Assembly (NCBI RefSeq): GCF_036389035.1
Contig: NZ_DASVQQ010000027.1
Origin: Jatrophihabitans sp.
Lineage (GTDB): Bacteria > Actinomycetota > Actinomycetes > Mycobacteriales > Jatrophihabitantaceae
Direction: 5' to 3' (one strand)
DNA: 64,000 nucleotides
Shown: piece by piece, positions 1 through 64,000 of the stretch
Position numbering within the stretch: position 1 is the first letter of the stretch
Layout: the number at the start of each line of letters is the position of its first letter
Program-made: the position numbers and the translations under genes
Notes under the pieces: generated by a model
What the model was told of the DNA's origin: nothing
What the model saw: the letters and a program-made list of their open reading frames with translations, nothing else
Databases searched by the model: none

Positions 1-996
1 GACCTGGAGACCCAGGGCGTGCTGTTCCTCGACACCGACACCGCGCTGCGCGAGCACGAGGACCTGTTCAAGGAGTACTTCGGCACGGTGATCCCGTCCG
101 GTGACAACAAGTTCGCGGCGCTGAACACCGCGGTGTGGTCGGGCGGCTCGTTCATCTACGTCCCCAAGGGCGTGCACGTCGACATCCCGCTGCAGGCCTA
201 CTTCCGGATCAACACCGAGAACATGGGCCAGTTCGAGCGCACCCTGATGATCATCGACGAGGACGCCTACGTGCACTACGTCGAGGGCTGCACCGCGCCG
301 ATCTACTCCTCGGACTCGCTGCACTCGGCGGTCGTGGAGATCATCGTGAAGAAGGGCGGCCGGTGCCGCTACACCACCATCCAGAACTGGTCGAACAACG
401 TCTACAACCTGGTCACCAAGCGCGCCGTCGCCCAGGAGGCCGCGACCATGGAATGGGTCGACGGCAACATCGGCTCGAAGGTGACCATGAAGTACCCGGC
501 GGTCTGGATGACCGGTGAGCACGCCAAGGGCGAGGTGCTCTCGATCGCCTTCGCCGGCGAGGGCCAGCACCAGGACGCCGGCGCGAAGATGGTGCACGCC
601 GCGCCGCACACCTCCTCGACGATCATCTCCAAGTCGGTGGCCCGCGGCGGCGGCCGGACCTCCTACCGCGGCCTGGTCCAGGTCGAGCCCGGCGCCCACC
701 ACAGCAAGTCCACCGTCAAGTGCGACGCCCTGCTGGTCGACACCATCAGCCGGTCCGACACCTACCCCTACGTCGACGTCCGCGAGGACGACGTGTCGAT
801 GGGTCACGAGGCGACCGTCTCCAAGGTCAGCGACGACCAGCTGTTCTACCTGATGAGCCGCGGGCTGTCCGAGGACGAGGCGATGGCGATGATCGTGCGC
901 GGCTTCGTCGAGCCGATCGCCCGCGAGCTGCCGATGGAGTACGCCCTGGAGCTGAACCGGCTGATCGAACTGCAGATGGAAGGAGCGGTCGGCTAA
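1..996 (+). CDS. sufB: Fe-S cluster assembly protein SufB (5'-truncated by window edge)
   Basis: Frame is open from base 1. Typical SufB C-terminal half ([38 protein letters not shown]), first in a suf gene run. Confidence 0.97.
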
Positions 997-1073
997 GCAC
1001 CTCCACAGGTTCTCGGGCGGGCCAGGCACATCTGGCCGGCCCGAAGCTGTGGGGGAGCAGTCGGAACGCACAT

Positions 1074-2219
1074 ATGACGACACTCCTCACGCCCACCAGC
1101 GGGTCACCCTCCGAACGCTTCACCTCCCGCGATCCCGATGACTTCGCCGTGCCCAACGGCCGCGAGGAGGAGTGGCGGTTCAGCCCGCTGCGCAAGCTGC
1201 GCCCGCTGTTCCAGCCGTTCACGTCACAGGACTCGTTCCGCTTCGAGACCGAGCTGCCGGCGGGCGTCACCGTCCAGGTGGTCGGCCGCGATCACGAGCT
1301 GGTCGGCACGGCGCTGACCCCCGCCGACCGGGTCAGCGCGCTGGCCGCGGCCAACGTCGGGCAGGTGGTGCTGGTCACCATCCCCGCCGAGACGCGGCTG
1401 TCCGAGCCGGTGACGCTGCGCTCGATCGGCAAGCCCGGCCTCAACTACGGCCACTTCGTCATCGACGCCCGCGCCTACAGCTCGGCCACCGTGGTGATGG
1501 ACCACCTCGGTGAGGCGACCGTGGCCGCCAACGTCGAGGTGCTGGTGGGCGACGGCGCGGACCTCAGCCTGATCAGCGTCCAGGACTGGGACGCCGAGGC
1601 CATCCACGTCGCCGCGCACGCCGCCCGGCTGAGCAGGGACGCCCGCTACACCCACATCGCGGTCAACCTCGGCGGCGCCGTGGTGCGGCTGAACCCGACG
1701 GTGAACTTCGCCGGGCCGGGCGCGGCAGCCGAGCTGTACGGCCTGTCCTTCGCCGGCCAGGGCCAACACCACGAGTCGCGGCTCTACGTCGACCACTCGG
1801 TGCCCCAGTGCAGCTCGCACGTGGTCTACAAGTCGGTGCTTGACGGCGACACCTCGCGCACGGTGTGGATCGGCGACGTCCGGATCAGGCCGGCGGCGGT
1901 GGCCACCACGACCTACGAGCTCAACCGCAACCTGCTGCTGACCGACGGGGCCCGCGCCGACTCGGTGCCCAACCTCGAGATCGAGACCGGTGAGATCGCC
2001 GGCGCCGGCCACGCCAGCGCCACCGGCCGCTTCGATGACCTGCAGCTGTTCTACCTGCAGTCGCGGGGGATTCCCGAGGACGAGGCCCGCCGGCTGGTGG
2101 TGCGCGGCTTCTTCGCCGACGTGATCGACCACATCAAGGTGCCGGCCCTGCACGACCGGCTGATGGCCAGCATCGACGTCCGCCTCGGCGGCACGCCCGC
2201 GGGCTTGGAGGAGAGCTGA
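1074..2219 (+). CDS. sufD: Fe-S cluster assembly protein SufD
   Basis: ATG at 1074. [42 protein letters not shown] motifs; follows sufB. Confidence 0.95.
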
Positions 2220-2527
2220 TGGCGACCAGGCTGTGCGCGCTGGCCGAGCTGAGTCCGGGCGTCCCGCTGCGGGTCGAGCTGGACGACCTGGAGGTCGCGG
2301 TCGTCCGGGTGGGCGATGAGGTGTTCGCCATCGAGGACGTCTGCTCGCACGCCGACTTTCCGCTCTCTGACGGCGAGGTCGAGGACTGCACCCTGGAGTG
2401 CGCGCTGCACAGCTCGCGCTTCGACCTGCGCACCGGCAAGCCGACCGGACCGCCGGCCACCCGGCCGGTGCCGGTCTTCGAGACCACGGTGGTCGACGGC
2501 GACGTCTACGCCGAGCTGGACAAGTGA
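2219..2527 (+). CDS. Rieske 2Fe-2S ferredoxin
   Basis: CxH (CSH) and CxxH (CALH) ligands; start overlaps the sufD stop (TGATG). Confidence 0.93.
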   Translation: MATRLCALAELSPGVPLRVELDDLEVAVVRVGDEVFAIEDVCSHADFPLSDGEVEDCTLECALHSSRFDLRTGKPTGPPATRPVPVFETTVVDGDVYAELDK

Positions 2528-2537
2528 CCCGGCCCGC

Positions 2538-2585
2538 GGCGGCTCCGGCTGCCCAAGCTCCCGTGGCGGCTCCTGCTGCCCGAGC
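2538..2585. repeat. Imperfect 21-bp direct repeat (period 27) between ferredoxin and sufC
   Basis: GGCGGCTCCGGCTGCCCAAGC at 2538 and GGCGGCTCCTGCTGCCCGAGC at 2565. Confidence 0.7.
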
Positions 2586-2611
2586 ACACGTGAAAGAGGA
2601 GAACTGAGAAG

Positions 2612-3367
2612 ATGTCCATGCTTGAGATCCGCGACCTGCACGTCGGCGTGGACGGCACCCCCATCCTCAAGGGCGTCAACCTGACGGTCGAGTCCGGCCA
2701 GACGCACGCCATCATGGGGCCCAACGGCTCCGGCAAGTCCACCCTGGCCTACTCGATCGCCGGCCACCCGAAGTACACGGTCACTTCGGGCCAGGTGCTG
2801 CTCGACGGCCAGGACGTGCTGGCGATGGCCGTCGACGAGCGCGCCCGGGCAGGCCTGTTCCTGGCCATGCAGTACCCGGTCGAGGTCCCCGGGGTGTCGG
2901 TGTCGAACTTCCTGCGCACCGCCGCCACCGCGATCCGTGGCGAGGCCCCCAAGCTGCGTCACTGGGTCAAAGAGGTCAACGCCGCCATGAGCGAGCTGGA
3001 GATGGACAAGGCCTTCGCAGAGCGCAACGTCAACGAGGGCTTCTCCGGCGGTGAGAAGAAGCGCCACGAGATCCTGCAGATGTCGCTGCTCAAGCCCAAG
3101 ATCGCCATCCTGGACGAGACCGACTCCGGCCTGGACGTCGACGCGCTGCGGACGGTCAGCGAGGGCGTCAACCGGGTCCGCGAGACCGGCATCGGCACCC
3201 TGCTGATCACCCACTACACCCGGATCCTGCGCTACATCAAGCCCGATTTCGTGCACGTCTTCTTCGACGGCCGGATCGTGGACTCCGGTGGCGCCGAGCT
3301 TGCCGACGAGCTCGAGGCGCACGGCTACGCCCGCTACGGCGTGAACGAGCCGGCGGCCGTGCAGTAA
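2612..3367 (+). CDS. sufC: Fe-S cluster assembly ATPase SufC
   Basis: Walker A GPNGSGKST, signature FSGGEKKR, Walker B LDETDSGLD; RBS GAGGAG upstream. Confidence 0.97.
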   Translation: MSMLEIRDLHVGVDGTPILKGVNLTVESGQTHAIMGPNGSGKSTLAYSIAGHPKYTVTSGQVLLDGQDVLAMAVDERARAGLFLAMQYPVEVPGVSVSNFLRTAATAIRGEAPKLRHWVKEVNAAMSELEMDKAFAERNVNEGFSGGEKKRHEILQMSLLKPKIAILDETDSGLDVDALRTVSEGVNRVRETGIGTLLITHYTRILRYIKPDFVHVFFDGRIVDSGGAELADELEAHGYARYGVNEPAAVQ

Positions 3368-3449
3368 GTCCCGCGGTTTCACCGGCGCTGGTATCGCCGG
3401 AACCCGGTTCGTTGTTGTTCAGAGTGTGGAAAGAAAGCTCAGTGAGGCG

Positions 3450-4715
3450 GTGCAGGTGACCAGCTCGTTCGATGTCGAGGCGATCCGCAAGGACTTCCCG
3501 ATCCTGTCCCGGCAGGTGCACGGGGTGCCGCTGGTGTACCTGGACTCTGCCAACACCTCCCAGAAGCCGCGGCAGGTCCTGGACGCGCTGGAGGACTACT
3601 ACTCCCAGCACAACGCCAATGTCGCGCGCGCGGTGCACACCCTCGGTTCTGAGGCCACCACGATGTTCGAGGCGGCCCGTGACAAGGTGGCGGCGTTTAT
3701 CAACGCGCCCAGCCGCAACGAGGTGATCTTCACCAAGAACATCTCCGAGTCGCTCAACCTGCTGGCGTACTCGCTGTCCAACGCCAGCACCTTCCCGGGC
3801 GCGGAGAAGTTCCGGATCGGCCCCGGCGACAACATCGTGGTCACCGAGATGGAGCACCACTCGAACCTGGTGCCGTGGCAGTTGCTGGCCCAGCGCACCG
3901 GTGCTGAGTTCCGCTACATCCCGATCGACGAGGACGGCCGGCTGGTCACCTCGGCCATCGAGGAGCGGATCGACGAGCGCACCAAGGTGGTCTCCTTCGT
4001 CCACCAGTCCAACGCTCTGGGCACCGTCAACCCGGTGGCCCGGATCGTGGCCAGGGCCAAGGCGGTCGGCGCGCTGACCATCCTCGACGCCGCCCAGTCC
4101 GTGCCGCACCGGCCGGTGGACGTCCAGCAGCTCGGGGTCGACTTTCTCGGCTTCACCGGCCACAAGCTGTACGGCCCGACCGGGGTCGGCGTGCTGTGGG
4201 GGCGTTACGAGCTGCTTGCCGAGTTGCCGCCGTTCATGGGCGGCGGCGAGATGATCGAGACCGTCGACCTGACCGGCACCACCTACGCCCCGCCGCCGCA
4301 CCGGTTCGAGGCCGGCACCCCGATGATCGCCGAGGCGATCGGGCTGGGCGCGGCCATCGACTACGTCAGCGCGATCGGGATGGACAACATCCAGGCGCAC
4401 GAGGACGAGCTGACCCGCTACGCCCTGCAGGCCTTCGCGGCCGTGCCGGGCCTGAAGGTGATCGGCCCGACCTCACCCGAGGACCGGGGCGCCACCATCG
4501 CGTTCACCGTCAAGGGCATTCACCCCCACGACGTCAGCCAGCTGCTCGACGAGCAGGGCATCGCGGTGCGCGCCGGGCACCACTGCGCCCGCCCGGTCTG
4601 CGTGCGCTACGGCGTCCCGGCCACCACCCGGGCGTCCTTCGGCATCTACACCACCACCGCCGAGATCGACGCGCTGGTGGCCGGCCTGGCCCGAGTGCAG
4701 GAGATGTTCGGATGA
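3450..4715 (+). CDS. sufS: Cysteine desulfurase SufS (start 3450 or 3456)
   Basis: YLDSANTSQKP, PLP lysine in TGHKLYGPTG, catalytic RAGHHCA. Confidence 0.96.
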   Translation: MQVTSSFDVEAIRKDFPILSRQVHGVPLVYLDSANTSQKPRQVLDALEDYYSQHNANVARAVHTLGSEATTMFEAARDKVAAFINAPSRNEVIFTKNISESLNLLAYSLSNASTFPGAEKFRIGPGDNIVVTEMEHHSNLVPWQLLAQRTGAEFRYIPIDEDGRLVTSAIEERIDERTKVVSFVHQSNALGTVNPVARIVARAKAVGALTILDAAQSVPHRPVDVQQLGVDFLGFTGHKLYGPTGVGVLWGRYELLAELPPFMGGGEMIETVDLTGTTYAPPPHRFEAGTPMIAEAIGLGAAIDYVSAIGMDNIQAHEDELTRYALQAFAAVPGLKVIGPTSPEDRGATIAFTVKGIHPHDVSQLLDEQGIAVRAGHHCARPVCVRYGVPATTRASFGIYTTTAEIDALVAGLARVQEMFG

Positions 4716-5176
4716 GCTTGCCGATGGACTCCATGTACCAGCAGATCATTCTCGATCACTACAAGCATCCGCAGAACCGCGGCCAGATCGAGCCGTTCGA
4801 CGCCGAGGTGCATCACGTCAACCCGACCTGCGGTGACGAGGTGACGCTGCGGGTGCGGCTGTCCGACGGCGAGATCGCCGAGCTGGGCTGGGTCGGCGAG
4901 GGCTGCTCGATCAGCCAGGCCTCCACCTCGGTGATGAGCGACCTGGTGGTCGGCAAGCCGGTCTCCAACGCGCTGCACCTGCAGGAGAAGTTCCTGGAGC
5001 TGATGCAGTCCCAGGGGCAGAGTGAGCTGACCGACGACGAGGCCGAAGCGTTGGATGACGCGGTGGCTTTCGAGGGAGTGTCGAAGTACCCGGCGCGGGT
5101 CAAGTGCGCGCTGCTGGGTTGGATGGCGATGAAGTCGGCCGTGGCCGAGGCTTCCTCCGCGAGCGCGCCGGCATGA
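4712..5176 (+). CDS. sufU: SufU-type scaffold/sulfur-transfer protein
   Basis: ILDHYKHP, NPTCGD, GCSISQAS, RVKCALL; ATGA overlap with sufS stop. Confidence 0.95.
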   Translation: MSLPMDSMYQQIILDHYKHPQNRGQIEPFDAEVHHVNPTCGDEVTLRVRLSDGEIAELGWVGEGCSISQASTSVMSDLVVGKPVSNALHLQEKFLELMQSQGQSELTDDEAEALDDAVAFEGVSKYPARVKCALLGWMAMKSAVAEASSASAPA

Positions 5177-5225
5177 CCAGGTGTCAGAATTCAGACCGTC
5201 AGGACCGTACCGAAGGAGCGCACCG

Positions 5226-5570
5226 ATGACCGAAGCCGGCACCATCCCCAAGCCGTCGCATGACGATGTCGAAGAGGCGCTGCGCGACGTGGTGGACCCC
5301 GAACTGGGCATCAACGTCGTCGACCTCGGGCTGATCTACGGCCTGGACATCGCCGATGACGCCACCGTGACCGTCGACATGACGCTCACCTCGGCGGCCT
5401 GCCCGCTGACCGACGTGATCGAGGAGCAGGCCGAGGCCGCGCTGACCGGCGGACCGAAGCCGCTGGCCAGCGCCATGAAGATCAACTGGGTCTGGATGCC
5501 GCCGTGGGGCCCGGACAAGATCACCGACGACGGCCGGGAGCAGCTGCGGGCGCTCGGCTTCAACGTCTAG
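5226..5570 (+). CDS. DUF59/SufT-like metal-sulfur cluster biosynthesis protein
   Basis: VVDPELGINVVDLGL, TLTSAACP, WMPPWGP; last gene of the suf run. Confidence 0.92.
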   Translation: MTEAGTIPKPSHDDVEEALRDVVDPELGINVVDLGLIYGLDIADDATVTVDMTLTSAACPLTDVIEEQAEAALTGGPKPLASAMKINWVWMPPWGPDKITDDGREQLRALGFNV

Positions 5571-5712
5571 GGTCGACAGTAGCGGTCGTCCGGCGAAGAC
5601 GGCTAGCTCCCCTGTGTACTGGACTTATCGGTGAGTTAACGAATAACGATACGGGCCCGGCAATCCAGTCGCTCTTAGTTGTCGGACGCCTGACATGGTG
5701 CTGCCAGCGTCG

Positions 5713-7050
5713 TTAGGCGTGTGGCTTATCTTCTAGCGGTGGTTCGGGAATGTTACGGCTTAAATACCCTAGTAGCCCGAAGAGATCCCATCCAAGAGTA
5801 GCGAGTCGCCGAGCGACCTCGTCGACTGATTCGCGGTATTCAGTAGAGAATCGTGTTGCGAACTGGTCTGCTTGCTTACGCATATCACCGATCGTATCCA
5901 TGGCTGTTTGATCGTATCGGCTTTCTCTATAGCCGAAAAATATGGTCACGACCAATACAAGGACTATCAGCGCTGCAGAGAACCCTGCTGCTACTTGTAA
6001 AAACCCTGCCAGTGCACCCTTCGGAACAATTTCGGAAACCTGACTGACATACATGCTATAAAATGTGTAATGAGCGAATAGCGCATGACTCGTGCCAGCC
6101 GATACTGAAAATTCTTGTGGAGCGGCTTTGAATAAAGCAAGATTAACAAAAGTAAATATGATGAGGGCCTGAACCATCAATCCAATAATTGCTATGAACC
6201 CAAATAGGTAAGATGCAGGGCTTCGGCGATACTCGTCAATACGATACGCCCAAAACTGACTCGCTCGGTACGCGGCAAGGCCTGTGCCGACCTTCATTAG
6301 TGCTTGGTTAGATTGCTCAGGGGTGAGCTTCACTATGTCTGTGCTACGCATAGAGGGATCGACCGAGACGAACTTCCAAAAATTTTTGCTTCCCAAGATT
6401 TTCTTTAGTAGTAGGTTTTGAGATCGAACGAACCGAGCTTGAGTAAAGGCGTATCTCACAGCGCGGTAAAGGTATGCGGTCCAGAGAATGAGTAAGAGTA
6501 CTCCGCAGGTGTAGAGCGGGAACTGCGTATCCGAAACTATAATAATGACGATAGCTATTGCGGCAAGGGTCGTAGCGATTAAGGTGAACTTGAAGCCTCT
6601 AATGAGGGTTACTACGACTTGTAAGGCACCGAGCACCAAAACCCAGCTCCGCCGCTTATAGAAAAAGCGCGGAATCTTCCATGCCACGAAAATTATGGGA
6701 AAGAAAAGCAGATAAAGTGGAATCCAAAAGTATTTACGCTTGAATACTACAGTCACTATGGAGAGTAACCCAAGCAACACAAGAATTCGATAGTCGACAA
6801 GCCAGCGCATGCTGGGTGCTATCGCATCGACAAGCACTCGGTCTACGTCAGCGACAAATAACTTTATAAAGCTAAATACCCAAATTCCCGCACAGAGAAG
6901 GTCGAGAATCCACCAAGCTGTTTTGATTGCCCACCGTGGGGCCGTCTTCTTAGGTTTCTTTTCCGCCGGCTCTTCGCTGCTCGACTGTTGGGTCTGAACC
7001 TTGCCGAGGTCGATCTTCTTCCATAAGTCGAGCCCGGCTTCCTCCGTCAT
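5713..7050 (-). CDS. AT-rich polytopic membrane protein with C-terminal 2TM pore-like module, function unknown
   Basis: Long ORF in a markedly AT-rich block; GGAGGGG RBS before ATG 7050; about 8 hydrophobic segments. Confidence 0.75.
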   Translation of the reverse strand: MTEEAGLDLWKKIDLGKVQTQQSSSEEPAEKKPKKTAPRWAIKTAWWILDLLCAGIWVFSFIKLFVADVDRVLVDAIAPSMRWLVDYRILVLLGLLSIVTVVFKRKYFWIPLYLLFFPIIFVAWKIPRFFYKRRSWVLVLGALQVVVTLIRGFKFTLIATTLAAIAIVIIIVSDTQFPLYTCGVLLLILWTAYLYRAVRYAFTQARFVRSQNLLLKKILGSKNFWKFVSVDPSMRSTDIVKLTPEQSNQALMKVGTGLAAYRASQFWAYRIDEYRRSPASYLFGFIAIIGLMVQALIIFTFVNLALFKAAPQEFSVSAGTSHALFAHYTFYSMYVSQVSEIVPKGALAGFLQVAAGFSAALIVLVLVVTIFFGYRESRYDQTAMDTIGDMRKQADQFATRFSTEYRESVDEVARRLATLGWDLFGLLGYLSRNIPEPPLEDKPHA

Positions 7051-7250
7051 GTCAATGCCCCTCCACAGTCTAGGCAGGACCTTAACCAAGCCAAGAGGAT
7101 CCGTTGGTGCAAAGCGCAGCGTGTCGTGGTTGGGACACGGCAGCTCGTAGCGGAGTCCTTAACTATCCGTTGCTAGCGTGGCAACCCCTGTGCGCTGACT
7201 TGTCGCCCTCAGCCCTTTGCCTGGGACTTCGTGTCATAGGCGCCTACGGC

Positions 7251-8177
7251 TCAGCCGAGGTTGGACGCCTTGAAGGTGTCGCAGCTGCCCGGGTCGCCGG
7301 TGCGGTAACCGGTGCCGAACCACTTCTGCCGCTGCGCCGAGGTGCCGTGGGTGAACTTGCTCTCATCCACCCCGCCGCTGCCCAGGTTGGACTGGATCCA
7401 GTCGTCGCCAATCCGCCCGGCGGTGTCCAGCGCGGCGTCGATGTCTTCCTGGGTGAGGTTCTCGATCAGCGGCCGGCCGTTGGCGCCCGGCACCGTGGTG
7501 GCGTGGTTGGCCCAGGCCCCGGCGTAGCAGTCGGCCTGCAGCTCCAGCCGCACCGCGCCCGAGGTCGGACCGCTCTGGCGGTGGTCCACCCGGTCGGAGG
7601 TGCCCATCAGGTTCTGCACGTGGTGGCCGTACTCGTGGGCGATCACGTAGGCGTTGGGGAACGCCCCGCCGGTCGCGCCGAACTTGGTCCTGAGCTCCTC
7701 GAAGAACGACAGGTCGATGTAGACCTTGCGGTCGGCCGGGCAGTAGAACGGCCCGACGCCTGAGTCGGCCGCGCCGCAGCCGGTGTTGACGCCGCCGTTG
7801 AAGAACACCGTGGGGGACTTGCTGTACCGGACGCCCTCGCGGGGCAGCGCGGTCGCCCAGAACGACTGCACCGAGTCGATGTCGGCCACGATCGCGCAGT
7901 CCGCGCGCTCATTGGCGTCGGCGCCGGTGCGGCATTCTGTGCTGAGCTCGCTGTTGTCGATCGAGGTGGGGTTCGAGCCCTGGCCGAGGCCGCTCAGCCC
8001 GCCGAGGCCGCCGCCGCCATCGCCACCGCCGCCGAGGACGTTGAACAGCACCACCGCGATCAGGCCGACCAGCCCCAGCCCGCCGCCACCGACGGCCAGG
8101 CCACCGCGGCCCATCCCGCCGCCACGGGCATCCTGCACTCCCGAGGTGTCCAGCTGAGCGTCGTCGTTGAACTGCAT
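7251..8177 (-). CDS. Neutral zinc metallopeptidase (YpfJ-like)
   Basis: HEYGHHVQ zinc motif, ELQADCYAG, GPFYCPAD, THGTSAQR; N-terminal TM segment. Confidence 0.9.
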   Translation of the reverse strand: MQFNDDAQLDTSGVQDARGGGMGRGGLAVGGGGLGLVGLIAVVLFNVLGGGGDGGGGLGGLSGLGQGSNPTSIDNSELSTECRTGADANERADCAIVADIDSVQSFWATALPREGVRYSKSPTVFFNGGVNTGCGAADSGVGPFYCPADRKVYIDLSFFEELRTKFGATGGAFPNAYVIAHEYGHHVQNLMGTSDRVDHRQSGPTSGAVRLELQADCYAGAWANHATTVPGANGRPLIENLTQEDIDAALDTAGRIGDDWIQSNLGSGGVDESKFTHGTSAQRQKWFGTGYRTGDPGSCDTFKASNLG

Positions 8178-8363
8178 CGTCACCATCCCCGCACGAGCGG
8201 TCCCCGCTGCTGGAGCCGCCTGGCATCGCCCTGAACGGTACCGGTGCGATCCAGTCACGGACCGGACCTACCGAATAACCCTATTTTGGGTTGGTCTGCT
8301 GTTAGCCTGCTCGGCGTCAGTGACGATCCAGTCGGGGGGCTGCAATGAGGGTGGCTGGGTTTC

Positions 8364-9746
8364 GTGCAGCCTGACGCGGAAACGCCCGACCCCAGTTTCC
8401 GGGGCGCCTTGCGGGTGCGGGAGTACCGGCTGCTGTGGCTGGCGGCGGCGCAGTCCAGCACCGGTGATCAGCTGGCCCGGATCGCCATCGTGCTGCTCGT
8501 CTACGCGCGCTCCGGCTCGGCAGTGATCAGCGCGACCACCTACGCGCTGACGTTCCTGCCGTCGCTGCTGGGGGGAGTCTTCCTGTCCGGGCTGGCTGAT
8601 CGGTATCCGCGGCGGACGGTGATGGTGACGTGTGACCTGATCCGGTTGCTGCTGCTCCTGGTGCTGGCATCGGCCAACCTGAGCACGCTGGTCATCGATG
8701 TGGTCCTCGTCCTTCTCGTGCTGGCGGGAGCGCCGTTCTCGGCGGCGTCGGTGGCGGTGCTGCCCGAAGTGCTGCCTCCCAAGCATTACGTCGCGGGCGT
8801 CTCGCTGAATGTGGTCACCGGGCAGTTGGCGCAGCTCGTTGCCTTCGGCGCCGGCGGGCTGTGCGTCGCCTTCCTCGGAGTGCGGACGACGCTGCTAATC
8901 GATGCCGTCACCTTCGGTGTCTCGGCCGCTCTCATTCGTTACGGCATGGCCAACCGGGCCGCGCCGGACGCCTCGGCGGCCGGCGACGAAACCGTGGGTA
9001 AGTCCTACCTCGGCAGGCTCAGGGGCGGCCTGCGGGTGATCTATCGTGACCCGCTGCTGCGCTACCTGGTGCTCTTCGCGTGGATGCCGGTGTTCTACAT
9101 CGCACCGGAGGCGATCGCCCCCGCTTACGCACGCTCGCTCGGCGGCGGCGCCACCGCGACCGGGCTGATGATGGCGGCGATGCCGGCCGGCACCGCGATC
9201 GGGGCCTGGGCGTTCGGACGGCGCGGTTCGGATGCGGCTCGAGCCCGGGCGGTGCCCTACCTGGCTGCCGCTGCCAGCGCGATGCTGATCGTCAGCTGGA
9301 TGTCGCCGACGCTGCCGCTGTCGTTCGCGCTATGGCTGCTGTGCGGGGTGTTCAGCGCGTATCAGGTCTCGGTCGTGACTCGCTTCGTCCGCCGCACGCC
9401 CCTTCACCTGCGTGGTCAAGCGGTCGGGCTGGCCAGCGCCGGCCTGATCGCGATCCAGGGCGTCGGTTCGGTGGCCGCGGGAGTGCTGGCGACACTCTGG
9501 TCGCCGTCCGCCGCTGTCGGTATCGCAGGCATCGCCGGCGTGCTGTGTGTCGCGGCACTTCTGGCGCCGCTGCGCCGGGCCGAAAGGCTTGTTGCCCAGG
9601 AACAGCCCGACCAGGGCAACCCAGGCCAGGGCCACCCGGGCCAGGGCCACCCGGGTCAGGGCCACCCGGGCCAGGGCCAGCCCGCCCAGGGCCACCCGGG
9701 CCAGGGCCAGCCAGGCCCGATCGCGGCACAGGAGGCGACCGGCTGA
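8364..9746 (+). CDS. MFS transporter (DHA3/H+ antiporter-like) with C-terminal (QGHPG)n tail
   Basis: About 12 hydrophobic segments; motif A-like GLADRYPRR. Confidence 0.88.
   Translation: MQPDAETPDPSFRGALRVREYRLLWLAAAQSSTGDQLARIAIVLLVYARSGSAVISATTYALTFLPSLLGGVFLSGLADRYPRRTVMVTCDLIRLLLLLVLASANLSTLVIDVVLVLLVLAGAPFSAASVAVLPEVLPPKHYVAGVSLNVVTGQLAQLVAFGAGGLCVAFLGVRTTLLIDAVTFGVSAALIRYGMANRAAPDASAAGDETVGKSYLGRLRGGLRVIYRDPLLRYLVLFAWMPVFYIAPEAIAPAYARSLGGGATATGLMMAAMPAGTAIGAWAFGRRGSDAARARAVPYLAAAASAMLIVSWMSPTLPLSFALWLLCGVFSAYQVSVVTRFVRRTPLHLRGQAVGLASAGLIAIQGVGSVAAGVLATLWSPSAAVGIAGIAGVLCVAALLAPLRRAERLVAQEQPDQGNPGQGHPGQGHPGQGHPGQGQPAQGHPGQGQPGPIAAQEATG
9611..9715 (+). repeat. 15-bp tandem repeat x7 encoding QG(H/N/Q)P(G/A)
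   Basis: CCAGGGCCACCCGGG-type units start at 9611, 9626, 9641, 9656, 9671, 9686 and 9701. Confidence 0.95.
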
Positions 9747-9835
9747 TGCGGTAATCTGGGTGGTGTGAGCACCGTTCCGCGCTGAGCCCGGCCTGTTCAT
9801 CTGCCCATCAGCCATGTACCGGAAAGTGCCTTCAC

Positions 9836-11440
9836 ATGATCACCGCGACCGATCTCGAACTGCGCGCGGGCGCGCGGCTGCTGCTGCAGCCCACCACGCT
9901 GCGCGTCCAGGCCGGCGACCGGATCGGCCTGGTGGGCCGCAACGGGGCGGGCAAGACCACCAGCCTCAAGGTTCTGGCCGCCGAGACCCTGCCGCACGGC
10001 GGCCAGATCAGCAGCAACGCCCCCGTCGGCTACCTGCCCCAGGACCCCCGCACCGGCGATCTGGAGCAGACCGCGGGTGATCGCGTCCTGTCCGCCCGCG
10101 GCCTGGACGAGATCCTGCACGAGCTGACCTCGGTCGGTCACCGGCTGGCCGACGAGCACGCCGACCAGGCGTTGGTGCGTCGCTACGGCCACCTCGAGGA
10201 GCGGTTCTCAGCGCTCGGCGGGTACGCCGCCGAGGCGGAGGCGGCCCGGATCTGCGCCCACCTGGGCCTGCCCGAGCGGGTGCTGGCCCAGCCGCTGGGG
10301 ACCCTGTCCGGCGGGCAGCGCCGGCGCATCGAGCTGGCCCGGATCCTGTTCGCCGACTCGGCCGGCGAGCCCACCACGCTGCTGCTGGACGAGCCCACCA
10401 ACCACCTCGACGCCGACTCGATCACCTGGCTGCGCGACTTCCTCAAGGGTCACCGCGGGGGGCTGATCGTGGTCAGCCACGACGTCGAACTGTTGGAGGC
10501 GGTGGTCAACAAGGTCTGGTACCTCGACGCCAACCGCAGCGCGGTCGATGTCTACAACGTCGGCTGGAAGGCCTACCTCAAGCAGCGCGAGGCCGACGAG
10601 CGCCGGCGGGTCCGCGAACGGGCCAACGCCGAGCGCAAGATCGACTCGCTGCGCGGCCAGGCCGACAAGATGCGGGCCAAGGCCACCAAGGCCAAGGCGG
10701 CCCAGCAGATGCTGCGCCGGGCCGACGCGCTCAACGCCGGGCTGGCCGAGGTGCGGGCCCAGGACAAGGTGGCCCGGCTGCGGTTCCCCGACCCGGCGCC
10801 GTGCGGGCGCACCCCGCTGACCGCCGAGGGCCTGTCCAAGTCCTACGGCTCGCTGGAGGTGTTCACCGGCGTCGGCCTGGCGATCGACCGTGGCACCCGG
10901 GTGGTGGTGCTCGGCCTGAACGGGGCGGGCAAGACCACGCTGCTGCGGCTGCTGGCCGGGGCCGAGAAGCCCGACACCGGCGAGGTGGCCCCCGGCCACG
11001 GCCTGCGGCTGGGCTACTACGCCCAGGAGCACGAGACGCTGGACACCGAGCGCACGGTGCTGGAGAACATGCGCAGCGCCGCCCCTGACCCCGCCGACCT
11101 GCAGCTGCGCAGCGTGCTGGGAGCGTTCCTGTTCTCCGGTGAGGACGTCGACAAGCCCGCCGGGGTGCTCTCCGGCGGTGAGAAGACCCGGCTGGCCCTG
11201 GCGATGCTGGTGACCAGCGCGGCCAACGTGCTGCTGCTGGACGAGCCCACCAACAACCTGGACCCGGCCAGCCGGGAGCAGGTGCTGGACGCGCTGCGCC
11301 ACTACGCCGGCGCCATCGTCCTGGTGACCCACGACGAGGGTGCGGTCGAAGCGCTCAATCCGGACAAGGTGATCTTGCTGCCGGACGGGGTCGAGGACTC
11401 CTGGAGCGCCGATCTGGCCGACCTGATCGCGTTGGCCTGA
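9836..11440 (+). CDS. ABC-F family ATPase (Rv1473-like)
   Basis: Two ABC cassettes (GRNGAGKT/LSGGQ; GLNGAGKT/LSGGEK), LLLDEPTN twice, no TM domain. Confidence 0.93.
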   Translation: MITATDLELRAGARLLLQPTTLRVQAGDRIGLVGRNGAGKTTSLKVLAAETLPHGGQISSNAPVGYLPQDPRTGDLEQTAGDRVLSARGLDEILHELTSVGHRLADEHADQALVRRYGHLEERFSALGGYAAEAEAARICAHLGLPERVLAQPLGTLSGGQRRRIELARILFADSAGEPTTLLLDEPTNHLDADSITWLRDFLKGHRGGLIVVSHDVELLEAVVNKVWYLDANRSAVDVYNVGWKAYLKQREADERRRVRERANAERKIDSLRGQADKMRAKATKAKAAQQMLRRADALNAGLAEVRAQDKVARLRFPDPAPCGRTPLTAEGLSKSYGSLEVFTGVGLAIDRGTRVVVLGLNGAGKTTLLRLLAGAEKPDTGEVAPGHGLRLGYYAQEHETLDTERTVLENMRSAAPDPADLQLRSVLGAFLFSGEDVDKPAGVLSGGEKTRLALAMLVTSAANVLLLDEPTNNLDPASREQVLDALRHYAGAIVLVTHDEGAVEALNPDKVILLPDGVEDSWSADLADLIALA

Positions 11441-11559
11441 CGTTGGATGATCACGTTGGCATTGCTATGCGGTGGCCGGCCTGCTAGCAAGAGGAGGCGT
11501 GCAAAAAGGATCACTGCAACCACGGTGCTGCGCCGCGTTATCCAATGAGAGGACTGACG

Positions 11560-11775
11560 GTGGCTGATCTTAAGAAGGGTGCCCGGATCACGGGATCCGA
11601 CCGGAACAAGTTGGCGATTGAAGTGAAGAAGCAGTACGAGAAGGGCCGCAGCATCCGCGAGCTGGCGGACAGCCACGGCCGCTCCTACGGCTTCATCCAC
11701 CGGCTGCTGAGCGAGAACGAGGTGTCGCTGCGCAGTCGGGGCGGGGCCACGCGGGGAAAGAAGAACGTCTCCTGA
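11560..11775 (+). CDS. Small helix-turn-helix DNA-binding protein (Rv1473A-like)
   Basis: YEKGRSIRELADSHGRSYGFIHRLL HTH; GAGAGGA RBS before GTG 11560. Confidence 0.82.
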   Translation: MADLKKGARITGSDRNKLAIEVKKQYEKGRSIRELADSHGRSYGFIHRLLSENEVSLRSRGGATRGKKNVS

Positions 11776-12584
11776 TCCCCGAGAGCGGCTACCGGCCGGC
11801 TGAGATCCCGGCCGTCGCCGGGTTCGCCGTCGAGCTGTCCTCCTCCGGTCAGGTCGCCACCTTCACCCTGAACCGGCCGGCCAAGCGCAACGTGCAGAAC
11901 CCGCTGACCTGGGCCTGGCTGAGCCGGACGGTCAACGCGCTGCCCGGCACGGTGCGGGTGCTGGTGGTCCGCGGCGAGGGGCCGTCCTTCTCGGCCGGCC
12001 TGGACCGGGCCATGTTCACCCCGGAAGGCATCGAGGGGATCCCGACCGTCCTGGACCTGGCCCGGGCCGATCACGACGAAGCCAGCGCCGAGATCGCCGG
12101 CTACCAGAACGGCCTGGCGGTGTTCGCGCGCCCCGGGGTGGTCAGCGTGGCGCTGGTGCAGGGACATGCCGTCGGAGCCGGCTTTCAGCTCAGCCTGGCG
12201 TGCGACATCCGGATCGCGGCTGAGGACGCCCAGTTCAGCATGGCCGAGGTCAGCCTGGGGCTGGTGCCCGACCTGGGCGGCACCAAGCGCCTGGTCGAGC
12301 TGGTGGGCTACTCCCGGGCGGCCGAGATCTGCCTCACCGCCCGCCGGGTGGACGCCGCCGAGGCGTTGCGGATCGGGCTGGTCAGCACCGTGGTCAACGC
12401 CGCCGAGCTGGCGGCCACGGGGGAGCGGTTCGTGTCCCGGATCCTGGAGCAGCCGGTGGCGGCGGTCACCGAGATCAAGGCGCTGCTGCTGGCGGCGTCG
12501 GGCCGGTCCCAGGCCGAGCAGGAGCGGGCCGAGCGGGAGGCCCAGCACCGCGTGCTCCGAGCGCTGGCCGGCCTGGACGAATAG
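11772..12584 (+). CDS. Enoyl-CoA hydratase/isomerase family protein (start uncertain, possibly non-canonical)
   Basis: Crotonase motifs TLNRPAKRN, FSAGLD, AVGAGFQLSLACDIR, EVSLGLVPDLGGT. First canonical in-frame start is GTG 11892. Confidence 0.88.
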   Translation: MIPESGYRPAEIPAVAGFAVELSSSGQVATFTLNRPAKRNVQNPLTWAWLSRTVNALPGTVRVLVVRGEGPSFSAGLDRAMFTPEGIEGIPTVLDLARADHDEASAEIAGYQNGLAVFARPGVVSVALVQGHAVGAGFQLSLACDIRIAAEDAQFSMAEVSLGLVPDLGGTKRLVELVGYSRAAEICLTARRVDAAEALRIGLVSTVVNAAELAATGERFVSRILEQPVAAVTEIKALLLAASGRSQAEQERAEREAQHRVLRALAGLDE

Positions 12585-12784
12585 CGGTTCATCGCTGCGT
12601 TTCGCGACGCGTATCGGTTTGGCACGCCCAGGCGGTCACCAGCGATACGCGTCGAGCGACATGCTCGAACGAGCAACCCGGCGCCCTCGCACGGCGCTCG
12701 GAGCGGTTGCGCTGCCAGCGAATAAGGCAGGCGAGGCTGAGAGCGGCTTGTCCGGGGCGTTGATAATCAACGGGTGATGACCCG

Positions 12785-14701
12785 ATGATGCCCGGCGGCG
12801 GCAACTACTCCGTGATGCGCTCGATGCGCCGGGACTCGACGCTGTCCAAGCGGCCGCTACGGGCCGGCACCTGGCGCCGGGTGATCGGCTTCGCCAAGCC
12901 CTACCGCAAGGAGTTGTCGTTCTTCCTGGCGATGATCGTGCTCGACGCCCTGCTCGGAGTCGCCACCCCGGTGCTGGCCGGCCGGGTGATCAACGAGATC
13001 ACCAGCCGCGGCGAGGTCCGGGTGGTGGTCTGGATCGCGGTGATCATCGCCGGCCTGGCGGTGGTCAGCGCCGGCCTGTCACTGGCGCAGCGCTGGTACT
13101 CGGCCCGGATCGGCGAGGGCCTGATCTTCGACATGCGCACCGGCGTCTTCGACCACATCCAGCAGATGCCGCTGGCCTTCTTCACCCGCACCCAGACCGG
13201 GGCCCTGATCAGCCGGCTCAACGGCGACGTGCTGGGCGCCCAGCAGGCCTTCACCTCCACCCTGTCCGGCGTGGTCAGCAACATCTTCGGCCTGGTGTTC
13301 ACGGCGGCGGTGATGTTCACGCTGTCCTGGCAGATCACCGCGCTGGCCCTGACCCTGCTACCGGTGTTCGTCCTGCCCGCCAAACGGATCGGCAGCACGC
13401 TGCAGGTCATCACCCGGGAGTCCTACGGGCTGAACGCCTCGATGAACAACACCATGACCGAGCGGTTCAACGTCTCCGGGGCGTTGCTGGTCAAGCTGTT
13501 CGGCAGGCGCTCGAACGAGTCGGAGTCCTTCCGCGCGCGGGCCGCCCGGGTGCGCGACATCGGGGTGCGCTCGGCGATGTACGGCCGCACCCTGTTCGCC
13601 GCGCTGGGCCTGGTGGCGAGCCTGGCCCAGGCGCTGGTCTACGGGTTGGGCGGCTACTACGCGCTGACCGGGCAGCTCTCGACCGGAACCGTGGTGACCC
13701 TGGCGCTGCTGCTGACGCGGCTGTACGGCCCGCTGATGGCGCTGTCCAACGTCCGGGTCGACGTGATGAGCGCCCTGGTCAGCTTCGACCGGGTCTTCGA
13801 GGTGCTCGACCTCGCCCCGCTGATCGACGACGCCCCGGACGCCAAGCCGATCGACCTCAAGCCCGAATCGGCGACCGTGGAGTTCGACGACGTCTGGTTC
13901 TCCTACCCCACCGCCTCCGAGGTCTCGCTGGCCTCGCTGGAGGACGTGGCGGTGCTGGACCAGACGCCGAGCCAGGACGTGCTGCGCGGGGTCAGCTTCA
14001 CCGCCCAGGCCGGCCAGATGGTCGCCCTGGTCGGGCCGTCCGGCGCGGGCAAGACCACCATCAGCCAGCTGGTTCCCCGGATCTATGACGTCCGGTCGGG
14101 CGCGGTGCGAGTCGGCGGGCACGACGTCCGCTCGGTCACCCAGCAGTCGCTGCGCGACGTGATTGGCGTGGTCAGCCAGGACGCCCACCTGTTCCACGAC
14201 ACGATCGCGGCCAACCTGCGCTACGCCCGGCCGCAGGCCAGTGACGCCGAGCTGTGGCAGGCGCTGCTGGCCGCCAACATCGCCGACAAGATCGCCGAGC
14301 TGCCCGACCAGCTCGAGACGGTGGTCGGTGACCGCGGCTACCGGCTGTCCGGCGGTGAGAAGCAGCGGATCGCGATCGCCCGGCTGCTGCTCAAGGCGCC
14401 GCCGATCGTGATCCTGGACGAGGCCACCGCCCACCTGGACAGCGAGAGCGAGCGCGCGGTGCAGCAGGCGTTGGCGGTGGCGCTGCACGGCCGGACGTCG
14501 CTGGTGATCGCGCACCGGCTGTCCACCATCCGGGCCGCCGACCAGGTGCTGGTGATCGACGAGGGGCGGATCGTGGAGTCCGGCACCCATGACGAGCTGC
14601 TGCGGGCCGGTGGGCTGTACGCCGAGCTGTACCGCACCCAGTTCGCGCCCGGCAAGCAAGAACGCGTGGAGGACGTCGAAGAAGCAGAGGTAGTCAGCTA
14701 G
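12785..14701 (+). CDS. ABC exporter, fused permease and ATPase
   Basis: Six-TM N-terminal domain; GPSGAGKT, LSGGEKQR, LDEATAHLD. Confidence 0.93.
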   Translation: MMPGGGNYSVMRSMRRDSTLSKRPLRAGTWRRVIGFAKPYRKELSFFLAMIVLDALLGVATPVLAGRVINEITSRGEVRVVVWIAVIIAGLAVVSAGLSLAQRWYSARIGEGLIFDMRTGVFDHIQQMPLAFFTRTQTGALISRLNGDVLGAQQAFTSTLSGVVSNIFGLVFTAAVMFTLSWQITALALTLLPVFVLPAKRIGSTLQVITRESYGLNASMNNTMTERFNVSGALLVKLFGRRSNESESFRARAARVRDIGVRSAMYGRTLFAALGLVASLAQALVYGLGGYYALTGQLSTGTVVTLALLLTRLYGPLMALSNVRVDVMSALVSFDRVFEVLDLAPLIDDAPDAKPIDLKPESATVEFDDVWFSYPTASEVSLASLEDVAVLDQTPSQDVLRGVSFTAQAGQMVALVGPSGAGKTTISQLVPRIYDVRSGAVRVGGHDVRSVTQQSLRDVIGVVSQDAHLFHDTIAANLRYARPQASDAELWQALLAANIADKIAELPDQLETVVGDRGYRLSGGEKQRIAIARLLLKAPPIVILDEATAHLDSESERAVQQALAVALHGRTSLVIAHRLSTIRAADQVLVIDEGRIVESGTHDELLRAGGLYAELYRTQFAPGKQERVEDVEEAEVVS

Positions 14702-14744
14702 TTCGGTTAGTCCACAGGCCGGAGGAAAGTTCGAGCATCGGGCT

Positions 14745-14790
14745 TGATTCAGTCCTATCTAAGACCGAAATTCAGGTCTATGCTGAATCA
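14745..14790 (+). promoter_or_regulatory. Nested inverted-repeat operator and -10 (TATGCT) of a probably leaderless TA operon
   Basis: TGATTCAG 14745/CTGAATCA 14783; AGACC 14762/GGTCT 14775; TATGCT 14779-14784, 7 nt before ATG 14792. Confidence 0.6.
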
Positions 14791-14791
14791 C

Positions 14792-15070
14792 ATGCAGACG
14801 ACGTCACTGTCCGATCTAAAAGCACACCTGTCGGAGTATGCAGAGCGTGCCGAGGTGGAACACGAGCAATACACCATCACGCGCAACGGCCGACCTGCCG
14901 TGGTGATGGTGTCAGCCGATGAGTGGGAGTCGATGCAGGAGACGCTGTTCTGGCTGTCGCAACCACGAATCCACGAAGATCTCGCCGAGGCCGAAGAAGA
15001 CATTGCCGCAGGGCGACTCTATGACGAAGCCCAGGTTCGCCAGGCGTTGAACTTGCCGCCCCGGCGGTGA
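14792..15070 (+). CDS. Phd/YefM-family antitoxin
   Basis: SLSDLKAHLSEY...ITRNGRPAVVMVSADEWESMQETL, a typical Phd fold. Confidence 0.9.
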   Translation: MQTTSLSDLKAHLSEYAERAEVEHEQYTITRNGRPAVVMVSADEWESMQETLFWLSQPRIHEDLAEAEEDIAAGRLYDEAQVRQALNLPPRR

Positions 15071-15348
15071 CACGCGATACGCCGGGTTACCGGACGGTGC
15101 TCACCGCCGCCGCGCTGCGCAGCCTGCAGGCGGTCCCGCCGCGGATCGCCGAGCCATTGGTAGCTTTTGTTTTCGGCAGCCTCGCCGAGGATCCGAAACG
15201 TCGCGGGAAGCCCCTGCAGGGCGAGTTGACCGGACAATGGGCTGCCCGCCGCGGTGATTACCGCATCATCTATCGGCTCGACGCCGACACCAAGGCGATG
15301 TACGTCGTCAAGGTCGCCCGAAGGGCCGATGTGTACCGCTCGCGTTGA
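15067..15348 (+). CDS. RelE/ParE-family toxin
   Basis: GKPLQGELTGQWAARRGDYRIIYRLD...VARRADVYR; GTGA overlap with the antitoxin stop. Confidence 0.9.
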   Translation: MTRDTPGYRTVLTAAALRSLQAVPPRIAEPLVAFVFGSLAEDPKRRGKPLQGELTGQWAARRGDYRIIYRLDADTKAMYVVKVARRADVYRSR

Positions 15349-15390
15349 GGTTTGAGGTGTGCTGCTCGCGCCTAGTGAATAGGTAGGCGC

Positions 15391-15837
15391 TCAGGTGGTG
15401 GCACGGGCTGGCGTGGCCTGGGCGCCGAGTGCCGTGTCCGGCGCTGCTCCAGCGATCAGCTGGGCGGCCCGTTGGTGTGACACCCCAAGCATTGCCCCGA
15501 TGTCGCGGACGGTCAGTCCCAGGTTCGCCAGTGCCAGGGCTGCCGTCCGAGCCTCCTTGGCGGCCTCGGCCTGGGCACGCGCTGATTCCTCACGCAGTTT
15601 CGCCGCTCGGGTCCAGTGCTCGTAGGCCACCGAGGGAAACACGATGTCCGGCTTCAACTCGAACGACTGCGGATCCACCTGCTGCATGACGGCAATCAGA
15701 TCCCGAGCCATCGGCTCGACCTCACGAAGGGTGCTGGCCTGGGTGGTGCGCTGGATCTCCGGGATCGTGACGAGCCAGAACTGCTCGCCCCGTTCCACCC
15801 GCGCGGTGTAAGCAGCCATCGGCTCAGTCTTCCCCAT
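15391..15837 (-). CDS. HicB-like antitoxin with C-terminal HTH (start 15837 or 15819)
   Basis: YTARVERGEQFWLVTIPEIQRTTQASTLREVEPMARDLIA (HicB RNase-H-like N-domain); GLTVRDIGAMLGVSHQRAAQL HTH. Confidence 0.75.
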   Translation of the reverse strand: MGKTEPMAAYTARVERGEQFWLVTIPEIQRTTQASTLREVEPMARDLIAVMQQVDPQSFELKPDIVFPSVAYEHWTRAAKLREESARAQAEAAKEARTAALALANLGLTVRDIGAMLGVSHQRAAQLIAGAAPDTALGAQATPARATT

Positions 15838-17048
15838 CAGGTCGCGGCGAGTGAAACCACCAGCGAGTCCGGCGAGGTCAGCAGGGTCTGAAACGCCAGC
15901 TCGGCGGCGCCGATCAGCGCCGAGTCCTGGTCCAGCCCCGGCAGCAGCACCTGCACGCCGGCCCGGGCTGCGGCCATCGCGCGCCGGTCCAGCTCGCCCT
16001 CCACCGTCGCCCGGTCCAGCCGGACCACCTCGGCCAGCGAGCCGCCCACCACGATCGCCTGCGGGTTGAAGCAGTTGACGACGTTGGCCAGGCTGCGGCC
16101 AAGCCACAGGGCGACCGTGCGCACCGCGGCCGCCGCCCGCTCCTCGCCGGTCGCCGCTGCCTCGAACACCGCGGCGACCGCCTGGGGGCCGTGCCGGTCG
16201 GTGACGCCGGCCGCCCGCAGCAGGGCGTGCTCGCCGATGTAGGTCTCGATGCAGCCGGTGCTGCCGCAGTGGCAGGGCGGGCCGTCCGGGTTGATGGTCA
16301 TGTGGCCGATCTCGCCGGCGTAACCGCCGACGCCGTGCAACTGGTTGCCCTCGGCGATGATGCCGCTGCCGACGCCGACGCTGCCGTTGAGGTAGACCAT
16401 GTGGTCATAGCCGATCGCCACCCCCCGCTGGTGCTCGGCGACCGCCCCGAGGTCGGCGTCGTTGCCGGCCTGCACGTCCAGCTGGTTCGGCATCCGGGCG
16501 GCGAGCAGTTCGGCGAACGGCACCGCCCGCCAGTCCAGGTTCGGGGCGTGCTCGACGAAGCCGTCCCGGCGACGCACGGTGCCCGGGATGCTCACCCCGA
16601 CGCCGACCGGGCCCTGCGAGCCGGGCAGCCGGTCGGCCAGCCAGGCGGCGTCGGCGACGATCTGGCCCACCACCGCCCGCGGCAACCGGTCCGCGCCGTC
16701 GATGGGGGTGTCCCGCCGCTCGTGCACGGTTCCACCCAGGCCCACCGCCGCGGTCACGATCCGTTCGACGGCGACATCGACAGCCAGCACGTAGGGCCCG
16801 TCCGGCCGCGGCGCCACCAGGTGCGATGGCCGGCCGGCCCGGTCACCGCCGGACGGCACGAACTCGGTGACCAGCCCCAGCGCGACCAGGTCCGAGACCA
16901 GGGCGCCGATGGTGCTGCGGTTGAGCCCCATCGCCGCGGTCAGGTCTGCGCGGGTCAGCTCGCCGTGCTGGTGGATGGAGCGCAGCAGCCGGCTGAGATT
17001 GTGCCGGCGAATCTCCTCCGGTCGAACGGCGACCCGCTGCGCGGCCAA
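15837..17048 (-). CDS. ROK-family transcriptional repressor
   Basis: N-terminal wHTH (LTRADLTAAMGLNRSTI), NDADLGAVAE, AGEIGH, CHCGSTGCIE. Confidence 0.92.
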   Translation of the reverse strand: MAAQRVAVRPEEIRRHNLSRLLRSIHQHGELTRADLTAAMGLNRSTIGALVSDLVALGLVTEFVPSGGDRAGRPSHLVAPRPDGPYVLAVDVAVERIVTAAVGLGGTVHERRDTPIDGADRLPRAVVGQIVADAAWLADRLPGSQGPVGVGVSIPGTVRRRDGFVEHAPNLDWRAVPFAELLAARMPNQLDVQAGNDADLGAVAEHQRGVAIGYDHMVYLNGSVGVGSGIIAEGNQLHGVGGYAGEIGHMTINPDGPPCHCGSTGCIETYIGEHALLRAAGVTDRHGPQAVAAVFEAAATGEERAAAAVRTVALWLGRSLANVVNCFNPQAIVVGGSLAEVVRLDRATVEGELDRRAMAAARAGVQVLLPGLDQDSALIGAAELAFQTLLTSPDSLVVSLAAT

Positions 17049-17092
17049 CGGACCACCCTTCTCTCGAACGTCGATGGAGCGGACACGTCAGA

Positions 17093-18466
17093 TCAACCCA
17101 GCCCGGCCGCGCCGGCTCGCCTGCGCGACAGCGCGTCGATCGCCGCGGCCAGCATCAGCACCAGGCCGGTCACGACGTACTGCACCGCCGAGCCGTTGGT
17201 GCCCCTGACCAGGTCGGCCATCCCGTTGTAGATCACCTCGACCACCAGGCCACCGATGATCGCGTCGATGACCCGGCCCTTGCCGCCGAACAAGCTGGTG
17301 CCGCCGATCACCGCCGCGCCGACCGCCAACAGCAGGGTGTTGCCGCCGTAGTTGTCGACACTGACCGACTTCACGTTGCTGGCGATCAGGATGCCACCGA
17401 TGGCGGCCATGAAGGAGCTGATCACGAATACCGAGATCCGGATCCGGTCGACCGGCACGCCGGCCCGCCGTGCTGCCTCCTCGTTGCCGCCGACGGCGTA
17501 GACATGCCGGCCGTATCGGGTCCGGGTCAGCACGAACGTCCCGATCACCAGCAGCGTCACCACCAGCGGGATCACCCACGGCACGCCCTCCAGCCGGGGC
17601 GGCGGCACCCGGACCAGCCGGCCGTTGACGTTCTCGATCGAGGCGGTCTTGACGATCGCCCGGTTCTGGTTGAGCACGTAGACCATGCCGAACACCAGCA
17701 CCGCCAGGCCGGCGATCTTCAGGCCCAGCACCGAGGTCGGCTCGGCGGACAGCCCGGCCCGGCGGCGGCTGCGGCTGCCCGAGAGCTTGACGCCGGCGTA
17801 GAGCAGCACGCAGAGCACCGCGAACAGCCAGCCGGCCCACAGCGGCATCTGGCCGTTGTTGATGCTGTTGACCACGTTGTCGGTCACGCTGACGTTGCCC
17901 TGCTGGCCCTTGCCGTTGTTCAGGATGTAGAGCGCCACGCCCTGGAAGGCGAGGAAGAAGGCCAGCGTGACGACGAAGGACGGGATCCGGAGCTTGGCCC
18001 GCAGCAGCCCGATCAGGGTGCCGATCACGATGCCGGTGAGCAGCGCCAGCCCGATCGAGACCGGCCACGGCGCGTTGTAGCCGACCATCACCCGCACCAT
18101 GACCGCGGCGCAGACACCGGCGGCGTAGCCGGCCGACAGGTCGATCTCGCCGAGCAGCAGCACGAACACCAGGCCCATCGCGATGACGATCGGCCCGGAG
18201 CCCTCGGTGAGCAGCACCGCGGTGTTGTAGAGGCTGGCGAAGGACGGCTGCAGGATGCTGAACAGGATGATCAGCGCCACCAGGCCGGTGATGGCCGGCA
18301 ACGAGCCCATGTCGCCGCCGCGCAGCCGGGACAGGTAGTTGCGGGTGTAGTCGCCGATGTTGTTGCCGACCGGGGCGGTCGAGGCCAGCACGGCCAGGCT
18401 GTTGGCATCCTGCGACTCGTCCGGGTCGGGCGGGGCCGCGGTGGCCGAGGACGTTCCGGTGGTCAT
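17093..18466 (-). CDS. Sugar ABC transporter permease (XylH/GguB-like)
   Basis: LLGEIDLSAG, IPSFVVTLA, YGRHVYAVGGNEEAARRAG, VIGGTSLFGGKG. Confidence 0.92.
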   Translation of the reverse strand: MTTGTSSATAAPPDPDESQDANSLAVLASTAPVGNNIGDYTRNYLSRLRGGDMGSLPAITGLVALIILFSILQPSFASLYNTAVLLTEGSGPIVIAMGLVFVLLLGEIDLSAGYAAGVCAAVMVRVMVGYNAPWPVSIGLALLTGIVIGTLIGLLRAKLRIPSFVVTLAFFLAFQGVALYILNNGKGQQGNVSVTDNVVNSINNGQMPLWAGWLFAVLCVLLYAGVKLSGSRSRRRAGLSAEPTSVLGLKIAGLAVLVFGMVYVLNQNRAIVKTASIENVNGRLVRVPPPRLEGVPWVIPLVVTLLVIGTFVLTRTRYGRHVYAVGGNEEAARRAGVPVDRIRISVFVISSFMAAIGGILIASNVKSVSVDNYGGNTLLLAVGAAVIGGTSLFGGKGRVIDAIIGGLVVEVIYNGMADLVRGTNGSAVQYVVTGLVLMLAAAIDALSRRRAGAAGLG

Positions 18467-19260
18467 GCCAGGGCTCCTGTCGCGCCGGAGGAAGCCGGAA
18501 CGCCGGTGATGCCGTCGGATCGTCCGGTGGTGATCAGCTCGACGAGCTGGGTCTGGTTCACCGACGAGCGGTCGACGATGGCGACCAGCTGGCCGAGGTA
18601 GAGCGCGGCGATCCGGTCCGAGACCTGCAGCACGTCGAGCATGTTGTGCGAGATCAGCACGACCGCCAGGCCGCGGTCGGCCAGCCGGCGCACCAGCTCG
18701 AGCACCTGGGCGGTCTGGGCCACCCCGAGCGCGGCGGTCGGCTCGTCGAGGATGACGACCTTGGAGTTCCACAGCACCGACTTGGCGATGGCCACCGTCT
18801 GGCGCTGGCCGCCGGACAGGCTCGACACCCGCTGGCGCACCGACTTGACCGTGCGCACCGACAGCGAGGCCAGCGTCTCGGCGGCCGCCTTCTCCATCGA
18901 GTTCTCATCCAGGGTGAGGCGCCGCCTGCGCTCGCGGCCCAGGAACATGTTCTGGACGATGTCGAGGTTCTCGCACAGCGCCAGGTCCTGGTAGACGATC
19001 TCGATGCCCAGCGCGGCCGAGTCGCGGGGCGAGCGCACCTGGACGGGCGCGCCCTCGAACAGGTACTCGCCGGAGTCGACGGTGTACGTCCCGCCGATGC
19101 ACTTGACCAGCGTCGACTTGCCGGCGCCGTTGTCACCGATCAGCGACACCACCTCACCGGCCCGGGCTTCGAAGCTGACGTCGTGCAGCACCTGCACCGG
19201 GCCGAAGCTCTTGTTCACATTGCGTAGCTGCAACAGCGGCGGGTCGAGCTGAGCGGTCAA
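18463..19260 (-). CDS. Sugar ABC transporter ATP-binding protein
   Basis: GDNGAGKST, LSGGQRQ, LDEPTAALG; TTG start at 19260. Confidence 0.92.
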   Translation of the reverse strand: MTAQLDPPLLQLRNVNKSFGPVQVLHDVSFEARAGEVVSLIGDNGAGKSTLVKCIGGTYTVDSGEYLFEGAPVQVRSPRDSAALGIEIVYQDLALCENLDIVQNMFLGRERRRRLTLDENSMEKAAAETLASLSVRTVKSVRQRVSSLSGGQRQTVAIAKSVLWNSKVVILDEPTAALGVAQTAQVLELVRRLADRGLAVVLISHNMLDVLQVSDRIAALYLGQLVAIVDRSSVNQTQLVELITTGRSDGITGVPASSGATGALA

Positions 19261-19390
19261 GGGTCTCAAGTCCTTTCGCATCCGACCTTGGGAGGCATTC
19301 GACGGGTGAAGCCGGCGCCGCGGTCGAACAGCACGGCCGCGGGCCGGAGCGGGCGGCCGGCAGGTTTGCTGCCGGCCGCCCGTCACGGAC

Positions 19391-20584
19391 CTACTTGACG
19401 CCCGCCGCGGTGCACAGGGCGGCGTAGCGGCCCGTGCACACCTGGTCCTTGGCGGTGTAGCCGTCGTTGATCGGAAGGGCGACGTTCTCCTTGGTGATCA
19501 CGACCGGCTCGGCCAGGATGGCCGGCACATCCTGGCCGGTCTTCGGGTCCTTGATCGTCTGGGTGGTCTGCGGGATCTCGCCGTTGGCCAGCTTGGCCGC
19601 CGCCTCGACCGCCGGGCCGGCCTCACCGGTGGACGGCTTGTAGATGGTGAAGCACTGGTTGCCCGCCAGGATCTGCTGCAGGCCTGCCGGAGAGGCGTCC
19701 TGGCCCGAGACCGCGACCTTGCCGTTGAGGCGCAGGTTGGTCAGGTTGGTGATCACGGCGCCGGCCATGGTGTCGTTGGCGACCATCACCGCGCCGAGGT
19801 CGGGGTTCTTCTGGATGAAGGAGTTGAACACCCGACCGGCGGTGGTGGCGTCCCAGTTGCCGGTCTGCTTGCCGACCCGGGTCCAGCCGGGGGTCTTGCC
19901 CAGCACGCTGTCATAGCCCTGGGCGAACAGGGTGGCGTTGTTGTCGGTCGGCGCGCCGTCGATGTCGACGTACTTGACGGCGGGCTTGCCCTTGACCTGC
20001 GGGCACTCGGTCAGCGCCTTGCCCTGCAGCTCGCCGACCTTGGTGTTGTCGAAGGACACGTACAGCGCCGCGCCGCCGCCGGGGGTGAGCCGGTCGTAGT
20101 CGATGGTGATGACGCCGTTCTGCTTGGCCTCCTGCAGGATGGTGGCGCCCGATGCCGCATCGAGGTTGACCAGCATCAGCACCTTGACGCCGCCGGCTGC
20201 CATCTGCTGGGCGATGGTCTTCTGCTTGGCGGCGGACCCGCCGGCGTTCTGGATGTCGCATTCGAGGTTGACCCGCTCGCAGTTGGCCTTCAGCGCCTCG
20301 GGGTCAGCCGCCACCCAGCGGTTGGAGGACTGGGTGTCGGGAAGGATGATGCCGACCTTGGCGCCCTTGCCGTCGACGGTCGCGCCCGCCGCGCCCGAGC
20401 TGGAGCCGGACGCGCTGGGGCTGGTTCCGGCGCTCGCGCTCGAGCTGGGAGTCGTGCCGGCGCTGGAGTTCGTGTTGTCGCCCGCGGGGGCGGAGTTGTC
20501 ATTGGTGTCGTCCGAGGAGCACCCGCTCAGCGCGAGCGAGAGCGCTGCCCCGACGACTACCAGACCGATTGCGCTTGTGCGCAT
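19391..20584 (-). CDS. Sugar ABC transporter substrate-binding lipoprotein (XylF-like)
   Basis: Lipobox LSGC, Ser/Ala/Gly linker, SNRW, IDYDRL, VSFDN, ANDTMA, SGQDA. Confidence 0.9.
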
Positions 20585-20746
20585 GGGCAATTCCGCCTTT
20601 CGCGATGCGGGATCGACGACGCGGCTGTGCAGCGGACCCGTCGACCACCGAAAATGTTGTCGTCGGGAACATATCCCCACCGCAACGTGCGGGCAAAGAC
20701 TTCGACATCGAGTTGTTACCCAGCGGCCCCAGCCGCGCCGCTGCTG

Positions 20747-23590
<2,844 letters not shown>

Positions 23591-23820
23591 GATGTTCTCC
23601 CTCGATCCGGTCCTTCCCGCCATTCTTCCGCACCGCCGGCTAAGGCCTGCCATCGGTAGGTCGATAGGAACTGGCTGGGTGGACCCGCTCTGGTCTGCCG
23701 CCCCTTCACAGGGGACGGGTATGCCCAGTGGTGGGACCTATGTGACTGGCGTGACCACTGGCGCTTATGTTGTTCAACTGGCAGTGTGTCCGACAGCACT
23801 GGCAAACAGAGGGGTTGACT

Positions 23821-25338
23821 GTGTTCAGTAAAGCCCAGCTGCGCGCCGTGCTGTGCGTCGCCGCGGTGACCGGGTCGCTGCTGTGCGCCCCCGGCGCGGT
23901 GCAGGCCGCGCCCCGCCCGCCCAACCCCTCCGACGCCCAGCTCGCGGCCGCCCGCTCGGCCAAGGCGTCCCTGGCCCACACCGTGGGGGTGCTGTCCGGC
24001 CAGATCGTGCAGGCCCAGGCCGCGCTGCGCTCCCTGGACGCCAAGCTCGCGCTGGCCGAGCAGAAATTCGCCTTCGCGATCTTCAAGCTCAACAAGGCCA
24101 AGGTCGAGGCCGCCCAGGCGCAGGTCGCGGTGAGCACCGCACAGAAGGGCGTCGACACCGCCCGGGCCAAGCTGACCGCGTACGTGCACGACAGCTACGT
24201 CTCAGCCACCGTGGGCTCCTCGACGGCGGGCCTGCTCAGCGCCAAGGACCCCAGCGCCCTGCTGCAGGGCGGGGACTACCGCAACTACGTCTCGTCCCGG
24301 CACCTGGACGTCATGAGCGGCCTGGACCGGGCCACCGTGGCCAAGTCCAACGCCGAGGCCAAGGCCAAGTCGCTGGTCACCCTGCAGCAGCAGCTGACCG
24401 TCGCCGCCGAAGCCGCCCAGCGGGCCGCCCAGCAGGCCTACGCCAACCAGAAGGCCCAGGCCTCCCAGCTGCGGACCAGCGAAGCCGGCTACCAGCGGCA
24501 ACTGCTCGCCGCCCAGACCCAGCTCGCGGAGCTCAACGGCCAGCGGGCCAAGTTCGTTGCCTACCAGCAGGAACAGGCCCGGATCGCCGCCGAGCGAGCC
24601 CGGCAGGCGGCGCTGGCCCGGGCCCGGGCTGCCGCGGCGGCCGCTGCCGCGCAGGCCCGCCAGGAGCAGGAACGCCAGCAGCAGGCCCGCCAGGAGCAGG
24701 AACGCCAGCAGCGCGCCGAGCGGGAACGCCGAGAGCGGCAGGAGCGGGAGCAGCAGAACAACGGCGGGAACTCTGGCGGCAACAACAACAACGGCGGGAA
24801 CAACAACAACGGCGGGAACAACAACAACGGCGGCAGCTCCCCGCCACCACCGCCCCCGCCGCCACCGCCGCCACCACCGGCCGCCTCGACGGGCAGCTGG
24901 ACGGCCAGCAAGGGCCAGGCCGCGGCCAACCGCGCGCTCAGCCAGCTGGGCGTCCCCTACTCCTGGGCCGGCGGCGGCTACAACGGTCCGACCTATGGCG
25001 TCAACTCGCCGGGCACCGCCGGAGCCAACGACAGCAAGGTGCTCGGCTTCGACTGCTCCGGCCTGATGATGTACGCCTGGTCGCCCCAGGGTCTGTACAT
25101 GGACCACTTCGCGGCCTCGCAGTACTACGCCGGCTCGGTTCACCCGCAGCCCGGTCAGTTCCTGCCCGGCGACCTGCTGTTCTGGTCCGAGGGCGGCATC
25201 GGCGACATCCACCACGTCGCGCTCTACATCGGCGGCGGCAATGTCGTGCACGCTCCGCGCTCCGGCGACGTGGTGCGGGTGGCGCCGTGGGACCAGATGG
25301 GGGCCACCTATCTCGGGGCCACCCGGCCGCTGACCTGA
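23821..25338 (+). CDS. Secreted coiled-coil NlpC/P60 peptidoglycan endopeptidase (RipA-like)
   Basis: Signal peptide (AVQA), long coiled coil, GVPYSWAGG, GFDCSGL, HHVALYIG; position between acnA and moxR. Confidence 0.9.
   Translation: MFSKAQLRAVLCVAAVTGSLLCAPGAVQAAPRPPNPSDAQLAAARSAKASLAHTVGVLSGQIVQAQAALRSLDAKLALAEQKFAFAIFKLNKAKVEAAQAQVAVSTAQKGVDTARAKLTAYVHDSYVSATVGSSTAGLLSAKDPSALLQGGDYRNYVSSRHLDVMSGLDRATVAKSNAEAKAKSLVTLQQQLTVAAEAAQRAAQQAYANQKAQASQLRTSEAGYQRQLLAAQTQLAELNGQRAKFVAYQQEQARIAAERARQAALARARAAAAAAAAQARQEQERQQQARQEQERQQRAERERRERQEREQQNNGGNSGGNNNNGGNNNNGGNNNNGGSSPPPPPPPPPPPPPAASTGSWTASKGQAAANRALSQLGVPYSWAGGGYNGPTYGVNSPGTAGANDSKVLGFDCSGLMMYAWSPQGLYMDHFAASQYYAGSVHPQPGQFLPGDLLFWSEGGIGDIHHVALYIGGGNVVHAPRSGDVVRVAPWDQMGATYLGATRPLT
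24652..24880 (+). repeat. In-frame repeats in the RipA-like linker: 30-bp x2, 18-bp x3, poly-Pro
   Basis: CAGGCCCGCCAGGAGCAGGAACGCCAGCAG x2 from 24652; AACAACAACAACGGCGGG x3 from 24781; 13 consecutive Pro codons. Confidence 0.9.
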
Positions 25339-25371
25339 CCGCACCGGCCCGGCACCGTCTAGGCTGAACCG

Positions 25372-26421
25372 ATGAGTCCGGCGACCGAGTCGACCCCGTC
25401 CGACGGGGTGCTGCTCGACACGTTCGGGCGGCGGGCCGAAGACCTGCGCATCTCCCTCACCGACAAGTGCTCGCTGCGCTGCACGTACTGCATGCCCGCC
25501 GAGGGACTGGCCTGGCTGCCGGCCACGGCGGTGCTCTCCGATGACGAGATCCTCCGGCTGGCGACGGTGTTCCTCGGCCTGGGCGTGCGGACGATCCGGC
25601 TGACCGGTGGCGAGCCGCTGGTCCGGGCCGGCGTCGCCGGGCTGATCAGCCGGCTGGCCCAGCTGCGGCCCAGGCCCGAGCTGTCGCTGACCACCAACGC
25701 CATCGCGCTGGCCGACAAGGCAGAGGAGCTGGCCCGGTCGGGCCTGAACCGGGTCAACGTCTCACTCGACACCCTGGACCGGGAGAGGTTCCACAGCCTC
25801 ACCCGGCGCGACCGGCTGGCCGACGTGCTGGCAGGGCTGGCGGCTGCCCAGGCCGCCGGCCTCAGTCCGGTCAAGGTCAACGCGGTGCTGATGCGCGAGC
25901 AGAACCTGGCCGAGGCGCCGCGGCTGCTGGCCTGGGCGCTGGGGGCCGGTTACCAGCTGCGCTTCATCGAGCACATGCCGCTGGACGCCGAGCACCTGTG
26001 GACGATGGAAGGCATGGTGACCGCCGACGAGGTGCTCGAGGTGCTCGGACGAGACTTCGAGCTGCGGCCGGTGGCCCATCGCGGTCACGCCCCGGCCGAG
26101 GAGTTCGAGGTGCTGGACGGCCCGGACCGGGCGGGCTGGGTAGCGGCGCCGGGCGGGCACCGGGTCGGCATCATCGCCTCGGTCAGCCGGCCGTTCTGCC
26201 GCGACTGCGACCGGTTGCGGCTCACCGCCGACGGCCAGTTGCGCACCTGCCTGTTCGGGCACCAGGAGACCGACCTGCGCTCGGCGCTGCGGCAGGGCGC
26301 CACTGACGCCGAGCTGGCCGAGCTGATCCGGGTGGCGGTGCGCGCCAAGCCCGCCGGTCACGGCATCAACGCTCCGGGGTTCCGCCAGCCGGAGCGGCCG
26401 ATGTCGGCGATCGGCGGCTGA
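25372..26421 (+). CDS. moaA: GTP 3',8-cyclase MoaA
   Basis: CxxxCxxC (CSLRCTYC), LTGGEPL, second cluster FCRDCDRLRL...TCLF, C-terminal MSAIGG. Confidence 0.96.
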   Translation: MSPATESTPSDGVLLDTFGRRAEDLRISLTDKCSLRCTYCMPAEGLAWLPATAVLSDDEILRLATVFLGLGVRTIRLTGGEPLVRAGVAGLISRLAQLRPRPELSLTTNAIALADKAEELARSGLNRVNVSLDTLDRERFHSLTRRDRLADVLAGLAAAQAAGLSPVKVNAVLMREQNLAEAPRLLAWALGAGYQLRFIEHMPLDAEHLWTMEGMVTADEVLEVLGRDFELRPVAHRGHAPAEEFEVLDGPDRAGWVAAPGGHRVGIIASVSRPFCRDCDRLRLTADGQLRTCLFGHQETDLRSALRQGATDAELAELIRVAVRAKPAGHGINAPGFRQPERPMSAIGG

Positions 26422-26518
26422 GACCGCACAGGATGCTCGGTTACCGTTGCGGGCGACAGTCACCGGCACATCGACGTGCCGGTGGGCGCAAGGACGAAAG
26501 ACCAGTGCGAGGAGACAC

Positions 26519-27685
26519 ATGACCGAGCGGGTTGTGACACCCACCCCGGCCGCCGACGCCAGCGCGCTCGAACGGGCGATGTTCGAGGTCAAGCGGGTGA
26601 TCGTCGGCCAGGAGCGGATGGTCGAGCGGTTGATGGTCAGCCTGCTGGCCCGCGGGCACTGCCTGCTCGAAGGCGTGCCCGGGGTGGCCAAGACGCTGGC
26701 CGTGGAGACCCTGGCCCGCACCGTCAGCGGGACCTTCGCGCGGCTGCAGTTCACCCCGGACCTGGTGCCCTCCGACATCGTCGGAACCCGGATCTACCGC
26801 CCGGGCGCCGAGAAGTTCGACACCGAACTCGGACCGGTGTTCGCCAACTTCGTGCTCGCCGACGAGATCAACCGGGCGCCGGCCAAGGTGCAGTCGGCGC
26901 TGCTCGAGGTGATGGCCGAGCGCCAGGTGTCCCTGGGCGGCAAGCGCTACCCGCTGCCCGAGCCGTTCCTGGTGCTGGCCACCCAGAACCCGATCGAGAG
27001 CGAGGGCGTCTACCCGCTGCCCGAGGCCCAGCGCGACCGCTTCCTGATGAAGATCTCGGTGGACTACCCGTCAGCGGCCGAGGAGCGCGAGATCGTCTAC
27101 CGGATGGGGGTCGAGCCACCGGTCGCGCAGGCGGTGATCAGCACCGACGAGCTGATCGAGCTGCAGCGCCGCGCCGGCCGGGTCTTCGTGCACCACGCCG
27201 TGGTCGACTACGTGGTCCGGCTGGTGATCGCCACCCGGCAACCTGCCGAATTCGGCATGGCCGACGTGGCCGGCTGGGTCGCCTACGGCGCCAGCCCGCG
27301 GGCCAGCCTGGGGCTGATCGCGGCCGGCCGGGCGCTGGCGCTGCTGCGCGGGCGTGACTACGTCCTGCCCCAGGACGTCCTGGACCTGGCGATCGACGTC
27401 CTGCCGCATCGGATGGTGCTGTCCTACGACGCGATCGCCGACGGGGTCTCCGCCGCGCAGGCGGTGTCCCGGGTGCTGCAGACGGTGCCGCTGCCGCAGG
27501 TGGCGCCCCGGCAGCGGGCCGCCAGCGGGTTCATCCCGGCCGCCACCACCGCCGCCCCGAACGCCAGCACCGCCGGTTACCCCAACGGGGCGCACGCCAT
27601 GCCCGCCGGACAGCCGACCAACCAGTACCCGAACCAGCAGGCCGGCCAGCCCCGGCAGTCCGGAAACTGGGCGCCGCCGGCGTGA
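26519..27685 (+). CDS. moxR: MoxR-family AAA+ ATPase
   Basis: EGVPGVAKT, QFTPDLVPSDIVG, ADEINRAPAKVQSALLE, YGASPRAS. Confidence 0.93.
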   Translation: MTERVVTPTPAADASALERAMFEVKRVIVGQERMVERLMVSLLARGHCLLEGVPGVAKTLAVETLARTVSGTFARLQFTPDLVPSDIVGTRIYRPGAEKFDTELGPVFANFVLADEINRAPAKVQSALLEVMAERQVSLGGKRYPLPEPFLVLATQNPIESEGVYPLPEAQRDRFLMKISVDYPSAAEEREIVYRMGVEPPVAQAVISTDELIELQRRAGRVFVHHAVVDYVVRLVIATRQPAEFGMADVAGWVAYGASPRASLGLIAAGRALALLRGRDYVLPQDVLDLAIDVLPHRMVLSYDAIADGVSAAQAVSRVLQTVPLPQVAPRQRAASGFIPAATTAAPNASTAGYPNGAHAMPAGQPTNQYPNQQAGQPRQSGNWAPPA

Positions 27686-28722
27686 GCAGGCACGGTGCCC
27701 CAGCCGCCGACCCGGGCCGCTCCGCGGTCCCCGGCCAGCCGGTGTCGTCCGGCAAGGCGGTGCCGTCCGGCAAGGCGGTGCCGTCCGGCCAGCCGGGGGC
27801 ACCCGGCCAGACCGAGGCTGTGCTGCGCCGGCTCGAGTACGCGGTGCGCAACAAGCTCGACGGCCTGCTGCTGGGCAGCTACCTCGGCCTGGTGCCCGGC
27901 CCGGGAAGCGAGCCGGGGGAGTCGCGCCAGTACTACCCCGGCGATGACGTCCGGCGGATGGACTGGCCGGTCACTGCCCGGACGATGACCCCGCACGTCC
28001 GCCAGACGGTCGCCGACCGTGAGCTGGAGACGTGGCTGGTGGTGGACCTGTCGCCGAGCCTGGACTTCGGCACCGTGAACATGGAGAAGCGCGAGCTGGT
28101 CTTCGCCGCCGCCACCGCCATCACCCACCTGACCGCCAAGGCCGGCAACCGGATCGGCGCGATCATCACCACGGGCGAGCAGACCTACCGGATCCCGGCG
28201 GTGGCCGGCTCCAACCACGCCCGCTACGTGATGCGCAAGCTGGCCGGCACCCCGCGCGCGACCGAGGGCCGGCGCGGCGACCTGGCCAGGGCGCTGGAAC
28301 AGGTCCGGCGGCCGCCGCGCCGGCGCGGCATGGTGGTGGTGATCTCGGACTTCCTGGGCGACCAGGACTGGGAGCGGCCGTTGCGCGGCCTGGGCGACCG
28401 CCACGAGCTGCTCGGCATCGAGGTGCTGGATCCGCACGAGCTGGAGCTGCCCGCCGCCGGCCTGGTGACCTTCGTCGATCCCGAGACCGGCGAGCAACTG
28501 GAGGTGCAGACCTCCGACGCCGAGCTGCGGCTGCGCTACGCCCGGGCCGCCAGCGAGCAGCGCGAGCAGATCGCCTCGATGCTGCGCCGGGCCGGCGCTG
28601 ACCAGCTGCGGCTGCGCACCGACTCCGACTGGCTGTCCGACATCGTCAAATTCGTCGTCACCCGTCGCCGGGGAGTGGCCGTACGACCACCCTCGCGCGC
28701 CGGAATGATCGGGGTGCACTGA
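27682..28722 (+). CDS. DUF58 / VWA-associated protein
   Basis: RQYYPGDDVRRMDWPVTAR, VDLSPSLDFG, VISDF; GTGA overlap with moxR. Confidence 0.9.
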   Translation: MSRHGAPAADPGRSAVPGQPVSSGKAVPSGKAVPSGQPGAPGQTEAVLRRLEYAVRNKLDGLLLGSYLGLVPGPGSEPGESRQYYPGDDVRRMDWPVTARTMTPHVRQTVADRELETWLVVDLSPSLDFGTVNMEKRELVFAAATAITHLTAKAGNRIGAIITTGEQTYRIPAVAGSNHARYVMRKLAGTPRATEGRRGDLARALEQVRRPPRRRGMVVVISDFLGDQDWERPLRGLGDRHELLGIEVLDPHELELPAAGLVTFVDPETGEQLEVQTSDAELRLRYARAASEQREQIASMLRRAGADQLRLRTDSDWLSDIVKFVVTRRRGVAVRPPSRAGMIGVH

Positions 28723-29678
28723 TGCATTTCAGGTCGCCGTACTGGCTGCTGATCCTGCTGGGCGTCGCCGCTGTGGCGCTGGCCTACCTGCTGGTGCAGC
28801 TGCGCCGCCGCAAGTTCGTGGCCCGGTTCAGCAACACCGAGCTGCTGGCCAGCGTGGTGCCCCGCCGGCCGGGCTGGCGCCGGCACCTGACCTTCGCCCT
28901 GCTGCTGCTGTCGCTGACGGTGCTGTCGCTGGGGGTGGCCGGCCCGACCGCCTCGGTCCGGGTGCCGCAGGAGAAGGCCACCGTGATGCTGGCCATCGAC
29001 GTCTCGCTGTCGATGCAGGCCACCGACGTGCTGCCCAGCCGTCTGGAAGCCGCCCAGCAGGCCGCCCAGGAGTTCGCCGACCTGCTGCCCACCCGGATCA
29101 ACCTCGGACTGGTCAAGTTCGGCCGGTCCGGCAGCGTGGTCGTGCCGCCGACCCTGGACCGCGAGGTCGTCAAGCGCGCGATCGCCGGCCTGCAGCTGGA
29201 GCAGTACACCGCGATCGGCGAGGGCGTCTTCGCCAGCCTGGACGCGCTCACCACCTTCAGCCGGTCGAGCACCGTGACCAACGAGGAGCCGGCGCCCGGG
29301 CGGATCGTGCTGCTCAGCGATGGCTACAACACCGTCGGGCGCAAGGTGTCCGAGGCTGCTGACGTGGCCAAGAAGGCCAGCACGCCGGTGTCGACCATCG
29401 CCTTCGGAACGGACAGCGGAACGGTCGAGGTGCAGGGCACCGTCCAGGCGGTGCCCTCGGACAAGGTCACCCTGCGTGGCCTGGCCCAGGCGACCGGCGG
29501 CTCGTTCCACACCGCGGCCTCGGTGGAGGAGCTCAGAACGGTCTATGAGGACATCGGCTCCCAGATCGGCTACACCACCGCCCAGCGCGACATCAGCTGG
29601 CGGTTCATGCTGGCCGGCCTGCTGCTGGCGATGGCCGCCGGCGCCAGCTCGCTGCTCTGGTCGGGCCGGCTCAGCTGA
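28722..29678 (+). CDS. VWA domain membrane protein (BatA/Rv1481-like)
   Basis: MIDAS DVSLSM, TAIGEG, LSDG; N- and C-terminal TM segments. Confidence 0.9.
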   Translation: MHFRSPYWLLILLGVAAVALAYLLVQLRRRKFVARFSNTELLASVVPRRPGWRRHLTFALLLLSLTVLSLGVAGPTASVRVPQEKATVMLAIDVSLSMQATDVLPSRLEAAQQAAQEFADLLPTRINLGLVKFGRSGSVVVPPTLDREVVKRAIAGLQLEQYTAIGEGVFASLDALTTFSRSSTVTNEEPAPGRIVLLSDGYNTVGRKVSEAADVAKKASTPVSTIAFGTDSGTVEVQGTVQAVPSDKVTLRGLAQATGGSFHTAASVEELRTVYEDIGSQIGYTTAQRDISWRFMLAGLLLAMAAGASSLLWSGRLS

Positions 29679-29706
29679 CGCTGCGTCGCGGATGCCCGGA
29701 CCCTGA

Positions 29707-30447
<741 letters not shown>

Positions 30448-30488
30448 GCGCGATCGGCTCATCACCACCTGAGGAGAGAGTGACTGAC

Positions 30489-31256
30489 ATGGGACTTCTG
30501 GACGGCAAGCGGCTGCTGATCACCGGCGTCATCACCGAGTCCTCGATCGGCTTCGCGGTCGCCAAGGTGGCGCAGGAGCAGGGCGCCGACGTGGTGCTGA
30601 CCGGCTTCGGCAGGTTGTCCCTGGTCGAGCGGGTGGCCCGCCGGCTGCCCAAGCCGGCGCCGGTGGTGGAGCTCGACGTCACCTCGCCCGATGACCTGGC
30701 GGCCCTGGCCGACCGGGTCCGCGAGCACGTCGACGGCCTGGACGGGGTGCTGCACTCCATCGGCTTCGCCCCGCAGTCCTGCCTCGGCGAGGGTTTCCTG
30801 GACGCCCCGTTCGCCGACGTGGCCACCGCGTTCGAGGTGTCGGCCTACAGCTTCAAGTCCCTGGCGGTGGCGGCGCTGCCGCTGTTCGGCCCGTCCGGCG
30901 GCTCGATCGTCGGAATGGATTTCGACGCCACGGTAGCCTGGCCCGCCTACAACTGGATGGGGGTGGCCAAGGCCGCCCTGGAGTCCACCTCGCGCTACCT
31001 GGCCCGCGAGCTGGGCCCGCGCCGGATCAGGGTCAACCTGGTGGCGGCCGGCCCGGTGCGCACGATGGCGGCCAAGAGCATCCCCGGCTTCGTCGAGTTC
31101 GAGCAGGCCTGGGAGGGACGGGCCCCGCTGGGTTGGGACATCGAGGACGCCACCCCGGTCGCGATGAGCTGCGCTGCCCTGCTGTCGGACTGGTTCCCCG
31201 CCACCACCGGCGAGATGATCCACGTCGACGGCGGTTTTCACGCGATGGGCGTCTGA
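30489..31256 (+). CDS. fabI: Enoyl-ACP reductase FabI/InhA
   Basis: ITGVITESSIGF, HSIGFAP, YNWMGVAKAALE, AAGPVRT. Confidence 0.94.
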   Translation: MGLLDGKRLLITGVITESSIGFAVAKVAQEQGADVVLTGFGRLSLVERVARRLPKPAPVVELDVTSPDDLAALADRVREHVDGLDGVLHSIGFAPQSCLGEGFLDAPFADVATAFEVSAYSFKSLAVAALPLFGPSGGSIVGMDFDATVAWPAYNWMGVAKAALESTSRYLARELGPRRIRVNLVAAGPVRTMAAKSIPGFVEFEQAWEGRAPLGWDIEDATPVAMSCAALLSDWFPATTGEMIHVDGGFHAMGV

Positions 31257-31281
31257 GCCGGCACCGACTAGCTTGCTAAGG

Positions 31282-32391
31282 GTGACCGAAGCACCCGTCG
31301 ACTCGTTCCTGCTGCTGTCCTTCGGCGGCCCGCAGGGGCCCGATGAGGTGATGCCGTTCCTGCGCAACGTGACCGCGGGGCGCGGGGTGCCCGACGAGCG
31401 GTTGGCAGCGGTCGCCGAGCACTACCAGCACTTCGGCGGCGTCTCGCCCATCACGGCGCAGAACCAGGCGCTGCTGGCGGCGCTGGGCGCGGAGTTCGGC
31501 CGCCGCGGCATCGACCTGCCGCTGTACTTCGGCAACCGCAACTGGCGCCCCTTCCTCGCTGACACCGTCCGGCAGCTGGCAGCCGATGGCCGCCGGCACG
31601 CGCTGGTGCTGGCCACCAGCGCCACCGGCTCGTACTCCGGTTGCCGGCAGTACCGCGAGGACCTGGCGCGCGCCGCCGCTGAGCTGACCGGGCCTGAGCT
31701 GGCTGAGCGCGCGCTGGCCGGGCCTGAGCGGGCCGGCCTCCCGCCGGACGGCGGCGCTGCCCGGTTCACCAAGCTGCGGCACTACTTCGACCATCCAGGT
31801 TTCATCGCCGCCAACGCCGCGGCCGTCCGCGCCGCGCTGGCAGCGCTGCCACCGCAGGCACGCGAGGTCGCCCGGCTGGTGTTCACCGCGCATTCGATCC
31901 CGGTGTCGATGAACGACAGCGCCGGGCCCGAGGGCGGGCTCTACCTGGCCCAGCACCGCGAGACCGCCCGGCTGGTGGCCGAGGCGGTCCGCGGGCCCGG
32001 CGCCGCCTTCGATCTGGTGTGGCAGTCCCGATCCGGGCCGCCGCAGGTGCCGTGGCTGGAGCCGGACGTCAACGACCAGCTGCGGGTGCTGGCGGCCGCG
32101 GGGGTGCGGGCCGTGGTGGTGGCGCCCACCGGCTTCGTCTCCGACCACCTCGAGGTGCTCTGGGATCTGGACAACGAGGCCCGGGGCACCGCCGACGAGC
32201 TGGGACTGGAGTTCGTCCGGGCCAGCACGGCCGGCACCGACCCGGCGTTCGTGGCAGGGCTGACCGACCTGGTGGAGGAGCAACTGACCGGCCGCTCGCC
32301 GGCCTACCTGGGCGAGCTGGGGCTGTGCGGGCAGAACTGCCCCGCCGGCTGCTGCCCGGCGCCGGCCCGGCGTGGCTCAGGGGCCGGCTGA
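31282..32391 (+). CDS. hemH: Ferrochelatase
   Basis: SFGGP, HYQHFGGVSPI, FTAHSIP, WQSRSGPPQVPWLEPD, GFVSDHLEV. Confidence 0.94.
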   Translation: MTEAPVDSFLLLSFGGPQGPDEVMPFLRNVTAGRGVPDERLAAVAEHYQHFGGVSPITAQNQALLAALGAEFGRRGIDLPLYFGNRNWRPFLADTVRQLAADGRRHALVLATSATGSYSGCRQYREDLARAAAELTGPELAERALAGPERAGLPPDGGAARFTKLRHYFDHPGFIAANAAAVRAALAALPPQAREVARLVFTAHSIPVSMNDSAGPEGGLYLAQHRETARLVAEAVRGPGAAFDLVWQSRSGPPQVPWLEPDVNDQLRVLAAAGVRAVVVAPTGFVSDHLEVLWDLDNEARGTADELGLEFVRASTAGTDPAFVAGLTDLVEEQLTGRSPAYLGELGLCGQNCPAGCCPAPARRGSGAG

Positions 32392-33132
32392 GACCTCGGC
32401 CGCCGCGTTGTAGCCGGCCAGCAGCGCCCGGCGGACCGTCAGCCGCAACGGGGCCAGCGCCAGGTCACGCTCGGCCATGGCCGTGGCGGTGAGCTGGGCG
32501 GTGTCGTCGGAGTCCACCACGACCAGCACCGCAGACAGCCGCTCGGCCTGGGCGATCAGCCGGACCGCCCGGGGCGGGTGGCTGGACGGCAGGTGCAGCC
32601 GCTCACCGGCCCGCCTGGCGTCCGAGAGCGCCGGTGCGATGTCGGTCAGCCAGCTGGTGACACCGCGGCGGGCGAACAGCGAGGCCGTCTCGCGGATCGA
32701 CTCGGTCAGCTCGTGCTCGGCGTCGGCCATGCTGACCGGGTCCGGCGGCAGCTCGCTGACCTCGGCCCGGTGCCAGATCAGCTCGCGGCCGGCGCTGCTG
32801 GGGGTGTCGCGGCCCGCCAGCACGGTGAGCCCGAAGTCCCTGCCGTAGACCGCCTCACCGGCCGCCAGCGCGGTGGTCCGGAACGGCGCCGGGCCGGCCA
32901 GCCCGCGGACGTCACCAGGCACCGGCAGGGCCAGCGTCAGGACCGACGTGCCGGCCCGCTTCCACTCGGCCAGCGCCGCGCCGACCGGGTTCGGGCCGGG
33001 CCCGAAGCCCGGGCCGCCGACATGGCGGCCGGAGCCGGTGACAGCGTCGAGGACGTCGTCGAACGCTGCGACTCCGGCCAGCCAGGCAGAGCCCCAGGCG
33101 GCGAGCTGGGCACATCGGCGTTCGTTGGACAC
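32377..33132 (-). CDS. Conserved actinobacterial hypothetical protein (Rv1486c-like position)
   Basis: High-GC codon usage; convergent on hemH; LPVPGDVRGL and AEHELTESIRE segments. Confidence 0.7.
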   Translation of the reverse strand: MSNERRCAQLAAWGSAWLAGVAAFDDVLDAVTGSGRHVGGPGFGPGPNPVGAALAEWKRAGTSVLTLALPVPGDVRGLAGPAPFRTTALAAGEAVYGRDFGLTVLAGRDTPSSAGRELIWHRAEVSELPPDPVSMADAEHELTESIRETASLFARRGVTSWLTDIAPALSDARRAGERLHLPSSHPPRAVRLIAQAERLSAVLVVVDSDDTAQLTATAMAERDLALAPLRLTVRRALLAGYNAAAEVSAGP

Positions 33133-33210
33133 AGCTGCCTACGGTACCTAACGGTGGTGACAGGCGTGGGCTTCCCCGCTGCTGCCGTCGCAGATCCTAA
33201 GCTGCTCGGC

Positions 33211-34035
33211 GTGTACCCCGACGACGTCCTGGCTTCGAGCTCCACCCGTGGACGTAAGGCTGTTCGGCAGGTCCCGGCCGAGCCGGAGCTGGCGGTGGAG
33301 ACGCTGGACGGCTACTGCGGCGCGGTGGTCGCGCTGGGCCGGACGGTGGTGGCCGGCGAGCAACGCGACACCGTCACCCTGGCCGACCGCTCCGACCGGC
33401 GCCGGGAGTTTCCGATGCTGCCGGCCAGCTTCCTGCTCGAGGGCGAGCTGGTGACGCTGGTCCGGCCGACGCCGGCAGCGACCGGCCCGGCCCGGCCGGG
33501 TCGCACCGCGTCCGGTTCGGTCGCCGTGGCCGGGGTCAGGGCGCAGGTGGCCAAGGCCAGCCGGATCTGGGTCGAGGGGGTGCACGACGCGGCCCTGGTA
33601 GAGCGGATCTGGGGTGAGGACCTGCGGATCGAGGGGATCGTGGTGCAGCCGCTGGGCGGCATCGACGACCTGGCCGAGCAGGTCCGGCAGTTCCAGCCGG
33701 GCCCCGGCCGGCGGCTCGGGGTGCTGGTGGACCACCTGGTGCCCGGCTCGAAGGAGACCCGGATCGCCGCCGGCGTCACCTCACCGCACGTGCTGATCAA
33801 CGGCCACCCCTACGTCGACATCTGGCAGGCGGTCAAGCCCACCGCGCTCGGCATCAAGGCCTGGCCGGTGGTCGGCCGCGAGGTCGAGTGGAAGGACGGC
33901 ATCGCCGCCGCGCTGGGGGTCTCGGACACCCGCGAGATGTGGCGGCGGGTGCTGGCCTCGGTGAACAGCTTCGCTGACGTCGAGGTGCCGTTGCTGCGCT
34001 CGGTCGAGGAGCTGATCGACTTCGTGACCGGCTGA
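33211..34035 (+). CDS. DUF3097 family protein (TOPRIM-like)
   Basis: SRIWVEGVHDAALVERIWG, VLVDHLVPGSKE, GHPYVDIWQAVKP. Confidence 0.85.
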   Translation: MYPDDVLASSSTRGRKAVRQVPAEPELAVETLDGYCGAVVALGRTVVAGEQRDTVTLADRSDRRREFPMLPASFLLEGELVTLVRPTPAATGPARPGRTASGSVAVAGVRAQVAKASRIWVEGVHDAALVERIWGEDLRIEGIVVQPLGGIDDLAEQVRQFQPGPGRRLGVLVDHLVPGSKETRIAAGVTSPHVLINGHPYVDIWQAVKPTALGIKAWPVVGREVEWKDGIAAALGVSDTREMWRRVLASVNSFADVEVPLLRSVEELIDFVTG

Positions 34036-34036
34036 C

Positions 34037-35302
34037 TCAGAACGGGGTGGCGTTCCAGGGCTGCTGCGCGGTCCAGAACATCGACTCCAACCGGGCGGCC
34101 GCCCCGGGCGTCTCCTCGTCGACCAGGCCGGCCAACTGCTGGGCGGCCACCGTGACGCCGCCGAGGTAGATGCCGGCCAGCGCCCGCTGTGACAGCCGCA
34201 GGTCCGCGGTGGCCGCCGGGGTGGCCCGGCACTCGGCGTGCGTCGGGCCGCCGTCCAGGGTGAACCGGCCGGCCGCCCAGCCGCCGTCACGGTCCACCAC
34301 CTCCAGCACCAGCCGATCGGTGCTGGCGTAGCGGCGTGCCGACAGCGCCGCCGGGACGTCCAGCAGCCGCAGCCACTCGTTGTCGCCGACCCAGGTGCGC
34401 TGCGCGGCCCGGCCGTCGGAGAGCAGCCACTCCAGCGGCTCGTCCACGGCGTAGCCGTTCAGCTGCAGCACCCGGACCAGGTCGAGGTTGAGCAGGTAGT
34501 GCCACAACGCCCGGTAGGCGTCGTCGGTGGCGGCCAGCACCTCGTCGACGGTGGCCTGCGCCTGGTCCTCCGGGTGCAGGAACCAGTCGCCGTCATTGGC
34601 CCGCCACATGGCGTAGCCGTCCACCCTGCCTTCGGCGTTGCGGGCCACCACGCACACCGGCTCGTGAGCGCCTGGTGGACGCAGGCCGTTCAGGCCCAGC
34701 CGGCGCTGCCAGTCGACGGCGGCCCGGTCGATCTGGCCGGCGCGCCGCCGCCGCGCCCGGCGGTGGACGTCACTGGCGGGCCCGGGCAGCTGGTCCAGTT
34801 CGATGCCGATCAGCTGGTGGGCGGTCTCGGGCGGCCGGATCTGCGGCCGGCGCACCGACAGGATCCGGTAGTTGGCGCCCATCACGGCCGGCCAGTACCC
34901 GAACCGGCCGTAGATCTGCCATTCGGCGGCCTTGAGCAGGCTGGCCACCTCGCCCCGGTCCTTGGCGTCCTGCAGCGACCGGGTCAGCATCCCGGTGAGC
35001 AGCCCCTGGCGCCGGTGGGTGCCGGCGACCGTCACCTGGGTGAGCGCGTCGATCGGCAGCTCGGCGTGCTCGGCAGTCCCGGACGGGATCGTCATGGTGG
35101 TGGGAAACGTCCGCAGGGTGGCCACGCAGCGACCTTCGACGTAGCCGCCGAACGTCCGCTCCGGATTCCACACCTGCTGCCACCAGGGCAGCGACTGGCC
35201 ACCGCCAGCAGCGGGGTTGACCAGCAGGGTGGTGCGCATGGCTCGCAACCACGGGGTGATCTCGTCCTGCTGGACGTTCCGGATCTCGGGTTTCGACATC
35301 AT
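34037..35302 (-). CDS. Eis-like GNAT acetyltransferase (GNAT-GNAT-SCP2)
   Basis: VTVAGTHRRQGLLTGM acetyl-CoA loop, IYGRFGY, WLRLLDVPAALSARRY, C-terminal Phe. Confidence 0.88.
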   Translation of the reverse strand: MMSKPEIRNVQQDEITPWLRAMRTTLLVNPAAGGGQSLPWWQQVWNPERTFGGYVEGRCVATLRTFPTTMTIPSGTAEHAELPIDALTQVTVAGTHRRQGLLTGMLTRSLQDAKDRGEVASLLKAAEWQIYGRFGYWPAVMGANYRILSVRRPQIRPPETAHQLIGIELDQLPGPASDVHRRARRRRAGQIDRAAVDWQRRLGLNGLRPPGAHEPVCVVARNAEGRVDGYAMWRANDGDWFLHPEDQAQATVDEVLAATDDAYRALWHYLLNLDLVRVLQLNGYAVDEPLEWLLSDGRAAQRTWVGDNEWLRLLDVPAALSARRYASTDRLVLEVVDRDGGWAAGRFTLDGGPTHAECRATPAATADLRLSQRALAGIYLGGVTVAAQQLAGLVDEETPGAAARLESMFWTAQQPWNATPF

Positions 35303-35384
35303 GTCCCGACCCTGTCACAGGCCTTCGCCGCCGGTCGTGCGATTCAGGCCAGTCGCGCGCCGTGTCTGCCAGAGCCGCCCGGGA

Positions 35385-35433
35385 TCTCAGCCAGCCGAGC
35401 CTCAGAGCCAGTTGAGCCTCAGAGCCAGCTGAG
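35385..35433. repeat. 17-bp duplication of the CPBP gene end including its stop codon
   Basis: CCTCAGAGCCAG(T/C)TGAG at 35400 and 35417, with a degenerate third copy at 35385. Confidence 0.8.
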
Positions 35434-36315
35434 CCGGTCGTGCAGCGCGGCGTAACCGACGAAGCTCACGATGTCGATCACGCTGTGCGCGATGACCAGC
35501 GGCAGCACCCGCTTGGTCCGGGTGAACCACCAGCCGAACAGCAGCCCCATGATCAGGTTGCCGACGAAGCCGCCGAGGCCCTGATAGGTGTGGTAGCTGG
35601 CCCGGATGAGGGCGCTGACCAGGATTGCCCAGCCGGCCGTCCAGTTCATCGCCCGCAGCCGGGTGAGCAGGTAGCCGACGATCACGATCTCTTCGAGCAC
35701 GCCGTTCTTGATGGCCTCCAGGATCAGCACCGGGTAGCGGTACCAGATCTCGGCCAGGCCGGAGGCTTGCAGCTCGGCGTTGAGCCCGAAGTGCCGGGCC
35801 AGGATCAGCAACCCCAGGCCGGGTAGCCCGATCAGCGCGGCGATTCCCAGACCCTGCAAGGTTTCGCGGGGGAGCCGCAGCCGGTCCAGGCCGATCCCGA
35901 AGCCGGCCAGGCCCGGCACCCGGCTCAGCAGCAGCAGCGCCAGCAGCGCCGGAATGATGCCGTTGAGCAGCCCGAGCAGCTGATAGGACAGGTCGACCCA
36001 GGCTCGCGGGCTCTCGGCCGGGTTGAGCGTGGCGGTGGCGCCGCGAAAGCCGCCCCGGGTCTGGATGTCGAGGAAGTTGACCCAGGAGTAGAGGGCCGAG
36101 ATGCCCAGCGACACCCCGAGCACCAGCAGCACCTCGAGGCCCAGCCGGTCCACGCGCCTGGCCGGGCCCGTCCCGGCAGCCGACGTGCCCGTACCGGCAG
36201 CCGACGTGCCCGTATCGGCAGCCGAGGCGCTCGATTGGGCAGTCGTGCCTGAACCGGCGGCAGGGATCGGCTCGGGTCCGAGGTCGGCTCCGGGTACCGG
36301 CGAGGCGGAGGTCAC
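35419..36315 (-). CDS. CPBP (Abi/CAAX protease-like) intramembrane metalloprotease
   Basis: EEIVIVGYLLTRL, RASYHTYQG, LVIAHSVID motifs. Confidence 0.88.
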   Translation of the reverse strand: MTSASPVPGADLGPEPIPAAGSGTTAQSSASAADTGTSAAGTGTSAAGTGPARRVDRLGLEVLLVLGVSLGISALYSWVNFLDIQTRGGFRGATATLNPAESPRAWVDLSYQLLGLLNGIIPALLALLLLSRVPGLAGFGIGLDRLRLPRETLQGLGIAALIGLPGLGLLILARHFGLNAELQASGLAEIWYRYPVLILEAIKNGVLEEIVIVGYLLTRLRAMNWTAGWAILVSALIRASYHTYQGLGGFVGNLIMGLLFGWWFTRTKRVLPLVIAHSVIDIVSFVGYAALHDRLSWL

Positions 36316-36807
36316 CTAACCATTCTGGCCGTAACGCAGGCCGACGTCGCCACAGGCCTGGCAGACCTCGGCAGGGATGACACCGGCGCGCATCAGTTGG
36401 CCGAACACCACGCAGCCCAGGCAGAGCGCGAACACCGACTCCAGCAGCGCGGCGAGCGCGATCGCGGCCAGCAGCACCCGGGCCGACCCGGTAGCGCCGA
36501 AGCCGAGGTGCGCGAGCGCGGCGGCCGTGCTGAGGGTGGCGCCGATGGCTTGGGCGAACCGCTTCGGCGGTCCGGGCACCAGCTTCGGCGCTCCCAGCTT
36601 CGGCGCGACCAGCCGGGTCGCCAGCAGCCCCAACGGGCTGTATCGGGGGCCGGAGGCCACCCGCAGCGCGAAGCCGACCGCGATCGGCAGTGCCAGCCAG
36701 GTCAGGCCGGGAAGCAGGGCCAGCAGGCACAGCACCACAACGCCGGCGGCGACCACCCGGGCCGCTTTCTCGTTCACCGGGTTGGGAAAGCTGAGCAGCG
36801 CTGTCAT
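36316..36807 (-). CDS. DUF4395 membrane protein
   Basis: PVNEKAARVVA, GPPKRFAQAIG, LESVFALCLGC. Confidence 0.85.
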   Translation of the reverse strand: MTALLSFPNPVNEKAARVVAAGVVVLCLLALLPGLTWLALPIAVGFALRVASGPRYSPLGLLATRLVAPKLGAPKLVPGPPKRFAQAIGATLSTAAALAHLGFGATGSARVLLAAIALAALLESVFALCLGCVVFGQLMRAGVIPAEVCQACGDVGLRYGQNG

Positions 36808-36883
36808 CGGCTAAGGATAACCAGCCGATCCGACATTTCCGACCAAAAGTCGCAGGTGGGGACCAACAGCTGAACCGGGGCTG

Positions 36884-37510
36884 TCAGTGGCCGCGGGCGA
36901 TCCACTCCTCCAGCTGCGGCGCCTCTTCACCGATCGTGGTCGAGTCGCCGTGGCCGGTGCGCACCACGGTGTCGGCCGGCAGGGTGAAAAGCTCGGAGCG
37001 GATGGTGTCCAGCAGCGTGCCGAAGTTGGAGTAGGACCGTCCGGTGGCGCCGGGGCCGCCCTTGAACAGCGTGTCGCCGCTGAACACCGTTCCCAGCTCG
37101 GCGGCGTAGTAGCAGACCCCGCCCGGCGAGTGCCCGGGGGTGTGCCGCGCCTCGATGGTGACACCGGCGGCCTGCACCTGCTCGCCGTGAGACAGCGGCA
37201 CGAACTCGAAGTCCGGATAGAGCTGGCGCCACAGCATCTCATCGGCCGGATGCAACCGGACCGGAGCCCCGGTGGCCACGTGCAACTGCCGGGCGGCCGT
37301 CACGTGATCGTCGTGGGCGTGGGTGCACAGGATGGCGGTCAGCTGCCGGCCGTGGATCAGCTCCAGGATCGGCGACAGCTGATGCGGAGCGTCGATGACG
37401 ACGCACTCGGTGTCATTGCCCACCAGCCAGACGTTGTTGTCCACCTCCCAGCTGCCGCCGTCGAGGTTGAACGTCCCCGAGGTGGTGGTGTGCTCGATGC
37501 GAGCGCTCAT
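36884..37510 (-). CDS. MBL-fold hydrolase, partner of mscR (Rv2260-like)
   Basis: THAHDDH, HTPGHSPG, FSGDTLF, RTGHG. Confidence 0.9.
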   Translation of the reverse strand: MSARIEHTTTSGTFNLDGGSWEVDNNVWLVGNDTECVVIDAPHQLSPILELIHGRQLTAILCTHAHDDHVTAARQLHVATGAPVRLHPADEMLWRQLYPDFEFVPLSHGEQVQAAGVTIEARHTPGHSPGGVCYYAAELGTVFSGDTLFKGGPGATGRSYSNFGTLLDTIRSELFTLPADTVVRTGHGDSTTIGEEAPQLEEWIARGH

Positions 37511-37515
37511 CGGTA

Positions 37516-37677
37516 GTCTCCGCTCTTCGCGCTAGCGCTCATCGCCAGCTGAGGTCCGCTCCTCGGCGCTGCGCGCCTGCGATGCTCCCTCATCCGTTGT
37601 CTCCGCTCTTCGCGCTAGCGCTCATCGCCGGCTGAGGTCCGCTCCTCGGCGCTGCGCGCCTGCGATGCTCCCTCATC
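37516..37677 (-). repeat. MIRU-like intergenic tandem repeat, two ~79-bp units (period 83), each a 28-codon mini-ORF
   Basis: Units start at 37516 and 37599 and are near identical. Mini-ORFs 37676-37590 and 37593-37507 are linked by TGATG/ATGA overlaps. Confidence 0.9.
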
Positions 37678-38773
37678 AGGCCTCCTCGTCGAAGACGACC
37701 ACCGAACGCAGCACGTCGCCGTTGTGCATCTTGGTGAACGCCGCCTCGATGTCGCCGATGCCGATGGTCTCGGTGACGAACCTGTCCAGCGGCAGGCGCC
37801 CTTGCAGGTAAAGCTCGATCAGCATCGGAAAGTCGCGCGAGGGCAGGCAGTCGCCGTACCAGGAGGACTTCAACGCGCCACCGCGGCTGAAGACGTTGAG
37901 CAGTCCCAACTCGATCTTGGCCTGGGGTTCCGGAACGCCGACCAGCACCACCGTGCCGGCCAGGTCGCGGGCCAGGAATGCCTGCTTGTAGGTCTTGGGC
38001 GTGCCGACCGCGTCCACCACCACGTCGGCGCCGAAACCGCCGGTCGCCTCCCGGATCGCCTCCACCGGATGGGTGGTCGTGGAGTTGATCACGTGGGTGG
38101 CGCCGAATTCGCGGGCGGCCACCAGCTTTCGCTCGTCGATGTCGACGCCGATGATGGTCGTCGCGCCGGCCAGTCGCGCCCCGGCGATCGCCGCCATTCC
38201 CACCCCGCCACAGCCGATCACGGCGATCGAGTCACCCCGGCCGACCCCGCCGGTGTTGATCGCCGCGCCCAGGCCGGCCATCACGCCGCAGCCGAGCAGG
38301 CCGGCCACCGTGGCCGAGGCCTGCGGATCGACCTTGGTGCACTGACCGGCGGCGACCAGCGTCTTGTCGGCGAACGCGCCGATGCCCAGCGCCGCCGAGA
38401 GCTCCGTGCCGTCTTCCAGGGTCATCTTCTGGGTGGCGTTGTGGGTGTTGAAGCAGTACTGCGGCCGACCCCGGCTGCAGGCCCGGCACTGGCCGCAGAC
38501 CGCCCGCCAGTTCAGGATCACGAAGTCGCCGGGGGCCACCTCGGTGACGCCCGCGCCGACGCTCTCGACGACGCCGGCGGCCTCATGCCCCAGCAGGAAC
38601 GGAAAGTCGGCGCTGATGCCACCGTTGCGGTAGTGCAGGTCGGTATGGCAGACCCCGCAGGCGCCGATCTTGACCACGGCTTCGCCCGGACCGGGATCCG
38701 GGACGTTGATCGTGACCAGTTCGACCGGCTGGTCCTTGCTGCGGGCGATGACGGCGCGGACTTGTTGGCTCAT
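37676..38773 (-). CDS. mscR: S-(hydroxymethyl)mycothiol dehydrogenase / S-nitrosomycothiol reductase
   Basis: [55 protein letters not shown]. Confidence 0.92.
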
Positions 38774-38812
38774 GCCTACTGTTTACCGGACACCGGCGCG
38801 CGACCGCATCAC

Positions 38813-38850
38813 GGGCAGTGCTACGCAGGCAGCGCTATGCGCGGGCAGTG

Positions 38851-38856
<6 letters not shown>
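38813..38856. repeat. 14-bp triplication of the gltA end including the stop codon
   Basis: GGGCAGTGCTACGC 38813, AGGCAGCGCTATGC 38827, GGGCAGTGCTACGC 38843. Confidence 0.8.
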
Positions 38857-40149
<1,293 letters not shown>

Positions 40150-40242
40150 GTCAGACTCCCTTGTCCTGGTGTGCCTAAACCCTACTTCGCGTGCCATCAC
40201 GAGCCCGAACCGCCAACCCGAGACCGGCCATAGGATCGAGGA

Positions 40243-40716
40243 ATGGCCCGAATCCGAACCGAGCTGACGATCGACGCCCCGGCCCAGGAGGTCTGGGCGC
40301 TGGTCACCGACTGGCCGGCGCAGAGCCGCTGGATCCCGCTGACCACCGTCGCCCTGGATCGGCACAGCCCGGCCGGCTCGGGCCTCGGCGTCCGGTTCAC
40401 CGGCCGCAGCCAGCTCGGACCGATCGGTTTCGACGACCCGATGGAGGTCACCGAGTGGCAGCCGGTGACCGAGGGGGCACCTGGCCACTGCCGGATTCGC
40501 AAACTCGGGCCCTGGTTGACCGGCGGGGCCGAGATCGACGTCCGGCCAGCGGGCGCCGGCACCCTGGTGACCTGGTCGGAGGACGTCCGGCTGCGCTGGA
40601 TGCCCCGCTTCGCCGACCGGCTGCTGGGCCCGGTGATCGGGGCGCTCGGTTCGGCGCTGTTCGGCCGCACCTTGCGCAAGATGGCCGCCGAACTCGCACG
40701 ATCGCGTCCGGAGTGA
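40243..40716 (+). CDS. SRPBCC family protein
   Basis: IDAPAQEVWALVTDW, GFDDPMEVTEW, C-terminal helix. Confidence 0.82.
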   Translation: MARIRTELTIDAPAQEVWALVTDWPAQSRWIPLTTVALDRHSPAGSGLGVRFTGRSQLGPIGFDDPMEVTEWQPVTEGAPGHCRIRKLGPWLTGGAEIDVRPAGAGTLVTWSEDVRLRWMPRFADRLLGPVIGALGSALFGRTLRKMAAELARSRPE

Positions 40717-40728
40717 TGTAGTGAAGTC

Positions 40729-41202
40729 ATGACCGAAACCGATGACACCGCCTTCGGCGACGACGTCTACGCCGCGGGCGACGATGACGCCGAGTACCTG
40801 GACCAGGCCGAGACGCTGACCGGCGAGGGCGCCGAACTCGACGAGCCGCTGGACACCAGCTACTCACCGCCCGACAACAGCCCGGTCGCCACCCGGTTCG
40901 GCAACACCGCGGCCGAGCAGGCCGAGGGCGAGAGCCTGGACCAGCGGCTGGCGCAGGAGATCCCCGACATCACCCCGGACGACATCACCGAAGAGGCTGC
41001 CCCCCGCGCCGGCCGGCTGATTGCCCCGGACGAGGGCGTCCACGAGCTCACCGAAGCCCCGGTCGCGTTCGACGCGGGCAAGGCCGGTAGCGCCGCCAGC
41101 GCCGAAGAGGCTGCCATGCACATCGTGGACGAGGACGAGCTGAACCAGCAGGCCAGCAACGAGGACGACCTGACCGCGGACCCGGTGGACGAGTTCCGCT
41201 GA
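40729..41202 (+). CDS. DUF5709-like acidic protein
   Basis: EGESLDQRLAQE, RAGRLIAPDEG, ASAEEAAMH; highly acidic. Confidence 0.8.
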   Translation: MTETDDTAFGDDVYAAGDDDAEYLDQAETLTGEGAELDEPLDTSYSPPDNSPVATRFGNTAAEQAEGESLDQRLAQEIPDITPDDITEEAAPRAGRLIAPDEGVHELTEAPVAFDAGKAGSAASAEEAAMHIVDEDELNQQASNEDDLTADPVDEFR

Positions 41203-41296
41203 GGCGGGTACGCGCCTGAGCTGCTCTGAGAGTCAGGAGTTCTGGGCTAGGGCAGCGCCAGGTGCTGCTGCTGCCCTAACCCAGGGCAGAGGCAGG

Positions 41297-42028
41297 CTAG
41301 GCCTGGTGCTCGTGGCCGCCGCCACCGCCACCGCCGCCCTCGGCGGGGCCGATGTCCTCCTCGCCGCCGGGGTAGACGAACGAGTCGCGCGGGGCGTAGA
41401 AGGACGAGCCCGTCACCACATTCAGCGGCGAGGCCGGACGCAGCGCGTACACCGGGTGGTCGGCGTCCAGGAACTCGATGGACTGCACCTCGAACGAGCT
41501 CACGAGCTCTCCGATGTAGGGGTAGTTCCCGGCGATCAGCCGGTTGCCCACCCGGGTCACGTAGCGCAGGTGCCCGCCCAGGACGATGTCCGCGGTGTCG
41601 CCCACCTGCGCCCGGGTGCGGATGATCGGCCGCCCGTCCACTGACGTGGTCGCCGTCGCGATGCCGCCCTCCACCTCCAGGGTGGTCGAGCCCGAGGCCG
41701 CCGGGACGCCCCGCTCAGCCGCGTACTCCCGCATCACCTCTGAGGAGTTGAAGTAGTGGGTGAAGAAGCGCGCCGGCGTCACTCCGTCCGGCGCGAACAG
41801 GTCCAGCAGGTCCAGCCCCAGGTAGGTGAGCGAGTACGCCCCGAAGCCTGTCGTCTGCTCCGCCGAGTCCACCACGTACTGGTTCATGTACACGGCGCGG
41901 TTCGCCGCCGGATCCAGGGCCCGTGGCAGGAGCTGCGCGCACGCTTGCAGGTCCTCGGGTATCCAACTGGTATAGAGCATCCGGCTGTTCAGAACGAGCT
42001 GGGGTGCGGCGAGATTGCTGGTTGCCAC
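41297..42028 (-). CDS. Acetoacetate decarboxylase-like fold protein lacking the catalytic Lys
   Basis: Pattern resembles the ADC-like superfamily (LLPRALDP, YSLTYLG, ERGVP); the protein contains no lysine. Confidence 0.6.
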   Translation of the reverse strand: MATSNLAAPQLVLNSRMLYTSWIPEDLQACAQLLPRALDPAANRAVYMNQYVVDSAEQTTGFGAYSLTYLGLDLLDLFAPDGVTPARFFTHYFNSSEVMREYAAERGVPAASGSTTLEVEGGIATATTSVDGRPIIRTRAQVGDTADIVLGGHLRYVTRVGNRLIAGNYPYIGELVSSFEVQSIEFLDADHPVYALRPASPLNVVTGSSFYAPRDSFVYPGGEEDIGPAEGGGGGGGGHEHQA

Positions 42029-42166
42029 GGCGGTGTCCTTTCCGAATCTGCAACCTGTGGAAGGGTTCGGCTAACCCGTCCCGACATACTGTCGCTCCCG
42101 CCGGTCGCCCCGCAAGCGGTCGCAAGTGGGCGCAACTGGTCGCCACCGGGCGGACCTCATGACGAA

Positions 42167-42200
42167 CCGGGCGGCAAGCCATCGCTGGCTTGCCGCCCGG
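42167..42200 (-). terminator. Perfect 15-bp stem hairpin downstream of the M4 peptidase
   Basis: CCGGGCGGCAAGCCA-tcgc-TGGCTTGCCGCCCGG. Confidence 0.7.
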
Positions 42201-42282
42201 TCGCGACTCAGGTCATGCGCCGAGGGTCAGGAGTTGATGATCAGGTGAGACTCCCGCTCGGGTTACTCGGGTCGTCCACTGC

Positions 42283-43857
42283 TCACGGGCAGGTCGGCTC
42301 CCCGGTCTGCGCCCCCAGGCTGACGGCGTTCCAGGCCGCCTTGATGACGTTGAAGTTGGTGCAGTTGCCGGGGGTGAGGCTCTTGGCGGCGTTCAGGGTG
42401 GCGATGCGGTACTTGGCGTAGGTCATCCGGGAGGTCTTCTGCAGCATGGCGTTGTAGAAGATCTTGCCGACCGTCTGGATGCCGATGCCGGTGATGGTGG
42501 AGCCGTTGCAGGTGGAGCTGGCCGGCTGGCCGTTGGTCGGGTTGCTGCCCTCGGAGGCCAGGTAGAACCAGTGGTTACCGGGACCAGCCGCCGCGTGCGT
42601 CTCCATGCGGTCAACCGACTTGGAGTAGCAGTTCGGGTCGCCAGCGGCCGCCGGGTTGTACATGTTGCGGATCGGGCCGCTGCCCACCAGGTTGACCTCT
42701 TCGCCGATCAGGTAGTCCGGCTCGTCGTAGGTGGCGGACTGGTTGGCGTAGAACTCGGTCAGCGTGCCGAGGACGTCGCCGGTGAACTCGGCGACCGCGG
42801 AGGAGCCGATGCCGCCGGGGGTGTTGGCGTCGAGGCCGTGCCCGAACTCGTGACCGACCACGTCCATCGAGGAGATCCACTCACCGGCCTGGTTGTGGCC
42901 GATCGTGACCGAGGAGCCGTTCCAGTAGGCGTTGAGGTCATTGAGGCCCACGTAGATCGGGAAGCCGCCGCCGGAGCCGTTGATGCCGTTACGGCCGAGC
43001 CAGCTGGCCAGCATGCTCCACTGGGTCTTGAGGCCGTAGAGGCTGTCCACGCAGCCGGTCTCGACGTTGCTGCCGACGCCGTTGCCCCACACGTCATCGC
43101 TGCCCGAGAGCACCGCCCGAGAGGTGTAGTCGCGGCAGGAGACGTTCGAGCGGATCGGGTCGGTCATCGTCCAGGTGGTGGTGGTGGGGTGGCTGGTGTC
43201 GATCGCCAGCGGGCTCGGGCCGTTGTAACGCCCGGTGCCGGTTCCCTCGTGCACCTCGTCGAAGGAGTGCAACAGCGCGCCGGTCCTGGCGTCGGTGAAC
43301 ACGTGCAGCTTGCTGGGCTGGGCGCTGGAGCGGCTGGAGACCACGGTCTCGTAGGCCAACCGCGGCGTGCCGTAGGCGAGCACGACCTGCCGGGTGCCGG
43401 CGACCTTCTCGACGGTCTTGTACTTGGCATGGGCCCGGGCGGCGGCCGCGGCCTGGGCCGGGTTGCGGGTGGCGGTGGTGGCCACGTTGATCGTCTGCTC
43501 CTGGGCCACCGAGGTGGACAGCACCTTGCCGGTGGCGTCGGTGACCACCACGAAGTCGCCGCCGACTACCGGCAGGCCCTTGTAGGTGCGGTTATAGGGG
43601 ACGTACTGCAGGCCCTCCGGCGTGGAGATCACCTTCGAGGCGATGAACGCGTCATGGTTGCTGATGTGCAGGGCGGCTGCCCTGGACGCGACCAGGGCGG
43701 CGGCCGATTGCGCGGCCAGCGCGCTGGGTGAGGCCTTGGGGCTGGGCGCGGCGGTAGCCGAGCCGGTGGTAAGTGCGATGCCGGTGACGGCCATGGCCGC
43801 CAAACCCGTGAGGGCGGCAATCGCGGTAAAGCGACGAGGTCGCTGGGCAAGAACCAT
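42283..43857 (-). CDS. Secreted M4 (thermolysin-like) metallopeptidase with FTP/PepSY propeptide
   Basis: Signal peptide, YKGLPVVGG, NAYWNG, HEFGH, EFTGD, GPIRNMYNP. Confidence 0.92.
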   Translation of the reverse strand: MVLAQRPRRFTAIAALTGLAAMAVTGIALTTGSATAAPSPKASPSALAAQSAAALVASRAAALHISNHDAFIASKVISTPEGLQYVPYNRTYKGLPVVGGDFVVVTDATGKVLSTSVAQEQTINVATTATRNPAQAAAAARAHAKYKTVEKVAGTRQVVLAYGTPRLAYETVVSSRSSAQPSKLHVFTDARTGALLHSFDEVHEGTGTGRYNGPSPLAIDTSHPTTTTWTMTDPIRSNVSCRDYTSRAVLSGSDDVWGNGVGSNVETGCVDSLYGLKTQWSMLASWLGRNGINGSGGGFPIYVGLNDLNAYWNGSSVTIGHNQAGEWISSMDVVGHEFGHGLDANTPGGIGSSAVAEFTGDVLGTLTEFYANQSATYDEPDYLIGEEVNLVGSGPIRNMYNPAAAGDPNCYSKSVDRMETHAAAGPGNHWFYLASEGSNPTNGQPASSTCNGSTITGIGIQTVGKIFYNAMLQKTSRMTYAKYRIATLNAAKSLTPGNCTNFNVIKAAWNAVSLGAQTGEPTCP

Positions 43858-44141
43858 GGGTGGGTTCCTTCAGGGTCGGTGAAGCAGGGAGTGATGGGAT
43901 GAACGGGCACGGCTATGGCCTGGCTGTCACAGCGACTTGCAGGCGCGCGCCCACCCCGACTCTGCTGACGGATGAGGGCCCCCCGCGCGTAACTACTGCC
44001 CGTAGCGGACGTTAGCCAGGTCTGCAGACAATTTCAATGGAAGTTCTTATTTTTCGGTCAATGGGTCGAAAGTGGCTGGCGAGGCTGGAGGGGTGATAGT
44101 CGCCCGCTGGTACGACAGGGCTTGGAGCTTTTGGTGGTGTG

Positions 44142-44528
44142 TCAGCCGACCAGCGTCTCCAGCAGGTGCTGTAGTTGCCTCGCCGGGTCCCCGGTCACGC
44201 CGCCGTGGATCGGCCCCGGTTGGATGACGGTGCTGCGTGGAGCGGCCAGCCAACCGAACCGCTGGCCCAGGCTGATCCCGGCCCCGGCGACCGGATCGGC
44301 CTGACCGCAGCAGTGCGCCTCGATGGCCGCCAGCGCCGACCGGGTCGCCTCCAGGTCGAGCTCGGGCGCCAACGCCAGCAGCCGGGCCTCCTGCAGCCGG
44401 CTACCGGCGCACAGATAGTCGGCGCTCTGGCTGTAGAGCACCACCCCGACGTTGACGAACTCCTCCCGGTCCACCCGCGGCACGCAGCGCAGCACCACGT
44501 ACTGGAACCCGTGCCGGCTCATGGTCAT
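44142..44528 (-). CDS. DUF3037 family protein
   Basis: FQYVVLRCVPRVDREEFVNVGVVL, RFGWLAAPRSTVIQPGPIH. Confidence 0.9.
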   Translation of the reverse strand: MTMSRHGFQYVVLRCVPRVDREEFVNVGVVLYSQSADYLCAGSRLQEARLLALAPELDLEATRSALAAIEAHCCGQADPVAGAGISLGQRFGWLAAPRSTVIQPGPIHGGVTGDPARQLQHLLETLVG

Positions 44529-44614
44529 CGGCTCTTCGCGCAAGCGCTCATCGCTGCCACTCGCTCCGGTCCTCGCTCATGCCGCTCGCTGCGATCCTCG
44601 CTCATGCCGCTCAT
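44525..44614 (-). repeat. MIRU-like spacer encoding a 29-codon coupled mini-ORF
   Basis: Shares 23/24 nt core GCTCTTCGCGC(A/T)AGCGCTCATCGC with 37522 and 37605; ATGA overlaps at both ends; internal 25-bp duplication. Confidence 0.85.
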
Positions 44615-45375
44615 GCCGCGACCGCCCTCGGCAGCCAGTTGCGGTCGCCGGCCAGCCGGGCCAGCAGGTAGTCCAGGTAGCGCTGGCGCACCGCGGCGGG
44701 CTCGGCGTTCTCCGGCTCCAGCCACTCGTCCGGAACCTGGGCCAGCACCTCTTCGAGCAGCCGGCGGTCGACCAGCGGCGCCAGCGCCCGGTCGGCCTCG
44801 GCCACTCCGGCGACATGGGAGACCAGCGCGTGCTCCGATGCGTCGTAGGGCTGCCGGGCGAAGCGCTGCGGATCGGCGCCCGGCCGGGACCAGCCGTGGT
44901 GGAAGTACAGCGCGGCGCCGTGGTCGATCAACCATAGCCGGCGGTGCCAGATCAGCAGGTTCGGGTTGCGCCAGCTGCGGTCGACATTGGCGGTGAACGC
45001 GTCCAGCCACAGGATGCGGGCCGCCTCCGCCGGGTCGGCCGGATAGCCGGCGTCCCAGCCGAACGAGCCGGGCAAGAAGTCGACGGCCAGGTTCAGCCCG
45101 ACGCTGGCGTTGAGCAGGTCCTGCACCTCTTGATCCGCCTCGTAGCGGGCGATCACCGGGTCCAGCTCCAGGGCTCGCAGCTCGGGGACGCGCAGGTCCA
45201 GCCGGCGGGCGAGTTCGCCGACCACCACCTCGGCCACCAGCGCCTTCAAGCCCTGACCCGCGCCCCGGAACTTCACCACGTAGGTGCCCAGGTCATCGGC
45301 CTCGACGATGCCGGGCAACGAGCCGCCCTCGCGCAACGGGGTCACGTAACGGCTGGCCTGCACAGTGCCAATCAC
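44611..45375 (-). CDS. HipA-like Ser/Thr kinase
   Basis: Gly loop REGGSLP, YVVKF lysine, catalytic NVDR..NPN, IDHG. Confidence 0.85.
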   Translation of the reverse strand: MIGTVQASRYVTPLREGGSLPGIVEADDLGTYVVKFRGAGQGLKALVAEVVVGELARRLDLRVPELRALELDPVIARYEADQEVQDLLNASVGLNLAVDFLPGSFGWDAGYPADPAEAARILWLDAFTANVDRSWRNPNLLIWHRRLWLIDHGAALYFHHGWSRPGADPQRFARQPYDASEHALVSHVAGVAEADRALAPLVDRRLLEEVLAQVPDEWLEPENAEPAAVRQRYLDYLLARLAGDRNWLPRAVAA

Positions 45376-45545
45376 GCCTGCAGCCTAGGGCAGTCCCTCG
45401 CGCGGCCAGGACTGTCAGTGGCATCGCCTAACTTCGGCCATCTCGACCAGTTGGAGCGTTGACAGCTGTGATGCAGGTCACTAGTAAAGGAACGGGTAGC
45501 CGGCCGTCGTCGCCCGCGCTGCTGAACTCCATCGAAAGGACAGTC

Positions 45546-47156
45546 ATGAAAAGAGCAAACTCCGCCGGGTCCACCGTGCCCGCCCGCGGCAGGAGCAGGG
45601 TTCGGCGTCGGATCTGGGCGGCGGTCGCGATCGCGGCCGGCTCGGTGACGGTGGCCGCGGCGTCGGTCACCGCTGTCAGCAGCGCCACCCCGAGTGCGAC
45701 CGCGAACCAGACCGCGAACCAGACCGTGAGTCAGGCCGTGAGCGCGAACCGGGGCGGCGGCCAGGTCAAGCGCGACGTGATCGTCAACCTGTGGGAGTGG
45801 AACTGGGTCTCCATCGCCCGCGAATGCAAGACGGTGCTGGGCCCGAAGGGCTTCGGCGGCGTGCAGGTGGCGCCGCCGCAGGACTCCCTGTCCAAGACCG
45901 ATGGCCCGGTGCATCCGTGGTGGGAGGTCTACCAGCCCGTCAGCTACAGCCTCACCAGCCGGATGGGCAACGAGGCGCAGTTCAAGTCAATGGTGGCCAC
46001 CTGCCGCAAGGCCGGGGTCAAGGTCTACGTCGACGCGATCATCAATCACATGACCGGCCAGGGCAACCTGTCCTACGGCGGGCGCAGCTACACCAAGTAC
46101 GAGTACGAGGGCCTCTACACCCGCGAGAACTTCCACCGGACGCCCACTGACTGCCCCAGCCCGAGCGGCAATATCGAGGATTTCAACAACATCCTGCAGG
46201 TCACCAAGTGCGAGCTGGTCAGCCTGTCCGACCTGCGCACCGAGACCAGCTACGTCCGCAACCGGGTGGCGGGTTACCTGAACAAGCTGCTCAGCTATGG
46301 GGTTTCGGGATTCCGGGTGGACGCCGCCAAGCACGTCGGCCAGGCCGATCTGGACGCCATCAAGCGGCTGCTGCGCAAGACCGTGGACGGCACCCGTCCT
46401 TTCTGGGCCCTCGAGGTGGTGCCCGGCGGTCCGGGCAAGCTGTCCCCGTGGGCCTTCCTTGGCCAGGGCCACCTGTTCGGCTTCGACTACGCCGGCCAGC
46501 TCCGCGACGCGTTCAAGAGCTACACCACCCCGCCGGGCGGCAACATCACCGCTCTGAAGGTCTTCGGCGAGCAGGCCGGCCTGCTGCCGAGTGAGAAGTC
46601 AGTGGTGTTCGTGCAGAACCACGACACCGAGCGCAACGGTTCGACCCTGAACTACAAGGACGGCGCCGCCAACATCCTGGCGCACGAGTTCATGCTCGCC
46701 TACCCCTACGGCACCCCGCAGGTCTACTCCAGCTTCGCCTGGACCGACCCCGAGGGCTCGCCGCCCGCCGACGCCCGGGGCTTCGTCACCAACACCGACT
46801 GCGACGCGGGCTGGATCTGCACCCACCGCGCCAAGGGGGTTCTCAACATGGTCGGCTGGCACAACTACGTCGGTGACGCCAAGCTCACCAACTGGGCCGA
46901 CGACGGGGTCAACCTGATCGCCTTCAGCCGCGGTCACCGTGGCTGGTTCGCGGTGAACAACGGCGCAGTCGACAAGACCATGAGGTTCCAGACCGGACTG
47001 CCGCGCGGCACCTACTGCGACATCATCCACGGCAGCTTGAACGGTGGGGACTGCACGGGACGCACCTTCACGGTCGACAACCAGGGCTACGCCAGGGTGC
47101 GGGTGCCTGCCAAGGACGCGGTTGCCTTCACCGCGAAGGACCGGGAACGCCGCTAG
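45546..47156 (+). CDS. Secreted GH13 alpha-amylase (Streptomyces type)
   Basis: HPWWEVYQPVSY, DAIINH, GFRVDAAKH, FVQNHD, C-terminal beta domain; GAAAGGA RBS. Confidence 0.93.
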   Translation: MKRANSAGSTVPARGRSRVRRRIWAAVAIAAGSVTVAAASVTAVSSATPSATANQTANQTVSQAVSANRGGGQVKRDVIVNLWEWNWVSIARECKTVLGPKGFGGVQVAPPQDSLSKTDGPVHPWWEVYQPVSYSLTSRMGNEAQFKSMVATCRKAGVKVYVDAIINHMTGQGNLSYGGRSYTKYEYEGLYTRENFHRTPTDCPSPSGNIEDFNNILQVTKCELVSLSDLRTETSYVRNRVAGYLNKLLSYGVSGFRVDAAKHVGQADLDAIKRLLRKTVDGTRPFWALEVVPGGPGKLSPWAFLGQGHLFGFDYAGQLRDAFKSYTTPPGGNITALKVFGEQAGLLPSEKSVVFVQNHDTERNGSTLNYKDGAANILAHEFMLAYPYGTPQVYSSFAWTDPEGSPPADARGFVTNTDCDAGWICTHRAKGVLNMVGWHNYVGDAKLTNWADDGVNLIAFSRGHRGWFAVNNGAVDKTMRFQTGLPRGTYCDIIHGSLNGGDCTGRTFTVDNQGYARVRVPAKDAVAFTAKDRERR

Positions 47157-47181
47157 CGACGCGCCGCTAGCCACGGCCGGT

Positions 47182-47223
47182 CGGCCGAGCCTTGACACCG
47201 GTTCTCACATCAAGGCTCGGCCG
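47182..47223 (+). terminator. 14-bp stem inverted repeat after the amylase
   Basis: CGGCCGAGCCTTGA-N14-TCAAGGCTCGGCCG. Confidence 0.65.
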
Positions 47224-47290
47224 GCAAGGCTGCGACTCTGAGGTTATCCACAGTTCCGCCGCCTTCGAGGCGTCAAAACAACAGCTCGGG

Positions 47291-47305
47291 TAGAATAGGT
47301 ATATG
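47291..47305 (+). promoter_or_regulatory. -10 hexamer TAGAAT, probable leaderless start
   Basis: TAGAAT 47291-47296, ATG at 47303, no SD sequence. Confidence 0.55.
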
Positions 47306-48163
47306 GATTCCAGCTCCGGGCGCGGTGGCCAAGGCGGTGGGGTCGCCTTATGGCCGCTCGCCGGACGTGACCAGCTGCTGAATGTGTACCGGCCCGGCGC
47401 GCAGCCCAGCGAAGGCCCGCTGCGCACACTTCGCTCACATCATTTGCTCTCAGACGGCGTGCGCATCCCCTTCGTTGAGCACAACCGGTTGAGTGGCCAG
47501 ATGAGGATGTTCTGCTCGCTCAACCTCGACGCTGTTCGATGGGCCCGGCACGGTGAAACCGCCGCAGCCGCTGCTGCCGCCGCCGCTGCGGCTGAGATCG
47601 AGCAGGGCACTGATTTCGGAAGTCTGTGCAAGCTGTTGTCCACGCGTAGCCCGGCGGAGATCCGCCTTGTCGGGGCCGGCAGCGTCGGAGCAGCCGCAAT
47701 CGATGGCGAACTCGGCGCGCTACTTCGGCGCATCGCCGTCAAGACTGAGCGGTTACGAACGGAGGTGCACAACCGCTGGCAGACGTCATGGGAGCACACG
47801 ACCGTCGGGTGGGTCCTGAGACGTCAGGATGATTTCGTGTTGATGGCAACGAACGAGGGCTTTCGGACCCAGGTGCCGTTGCACTGGGCACTGAGGATTC
47901 ATCGCGCCGATGCCGGGCAGGCACTCGTGCTCATCATCGAAGACTTGGACCACGTCGCGATCCATAGCGTTTTTCCGGGCTTGTGGCTCAGCGACCCGGG
48001 GCTTGCCGAGCAGCCGGTGACCAGAGTTGAACGCCCAGGTTCGGTGGATGTGGTGTTCGGCGGTCCTCGTACACCGCGTGTCTCCATCTCCGACGCAGAC
48101 GCTGACCGTCTGGAGAAATCTGAGCCGTTGCGAGTGCTCGTGCCCGTGTCCGTATCTGAATGA
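47303..48163 (+). CDS. Hypothetical protein (candidate antitoxin/partner)
   Basis: 286-aa ORF with a promoter-like upstream, lower GC than its neighbours and ATGA coupling to the next gene; no family recognised. Confidence 0.65.
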   Translation: MDSSSGRGGQGGGVALWPLAGRDQLLNVYRPGAQPSEGPLRTLRSHHLLSDGVRIPFVEHNRLSGQMRMFCSLNLDAVRWARHGETAAAAAAAAAAAEIEQGTDFGSLCKLLSTRSPAEIRLVGAGSVGAAAIDGELGALLRRIAVKTERLRTEVHNRWQTSWEHTTVGWVLRRQDDFVLMATNEGFRTQVPLHWALRIHRADAGQALVLIIEDLDHVAIHSVFPGLWLSDPGLAEQPVTRVERPGSVDVVFGGPRTPRVSISDADADRLEKSEPLRVLVPVSVSE

Positions 48164-48678
48164 GCCCGCCGTGGCAGGTGCGAGCCGCATGTGCTGAAGA
48201 CGCGGAGCTGGTCAAGGCCTTTCGATGCGCTGATCCGCGAGCCGCGTACGAGCTGGAGGCCGAACGGTTCATCACCACAACGGTGTTGGCCTGGGGGCTC
48301 GATCCGTATGCCGCCAGCGGCGACCCCAGGCTGTTGCTGCTCTTCGACAAGGCAAGCGGTGCGCTGGTGGGCCTGGTGGCCCACGAGCAGTCCACTTTAG
48401 CTGCGAACGATGGTCGTGAATTCTTGGCCAGCAAAGTCGAGGTCGCCGCGGTGGCCTCGGCTTGGCAGGGCAAGCGATTCAGCGACGGCACCCGCGTCAG
48501 TGACGTCTTGATGTCTGCCTTGGTCGCCGATATCACTGCTCGGGTCCCTGGGCGCGACGCCCGCATGTGGGCGTACGTGCACACCGAGAACGTCCGATCC
48601 ATCGCGATGTGTCGACGTGCCGGAATGCTCAATGAGCTGGCTGGCGCCCCTGACGGCTACCTGCTGCTTTCCAGCTGA
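48160..48678 (+). CDS. GNAT-fold acetyltransferase resembling tRNA-acetylating toxins
   Basis: VKAFRCAD N-terminal motif, VAAVASAWQGKR acetyl-CoA loop, AYVHTENVRSIAMCRRAG. Confidence 0.7.
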   Translation: MSPPWQVRAACAEDAELVKAFRCADPRAAYELEAERFITTTVLAWGLDPYAASGDPRLLLLFDKASGALVGLVAHEQSTLAANDGREFLASKVEVAAVASAWQGKRFSDGTRVSDVLMSALVADITARVPGRDARMWAYVHTENVRSIAMCRRAGMLNELAGAPDGYLLLSS

Positions 48679-48717
48679 TTGGTCTCGTGATCCCAAACCT
48701 CACCGGCGATGCTGAGC

Positions 48718-49650
48718 TCAGCGCACCTCGTCGGGGGAGCGGGGCGGGTCGTCCTTGGCCAGCCGATGCTGGTCCTCGATCTCCTGACGTTCCTCGACCC
48801 GCTTCTTGATCCGGCCCAGCCCGGGCAACGAGCCGAGGATCTCGTTGAGTTCCTTGCTGGTGTCGAGCAGGTCGCGAAGGTCCGGCGCCACCGTGCCCAT
48901 GGTCTTCATGATCGGCAGGACGTCGTTCTCCACCGCCCGCACCAGCTCGGGCAGCGTGTCGATGAGTTGGATGGCGGCGTCGACCTCGGCCGGGCTGGTC
49001 GATTCGGCCAGCCGGTTCAACACTGGCTCCAGGCCGCGCAGCGACGGCTCGAACCGCTCCAGCAGTCCGTCGGCGCGGCCCACCAGCTCGCCGGCCCGCT
49101 CAACCAGCGGGTCGGTCTGACCCAGCGCCGCGCCGGTGCGTTCCATCAGGGGTTCGGTGCTGTCGAGCACCGCGCCGGTGCGTTGGATGAGGGGTTCGGT
49201 GCTGTTCAGCACCGCGGCGGTCCGTTCGATCAGGGGTTCGGTGCTGTCGAGCACCGCGCCGGTCCGCTGGATGAGGGGCTCGGTGCTGTCGATGACCGCG
49301 CCTGACCGCTCGATCAGGGGTTCGGTGCTGTCGAGCACCGCGGCGGTCCGTTTGATCAGCGGTTCGGTGCTGTCGATGACCGCGCTCGATCGCTCCACCA
49401 GGGCGCCGGTCCGCTCAATCAGCTGCTCGCTGCCAACCAGCACCCGATCAGCCCGCTGGACGATCGTGCGGGCCTGGCGCTGGGTTTCATCGACCTCGCT
49501 CATGACCACGTTCACCTTTGCCACCACGCCCTCGATCTGGCCGATCAGGGTGATGACCCTGGGCACCAGGGCGATGGCCTGCTCGATCGCCTCATAGCCG
49601 CCCTCGGCCAGCCGCAGCAGATCCCGCGGTCCAGGAACACCAAGCCGCAT
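48718..49650 (-). CDS. Helical repeat protein with 14-aa tandem repeats
   Basis: R(T/S)xAV(L/I)DSTEPL(I/M)x six times plus one degenerate unit. Confidence 0.8.
   Translation of the reverse strand: MRLGVPGPRDLLRLAEGGYEAIEQAIALVPRVITLIGQIEGVVAKVNVVMSEVDETQRQARTIVQRADRVLVGSEQLIERTGALVERSSAVIDSTEPLIKRTAAVLDSTEPLIERSGAVIDSTEPLIQRTGAVLDSTEPLIERTAAVLNSTEPLIQRTGAVLDSTEPLMERTGAALGQTDPLVERAGELVGRADGLLERFEPSLRGLEPVLNRLAESTSPAEVDAAIQLIDTLPELVRAVENDVLPIMKTMGTVAPDLRDLLDTSKELNEILGSLPGLGRIKKRVEERQEIEDQHRLAKDDPPRSPDEVR
49100..49400 (-). repeat. 42-bp tandem repeat, about 7 units
   Basis: GGTTCGGTGCTGT-type core recurring every 42 bp from 49151 to 49361. Confidence 0.92.
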
Positions 49651-49809
49651 CCAGACACCTCGTCACCTTCTCAGCCACGCCGCTCGAAGGCCGAGCGCCG
49701 CGGAGCCGGGAGAATCGCGCCAGCCACCTGGCGGTGCTGCCACCCTAACGGTGAGCCGGGCGTGGCTGTCGGTTGTCGCAGTGCCGCCCAGGAGCTTGCG
49801 ACGTTTACA

Positions 49810-50991
49810 GTGGTGCCCGTGCAGGATTCTCCGGTGCTGCTGGCCGTCGATGGCAATTCGCTGGTCCACCGCAGCTTCCACTCCCAGGCCGGCACCGGGC
49901 TGCGCGCAGCCGACGGCCGGCCGCTGTGGGCGATCCGGGGACTGCTGACCCAGTTGGTGGCGGCGGCCGAGCGGATCTGCCCCACCGCCATCCTGGTCGG
50001 CTTCGACGATCCGGTCGCCAGCGTGCGGCGCACCCGCTGGCCCCAGTACAAGGCCAGCCGCACCGAGAAGCTGCAGAACCTGGTCTCCCAACTGGACGGC
50101 GCTGCCGAGGTGCTGCGGCGCATGGGCGTGGCAGTAGTGGTGCCTGAGGGGCTGGAAGCCGACGACGTGCTGGCCTCGGCCGCCCGGCTCGCTCCGCAGG
50201 TGGGCGCCCGGACCGTCATCATGACCTCTGACCGGGACTCCTTCGCCCTGATCGACGAGCACACCCGGGTGCTGCGGATCATCAACGGCGGAGTGGACGC
50301 CTCACCGCTGCTGACCCCCCAGCTGCTGGCCGTGATGCTCGGCATCCGTCCCGAGCAGTACTGCGACTACGCGGCGTTGCGGGGCGACCCTTCGGACAAC
50401 CTGCCCGGGGTTCGCGGCATCGGCCCCAAGACGGCAGCCAGGCTGCTGACCACCCTGGGCACCGCCGCGGCGGTGTTCGACGACCTGGCCGCCGGTGGAG
50501 CCCGGGTGAGGGCGGCGGTGGGCAGCGCCGCTGCCAAGCGACTGGCCCAGCCCGAGGCGCGGACGGCCTGGGAACTGAATTGTCAGGTGATGCGGATGCA
50601 CTGCGATGTCGAACTGGGCCTGGATCTCAGCGACATCAGCGGCGGCCCCGGCATGCTGCCGTTGGACCCGGCCGCGGTCGGCGCCGCCTTCCGGGACCAC
50701 GAGCTGACCTGGACGACGCCGGCCGCACTGCAGTTCCTGGCTTACCAGAACCCGCCGGAGCGCCCCGTCGAGCAGGCCTGGTCCTCGGAGCGGACCGGCT
50801 GGTCCTCGGAGCCGCCCGACCTCAGCGGAGCCGAATCACCGCGACGTCCGGCCCCTTCCGGCGGCAGGACGGCCGGGGCGGCCCGGACGCCATCCGAGCA
50901 CGGCCGACCGGGTGGACGCCGGTTCGGAAAGCTGGCCAAGCACGCCAGCCAGCCGAAGGACGCGGCCGTCCAGTTGTCGCTGTTTGATTGA
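49810..50991 (+). CDS. Stand-alone 5'-3' exonuclease / flap endonuclease (FenA-like)
   Basis: VDGNSL, YKASR, EADDV, TSDRD, H3TH LRGDPSDNLPGVRGIGPKTA; no polymerase domain. Confidence 0.9.
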   Translation: MVPVQDSPVLLAVDGNSLVHRSFHSQAGTGLRAADGRPLWAIRGLLTQLVAAAERICPTAILVGFDDPVASVRRTRWPQYKASRTEKLQNLVSQLDGAAEVLRRMGVAVVVPEGLEADDVLASAARLAPQVGARTVIMTSDRDSFALIDEHTRVLRIINGGVDASPLLTPQLLAVMLGIRPEQYCDYAALRGDPSDNLPGVRGIGPKTAARLLTTLGTAAAVFDDLAAGGARVRAAVGSAAAKRLAQPEARTAWELNCQVMRMHCDVELGLDLSDISGGPGMLPLDPAAVGAAFRDHELTWTTPAALQFLAYQNPPERPVEQAWSSERTGWSSEPPDLSGAESPRRPAPSGGRTAGAARTPSEHGRPGGRRFGKLAKHASQPKDAAVQLSLFD

Positions 50992-52521
50992 GTCCCGCCG
51001 CTGGGCCGCCAGCTGCCTCTCGGCCGCGGCCCAGCGTTGGACGGCGGCCCAGTATTCGGTTGCAGCCTGCCGTTCGGCCGTACGGGAAGCGGAGCGCCGG
51101 CGACGGCGCAGCAGGAGCAGCAACACCAGCAGCGTCCCACCGGCGGCCACCGGAGCCAGCCGCTTGGCGATGGCCGGGCCGGCCGAGCCCAGCAGGTCGA
51201 TCGGCTCGACGTCAGCGACCGCCGGTCGGTGTGCGGGCGGCGAGGCCAGGGTGGGCCCCGGCGCCGGCTGAGCCGGCCTGCCGGTTGATGCCACATCGAT
51301 ATCGTTGAGCCGCTGAGCCGGCGGGGCGGCCTCGGCGGCGGCCGCCGGTTCGACGGCCTGCTCATCCGAGGCCGCGCCGGGCAGTGCCACCACCGTCTCA
51401 TCGACGGTGGGATCGGCGGCGGTGTCCGTCAGCGCGGCAGCGGGCTGAGCCAGCCCCGGGCCGGCGACGGCAGAGTCAGGCGCCACCGCCGGGGCGGTCC
51501 GCAGCTCGGCCAGGCCGGCTTCGACCACGCCCGGCTCGGCAAGCCCCGGCCCGCCGGCAGCCGGCCGGTCCGGAGCGGGCGAGCCGACGCCGGAGTCCAC
51601 CTCACCGGCTGACCGGGCGAGGTCCGGTCCGGAGGCCCCCAGCTCCGCGGTGTCGAGGTCCGGGGTGTCGAGGTCTGCGGTGCCCAGCTGCTCGGCACTC
51701 TCGAGATCGGCACTGGCCAGCCGCTCCACGATGTCAGGATCGGCGGCGTCGAGCTGGCTTGCGGGGTCCAATCCGGCGGCGCCAACCCCGCCAGCGCCGA
51801 TCCCGCCAGCGCCGATCCCGCCAGCACCAATCCCGCCAGCGCCGATCCCGGCGACGCCAACCGCGGCGCCAACCCCAGGGACGCCAACTTCCGCGATGCC
51901 GACCCGGTCAGCGCCAGCCCCGCCGGCACCGACCTCGCCGGCGCCGACCTCGCCAGCGCCGACCTCAGCGCCGACCTCGCCAGCGCCGGCGCCGACCTCG
52001 CCAGCGCCAGCCCCAGCGCCGACCCCGCCGGCGCCAACTCCGGTGCCTACCTCGGCTGCGTCCTGACTGCCGGCCTCGGACCCGGTCAGCTTGCCGGCCA
52101 GGCAGTCGGCGAACTGCCCGATCAGCTTGTTGCCGACGTCCACCATCACGCCCCGGCCGAACTGGGCGGGCTTGCCGGTGATGTTGAGGTCGGTGACGAC
52201 GTTGACCGCGGTCTCGCTGCCCTGCGAGGTCAGCGTCGCGGTGATGATGGCCTTGGCGGTGCCGTTGCCGCGAGCGTCCTTGCCCTGGGCGTCGATCACC
52301 GCCCGGTGCCCGACGGCGTCCTTCTCGACGAAGCTGGCCTTGCCCCGGTAGGTGAGACCGATCGGGCCGAGCCGCACCTTGACGGTGCCGGTGAAGTCGT
52401 CGCCGTCCACGGTCTCGATCGCCGCACCCGGCATGCACGGCGCTATTCGTTCGATGTCGAGCAGCACCTTCCAGGCCTGGTCGATCTCGGCCGGCACCGT
52501 GAAGTTGTGGGTGAGCTGCAT
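50836..52521 (-). CDS. coxG: CoxG-like SRPBCC protein with greatly expanded low-complexity linker and C-terminal TM anchor
   Basis: LLDIERIAPCMPGA, GPIGLTY, GKPAQFGRG, QFADCL; then Gly/Ala repeats, TM segment and RRRRR. Confidence 0.8.
   Translation of the reverse strand: MQLTHNFTVPAEIDQAWKVLLDIERIAPCMPGAAIETVDGDDFTGTVKVRLGPIGLTYRGKASFVEKDAVGHRAVIDAQGKDARGNGTAKAIITATLTSQGSETAVNVVTDLNITGKPAQFGRGVMVDVGNKLIGQFADCLAGKLTGSEAGSQDAAEVGTGVGAGGVGAGAGAGEVGAGAGEVGAEVGAGEVGAGEVGAGGAGADRVGIAEVGVPGVGAAVGVAGIGAGGIGAGGIGAGGIGAGGVGAAGLDPASQLDAADPDIVERLASADLESAEQLGTADLDTPDLDTAELGASGPDLARSAGEVDSGVGSPAPDRPAAGGPGLAEPGVVEAGLAELRTAPAVAPDSAVAGPGLAQPAAALTDTAADPTVDETVVALPGAASDEQAVEPAAAAEAAPPAQRLNDIDVASTGRPAQPAPGPTLASPPAHRPAVADVEPIDLLGSAGPAIAKRLAPVAAGGTLLVLLLLLRRRRRSASRTAERQAATEYWAAVQRWAAAERQLAAQRRDSIKQRQLDGRVLRLAGVLGQLSEPASTRSAVLGWRPGRPGRPAAGRGRTSR
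51775..52040 (-). repeat. 15-bp repeats encoding GAGGI and GAGEV in coxG
   Basis: GCCAGCGCCGATCCC-type and GCCGACCTCGCCAGC-type units in tandem. Confidence 0.85.
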
Positions 52522-52533
52522 GCCGGCCCGCTC

Positions 52534-53391
52534 TCAGATCCCGGCCGCGTGCTGCACGGCGCGCTTGGTGAGCACCGTGACCAGGTGCTCGCGGTAATCG
52601 GCTTTCGCCGACAGGTCACTCGGCGCCGAGGTGCCCTCGGCGGCTGAGCCGCTGGCACTGGCCACCGACTCGGCAGTGGCCGGCGCCCCGGCCAGCGCCC
52701 GTTCGGTGGCCGAGGCGCGCAGTGGGGTGGAACCCATGTTGGTGAGGCCGATCCGGGCCTCGGTGATGACGCCGTCGGAGCGGTGCACCGCCGCGGCGAC
52801 CGCCACGATCGACCACGCCTGGGCGACCCGGTTGATTTTCTCGTAATGGGTCGACCAGCCCTCACCCAGCTTGGGAACCCGGATCGAGGTCAGGATCTCG
52901 CCCGGCTGCATCGCGGTGGTCAGGTAGTCGAGAAAGAAGTCCCGGGCCGCGATCGAGCGCTGGCCGTTCGGGCCGTGCACCCGCAACTCGGCGTCCAGGG
53001 CCAGCGCCACGGCCGGCAGGTCACCGGCCGGGTCGGCGTGCGCGAGGGAGCCGCCGAAGGTGCCGCGATGGCGGACCTGCCGGTCGGCGACCGTCTCGGT
53101 GGCCTGGGCGATCAGCGGCGCGTGCCGCTTGACCAGCTCGTCGCCGACGATGTCGGCGTGGGTGGTCATCGCCCCGATCACGATGCCGTCGCCGTCATCG
53201 CGCACCCCGGTCAACTCGGCGATGCCGCCGAGGTCGACCACCAGCTCCGGATAGGCCAGCCGCAGCCGCAGGATCGGCAGCAACGACTGCCCCCCGGCCA
53301 GGATCTTGGCGTCCTCGCCGGCCGCGGCGTAGACCCGGACCGCCTCCTCGATCGAGGACGGCTTGACGTAGTCGAACGACGCGGGGATCAC
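52534..53391 (-). CDS. Molybdoenzyme FAD-binding medium subunit (CoxM-like)
   Basis: LAGGQSLLP, QVRHRGTFGGSLAHADPAGD; GTGA overlap with the large subunit. Confidence 0.93.
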   Translation of the reverse strand: MIPASFDYVKPSSIEEAVRVYAAAGEDAKILAGGQSLLPILRLRLAYPELVVDLGGIAELTGVRDDGDGIVIGAMTTHADIVGDELVKRHAPLIAQATETVADRQVRHRGTFGGSLAHADPAGDLPAVALALDAELRVHGPNGQRSIAARDFFLDYLTTAMQPGEILTSIRVPKLGEGWSTHYEKINRVAQAWSIVAVAAAVHRSDGVITEARIGLTNMGSTPLRASATERALAGAPATAESVASASGSAAEGTSAPSDLSAKADYREHLVTVLTKRAVQHAAGI

Positions 53392-55888
53392 AGCTGGTCT
53401 CCTTCGGCTGCGGAACCGGCTGTGCCCGAACCGTCGGAAGATGAGGTGCTGGCGCCGCCCCACGAGACGGTGCCGCCGGGGTCGCGGCCGGATTTCTCCG
53501 CACCCTGGTGGATCGCCCGCCAGACCCGCTCGGGCGTGCACGGCATCTGCACGTCGTTGATGCCCCACGGCCGCAGCGCGTCGACGATCGCGTTGACGAC
53601 CGCCGGGGTCGAGGCGATGGTGCCCGCCTCGCCGACGCCCTTGACGCCCAGCGGGTTCGAGGTGGCCCGGCTGACCGTCCGGTCGGTGGTGAAGCTGGGC
53701 AGGTCGGCCGCCGAGGGCACCAGGTAGTCCACGAAGGAGCCGGTGGTCAGGTTTCCCTCGTCGTCATAGACGGCCTCCTCGTAGAGGGCCTGCGCGATGC
53801 CCTGGGCCAGGCCGCCGTGCACCTGGCCGTCCACGATCAGCGGGTTGATCACCTCGCCGATGTCATCGACGCAGGTGTACTTGCGGATGGTGGAGAACCC
53901 GGTCTCGGTGTCGACCTCCACCGCGCACAGGTGGGTGCCGTGCGGGAACGAGAAGTTCTCCGGGTCGAAGGTGGCGTCGGCGTCCAGGCTGGGCTCCATG
54001 CCGTCCGGCAGGTCGTGCGCGGCGAAGGCGGCGAAGGCGATCTCGGCCATGCTCTTGCTGTTGCCGGGGGCGCCGCGCACCGAGAACGTGCCGCCGGCGA
54101 ACTCCAGGTCGTCCTCGCTGGCCTCCAGCATGTGCGCGGCGATCCGGCGGGCCTTGGCGACCACCTTGTCGGCCGCGTTGACCACCGCGATCCCGCCCAC
54201 CGCCAGTGACCGGGACCCGTAGGTGTCCAGGCCCTTGGGCGAGGACTGGGTGTCGCCGTGGATCACCTCGACGTCCTCGAACGGCACCCCGAGCCGGTCG
54301 GCCACGATCTGGCTCCAGGCGGTCTCGTGGCCCTGGCCGTGCGGGCTGACGCCGGTGACCACCTCGACCTTGCCGGTGGCCAGCATCCGGATCGAGGCGT
54401 TCTCCCAGCCGCCGGCGGCGTAGGACAGCGCGCCGAGCACCCGGGACGGGGCCAGCCCGCACATCTCGGTGAAGGTCGAGATGCCCAGCCCCAGCTGCAC
54501 CGGGTCCTTGCGGGTCCGCCGCTCGGCCTGCTCGGCCACCAGCTCGTCCCAGCCGATCAGCTCCAGCGCCCGGTCGGTGGCCGCCTCGTAGTTGCCGCTG
54601 TCATAGGTCAACCCGGCCACCGTGGTGAACGGGAACTCCTCGTGGGAGATCCAGTTCTTGCGCCGAAGCTCCATCCGGTCCATGCCGAGCTCGGTCGCCA
54701 GCTCGTCCATGATCCGTTCGATCGCGAAGGTGGCCTCGGGACGTCCCGCGCCCCGGTAAGCGTCGGTGGGGGTCTTGTTGGTGAACACCCCCTCACACAC
54801 GAACCGGTAGGCGTCGAACTTGTAGATGCTGTTGAACATGAACGCCCCGAGCACCGGGACGCCGGGAGAGACCAGCCGCAGGTAGGCGCCCATGTCGGCG
54901 TAGAGGTGGACGTCCAGGCCGGTCACGGTGCCGTCGCGCCGGGCGGTGATGGTGATGTCCTGGATCTGGTCGCGGCCGTGGTGCCCGCTCATCAGCGACT
55001 CCGAGCGCGACTCGGTGTACTTGGCCGGCTTGCCGAGCTTGCGGGCCACCAGGGCGGTGATCACCTCTTCGGGCGTCACCTGCAACTTGCCGCCGAAGCC
55101 GCCGCCGACGTCGGGGGCGATCACCCGGACCTTGTGCTCGGGCACGTTGAGGGTCAGGGCCAGCATGGTGCGCAGGATGTGCGGCACCTGGGTCGAGGAC
55201 CACATGGTGAAGCCCTCGCCGTTGGGTTGCACCACGGTGGAGCGCGGCTCCATGAATGCCGGGATCAGCCGCTGCTGCAGGAACCGCCGGCTGACGGTCA
55301 CCTCCGCCTGGGCGAGCACGTCATCGATCGGCGCGCCGGTGCCGGCCGTGCCGGAGTCGAAGATCCAGGTGAAGGACCGGTTGGACTCGATGTGGCTGTG
55401 CACCAGGTCCGCGTCCGGCGCCAGCGCCCGCTCCATGTCCAGCACCACCGGCAGTTGCTCGTAGTCGACGTCGATGGCTTCCAGCGCGTCCTGGGCCGAG
55501 GCCTTGTCGCGGGCGACCACCACGGCCACCGCCTCGCCGACGTGGTTGACCTGCTCGACGGCCAGGCTCGGATGCCCCGGGTTCACCATCTCCGGGGTGA
55601 CCGGCCAGGCACACGGGATGCTGCCCTGGATGTCGGCGAAGTCCCGGCCGTTGTAGGCGGCCAGCACGCCCGGCCGGCTGAGCGCCGCCGAGACGTCGAT
55701 CCCGGTGATCCGGGCGTGCGCCATCGGGCTGCGCAGGATCGCCAGGTGCACCATCCCTGGCATGGTCATGTTGTCGGTCCAGGTGGTCCGGCCGGTGATC
55801 AGGTGCGCGTCTTCCTTGCGCTTGCGGGCCTGGCCGATCTCGCCGGACGGCCCGCCGACGGCGACCTCGGGACGGTCTTCGGTGGTGG

Positions 55889-55892
<4 letters not shown>
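53388..55892 (-). CDS. Molybdopterin large subunit, form II CoxL-like (xanthine dehydrogenase family)
   Basis: GGGFGGK, active-site loop AYRGAGR at 54741-54761, [15 protein letters not shown]. Confidence 0.92.
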
Positions 55893-56428
<536 letters not shown>

Positions 56429-56527
56429 GAAACCTCCAACTCGCATCGGATGGCGCTCGGACAATCCCTCAGCTCAGACAATCTCTAAAACCGGAATACC
56501 GCAAGGCTCTACCAGGACGCCCGGCCC

Positions 56528-57658
56528 TCATCGCGCGAGCTCCTTGGCCAGCGCGGCGTGGATCGGCCCGTCGGCGCTGCGCAGCGGCTGGCCCGAGCCG
56601 CCCCAGCGCGCCGCGATGATCTCCGCCGCCACTGAGACGGCGGTCTCCTCGGGGGTCCGGGCGCCGATGTCCAGGCCGATCGGCGCCCGCAGCCGGGCCA
56701 GCTCGGTCTCGGTCAGCCCCAGCTCGCGCAGCCGTTGCAGCCGATCGTCGTTGGTCCGCCGGGAGCCCATCGCGCCGATGTAGGCCAGCGGCATCCGCAG
56801 CGCCAGCTCCAGCAGCGGCACGTCGAACTTCGGGTCGTGGGTGAGCAGGCAGACCACCGTCCGCTCGTCCACCTCGGTCGAGGCCAGGTAGCGGTGCGGC
56901 CATTCCACGATCACCTCGTCGGCGTCGGGAAAGCGCCGCCGGGTGGCGAAGATCGGGCGGGCGTCGCAGACGGTCACCCGGTAGCCGAGGAACGAGCCGA
57001 TCCGGGCCACCGCCGAGGCGAAGTCGATCGCGCCGAAGACGATCATCCGGGGCCGGGGCGCGTACGAGGCGACGAAGACGGCGATGTCGTCCACCCGGCG
57101 CTCGCCGTCGTGGCCGTAGTGCAACACCCCGGTCCGGCCTTGCGCCAGCAGGCCCAGCGCGTCGTCGCGGAGCGCGTCGACCAGCCGTTGCGAGCCGTCG
57201 GTCACCAGGTCGCCCGACACCGCGCCGGGCCGGATCACCAACCGCCGGCCAAGCAGGTCCGCCGACGCCTCGATCACGGTGGCCACCGCCACCGGCCGGC
57301 CGGCCCGGATGTCCTCGGCGACCTCACCGAACTCCGGAAAGCTGGCCGGGCCGACCCGCTCGAGGAAGATGTCGATGATGCCGCCGCAGGTCAGCCCGAC
57401 CGCGAACGCGTCGGAGTCACTGACCCCGTAACGCTGCAGCACCGGCTCGCCGCCGTCGCGGACCTCGGTGGCCAGCTCGTAGACCGCGCCCTCGACGCAG
57501 CCACCGGACACGCTGCCGGCCGCGCTGCCGTCCGGCCCGACCAGCATCGAGGCGCCGGGCTGCCGTGGCGCCGAGCTCCAGGTCGAGACCACGGTGGCCA
57601 GCCCCACCTCGGCCCCCTGCGCCCACCAGTCCTGCAGTTGGTCCAGCACGTCACGCAT
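56528..57658 (-). CDS. XdhC/CoxI molybdenum cofactor chaperone
   Basis: GSVSGGCVEG, GLTCGG, THDPKFD, YIGAMGSRR, PIGLDIGARTPEETAVS. Confidence 0.92.
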   Translation of the reverse strand: MRDVLDQLQDWWAQGAEVGLATVVSTWSSAPRQPGASMLVGPDGSAAGSVSGGCVEGAVYELATEVRDGGEPVLQRYGVSDSDAFAVGLTCGGIIDIFLERVGPASFPEFGEVAEDIRAGRPVAVATVIEASADLLGRRLVIRPGAVSGDLVTDGSQRLVDALRDDALGLLAQGRTGVLHYGHDGERRVDDIAVFVASYAPRPRMIVFGAIDFASAVARIGSFLGYRVTVCDARPIFATRRRFPDADEVIVEWPHRYLASTEVDERTVVCLLTHDPKFDVPLLELALRMPLAYIGAMGSRRTNDDRLQRLRELGLTETELARLRAPIGLDIGARTPEETAVSVAAEIIAARWGGSGQPLRSADGPIHAALAKELAR

Positions 57659-58772
57659 CGGCGATCACCTCGACCAGCTCCTCCAGGGCCGCGAAACTGT
57701 GCCCGGCCACCAGCGCGTCCAGGTGCGGCAGGGCCGCCACCATGCCGCCGGTGACCGGCGCGAAACCATCCTTGCCCTTGTGCGGGTTCACCCACACCAC
57801 CGCGTGGGCCAGCCGGGACAGCCGGGCCAGCTGGTTACCCAGCTCGGCCGGGTCACCGCGCTCCCAGCCGTCCGAGCACAGCACCACCACCGCGCCACGC
57901 GCCACCCCGCGCTGGCCCCAGCGGTCAGAGAACGCCTTCAGCGCCTCACCCAGCCGGGTGCCGCCCCGCCAGTCCGGAACGGCCCGGCCGGCGGCGGCCA
58001 GCGCCCGGTCCGGATCGCGCAGCCGCAGCTCCCGGGTCACCCTGGTCAGCCGGGTGCCGACCGTGAACACCTCGGTGCTCAGCGGCGCGCGCCTGGTGGC
58101 GGCGTGCCCGAAGCGCAGCAGCCAGTCGGCGTAGGGCGACATCGAGCCGCTGACGTCGATCAGCAGCACCAGCCGTCGCGGCTTGAGCCGGCGGCGCTGG
58201 CGGATCAGCTCGGTGGGCTCGCCGCCGTCGCGCAACATCTGGCGCACCGACCGGTCCAGGTCCACCCGGCCCCGGTGGGCCCGGGTGTAGCGCAGCGAGC
58301 GCCGGCCCGAGGCCCGCGGCGCCAGCAACCCGAACAACCGCTGCAGCTGCTGGCGCTCGGTCACGCTGAGCGCCGTGACGTCCTTGTGCCGCAGCACCTC
58401 GTGCCGGCTGGCGTGCACCGCGAAGCCCGGGCTGTCCTCGGCGTCCTGCCGCTCGCCGTCCTGGTCCGGCTCGAAGGGCGCGGGCCGGCGCACCAGCGGC
58501 GGCTCGCTGACGGTCCTGGAACCACGCTGCCGGCGGCCGCCGAAGTACAGCGCGAAGGCGGCGTCGTAACGGTCGAGGTCCTCCGGGTCGGCGCACAGCG
58601 TCACCCGGCCGGCCCAGTACACCTGCGCCGGGTCCAGCACGTCCAGGTGCCCGAGCGCGCTCAGCATGGCCTGCACCCGGTCCGGGCCGGCCGGCACGCC
58701 GGCGTGCCGCAACGTCCGGGCGAAGCCCAGCACCACGTCGGTGAAGTCACGTCGCTGGACAGCTCCGCTCAT
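57651..58772 (-). CDS. CoxE-like VWA domain protein
   Basis: DVSGSMSPY, FTVGTRLTRVT, GGTRLG, SDGWE, WVNP. Confidence 0.9.
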   Translation of the reverse strand: MSGAVQRRDFTDVVLGFARTLRHAGVPAGPDRVQAMLSALGHLDVLDPAQVYWAGRVTLCADPEDLDRYDAAFALYFGGRRQRGSRTVSEPPLVRRPAPFEPDQDGERQDAEDSPGFAVHASRHEVLRHKDVTALSVTERQQLQRLFGLLAPRASGRRSLRYTRAHRGRVDLDRSVRQMLRDGGEPTELIRQRRRLKPRRLVLLIDVSGSMSPYADWLLRFGHAATRRAPLSTEVFTVGTRLTRVTRELRLRDPDRALAAAGRAVPDWRGGTRLGEALKAFSDRWGQRGVARGAVVVLCSDGWERGDPAELGNQLARLSRLAHAVVWVNPHKGKDGFAPVTGGMVAALPHLDALVAGHSFAALEELVEVIADA

Positions 58773-59677
58773 CCGGCCAGCTCTGCCAGCACCGTGTCGC
58801 GGATCCGCACGGCGTCCTCCTGGTACTTCAGCACCGCGCCCAGCGTCGCGGCGGCCCGGTCGGCGTCCAGGGCGTCGGCGCCGAGCAGGTGCAGGGCCTG
58901 CGCCCAGTCGATCGACTCGGCGACGCCGGGCGGCTTGAGCAGGTCGGCCTCGCGCATCCGGCGCACCGCCGCGGCCACCTCGCGGGCCAGCCGCTCGCTC
59001 ACCTCGGGCAGCCGGCGGCGCAGGATCGCCACCTCGCGCTCGTAGGACGGGTGCGCCACCCAGTGGTAGAGGCAGCGCCGCTTCAGCGCGTCGTGCACCT
59101 CGCGGGTCCGGTTCGAGGTGAGCACCACCAGCGGCGGCGTCTCGGCGCGGATGGTGCCCAGCTCGGGGATGGTGACCGCGTTGTCGGCGAGCACCTCGAG
59201 CAGGAACGCCTCGAACTCGTCGTCGGCCCGGTCGATCTCGTCGATCAGCAGCACCGACGGGTGGTGCTCCAACGCCCGCAGGATCGGCCGGGCGATCAGG
59301 AACCGCCGGTCATAGAGCGAGCGCTCCAGCTCCTCGGCGTCGCGGTAGCCCCCCGCGCCGGCGGCCAGCCCGCCGGCGCTCTCGGCCGCCCGCAGGTGCA
59401 GCACCTGCCGGGGAAAGTCCCAGTCATAGAGGGCCTGCGAGGCGTCGATGCCCTCGTAGCATTGCAACCGGACCAGCTCGGCCCCGGTCACCTCGGCAAG
59501 CGCGTGCGCCAGGCTGGTCTTGCCGACGCCGGCGTCGCCTTCCAGGAACAGCGGCCGGTGCATCCGCAGCGCCAGGAACGCCGCGGTGCTGAGCCCCTCG
59601 TCAGGCAGGTAGCCCACCCGCTCGAGGGCGTCGCCCAGGCCGTCCGGGTCGAGGGTCTGCAGGTCCACGGGCGCCAT
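58769..59677 (-). CDS. CoxD-like MoxR AAA+ ATPase
   Basis: EGDAGVGKT, LQCYEGID, IDEIDRADDEFEAFLLE, HDALKRRC. Confidence 0.92.
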   Translation of the reverse strand: MAPVDLQTLDPDGLGDALERVGYLPDEGLSTAAFLALRMHRPLFLEGDAGVGKTSLAHALAEVTGAELVRLQCYEGIDASQALYDWDFPRQVLHLRAAESAGGLAAGAGGYRDAEELERSLYDRRFLIARPILRALEHHPSVLLIDEIDRADDEFEAFLLEVLADNAVTIPELGTIRAETPPLVVLTSNRTREVHDALKRRCLYHWVAHPSYEREVAILRRRLPEVSERLAREVAAAVRRMREADLLKPPGVAESIDWAQALHLLGADALDADRAAATLGAVLKYQEDAVRIRDTVLAELAG

Positions 59678-59710
59678 CGACCCAGCATGGCCTCTTACCG
59701 CCGGACGCGC

Positions 59711-59802
59711 CACGTCGCCCCCCGGCCCCTGCCACGTCGCCTGCAACGTCGCCCCCGGCCCCCTGCCACGTCGCCTGCAACGTCGCCCCCGGCGCCTGCC
59801 AC
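59711..59802. repeat. 33/34-bp tandem repeat with five ACGTCGCC cores in the coxD-plsC divergent region
   Basis: CCCGGCCCC(C)TGCCACGTCGCCTGCAACGTCGCC at 59721 and 59754, with flanking partial copies. Confidence 0.85.
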
Positions 59803-59823
59803 CGGGCCGCTACGGTATGGCAG

Positions 59824-60588
59824 ATGGAGCCGGTGTACTCATCAGTCATCGCATTCGCCCGGGGCGTGTTCGCCCTGCAGGGGTTGCGCTTCACCATCAA
59901 CGGCGTCGAGAACGTGCCATCCGCCGGCGGCGCCGTGATGGCCATCAACCACACCGGCTACATGGACTTCACCTACGCCGGCCTGGCCGGCCTGCAAGCG
60001 GGCCGGCTGATCCGGTTCATGGCCAAGGAGCAGGTGTTCCGGCATCCGGTCAGCGGGCCGCTGATGCGCGGCATGCACCACATCCCGGTCGATCGCGACG
60101 CCGGCGCCGCCTCCTACCGGGCCGCCGTGCAGGCGCTGAAGGCTGGCGAGATCGTCGGGGTCTTTCCGGAGGCGACGATCTCGCGGTCCTTCGAGCTGAA
60201 GGAGTTCAAGACCGGGGCGGTCCGGATGGCGGCCGCCGCCGGCGTCCCGCTGCTGCCGATGGTCATCTGGGGCTCGCAGCGGGTCTGGACCAAGGACCAT
60301 CCCAAGCGGCTCGGCCGCACCCGGACCCCGATCATCGTCAGCATCGGCGCCGCGATCCCGGTCAACCGCAAGGACGCCCCGGAGGTGGCGCTGCACGCGT
60401 TGCGCAAGGCGATGACCGAGTTGCTGCACGCGGCCCAGGACGCCTACCCGCCGCTGACCGGTGCTGAGCTGAAGTTCCTGCCGGCCCGGCTCGGCGGCGC
60501 CGCGCCGACCCCGGAACAGGCCCAGCGGCTCGATGAGGTCGAGTCCGCCGCCCGGGCCGCCAAGCGAGCCGGACCGGCCCCGGACTAG
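59824..60588 (+). CDS. 1-acyl-sn-glycerol-3-phosphate acyltransferase family
   Basis: NHTGYMD (NHX4D), FMAKE, FPEATIS. Confidence 0.9.
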   Translation: MEPVYSSVIAFARGVFALQGLRFTINGVENVPSAGGAVMAINHTGYMDFTYAGLAGLQAGRLIRFMAKEQVFRHPVSGPLMRGMHHIPVDRDAGAASYRAAVQALKAGEIVGVFPEATISRSFELKEFKTGAVRMAAAAGVPLLPMVIWGSQRVWTKDHPKRLGRTRTPIIVSIGAAIPVNRKDAPEVALHALRKAMTELLHAAQDAYPPLTGAELKFLPARLGGAAPTPEQAQRLDEVESAARAAKRAGPAPD

Positions 60589-60659
60589 CGCCTGCCGCTG
60601 GCGAATGCGCAGTCATCAGTAAGGCGTGCCACGGCGCCCGCCCCTTAAACTGGCCGGAA

Positions 60660-62378
60660 ATGACCAGTCAGCAAGACCTCGAACGGGTCCTCTCGCGCGA
60701 GCCTTCCCCGGTCGTGGTCGGCCGACCACAGCCCTGGACGGCTCCTCGACGCCTGGTGCCGCCCGGCCTGGTGTTGCGGGTGCTGACGGTGCTGGGGCTG
60801 GTGCTGACCCCGATCGCGGCCGGCCTGACGGCGGTCTCCTGGGCGCCGCCGGCCCAGGTGCGCGACATCGGCCTGGACGGGCTGAGCGCCCAGGTGGACG
60901 TGGGGATCGGCAGCAACACCATCGCGATCGACTCCGGGCTGCTCGGCGGCCTGCGCCGGCCAGGTCCGGTGGTGCTGGGCAAGCACGTGGGCATGACCGT
61001 CCGGCCCAGCAACCTGAACCTGTCGCTGTTCGGCCCTACCGGCGCGCTGGACCGCTCCACGATCGACGTGGCCGGCCACCTGTTCGCCGACGAGCAGGCC
61101 CGCCGCGATGAGCTCAACGAGGTCACCGCCGCTGTGCTGCGCCACTACGGCGCCATCGGCTTCGGCACGGCCTACCTGGTGGCGATGCTGGAGATCCTCG
61201 GCTACGCCTACCTCAAGCACCGCCGGCGGATGGTGGCCCGGCTCGCTCCGCAGCAGCGGGCAGCGGTGCTCGCCGACCGCCGGCCGGAGCGGACGGTGGC
61301 CCGGCCGGTGGCCGTCGTGGCGATGCTGGCCGTGCTGATCCCGGCCGGCTACCTCTGCTCCCCGCTGTCGGACCGCCACCAGCCGATCAGCCCGGACAGC
61401 CAGCTCCAGGACACCTTCCTGTCCGGCTGGCAGATCACCGGCCCGTTCAAGTACCTGATCACCCAGGCCGCCACCACCGTCGACTCGCTGAGCAAGACCG
61501 AGCAGGCCTTCTACGACCGGGTGTCGGCCAACCGGGACATCGCCTTCGAGGCCCGTTTCGGCATACCCACGCTGCCCAGGGACCCGAACCTGATCCGGAT
61601 CGCGGTGCTCGATGACCTGCAGGGCACCAGCGGGATGGCCCGGGTGGTCGGTGAGAGCGCCCAGCACATCTCGGCCGACGCCATCCTGAACCTGGGTGAC
61701 CTGACCGCGACCGGAACGGCCCAGGAGGCCTACCTGTCCTACCTCAAGAGCTACACCGTGGACGTGCTGGCCCGCTACGCCGGCGACATCCCGGTGTACA
61801 CCTCGCTGGGCAGGCATGACACCCCGGCGGTGAAGGCCTACGCCAAGAAGGTGAAATTCTCCGTCGCCGACGGCACCGCGCAGAAGATCGCGGGTGCTGA
61901 GTTCCTCGGCGCGAACAGCCCCTACGTCTCCCATTTCGGCTCGGCGGCCGAGCTGATCGACCCGGCGATCACGACGGAGACGGTGGCCGCCGGGCTGCGC
62001 CGGATCGCCTGCGCCGACCCGCCGCTGGCGGTCTACGCCCACGACAAGGAGCTGCTGGACGAGGTGACCGACAGCGGCTGCGTCCCGATCGTGATCGGCG
62101 GCCACGACTACACCGGCAGGCCGAGCGCCGACGTGAGCACCCCGAACGGCGTGGTGCGCCGGATCATCCTGGGCAGCACCGGCGGCCACGGCGCCGGCGA
62201 CGGCTTCGGCGGCCTGTCCACCCCCCGCAACAACGCCCCGTTCGTGCTGCTCACCATCGACCGCACCTCCGGGGCGGTCACCGCCGACACTGTGACCGTG
62301 CATCCCGACGCCTCGGTCATCATGACGACCAGCAACCTGGCGCCGCTGAGCGTCGAGCAGCTGGCCCTGCTGGATTGA
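60660..62378 (+). CDS. Membrane-anchored calcineurin-like metallophosphoesterase domain protein (degenerate)
   Basis: Three TM segments, then DDLQG, NLGDLT, GRHD, AHD, GGHD. Confidence 0.7.
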   Translation: MTSQQDLERVLSREPSPVVVGRPQPWTAPRRLVPPGLVLRVLTVLGLVLTPIAAGLTAVSWAPPAQVRDIGLDGLSAQVDVGIGSNTIAIDSGLLGGLRRPGPVVLGKHVGMTVRPSNLNLSLFGPTGALDRSTIDVAGHLFADEQARRDELNEVTAAVLRHYGAIGFGTAYLVAMLEILGYAYLKHRRRMVARLAPQQRAAVLADRRPERTVARPVAVVAMLAVLIPAGYLCSPLSDRHQPISPDSQLQDTFLSGWQITGPFKYLITQAATTVDSLSKTEQAFYDRVSANRDIAFEARFGIPTLPRDPNLIRIAVLDDLQGTSGMARVVGESAQHISADAILNLGDLTATGTAQEAYLSYLKSYTVDVLARYAGDIPVYTSLGRHDTPAVKAYAKKVKFSVADGTAQKIAGAEFLGANSPYVSHFGSAAELIDPAITTETVAAGLRRIACADPPLAVYAHDKELLDEVTDSGCVPIVIGGHDYTGRPSADVSTPNGVVRRIILGSTGGHGAGDGFGGLSTPRNNAPFVLLTIDRTSGAVTADTVTVHPDASVIMTTSNLAPLSVEQLALLD

Positions 62379-62478
62379 TCATCACCGCCGGGCATGACCG
62401 GCCAGGGTGGATAAGGGACACTGGTGCGGACGGCAGGCGGAAAGTCAACAGCCGGGGAATCCACAGGAGGGAAAAAGC

Positions 62479-62952
62479 ATGACGGCAGGACGGACAAGCC
62501 CACCGACGCCGGCCGGCCCGCCGACCACCCGGTTGCGCAACACCCGCCAGGCCGAGGCGGTCGAGTCGATCATGCGCGAGGCCGATGGTTTCCGGACGGC
62601 GCAGGACCTGTTCGCCGAGCTGCGCCGGCGCGGTGACCGGATCGGCCTGACGACGGTGTACCGGCACCTCAGCACGCTGGCCGAGCAGGGCAGCGCCGAC
62701 GTCGTGCACACCGCCGACGGCGAGTCCCAGTACCGGCTGTGCGGGGTGCCGGCCGGGGCCGGCGAGCCGGCCGAGGATCACCACCATCACCTGGTCTGCC
62801 GGCAGTGCGGTCGCAGCGTCGAGGTCAGCGGGCCCGAGGTGGAGGCGTGGGCCGAACGGGTGGCAGCCGCCGCCGGTTACACCGAGGTCAGCCACACCCT
62901 CGAGGTGTTCGGGCTGTGCCCGCAGCACTCCAATGATGCAGTCCAAAGCTGA
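62479..62952 (+). CDS. Fur-family regulator, Zur-like
   Basis: FRTAQDL, IGLTTVYRHL, HHHHLVCRQCGRSVEV, EVEAWAERVA, HTLEVFGLC; AGGAGG RBS. Confidence 0.88.
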   Translation: MTAGRTSPPTPAGPPTTRLRNTRQAEAVESIMREADGFRTAQDLFAELRRRGDRIGLTTVYRHLSTLAEQGSADVVHTADGESQYRLCGVPAGAGEPAEDHHHHLVCRQCGRSVEVSGPEVEAWAERVAAAAGYTEVSHTLEVFGLCPQHSNDAVQS

Positions 62953-63036
62953 GCTTGCAGGGTAGACGACAAGCAATGCGGGAAGCTGTCTTCTGACATG
63001 CTGATCGGGCCGCCAGGGGCCCGTCCTAGGGCTAAG

Positions 63037-63076
63037 CTTGTAAAGCTTGCAGCGCTTGCGTTACTTGCATTGCTTG
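63037..63076. promoter_or_regulatory. Five CTTG direct repeats at exact 9-bp period (candidate operator)
   Basis: CTTG at 63037, 63046, 63055, 63064 and 63073, ending 22 nt before GTG 63099. Confidence 0.6.
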
Positions 63077-63098
63077 CTGACGCTGTACCGTTGCTGCT

Positions 63099-64000
63099 GT
63101 GACTCGCCGCTCGGAATCTGGACACGCCGCCTCAGCCTCGACTGCCAGCGCCAAGGCTTCTGCACGTAAGCCCACTCGAAAGGCGGCAGTGAAAGCCACC
63201 AAAACGTCTGCCCTTCCTACAGCCAAACAGAAGGCCGTGGGAGCTTCCTCAGCTAAACCCGCTGCTAAGGCGGCGTCGGCGATGAGGTCAACAGTCAAGC
63301 AAGCTCCTACCAAGAAGGCGGCTACAGCGGATAAGTCGACCGCCGCGAAGTCGACCGCTGCGAAGTCGACCGCTGCGAAGTCGACCGCCGCAAGTAAGAC
63401 GGCGGCAAGTAAGACCACCGCGCCGCGTTCGGTCGGGAAGGGGGTCGTCCGCGGAAGGCACTCAAGAGTCGCGATCTCTGGGCGTTACGTCAGCGAATCT
63501 CGGGCCCGGGTGGCAACTACCCCTGGACCTCGCGCCAGTCGTGCGGCCGTAGAAAGCCGTACTGATGAGTCGGTTCTTCAGCGGCGGCAGACGGGAAATG
63601 GAGCTGGCGCCGCCCTCACTGTCTCCAAGGACATCCTCACCTTCCATGCCAGCGAGAAGGGAACGCTGGAGGCAGCCCGCCGGTTTTTGGGCTTGCTTTC
63701 CGAGGCCCGCGGACCTGACCGGGTCGCGTTGGAGGATGCGGTTTTTAGGGTAGTCGATGTCAGTGACGACGGTCTTGACGAATCGTTGTGGGGTCCTACG
63801 CCAACACCTCAGCAGGGCGCGGCGGCGGCATTGGAGACGGTCGCCACGCGTTTTGCCGAACGGAACCGACTCGCGGATCATTCATGGTCACGAGAGCAAG
63901 CGGCCGACATCCTTGGCGTCACGCCGCAATCAATAACTCTGTGGTTGGACAAGGGCGATCTAGTGGGGTTTAAGAGCCACGGCAGTTGGCGCATCCCCCT
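63099..64000 (+). CDS. Histone-like Lys/Ala/Ser repeat N-terminus fused to an excisionase/MerR-type HTH (3'-truncated; absent from ORF track)
   Basis: Manual translation: stop at 63078, then open from GTG 63099 (alternative GTG 63189) to the window end. KSTAA x4; WSREQAADILGVTPQSITLWLDKGDLVGFKSHGSWRIP. Confidence 0.8.
   Translation, partial: MTRRSESGHAASASTASAKASARKPTRKAAVKATKTSALPTAKQKAVGASSAKPAAKAASAMRSTVKQAPTKKAATADKSTAAKSTAAKSTAAKSTAASKTAASKTTAPRSVGKGVVRGRHSRVAISGRYVSESRARVATTPGPRASRAAVESRTDESVLQRRQTGNGAGAALTVSKDILTFHASEKGTLEAARRFLGLLSEARGPDRVALEDAVFRVVDVSDDGLDESLWGPTPTPQQGAAAALETVATRFAERNRLADHSWSREQAADILGVTPQSITLWLDKGDLVGFKSHGSWRIP
63333..63422 (+). repeat. 15-bp repeats encoding KSTAA x4 then SKTAA, SKTTA
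   Basis: AAGTCGACCGC(C/T)GC(G/A) at 63333, 63348, 63363 and 63378. Confidence 0.92.

Follow-up and report, generated by a model that had tools for sequence, protein, structure and literature searches.

Between mscR and the hydrolase gene downstream of it, 172 bases are inserted in which short reading frames are linked to one another by overlapping stop and start codons. The locus poses the question of what this sequence is, how it came to lie between two genes of one transcriptional direction and how it may affect the downstream cistron. A preliminary description had likened it to MIRUs, which have been used in tuberculosis typing since 1997. We analyzed the repeat within its window (the whole stretch of DNA under study, 64 kb in length), in syntenic loci of relatives and in genome contigs of other bacteria.

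Anatomy of the repeat between mscR and the hydrolase gene

Tandem Repeats Finder detects a period of 83 bp with 2.1 copies and 96% matches at 37506-37677. The junction, here called junction A, comprises the following features:

37676-38773, minus strand: mscR, S-(hydroxymethyl)mycothiol dehydrogenase, 365 aa (ORF and NCBIfam TIGR03451)
37679-37690, minus strand: C-terminal extension DEEA of mscR, 4 codons, GACGAGGAGGCC (orthologue comparison)
37594-37676, minus strand: repeat unit 1, 83 bp (sequence, ORFs, nhmmer)
37590-37676, minus strand: mini-ORF 1, 28 codons, with TGATG as 5’ overlap and ATGA as 3’ overlap
37648-37660, minus strand: hairpin GGCGC-GCA-GCGCC of unit 1 within the variable stretch of the 5’ module; MFE and centroid structures both show it
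37605-37625, minus strand: conserved 21-nt core of unit 1, ATGAGCGCTAGCGCGAAGAGC, opening with a second, in-frame ATG
37594-37604, minus strand: 11-nt tail of unit 1, GGAGACAACGG, with an SD-like GGAG 7 nt ahead of the next ATG
37511-37593, minus strand: repeat unit 2, 83 bp (sequence, ORFs, family-profile search)
37507-37593, minus strand: mini-ORF 2, 28 codons, with an ATGA overlap at either end
37565-37577, minus strand: hairpin GGCGC-GCA-GCGCC of unit 2, the same as in unit 1
37522-37542, minus strand: 21-nt core of unit 2 (sequence)
37511-37521, minus strand: 11-nt tail of unit 2, GGAGACTACCG (sequence)
36884-37510, minus strand: gene of an MBL-fold hydrolase, 208 aa, the downstream cistron (ORF, NCBIfam, Pfam Lactamase_B)

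The mscR product scores 662 bits against TIGR03451 (NCBIfam cut-off 513), and the hydrolase product matches the NCBIfam model of hydroxyacylglutathione hydrolase with a score under its cut-off. On the minus strand mscR ends in GCC TGA, its stop codon occupying 37676-37678, and the last base of this TGA is also the first base of the mini-ORF 1 start codon, ATG. Stop codon of mini-ORF 1 and start codon of mini-ORF 2 are merged in an ATGA, and a further ATGA joins the stop codon of mini-ORF 2 to the start codon of the hydrolase gene. This chain of overlaps and the two 28-codon peptides had been given correctly to the letter in the preliminary description, as sequence, ORFs and Tandem Repeats Finder agree.

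Each unit is composed of a 51-nt 5’ module, the 21-nt core and the 11-nt SD-like tail, which closes on the next ATGA; the 5’ module consists of ATGAGGGAGCATCGCAG, the variable hairpin and then GAGGAGCGGA and its continuation. A unit length of 2 mod 3 together with (A/G)TGA at both ends makes every copy a mini-ORF complete in itself, its stop codon overlapping the next start by 4 nt. Units 1 and 2 differ in three places (P/L, N/Y, G/R), and 3/3 of these differences are non-synonymous. The codons of the DEEA extension hold an SD-like GAGGAGG located 4 nt upstream of the ATG of mini-ORF 1. Orthologues of mscR do not have the extension and end in VVVF, VVVL or VVVFE directly before the stop codon, and the array of one relative (L124) terminates in the same string as GACGAGGAGGCC. 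The extension probably derives from the junction or from the element.

The repeat is genuine and no assembly artefact, because the same locus is found in independent metagenome contigs, either with one unit (X2 and X3, both short-read contigs) or interrupted within the repeat (X1). K-mers of the unit reach about 2x the depth of those in the flanks in run X1, where the exact subfamily is therefore not highly repeated.

A second copy in the window and a dispersed family

The 24-mer core named in the preliminary description has 3 matches in the window, with 0 expected from 100 shuffles. The third match, at 44531-44554, marks a second occupied junction 7 kb from junction A (junction B):

44611-45375, minus strand: HipA-like kinase gene (PF20613), upstream of the second copy (ORF and Pfam)
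44525-44614, minus strand: second family member with one 29-codon mini-ORF, MSGMSEDRSERHERGPERVAAMSACAKSR (core search, ORFs, family-profile search)
44142-44528, minus strand: DUF3037 gene (PF11236), downstream of the second copy (ORF and Pfam)

The ATGA of this mini-ORF overlaps the HipA_2 stop codon, and its own stop codon overlaps the ATGACC of the DUF3037 gene. The copy has the same core and carries a 25-nt internal duplication. Searched with nhmmer using a family profile that itself includes the window copies, unit 1 reached an E-value of 1e-15 and the junction B copy one of 4e-15. Both window copies share the strand of their flanking genes. Occupied junctions are limited to these two in the 64 kb and the syntenic loci.

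A pattern scan of genome contigs located the 21-nt core ATGAGCGCTNGCGCGAAGAGC at no fewer than 120 loci of other genomes, among which many different neighboring genes and several families are represented. Among the matches listed, those in Mycobacterium and Mycolicibacterium are 31-33-bp relay arrays, and those in Jatrophihabitantaceae, Nakamurella and Pseudonocardiales are 75-86-bp long forms. The window copies belong to this family, and the dispersed MIRU-like element that had been proposed for the locus is borne out both by the second copy and by the loci elsewhere. An alignment of the long form, made from the units of 12 further loci and the three window units (17 units), has 22 invariant columns; the profile search of the retrieved loci yielded no further long-form copies.

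The arrays are strongly biased in orientation. Counting only those with both flanks called unambiguously, 41 are sense to both neighbors and 3 antisense to both (binomial p = 1.6e-9). Random orientation without start and stop overlaps in other copies had been named in advance as evidence against a self-coupling family; we found the sense orientation just given, and overlaps at other copies as well, so that this check did not speak against the family. The commonest pattern is a core ATG followed by 11 codons, a -4 overlap and a long ORF with high GC3. An unbroken relay into the neighboring gene is present downstream in 48/95 arrays and upstream in 46/101. As the strict relay is thus unbroken in only about half of the arrays per side, coupling is frequent but not universal. 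The unit period is 2 mod 3 in 71/95 units, the 11-nt tail is present in 60/95, and an SD-like match is found for 34% of the units vs 9% of control sites. We relied on the orientation test and not on a control with all other ATGAG sites, because in-frame internal ATGs count as gene starts in that control, making it a poor null.

Empty sites and allelic series in relatives

The host, a soil actinobacterium, lies outside Mycobacterium: the window is syntenic with Jatrophihabitans telluris, and the nearest named proteins come from Jatrophihabitantaceae MAGs. Among ~60 orthologous mscR-hydrolase junctions, the two genes mostly overlap or are no more than about 20 nt apart. J. telluris and OY969101 have nothing but a stop/start overlap (GTGA, ATGA or TAG-GTG) at either junction of their syntenic regions, and the repeat sequence was therefore acquired.

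Copy number at junction A varies. The window carries 2 x 83 bp, while a relative, L204, has a 10-nt SD spacer and one 83-nt unit. In L124 there are 2 x 66 nt fused into a single 49-codon ORF, which starts at TGATG and ends on ATGA, and in L205 a decayed module without a start has been left and the relay is lost. Wherever the start of the mini-ORF survives in relatives, the relay still closes. This includes L204 and L208 (the latter occupied at junction B), which read the core in the +1 frame yet end on ATGA. Near relatives thus provide an unusually clear natural series, from the bare overlap through a decayed unit and a single unit to two units and to a pair of shorter, fused ones. A further relative with 96% identity (JGI 3300041965) has spacers of 145 and 108 nt. 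The bare sites and the differing copy numbers and unit lengths are in line with the earlier proposal that a start of its own and a terminal ATGA let each unit be inserted or amplified with the chain of frames kept. Since this chain is preserved across relatives and the peptide is not, we take the polymorphism as comparative evidence for selection on the relay. The natural alleles are also ready constructs for reporter assays.

The single-unit insertions of L204 at junction A and of L208 at junction B each have one direct repeat of 12-14 nt at their borders. It covers the start codon, and the SD as well in the case of L204, where the string GGAGGTTCGATGAG stands on both sides of the unit. Direct repeats at other insertions measure 4-29 nt. 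MIRUs are co-transcribed with their flanking genes as a polycistronic mRNA; here, a soil metatranscriptome contig (X26) links the beginning of the hydrolase gene through one unit to the end of mscR, with 8+1 mismatches. The contig belongs to a relative, and it may represent DNA carry-over.

Nature and possible origin of the repeat

MIRUs insert at start codons and carry an ORF coupled at -4 (PMC12548453, PMC3184786), and the function proposed for them is to do so with minimal effect on the coupled downstream gene (for MIRUs see Supply et al. 1997, via PMC3184786 and PMC12548453). The repeat described here is similar in design: MIRUs too measure 40-100 bp, lie within operons in the direction of the genes around them and have small ORFs that overlap the neighboring stop and start codons at -4 spacing, variable tandem copy number, short direct repeats at filled sites and imperfect inverted repeats. 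The sequences are different. Against MIRU motifs A (TGACGAGGAGCGGCGCAGATGGCA) and B (GGCGCCGGTGACGATGCAGAGCGTAGCGA) in the form given by PMC6286618, the window unit has a local score of 20, the shuffle mean being 21.5 +/- 4.6 and 620/1000 shuffles scoring at least as high; for other family members 88-833 of 1000 shuffles equal or exceed the real score. The only stretch common to MIRU and the window repeat is the 10-mer CGAGGAGCGG, and a fuzzy search with the MIRU motifs returned one canonical-like copy (L136) and chance-level matches to short-form units. Homology to the canonical MIRU motifs is not demonstrable, as the similarity is not significant against shuffles. Further differences concern the host, which is Jatrophihabitantaceae-like and not Mycobacterium, the direct repeats at the best-preserved insertions (12-14 nt here, not 4) and the modular build of a 51-nt 5’ module and a 32-nt module, the latter alone forming the 31-33-bp arrays that do occur in Mycobacterium and Mycolicibacterium. 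The comparison with MIRUs made in the preliminary description thus held for the design, with relay ORFs, sense orientation and VNTR character. The MIRU design is realized here in a different sequence family outside Mycobacterium. Literature searched in full text (repeat sequence, ‘MIRU-like’, MIRU start-codon insertion) contained no description of the repeat family, which apparently has been undescribed so far.

Other small repeats share single traits with it. REP/BIME sequences with RAYT (Y1) transposases are likewise short, GC-rich, dispersed and partly palindromic. However, REPs form hairpins outside genes, lack phased ORFs and are often found in either orientation, whereas the present element is sense-biased, folds weakly, carries a hairpin in only about half of its units and is built of 2-mod-3 units with start/stop overlaps. 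MITEs such as the Correia elements of Neisseria, ERIC/IRU and Rickettsia palindromic elements are small, non-autonomous and co-transcribed with their neighbors, carry inverted repeats at their termini, come with target duplications and can persist within transcription units; the Rickettsia elements even keep reading frames open. Possibly comparable features here are the 11-pair imperfect inverted repeat and the direct repeats of 12 and 14 nt at two insertions, but MITEs form no chains of self-contained ORFs that dock on stop/start overlaps, and they are unrelated in sequence and host. The relay also resembles delivery uORFs and engineered bicistronic designs, in which a short ORF serves only to bring the ribosome to an overlapping downstream start (PMC12548453); these are single parts, locus-specific or engineered, and not a self-copying repeat family.

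We consider it likely that a small, dispersed repeat of MIRU type, working as an intercistronic relay, is present here in two tandem copies, which make up the 172 bases. The element would have landed in the ancestral stop-start overlap of mscR and the hydrolase gene, and its copy number would have changed later through slippage or unequal recombination. Ribosomes ending mscR would re-initiate on mini-ORF 1, then on mini-ORF 2 and finally on the hydrolase gene, with the GGAG 7 nt upstream of each ATG aiding re-initiation. Such a passage along the chain would make the insertion nearly neutral for the coupled downstream gene, and the peptides would be by-products. Judged from the sequence, the mini-ORFs probably do hand over ribosomes, and copy-number tuning of hydrolase expression is plausible. 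As the GGAG before each ATG could also drive independent initiation, hand-over may not be needed.

The open frames might instead be incidental to a cis-acting RNA or DNA structure that sets the mscR:hydrolase expression ratio, be it as an mRNA stabilizer or processing site, as a stem masking the start codon or, like REPs, as a site for protein binding. An 11-pair imperfect inverted repeat (GAGYGAGCATCGC vs GCGATGAGCGCTC) with 94.7% of cells pairing in 17 units would fit this, as would the hairpin that about half of the units carry in one fixed place with changing sequence and, in three lineages with differing sequences, complementarity of the start-codon region to a segment 3’ of GAGGAGCGGA. 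The folding energies, however, do not differ from those of shuffles (z -2.0 to +1.3 for RNA and DNA on either strand). Helix 1, the 11-pair repeat, is without compensatory changes; in helix 2, the hairpin, both partners vary at 4/5 pairs within the family, but it pairs in only 77% of cells and splits into two subfamilies. The RNAalifold consensus is weak (-10 kcal/mol, covariation term -0.7), no Rfam family matches, and at E <= 1 only two chance snoRNA-like matches are obtained. Structure alone also leaves the 2-mod-3 unit lengths, the ATGA ends and the 41:3 strand bias unexplained; as the chief function it is unlikely, although it can coexist with the relay model. Far less probable still are mini-ORFs that serve as small-protein genes for functional Arg-rich micropeptides, an idea of the preliminary description that did not hold up. 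ATG starts, SD-like sequences and suitable positions would allow efficient translation of both ORFs. Yet every difference between the two units is non-synonymous, the most variable site of the core is a first codon position (Cys/Arg/Ser/Gly 87/73/5/1), and the mismatches of degenerate copies distribute 10:13:14 over the codon positions, the family having no bias among these. Furthermore, L204 and L208 use another frame of the core, L124 fuses two units into one ORF, and no Pfam match was found for the three mini-peptides.

That the junction merely duplicated in tandem as an ordinary VNTR, with no mobility and no dispersed family, can hardly be upheld. Copy number does differ locally, and the junction sequence is common to tails and flanks, as with GGAGGTTCGATGAG on either side in L204; but the 5’ module and core recur at an unrelated junction of the window and at the 120 or more loci in several families, and relatives bare at both junctions indicate that the sequence was acquired. 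As to the mode of spread, we infer that the repeat could be a non-autonomous, MITE- or REP/RAYT-like transposon served by a dedicated nuclease, with the relay ORF as the survivor of selection after insertion. We regard this as possible but doubtful; as a hypothesis on spread it is compatible with the relay repeat favored above. The imperfect, terminal-like inverted repeats, the 12-14-nt direct repeats around single-unit insertions and the patchy presence among close relatives point to such an origin, and the 5’ end of the element varies together with the first bases of the downstream gene (GTGAGT/GTGAGT in L117, ATGAAC/ATGAAC in L079). On the other hand, direct repeats of 4-29 nt could be partial unit copies or result from microhomology, and the core was not found in the viral contigs (IMG/VR) and plasmids (PLSDB) searched.

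The locus ties the long form to the 32-bp arrays of cultivable mycobacteria. Tentatively, and with less confidence than for the relay repeat itself, the 21-nt core may define one widespread superfamily of start-codon-targeting mobile DNA that comprises the 31-33-bp relay minisatellites of Mycobacterium and Mycolicibacterium and the 75-86-bp long forms of Jatrophihabitantaceae, Nakamurella, Pseudonocardiales and others, and that would be moved by a putative enzyme. Insertion at stop/start overlaps would then duplicate 12-14 nt including the gene’s own SD and start codon, and if this reading is true it bears on how MIRUs themselves move. Scars of the element would give rise to new N-termini, as in the DUF3037 gene of L205, and to new C-termini such as the DEEA of mscR in the window. 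For annotation, spacers of this kind call for caution, as they can shift the starts and ends of genes.

The repeat units between mscR and the hydrolase gene and their second copy

Tandem Repeats Finder places a repeat of period 83 (2.1 copies, 96% matches) at 37506-37677 of the window. The upstream gene product is an S-(hydroxymethyl)mycothiol dehydrogenase (NCBIfam TIGR03451, 662 bits, above cut-off); the product of the downstream gene, an MBL-fold hydrolase, hits the NCBIfam hydroxyacylglutathione hydrolase model with a score below its cut-off. The region is arranged as follows:

mscR: 37676-38773, minus strand, 365 codons, 3' end GCC TGA
Mini-ORF 1: 37590-37676, minus strand, 28 codons, the A of its ATG being the A of the mscR TGA
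Mini-ORF 2: 37507-37593, minus strand, 28 codons, its ATG in ATGA with the TGA of mini-ORF 1
Hydrolase gene: 36884-37510, minus strand, 208 codons, its ATG in ATGA with the TGA of mini-ORF 2
Second copy: 44525-44614, minus strand, one 29-codon frame between a HipA-like kinase gene (PF20613) and a DUF3037 gene (PF11236)

The chain from mscR through both mini-ORFs to the hydrolase gene thus reads as the preliminary description had it, with TGA and ATG overlapping at each step. The 24-mer given there occurs three times in the window (0 expected). The frame of the second copy opens on an ATGA containing the kinase stop codon and closes on an ATGA containing a DUF3037 gene start. It shares with the 83-bp units the core GCGATGAGCGCTTGCGCGAAGAGC and the 5' module (ATGAGCGAGGATCGCAGCGAGCG...), and matches a profile of 17 long-form units, itself included, with E = 4e-15. 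Its 5' module is a 25-bp tandem duplication (44555-44612, 2.3 copies, 90% matches, Tandem Repeats Finder), one ATG of which is out of frame.

The window mscR carries a C-terminal extension of four residues, DEEA (GACGAGGAGGCC, 37679-37690, minus strand), which is missing from orthologues. In the related locus L124 the repeat array is closed by ACGAGGGAGGCCCG, near-identical to this string. The end of mscR was probably rewritten by repeat dynamics.

A dispersed family in short and long forms

The claim of a dispersed element family is borne out by the second copy and by at least 120 loci with the exact pattern ATGAGCGCTNGCGCGAAGAGC, scanned in one genome per species.

Loci among the matches listed, by record title (counts, not proportions)
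Mycobacterium/Mycolicibacterium/Mycobacteriaceae: 51
Actinomycetota MAGs without finer name: 40
Jatrophihabitantaceae: 18
Pseudonocardiales: 3
Frankiales, Nakamurella, a Mycobacteriales MAG, Cryptosporangium, Hamadaea, Acidimicrobiales, Dehalococcoidia, Myxococcota: 1 each

In mycobacteria a short relay form consists of the core and a tail of ~11 nt in tandem arrays of 31-33 bp period (e.g. ATGAGCGCTTGCGCGAAGAGCAGAGGACACCG), each unit being an 11-codon ORF whose ATGA end overlaps the next unit. The long form, to which the window unit belongs, has a 5' module of ~51 nt (RTGAGYGAGCATCGCAG, a variable segment, GAGGAGCGGAGCGA...) ahead of the core and units of 75-86 bp, and is found in Jatrophihabitantaceae, Nakamurella, Pseudonocardiales and several MAGs. 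In a third context, seen in Jatrophihabitantaceae MAGs (L003, L005, L007, L017, L024, L027, L028, L032, L041, L047, L054-L057, L063, L070, L101), the core and the CCGCCGCCGCGCGAGCGC that follows it form an inverted repeat of ~11 bp (GCGCTCGCGCG / CGCGCGAGCGC) right after gene ends; this looks like a different use of the relay element's core, as a REP- or terminator-like hairpin. Full-text literature searches returned no description of this core, nor of MIRU-like elements outside mycobacteria.

We called the strand of the 300-nt flanks of relay-type arrays by open frame, GC3 of at least 0.75 and GC1 above GC2. Of the arrays for which the two flanks gave a clear call, 41 lie sense to both, 3 antisense to both and 5 are mixed (41:3, two-sided binomial p = 1.6e-9). 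The most frequent downstream pattern was the core ATG, 11 codons, a -4 overlap and then an ORF of at least 80 codons with high GC3. Allowing -4 or -1 overlaps only, 48 of 95 arrays have a chain that runs on into a downstream gene and 46 of 101 one that extends back to an upstream gene, so that on any one side about half are intact relays and the remainder are gapped or decayed. Random orientation without overlaps, which would have refuted the preliminary reading, is not what the other copies show. In 95 units an RTGA follows the core at a distance of 5-16 nt; 60 of them have the 11-nt tail and 71 a period of 2 mod 3, the length class needed for a -4 relay, and 34% have at least 4 nt of SD-like sequence at -16 to -4, versus 9% of other RTGA sites.

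Bare and occupied junctions

The mscR-hydrolase pair is widely conserved: about 60 of 80 metagenome loci with hydrolase relatives keep mscR upstream, and most of these junctions overlap or lie within ~20 nt (e.g. CTCTGATGGCC, GAATGACG). J. telluris (L206) and the complete MAG OY969101 (L207) have both junctions bare in the syntenic region, with GTGA and TAG-GTG at mscR-hydrolase and ATGA and GTGA at kinase-DUF3037. In the subclade of the window they are filled, differently in each relative.

Alleles at the two junctions (L, comparison loci; X, independent metagenome contigs)
mscR-hydrolase, L205: 40-nt spacer of decayed core and tail, without start codon
mscR-hydrolase, L204: TGA, 10-nt SD spacer, one 83-nt unit (28 codons, ATGA end)
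mscR-hydrolase, X2 and X3 (two other metagenomes): exactly 83 nt skipped, a one-unit allele, in short-read contigs
mscR-hydrolase, window: 2 x 83
mscR-hydrolase, L124 (mscR 97.5% identical): two 66-nt units without AAGAGC and tail, read as a single 49-codon ORF retaining the TGATG start and ATGA end
mscR-hydrolase, 96%-identical relative: 145-nt spacer
kinase-DUF3037, L208: one 86-nt unit
kinase-DUF3037, L204: one 86-nt unit and a 51-nt 5' module in frame with the gene
kinase-DUF3037, window: one 29-codon ORF
kinase-DUF3037, L205: ATGA overlap, first 25 nt of the gene resembling the 5' module (L205:10762-10790)

The DUF3037 gene start of L205 is probably a deletion scar, now encoding MSEDRGER ahead of the conserved HGFQYVV. 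In L204 the whole 5' module (L204:10848-10900) is in frame with the DUF3037 gene as called (143 aa). Judged by sequence, element remnants appear to serve as N-terminal coding sequence in both genes.

The mscR-hydrolase junction has been struck repeatedly. Distant orthologues carry a 53-bp stretch matching the canonical MIRU motifs B+A (L136:1529-1567), from which it follows that different families have struck here, two copies of a GTGAGTGAGCATCG... element (L163:700-870), three copies of GTGAGTGAC (L127:2434-2492) and a 219-nt insert with GACCGG repeats (L193:2273-2492).

Two single-unit insertions are bordered by direct repeats covering the start codon, GGAGGTTCGATGAG (14 nt, also containing the native SD) at mscR-hydrolase in L204 and GCATGAGCGAGG (12 nt) at kinase-DUF3037 in L208. 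Elsewhere the opening bases of the element change in step with the start of the downstream gene, as in L117 (GTGAGT/GTGAGT), in L079 (ATGAAC/ATGAAC) and, as partial copies of 12-29 nt, in L011, L013, L044 and L073. Target duplications, partial terminal units and microhomology are all possible origins of the repeats in these six loci. In a contig from a soil metatranscriptome (X26) the hydrolase 5' end is connected by a single unit to the mscR 3' end. The contig has 9 mismatches and fits, weakly, a polycistronic RNA of a relative with the one-unit allele; DNA carry-over is possible.

Nature of the element

According to PMC3184786, MIRUs measure 40-100 bp, number about 40-50 per genome and lie in operons that are transcribed polycistronically; the ends of their ORFs overlap the neighboring genes, they contain imperfect inverted repeats, and filled sites show short direct repeats. 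The start/stop overlaps attributed to MIRUs in the preliminary description agree with this account, and the mechanism proposed there is the published one. The window unit does not match motifs A and B as quoted in PMC6286618 significantly (score 20, shuffle mean 21.5 +/- 4.6), with only CGAGGAGCGG common to both, and its host is a Jatrophihabitans relative, not Mycobacterium. The latter follows from the closest DNA matches among the compared loci (uncultured Actinomycetota MAG 88%, Jatrophihabitantaceae MAG 80-83%), the 89% identity of the kinase to a Jatrophihabitantaceae MAG protein and the synteny of the entire 20-kb neighborhood with Jatrophihabitans telluris CP097332. The window itself belongs to a JGI contig of 459 kb from a soil metagenome.

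A function of the Arg-rich micropeptides is contradicted. All three differences between units 1 and 2 are non-synonymous, mismatches in 21 degenerate cores are spread 10:13:14 over codon positions 1, 2 and 3, the kinase-DUF3037 units of L204 and L208 use the +1 frame of the core, giving an unrelated C-terminal peptide with the ATGA end kept, and a Pfam search of the mini-peptides returned nothing. Within the core only one site varies freely, and it falls on a first codon position (Cys 87, Arg 73, Ser 5, Gly 1). The peptide is not the conserved feature of the element. The data likewise contradict a purely local duplication and an assembly artefact.

The main alternative is a structural role as RNA or DNA, which is compatible with the relay. 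The 5' end of the element (GAGYGAGCATCGC) and the core start (GCGATGAGCGCTC) form an imperfect inverted repeat, with pairing in 94.7% of cells and no compensatory change across aligned units, and about half of the units have a sequence-variable hairpin at a fixed position (GGCGC-GCA-GCGCC in the window). Against such a role, folding energies are no different from shuffles and an Rfam search gave no match.

We consider it likely that the repeat belongs to the MIRU type of intercistronic elements and is largely selfish or neutral, tolerated at two ancestral stop/start overlaps. After entry into these overlaps it would be tolerated because each unit rebuilds the chain of stop-start, mini-ORF and stop-start; re-initiation would be aided by the SD-like tail, and copy number would afterwards drift by slippage or recombination. 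Here the hand-over of ribosomes, a possible tuning of hydrolase expression and the way the element spreads are inferences. The main value lies in the natural allelic series and in the link of the long form to the 32-bp mycobacterial arrays.

Around its start codon the unit is complementary to a stretch immediately downstream of GAGGAGCGGA, TGAGG with CCTCA in the window (unit 1, 37671-37675 with 37633-37637; unit 2, 37588-37592 with 37550-37554). From base complementarity, a stem masking the start codon is possible, its sequence differing among three lineages and most other units being without it; the complement is also present in L124, in L079 (ATGAAC with GTTCAT) and in L002 (GATGAG with CTCATC).

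Follow-up and report, generated by a model that had tools for sequence, protein, structure and literature searches.

To our knowledge, toxins of the GNAT family are paired only with DUF1778/RHH antitoxins and, more recently, with DUF4065 proteins, and all characterised GNAT toxins acetylate aminoacyl-tRNA via a conserved tyrosine. The best known of these systems are the DUF1778(RHH)–GNAT pairs AtaRT, TacAT, KacAT, ItaRT, and GmvAT. GNAT toxins have been found to swap antitoxin families, from DUF1778 to DUF4065 (PMC9177977), the latter (Panacea) being a single antitoxin scaffold that occurs beside different toxin classes. Pairs of an Xre-HTH regulator and a GNAT were predicted by Makarova et al. 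in 2009, with a role in antibiotic resistance originally favoured (PMC2701414); regulator–GNAT pairs doubted by these authors later proved to be genuine toxin–antitoxin (TA) systems (PMC9177977). In VbhA/FicA–Fic systems (FicTA), the toxin is a Fic protein and the antitoxin a small stand-alone protein.

Here, we describe a two-gene locus in a 64,000-nucleotide stretch of Jatrophihabitans sp. DNA, which as a whole is referred to below as the window. Like the DUF1778–GNAT systems, the locus is bicistronic, with the partner (gene 1) first and a GNAT of ~170 aa (gene 2) second; AtaT-type toxins are among the best structural matches of gene 2 and have an N-terminal F-x-C-[GA]-D motif in common with it; the likely neutralising element is the C-terminal region of the partner; a palindromic operator suggests autoregulation; and the module moves between genomes and has a patchy distribution. 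Unlike in these systems, the partner is 250–290 aa long and lacks an RHH or DUF1778 domain, its tail bears no detectable relation to the C-terminus of DUF1778, and the GNAT has C or L in place of the catalytic tyrosine, a lengthened acetyl-CoA loop, no basic character, and no significant profile–profile similarity to the toxins. With the Xre-HTH–GNAT pairs, the locus shares the organisation of a two-gene module of a regulator and a chromosomal GNAT, with the same uncertainty between TA and resistance; it differs from them in that gene 1 has no Xre/HTH match in Pfam and a larger, three-part architecture. The interpretation that we favour, and hold to be moderately probable, is that of a mobile, autoregulated, type II TA-like module of previously undescribed architecture.

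The gene pair and its variable cassette

Gene 1 (47303..48163, plus strand, ATG start) codes for a candidate antitoxin and autorepressor of 286 aa, from a family without annotation. Gene 2 (48160..48678, plus strand, ATG start) codes for a 172-aa candidate toxin, a non-canonical GNAT-fold acetyltransferase. As read from the open reading frames, the stop codon of the former and the start codon of the latter overlap in an ATGA (48160..48163, plus strand), an arrangement for translational coupling; an ATGA or GTGA overlap is kept in 65 of 68 junctions (24/26 plus 41/42 loci). The GC content of the pair is 0.63–0.65 vs. ~0.68–0.72 in the flanks, and GC3 amounts to 0.72 and 0.76 for genes 1 and 2, respectively, compared with 0.88–0.96 for the neighbouring genes. 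Just past the stop codon of an upstream alpha-amylase gene (47156) lies a hairpin that lacks a T-run and whose 16-bp stem is perfect (47179..47226, plus strand; folding dG −45.6 kcal/mol, z −3.27); we take it for a probable terminator or insulator preceding the module. On the other side, a gene on the minus strand (48718–49650) converges on the pair.

A 418-nt contig (run X3) from a related soil organism, the flanks of which are ~89% identical to those in the window, joins position 47157 to position 48717 and so skips a variable cassette (47158..48716, no strand assigned) that includes the hairpin and both genes. The distance between the two flanking stop codons is at most ~200 nt in this contig and 1,559 nt in the window; the presence/absence polymorphism covers only the 1.56-kb pair. 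A preliminary description of this DNA had depicted a self-contained, lower-GC, ATGA-coupled two-gene unit between a hairpin and a convergent gene, and the reading frames, the composition, and the empty site bear it out. The sequencing runs that contain the window sequence are DNA runs only, with none of RNA.

The pair is distributed patchily, being present in 19 of 185,579 species, within Actinomycetota and Myxococcota, and its flanking genes differ from locus to locus in all loci. Divergent pairs are found on linear plasmids of Streptomyces (L090, L091); a tblastn search of plasmids with gene 2 gave no match. Some loci adjoin Wadjet, CBASS, SoFic, integrase, IS elements, or a TOTE-type primase–helicase, and PADLOC matches were limited to some of the neighbours (JetC, CBASS, SoFic, PrimPol). 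For the most part, however, the flanking genes have ordinary functions in metabolism or regulation. Given the GC3 dip, the empty site, the patchy distribution, the plasmid copies, and the mobile or defence neighbours at some loci, the cassette is, on sequence grounds, horizontally acquired and mobile.

Co-occurrence of the two genes, which had been put forward as a check, is seen in ~57 of 60 evaluable loci of Actinomycetota and Myxococcota. In all 22 evaluable distinct genome/contig loci (L030, with a gene 2 remnant only, is not counted among these) and in 35 of 38 metagenome loci, the gene immediately ahead of the gene 2 homolog is a homolog of gene 1. Two of the three metagenome exceptions have a short, tail-only partner (L072, L073), and the third (L089) is a gene 2 fragment only. 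The genes co-evolve (Mantel r = 0.89, p ≤ 0.0002, 20 loci). Both are under purifying selection, with dN/dS of 0.14–0.26 for gene 1 and 0.10–0.13 for gene 2; at such ω values (0.10–0.26), both are probably translated, including gene 1, on whose translation the preliminary description had made its proposal depend.

Gene 2 and its active site

At the level of sequence, the GNAT call for gene 2 is weak: Pfam Acetyltransf_3 is matched with E = 0.033, under the cutoff, neither phmmer nor a family hmmsearch against PDB returned a GNAT match at E ≤ 10, and there was no NCBIfam, PADLOC, or PHROG match. The AF2 model (pLDDT 90.6) has the GNAT topology b1-a1-a2-b2-b3-b4-a3-b5-a4-b6-b7. A Foldseek search of PDB with this model yielded 372 matches at E ≤ 1e-3, and the best 50 of the 372 were all GNAT-fold acetyltransferases. 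We are confident, on the basis of the model, of the GNAT core that had been attributed to gene 2. The best TM-scores and rmsd among the matches listed belonged to ItaT (7BYY; PMC7367177), AtaT, and GmvT. Foldseek E-values of the toxins (2e-7 to 1e-5) were barely apart from those of housekeeping GNATs such as RimJ and SpeG, and the matches listed also include aminoglycoside and nourseothricin acetyltransferases, as well as the protein N-terminal acetyltransferases Naa60 and Ard1.

In the gene 2 family alignment (mean column identity 67%), a motif in the α1–α2 loop, F21-R-C23-A-D25 (48220..48234, plus strand), is conserved as F-x-C-A-D, with F21 and C23 nearly invariant. The residues aligned with it in deposited TacT-like and AtaT toxins are FDCGD, FCCSD, and FDCGE, so its noted resemblance to the F-x-C-G motif of such toxins (F-D-C-G-D/E in TacT/AtaT) holds. 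H75, E94, H141, and Y167 are invariant across the 18-member clade. The position of the general-acid tyrosine in α4, which corresponds to the essential Y150 of ItaT (PMC7367177), is occupied by C151 in the window, by C in 12 of 18 family members, and by L in the other six; the divergent GNATs of L032 and L090 also have L. In the deposited AtaT structures among the Foldseek matches listed, this tyrosine is mutated (Y144F). The acetyl-CoA loop of gene 2, WQGxxFxxGxRxS, is 3–4 residues longer than the Q/R-x-x-G-x-G/A loop, its “WQG” aligns with “QGQG”, and, as read from sequence alone, an invariant Arg takes the usual Gly/Ala position.

The family is acidic to neutral, with a median pI of 6.7 (5.4 and a net charge of about −1 in the window), whereas three solved toxins have a pI of 9.4 and a net charge of +7, pI being a proxy only for a tRNA-binding surface. 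Comparison of gene 2 with a TacT-like/7F37/AtaT alignment gave an hhalign probability of 1.5% (E 0.035), which is not significant. Since the catalytic tyrosine is replaced, the protein is not basic, and no significant sequence relationship is seen, acetylation of aminoacyl-tRNA by gene 2 is doubtful, and an AtaT-like mechanism is not supported. We infer that gene 2 is toxic; its target, if so, would probably not be aminoacyl-tRNA bound in the manner of AtaT.

Gene 1, its operator, and its tail

Gene 1 has no match in Pfam at E ≤ 1, and thus none to RHH, DUF4065, Xre/HTH, or VbhA; there are likewise no NCBIfam, PADLOC, or PHROG matches, and searches of PDB sequences with the protein and with its family profile found nothing meaningful. 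This agrees with the earlier view of a large protein with no recognisable RHH. An exhaustive HMM search at E ≤ 1e-3 recovered a family of 349 clusters (50% identity); a word-based search gave just two relatives, which is an undercount, and family size was therefore taken from the HMM search and context look-ups. The idea of an uncharacterised GNAT TA or defence architecture stands in as far as the pair is mobile and the partner family new; a place among known defence systems is not indicated, as neither protein has a PADLOC 2.0 match at E ≤ 1.

The AF2 model of gene 1 (pLDDT 73.6) and the alignments divide the protein into three parts. The N-terminal domain, aa 14–84 (47342..47554, plus strand; from alignments and AF2 secondary structure), is the best-conserved part of the superfamily (RPG...RTLR...G.S.G...YS.LN.DAARLARHG), with elements predicted in the order β-β-α-α-β-β; dN/dS is at its minimum, 0.06–0.14, over aa 14–134. 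Searching PDB sequences with this domain returned no relative. A long helix (aa 136–158) precedes a predicted small β-barrel, aa 164–228 (47792..47986, plus strand; AF2 secondary structure), in keeping with the β-rich C-terminal half noticed before. Foldseek searches of PDB and BFVD with the model revealed weak small-barrel similarity only (eIF5A-N, IF1, and PAN-N types, E ≥ 0.016).

Upstream of gene 1, a −10-like hexamer, TAGAAT (TANNNT; 47291..47296, plus strand, read from the sequence), ends 6 nt before the ATG; a simple σ70 scan found no −35/−10 pair at this promoter. A TANNNT ending exactly 6 nt before the start is present in 15 of 26 GNAT-clade loci, window included, and one ending 7–8 nt before the start in 4 more of the 26. 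The spacing of TAGAAT from the start codon supports a leaderless mRNA, and because the same actinobacterial TANNNT geometry recurs in most homologous loci, the leaderless-type promoter of the preliminary description is supported.

Immediately upstream of the hexamer lies GAGGCGTCAAAACAACAGCTC (47267..47287, plus strand), a degenerate copy of the family palindromic operator with three mismatches to the consensus GAGRCGTYG-NNN-CRACGYCTC. It is the one operator match in the window, at a position orthologous to that of the relatives' copies, and taken alone it is not above chance (1.17 matches expected). In an 18-locus upstream alignment, the palindrome is the sole conserved non-coding block. It is present with no more than three mismatches in 20 of 20 metagenome loci having a locatable start, and exact matches among the fetched loci are confined to the upstream operator position. 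In both phyla, Actinomycetota and Myxococcota, it is situated 16–21 nt ahead of the start, in overlap with the promoter. A perfect version is seen in L002 (GAGACGTTG-TTT-CAACGTCTC), and a distant relative, P0105, has a related perfect palindrome at an equal distance upstream. (P0105 had been considered as a “solo” relative, which was rejected when an uncalled GNAT was found downstream.) We infer that the palindrome is a candidate autoregulatory operator bound by gene 1, most plausibly through the N-terminal domain. Because the conserved palindrome overlaps the promoter, an autorepressor is a likelier role for the large domain of gene 1 than the sensor originally envisaged; the other half of that proposal, an antitoxin tail carried by the larger domain, fared better, as the tail also occurs on its own as a partner of the GNAT.

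The tail, aa 233–286 (47999..48160, plus strand; defined by alignment A7 of 34 sequences and by pLDDT), has the motif FSPFGR..[ST]..D...L.G.P.PLRVLVPV.IE, which in the window reads VFGGPR...ISDADADRLEKSEPLRVLVPVSVSE. With pLDDT below 50 over 233–263 and 273–286 and a helix at 264–271 in between, the tail on its own is predicted to be disordered except for that helix. Its suggested likeness to the DUF1778 neutralising segment was rejected (hhalign probability 0.4%, 7 columns), and a borderline match to the L2-α3 segment of the CENP-S histone fold (PDB, E 0.004) was judged to be due to chance.

Body and tail occur separately in nature, which is a clear case of domain modularity. Two metagenome loci (L072, L073) code for stand-alone tail proteins of 80–124 aa that consist of a basic stretch and the tail only and are ATGA-coupled to the same GNAT as in the window; comparison of the stand-alone tail with that of gene 1 gave an hhalign probability of 97.9% (E 4e-13). 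Conversely, one relative (P0113) combines the body of gene 1 with a Pfam VbhA domain (E 4.7e-8) bearing the inhibitory motif S-x-x-x-E-G, and adjoins a Fic gene with HPFRDGNGR. This arrangement is like FicTA in the VbhA motif and in the adjacent Fic motif HPFx[D/E]GNGR; it is unlike FicTA in that a body of ~220 aa precedes the VbhA domain and the Fic gene is convergent, not co-directional, while gene 1 of the window has no VbhA domain at all and a GNAT rather than a Fic partner. A VbhA domain was found in 2 of 79 distant relatives scanned, P0113 included. Divergent body/tail variants are paired with matching divergent GNATs (L032 and the Streptomyces plasmid loci L090 and L091). Over the family, the body is found beside GNAT and Fic genes, and also adjoining higBA. 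These sequence relationships support a view of the tail as an autonomous GNAT-partner module and make it a candidate GNAT-binding, neutralising segment; the modularity is the key evidence for the TA-like reading.

Under the favoured TA-like reading, the N-terminal/body region of gene 1 would most likely bind the palindromic operator over its own leaderless promoter, and the helical and β-barrel middle region might serve oligomerisation or signal sensing. The disordered tail would most likely dock on the gene 2 protein and keep it inactive. Gene 2, translationally coupled to gene 1, would be a GNAT acyltransferase structurally closest to tRNA-acetylating toxins, with an active site rewired by absence of the general-acid tyrosine and extension of the WQG..F..G.R.S loop.

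Competing readings and significance

A more far-reaching version, which we put forward only tentatively, makes gene 1 a promiscuous antitoxin/regulator scaffold similar to Panacea, gene 2 the member of a new class of GNAT toxins that lack the tyrosine and have a non-tRNA target, and the whole an abortive-infection or addiction module of Actinomycetota and Myxococcota. A conserved operator-binding body with a possibly sensing barrel would then carry, at its C-terminus, neutralisation modules that can be exchanged: VbhA against Fic, the PLRVLVPV tail against the GNATs of the gene 2 clade, and further ones. The occurrence of one scaffold beside different toxin classes is also seen with DUF4065. 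Gene 1 differs from Panacea in having no DUF4065 match (Pfam, E ≤ 1), in a specificity that apparently resides in the exchangeable tail (VbhA domain vs. PLRVLVPV tail), and in the link between the conserved part of its family and a conserved operator.

Rather unlikely, in our estimation, is a non-toxic cassette in which gene 1, with its barrel as a ligand sensor, represses a GNAT that modifies small molecules such as antibiotics or xenobiotics, and which has spread horizontally among soil antibiotic producers. A conserved operator overlapping the promoter, soil Actinomycetota and Myxococcota as hosts, a gene 2 product without the toxin-type catalytic tyrosine and basic surface, the antibiotic acetyltransferases among its structural matches listed, and flanking genes that are mostly metabolic or regulatory would all fit such a cassette, as would the resistance role first favoured for regulator–GNAT pairs (PMC2701414). 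However, it leaves unexplained why the conserved tail is kept with the GNAT after loss of the body (L072, L073), why a relative has a VbhA antitoxin tail beside a Fic toxin, and why 4-nt translational coupling is near-universal. Moreover, decay strikes gene 2 and not the regulator: gene 2 is the broken partner in the clear cases (L027, L028, L030), with gene 1 intact in L027 and L028, a pattern based on just three or four cases. (Gene 1 of L026 looks broken, but probably owing to an error in long-read assembly, and the case was left aside.) Finally, the regulator–GNAT pairs that Makarova et al. had doubted were later recognised as true TA systems (PMC9177977).

We regard as improbable a mobile-element replication or maintenance module, with gene 1 as origin or operator binder and the GNAT as accessory modifier. 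Two distant relatives (P0112, P0137) have the body fused to primases of the DnaG type with Zn-ribbon and Toprim domains, a TOTE-type AEP primase–helicase is coupled directly after gene 2 in L013, and copies reside on Streptomyces linear plasmids, as such a module would have it. Yet the pair is on its own in the window and at most other loci, flanked by unrelated chromosomal genes and without genes for replication or integration in the vicinity; the empty-site polymorphism comprises the pair only; and searches of 2.9 million viral contigs and 50,697 phage records revealed not a single copy. Similarly improbable is a reversed polarity of the type VII kind, in which a harmful gene 1 would be neutralised through acetylation by the GNAT, for instance on its tail: the acidic gene 2, unlike tRNA toxins, its invariant H/E/Y residues suggestive of an active enzyme, a conserved tail that could serve as substrate peptide, and Naa60 and Ard1 among the structural matches listed accord with it, but gene 1 has no recognisable toxic domain, its relatives carry the genuine antitoxin domain VbhA, it outlasts the decay of gene 2 (L027, L028), opposite to what is expected of a toxin, and the order of partner first and enzyme second is the classical antitoxin–toxin order.

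On the best reading of these sequences, gene 1 defines a new candidate antitoxin family for which Pfam, NCBIfam, PADLOC, and PHROG have no model. Together with its conserved operator, it constitutes an immediately testable DNA–protein pair, while the active-site and charge features of the gene 2 clade argue for a target unlike that of the known toxins. If gene 2 is toxic, the locus would widen the biochemical range of GNAT toxins and add a new exchangeable antitoxin scaffold to Streptomyces-type and myxobacterial genomes, for which knowledge of TA and defence biology is sparse; if it is not, the pair would represent a new repressor–acetyltransferase cassette spreading among antibiotic producers.

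Layout, partnership and mobility of the gene pair

Gene 1 (47303..48163, + strand; 286 aa) and gene 2 (48160..48678, + strand; 172 aa) were both present as open reading frames joined by an ATGA overlap, as the preliminary description had reported. The pair is flanked, also as described, by a hairpin at 47179-47226 (16-bp stem, dG -45.6, z -3.3), located 3' of the alpha-amylase stop codon, and by a convergent gene (48718-49650, - strand). The latter codes for a 310-aa protein with ~10 tandem repeats of roughly 14 aa (STEPLIERTGAVLD-like) and a single weak, sub-threshold DUF948 match. The lower GC content of the unit was borne out, the contrast with its surroundings being clearest at third codon positions (GC3 of 0.72 and 0.76 in gene 1 and gene 2, versus 0.88-0.96 in neighbours). 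The window is soil-metagenome derived, and the runs holding the sequence are all DNA. Relative to two close relatives (L005 and L006, 80% and 76% identical), dN/dS was 0.14-0.26 for gene 1, the purifying range expected if it is translated as proposed, and 0.10-0.13 for gene 2; the ratio was <0.4 in each gene 1 segment. Both are real proteins under constraint.

The anticipated co-occurrence of homolog pairs was observed. Among gene 2 homologs with sufficient flanking sequence to be evaluable, a gene 1 homolog was immediately upstream in 22/22 distinct loci (contigs and 19 GTDB species genomes) and in 35/38 metagenome loci. The ATGA/GTGA overlap is kept in 24/26 junctions, and in 41/42 metagenome ones, and the distance matrices of the two proteins are correlated (Mantel r=0.89, p<=0.0002). 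Hosts include Micromonospora, Actinoplanes, Dactylosporangium, Saccharothrix, Pseudonocardiaceae and Streptosporangiaceae, as well as the myxobacteria Archangium and Myxococcaceae. The flanks vary by locus, with no recurring Pfam families. Homologs of gene 1 are truncated in public gene calls, which begin them at internal start codons (L090 5256-5735, NZ_CP108317.1; L002 5378-6004), and the GNAT of locus L032 was missed entirely by the gene caller. The family is systematically mis-annotated, and the pairing is therefore hidden in databases.

A related organism's contig from another soil metagenome, with ~89% identical flanks, joins 47157 to 48717, leaving room for no more than ~200 nt from one flanking stop codon to the other; the segment absent from it is exactly the hairpin, promoter, gene 1 and gene 2. 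This contig, the GC3 dip, the presence of the pair in 19/185,579 species genomes across two phyla, and plasmid copies indicate that the cassette is horizontally mobile. No copies were found in viral collections. The suggested proximity to defence islands held in part: some loci adjoin Wadjet, CBASS, SoFic, integrase, IS elements or a TOTE-type primase-helicase, and many do not. In Micromonospora sp. MP36 (L013 8540-10939), an 800-aa protein with a Pfam 'TOTE conflict system' AEP primase and a ResIII/DEAD helicase has its start 4 nt ahead of the gene 2 stop codon, making a three-gene operon there. In the window, a HipA-like kinase (Pfam HipA_2, 44611-45375, - strand) lies directly 5' of a DUF3037 protein (44142-44543, - strand); these two genes (44142-45375), at ~2 kb from the module, may form a further TA-like or conflict unit. 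On the other side, 50836-52521 (- strand) encodes a 561-aa protein with an N-terminal CoxG domain, ~250 aa of extreme G/A/V/E low-complexity repeats (GAGEVGAG...) and a hydrophobic, Arg-rich C-terminal segment, local GC reaching 0.77.

Gene 1 and its separable tail

Gene 1 had no matches in Pfam, NCBIfam, PADLOC, PHROG or PDB, in line with the reported lack of a recognisable RHH. Its model (pLDDT 73.6) opens N-terminally with a beta-beta-alpha-alpha-beta-beta unit; a helical region and a long helix follow, then a small beta-barrel at 164-228, in agreement with the beta-rich C-half noted earlier. The tail (233-286), taken alone, is predicted to be disordered save for a short helix. Structure search with this model returned no significant neighbours. 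The helix-forming run of 13 Ala at 47558-47596 (aa 86-98) is specific to the window lineage, relatives having AAxRxAxAAAxLE there, and draws cross-mapping contigs of many metagenomes, seen as a depth spike at 47540-47623. The tail had been likened to DUF1778, a resemblance that was not upheld: its profile is unrelated to DUF1778. The profile of 34 aligned tails (window aa 251-286) gave a borderline PDB match (E 0.004) to the CENP-S histone-fold L2-alpha3 segment (FARHAKRSTITSEDVKLL), probably a chance likeness of a strand-helix motif.

While a word-based search recovered two relatives only, exhaustive profile search recovered 349 clusters, many matching the body alone, without the tail. Conversely, in L072 and L073, two loci that seemed to be pairing exceptions, the encoded proteins are of 80-124 aa and consist of a basic K/A/P-rich stretch and the tail motif (FTPFGR...ISESDADLLREQPESLRILVPA); they are ATGA-coupled to a GNAT of the gene 2 family and match the gene 1 tail (hhalign 97.9%, E 4e-13). 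In the distant relative P0113, the tail of a gene 1-type body is replaced by a Pfam VbhA antitoxin domain (E 4.7e-8) that includes the S-x-x-x-E-G inhibitory motif; beside it is a convergent gene for a Fic protein with HPFRDGNGR. A DndB-like gene (weak Pfam match; L031 1948-3264) adjoins this Fic gene, and the neighbourhood may be a small defence island. Divergent body/tail variants are paired with divergent GNATs in L032 and on two Streptomyces linear plasmids. Some other relatives adjoin higBA; one, the distant relative P0100, is 132 nt 5' of a complete higB-higA pair, in a locus (L033-L035; 5001-6576 in L033) flanked by IS (rve) transposases. P0112 (517 aa) and P0137 (623 aa), which have PHROG 'DNA primase' matches, show N-terminal fusion of the body to a DnaG-type CHC2 zinc ribbon and Toprim primase; these fusions suggest a DNA-targeting role for the body, as a module that mobile-element replication proteins have reused. 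A replication role for the pair itself is less likely. The modularity of body and tail is the main functional evidence for the module.

Gene 2 and the GNAT toxins

The Pfam Acetyltransf_3 match of gene 2 is weak (E=0.033, below cutoff), similarly sub-threshold matches occur in 9/18 relatives, and NCBIfam, PADLOC and PDB sequence searches returned nothing. The GNAT core read from the sequence was recovered in a confident AlphaFold model (pLDDT 90.6; input of 18 homologs), whose predicted strand/helix order is canonical. In Foldseek against PDB, ItaT (7BYY; PMC7367177), AtaT and GmvT had the best TM-score and rmsd among the matches listed (TMq 0.62-0.67), with E-values near those of RimJ, SpeG, Naa60 and others. 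Comparison of the family profile with deposited TacT-family toxin, 7F37 and AtaT sequences did not reach significance (probability 1.5%). Over 127 collinear columns, the alignment places F-x-C-A-D opposite toxin F-D-C-G-D/E, the motif likeness originally noticed, and 'WQG' opposite 'QGQG'. However, the general-acid Tyr of the toxins falls opposite C151, the residue there being C or L throughout the gene 2 family; the acetyl-CoA loop is longer, and the family is not basic (median pI 6.7, versus 9.4 in solved toxins). Thus, neither membership of the AtaT/TacT clade nor an AtaT-like tRNA mechanism is supported.

Operator and interpretation

The proposed leaderless-type promoter gained comparative support: TAGAAT (47291-47296) ends 6 nt before the gene 1 ATG, and the TANNNT spacing recurs in homologous loci; a generic sigma-70 scan yielded no promoters. 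When the upstream regions were aligned, the sole conserved non-coding block was a palindrome with arms of 9-10 bp (consensus CGAGRCGTYG-NNN-CRACGYCTCG), which the preliminary description had not mentioned. It ends 16-21 nt ahead of the start codon, is followed by the hexamer, and is found in both phyla. It is present with <=3 mismatches in 20/20 metagenome loci with a locatable true start, and exact matches among fetched loci are confined to this position. The window copy (47267-47287) is degenerate and alone within chance expectation, though orthologous in position. A perfect related palindrome lies at equal distance upstream of P0105 (L032), which is distantly related and has another tail, and an operator-like sequence lies 5' of the plasmid-borne relative in L090. 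The conserved palindrome at the promoter points to sequence-specific autoregulation of the pair. Most simply, the conserved N-terminal region of gene 1 would bind the operator, a step that we infer; the profile of this region has no solved relatives.

The main rival reading is a repressor-controlled, non-toxic acetyltransferase cassette, e.g., for resistance or detoxification, a role first proposed by Makarova et al. for regulator-GNAT pairs (PMC2701414). We consider this unlikely; it leaves the tail-only partners, the VbhA/Fic relative and the decay pattern unexplained. In the clearly damaged copies it is gene 2 that is affected (an N-terminal deletion plus a frameshift in L027, a frameshift in L028, a C-terminal remnant in L030), gene 1 being intact in L027 and L028; the sole 'broken' gene 1, in L026 from a long-read MAG, carries two frameshifts that compensate each other. 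Small as the numbers are, this direction of decay fits a harmful gene 2, and reversed polarity is less likely.

We therefore favour, with some reserve, an autoregulated type II TA-like module, with gene 1 as candidate antitoxin and gene 2 as candidate non-canonical GNAT toxin, whose target would probably be something other than aminoacyl-tRNA bound as AtaT binds it. GNAT toxins are known to pair with DUF1778 and DUF4065 (PMC9177977), whereas the gene 1 family is neither; its members would combine a new operator-binding body with a separable neutralising tail.
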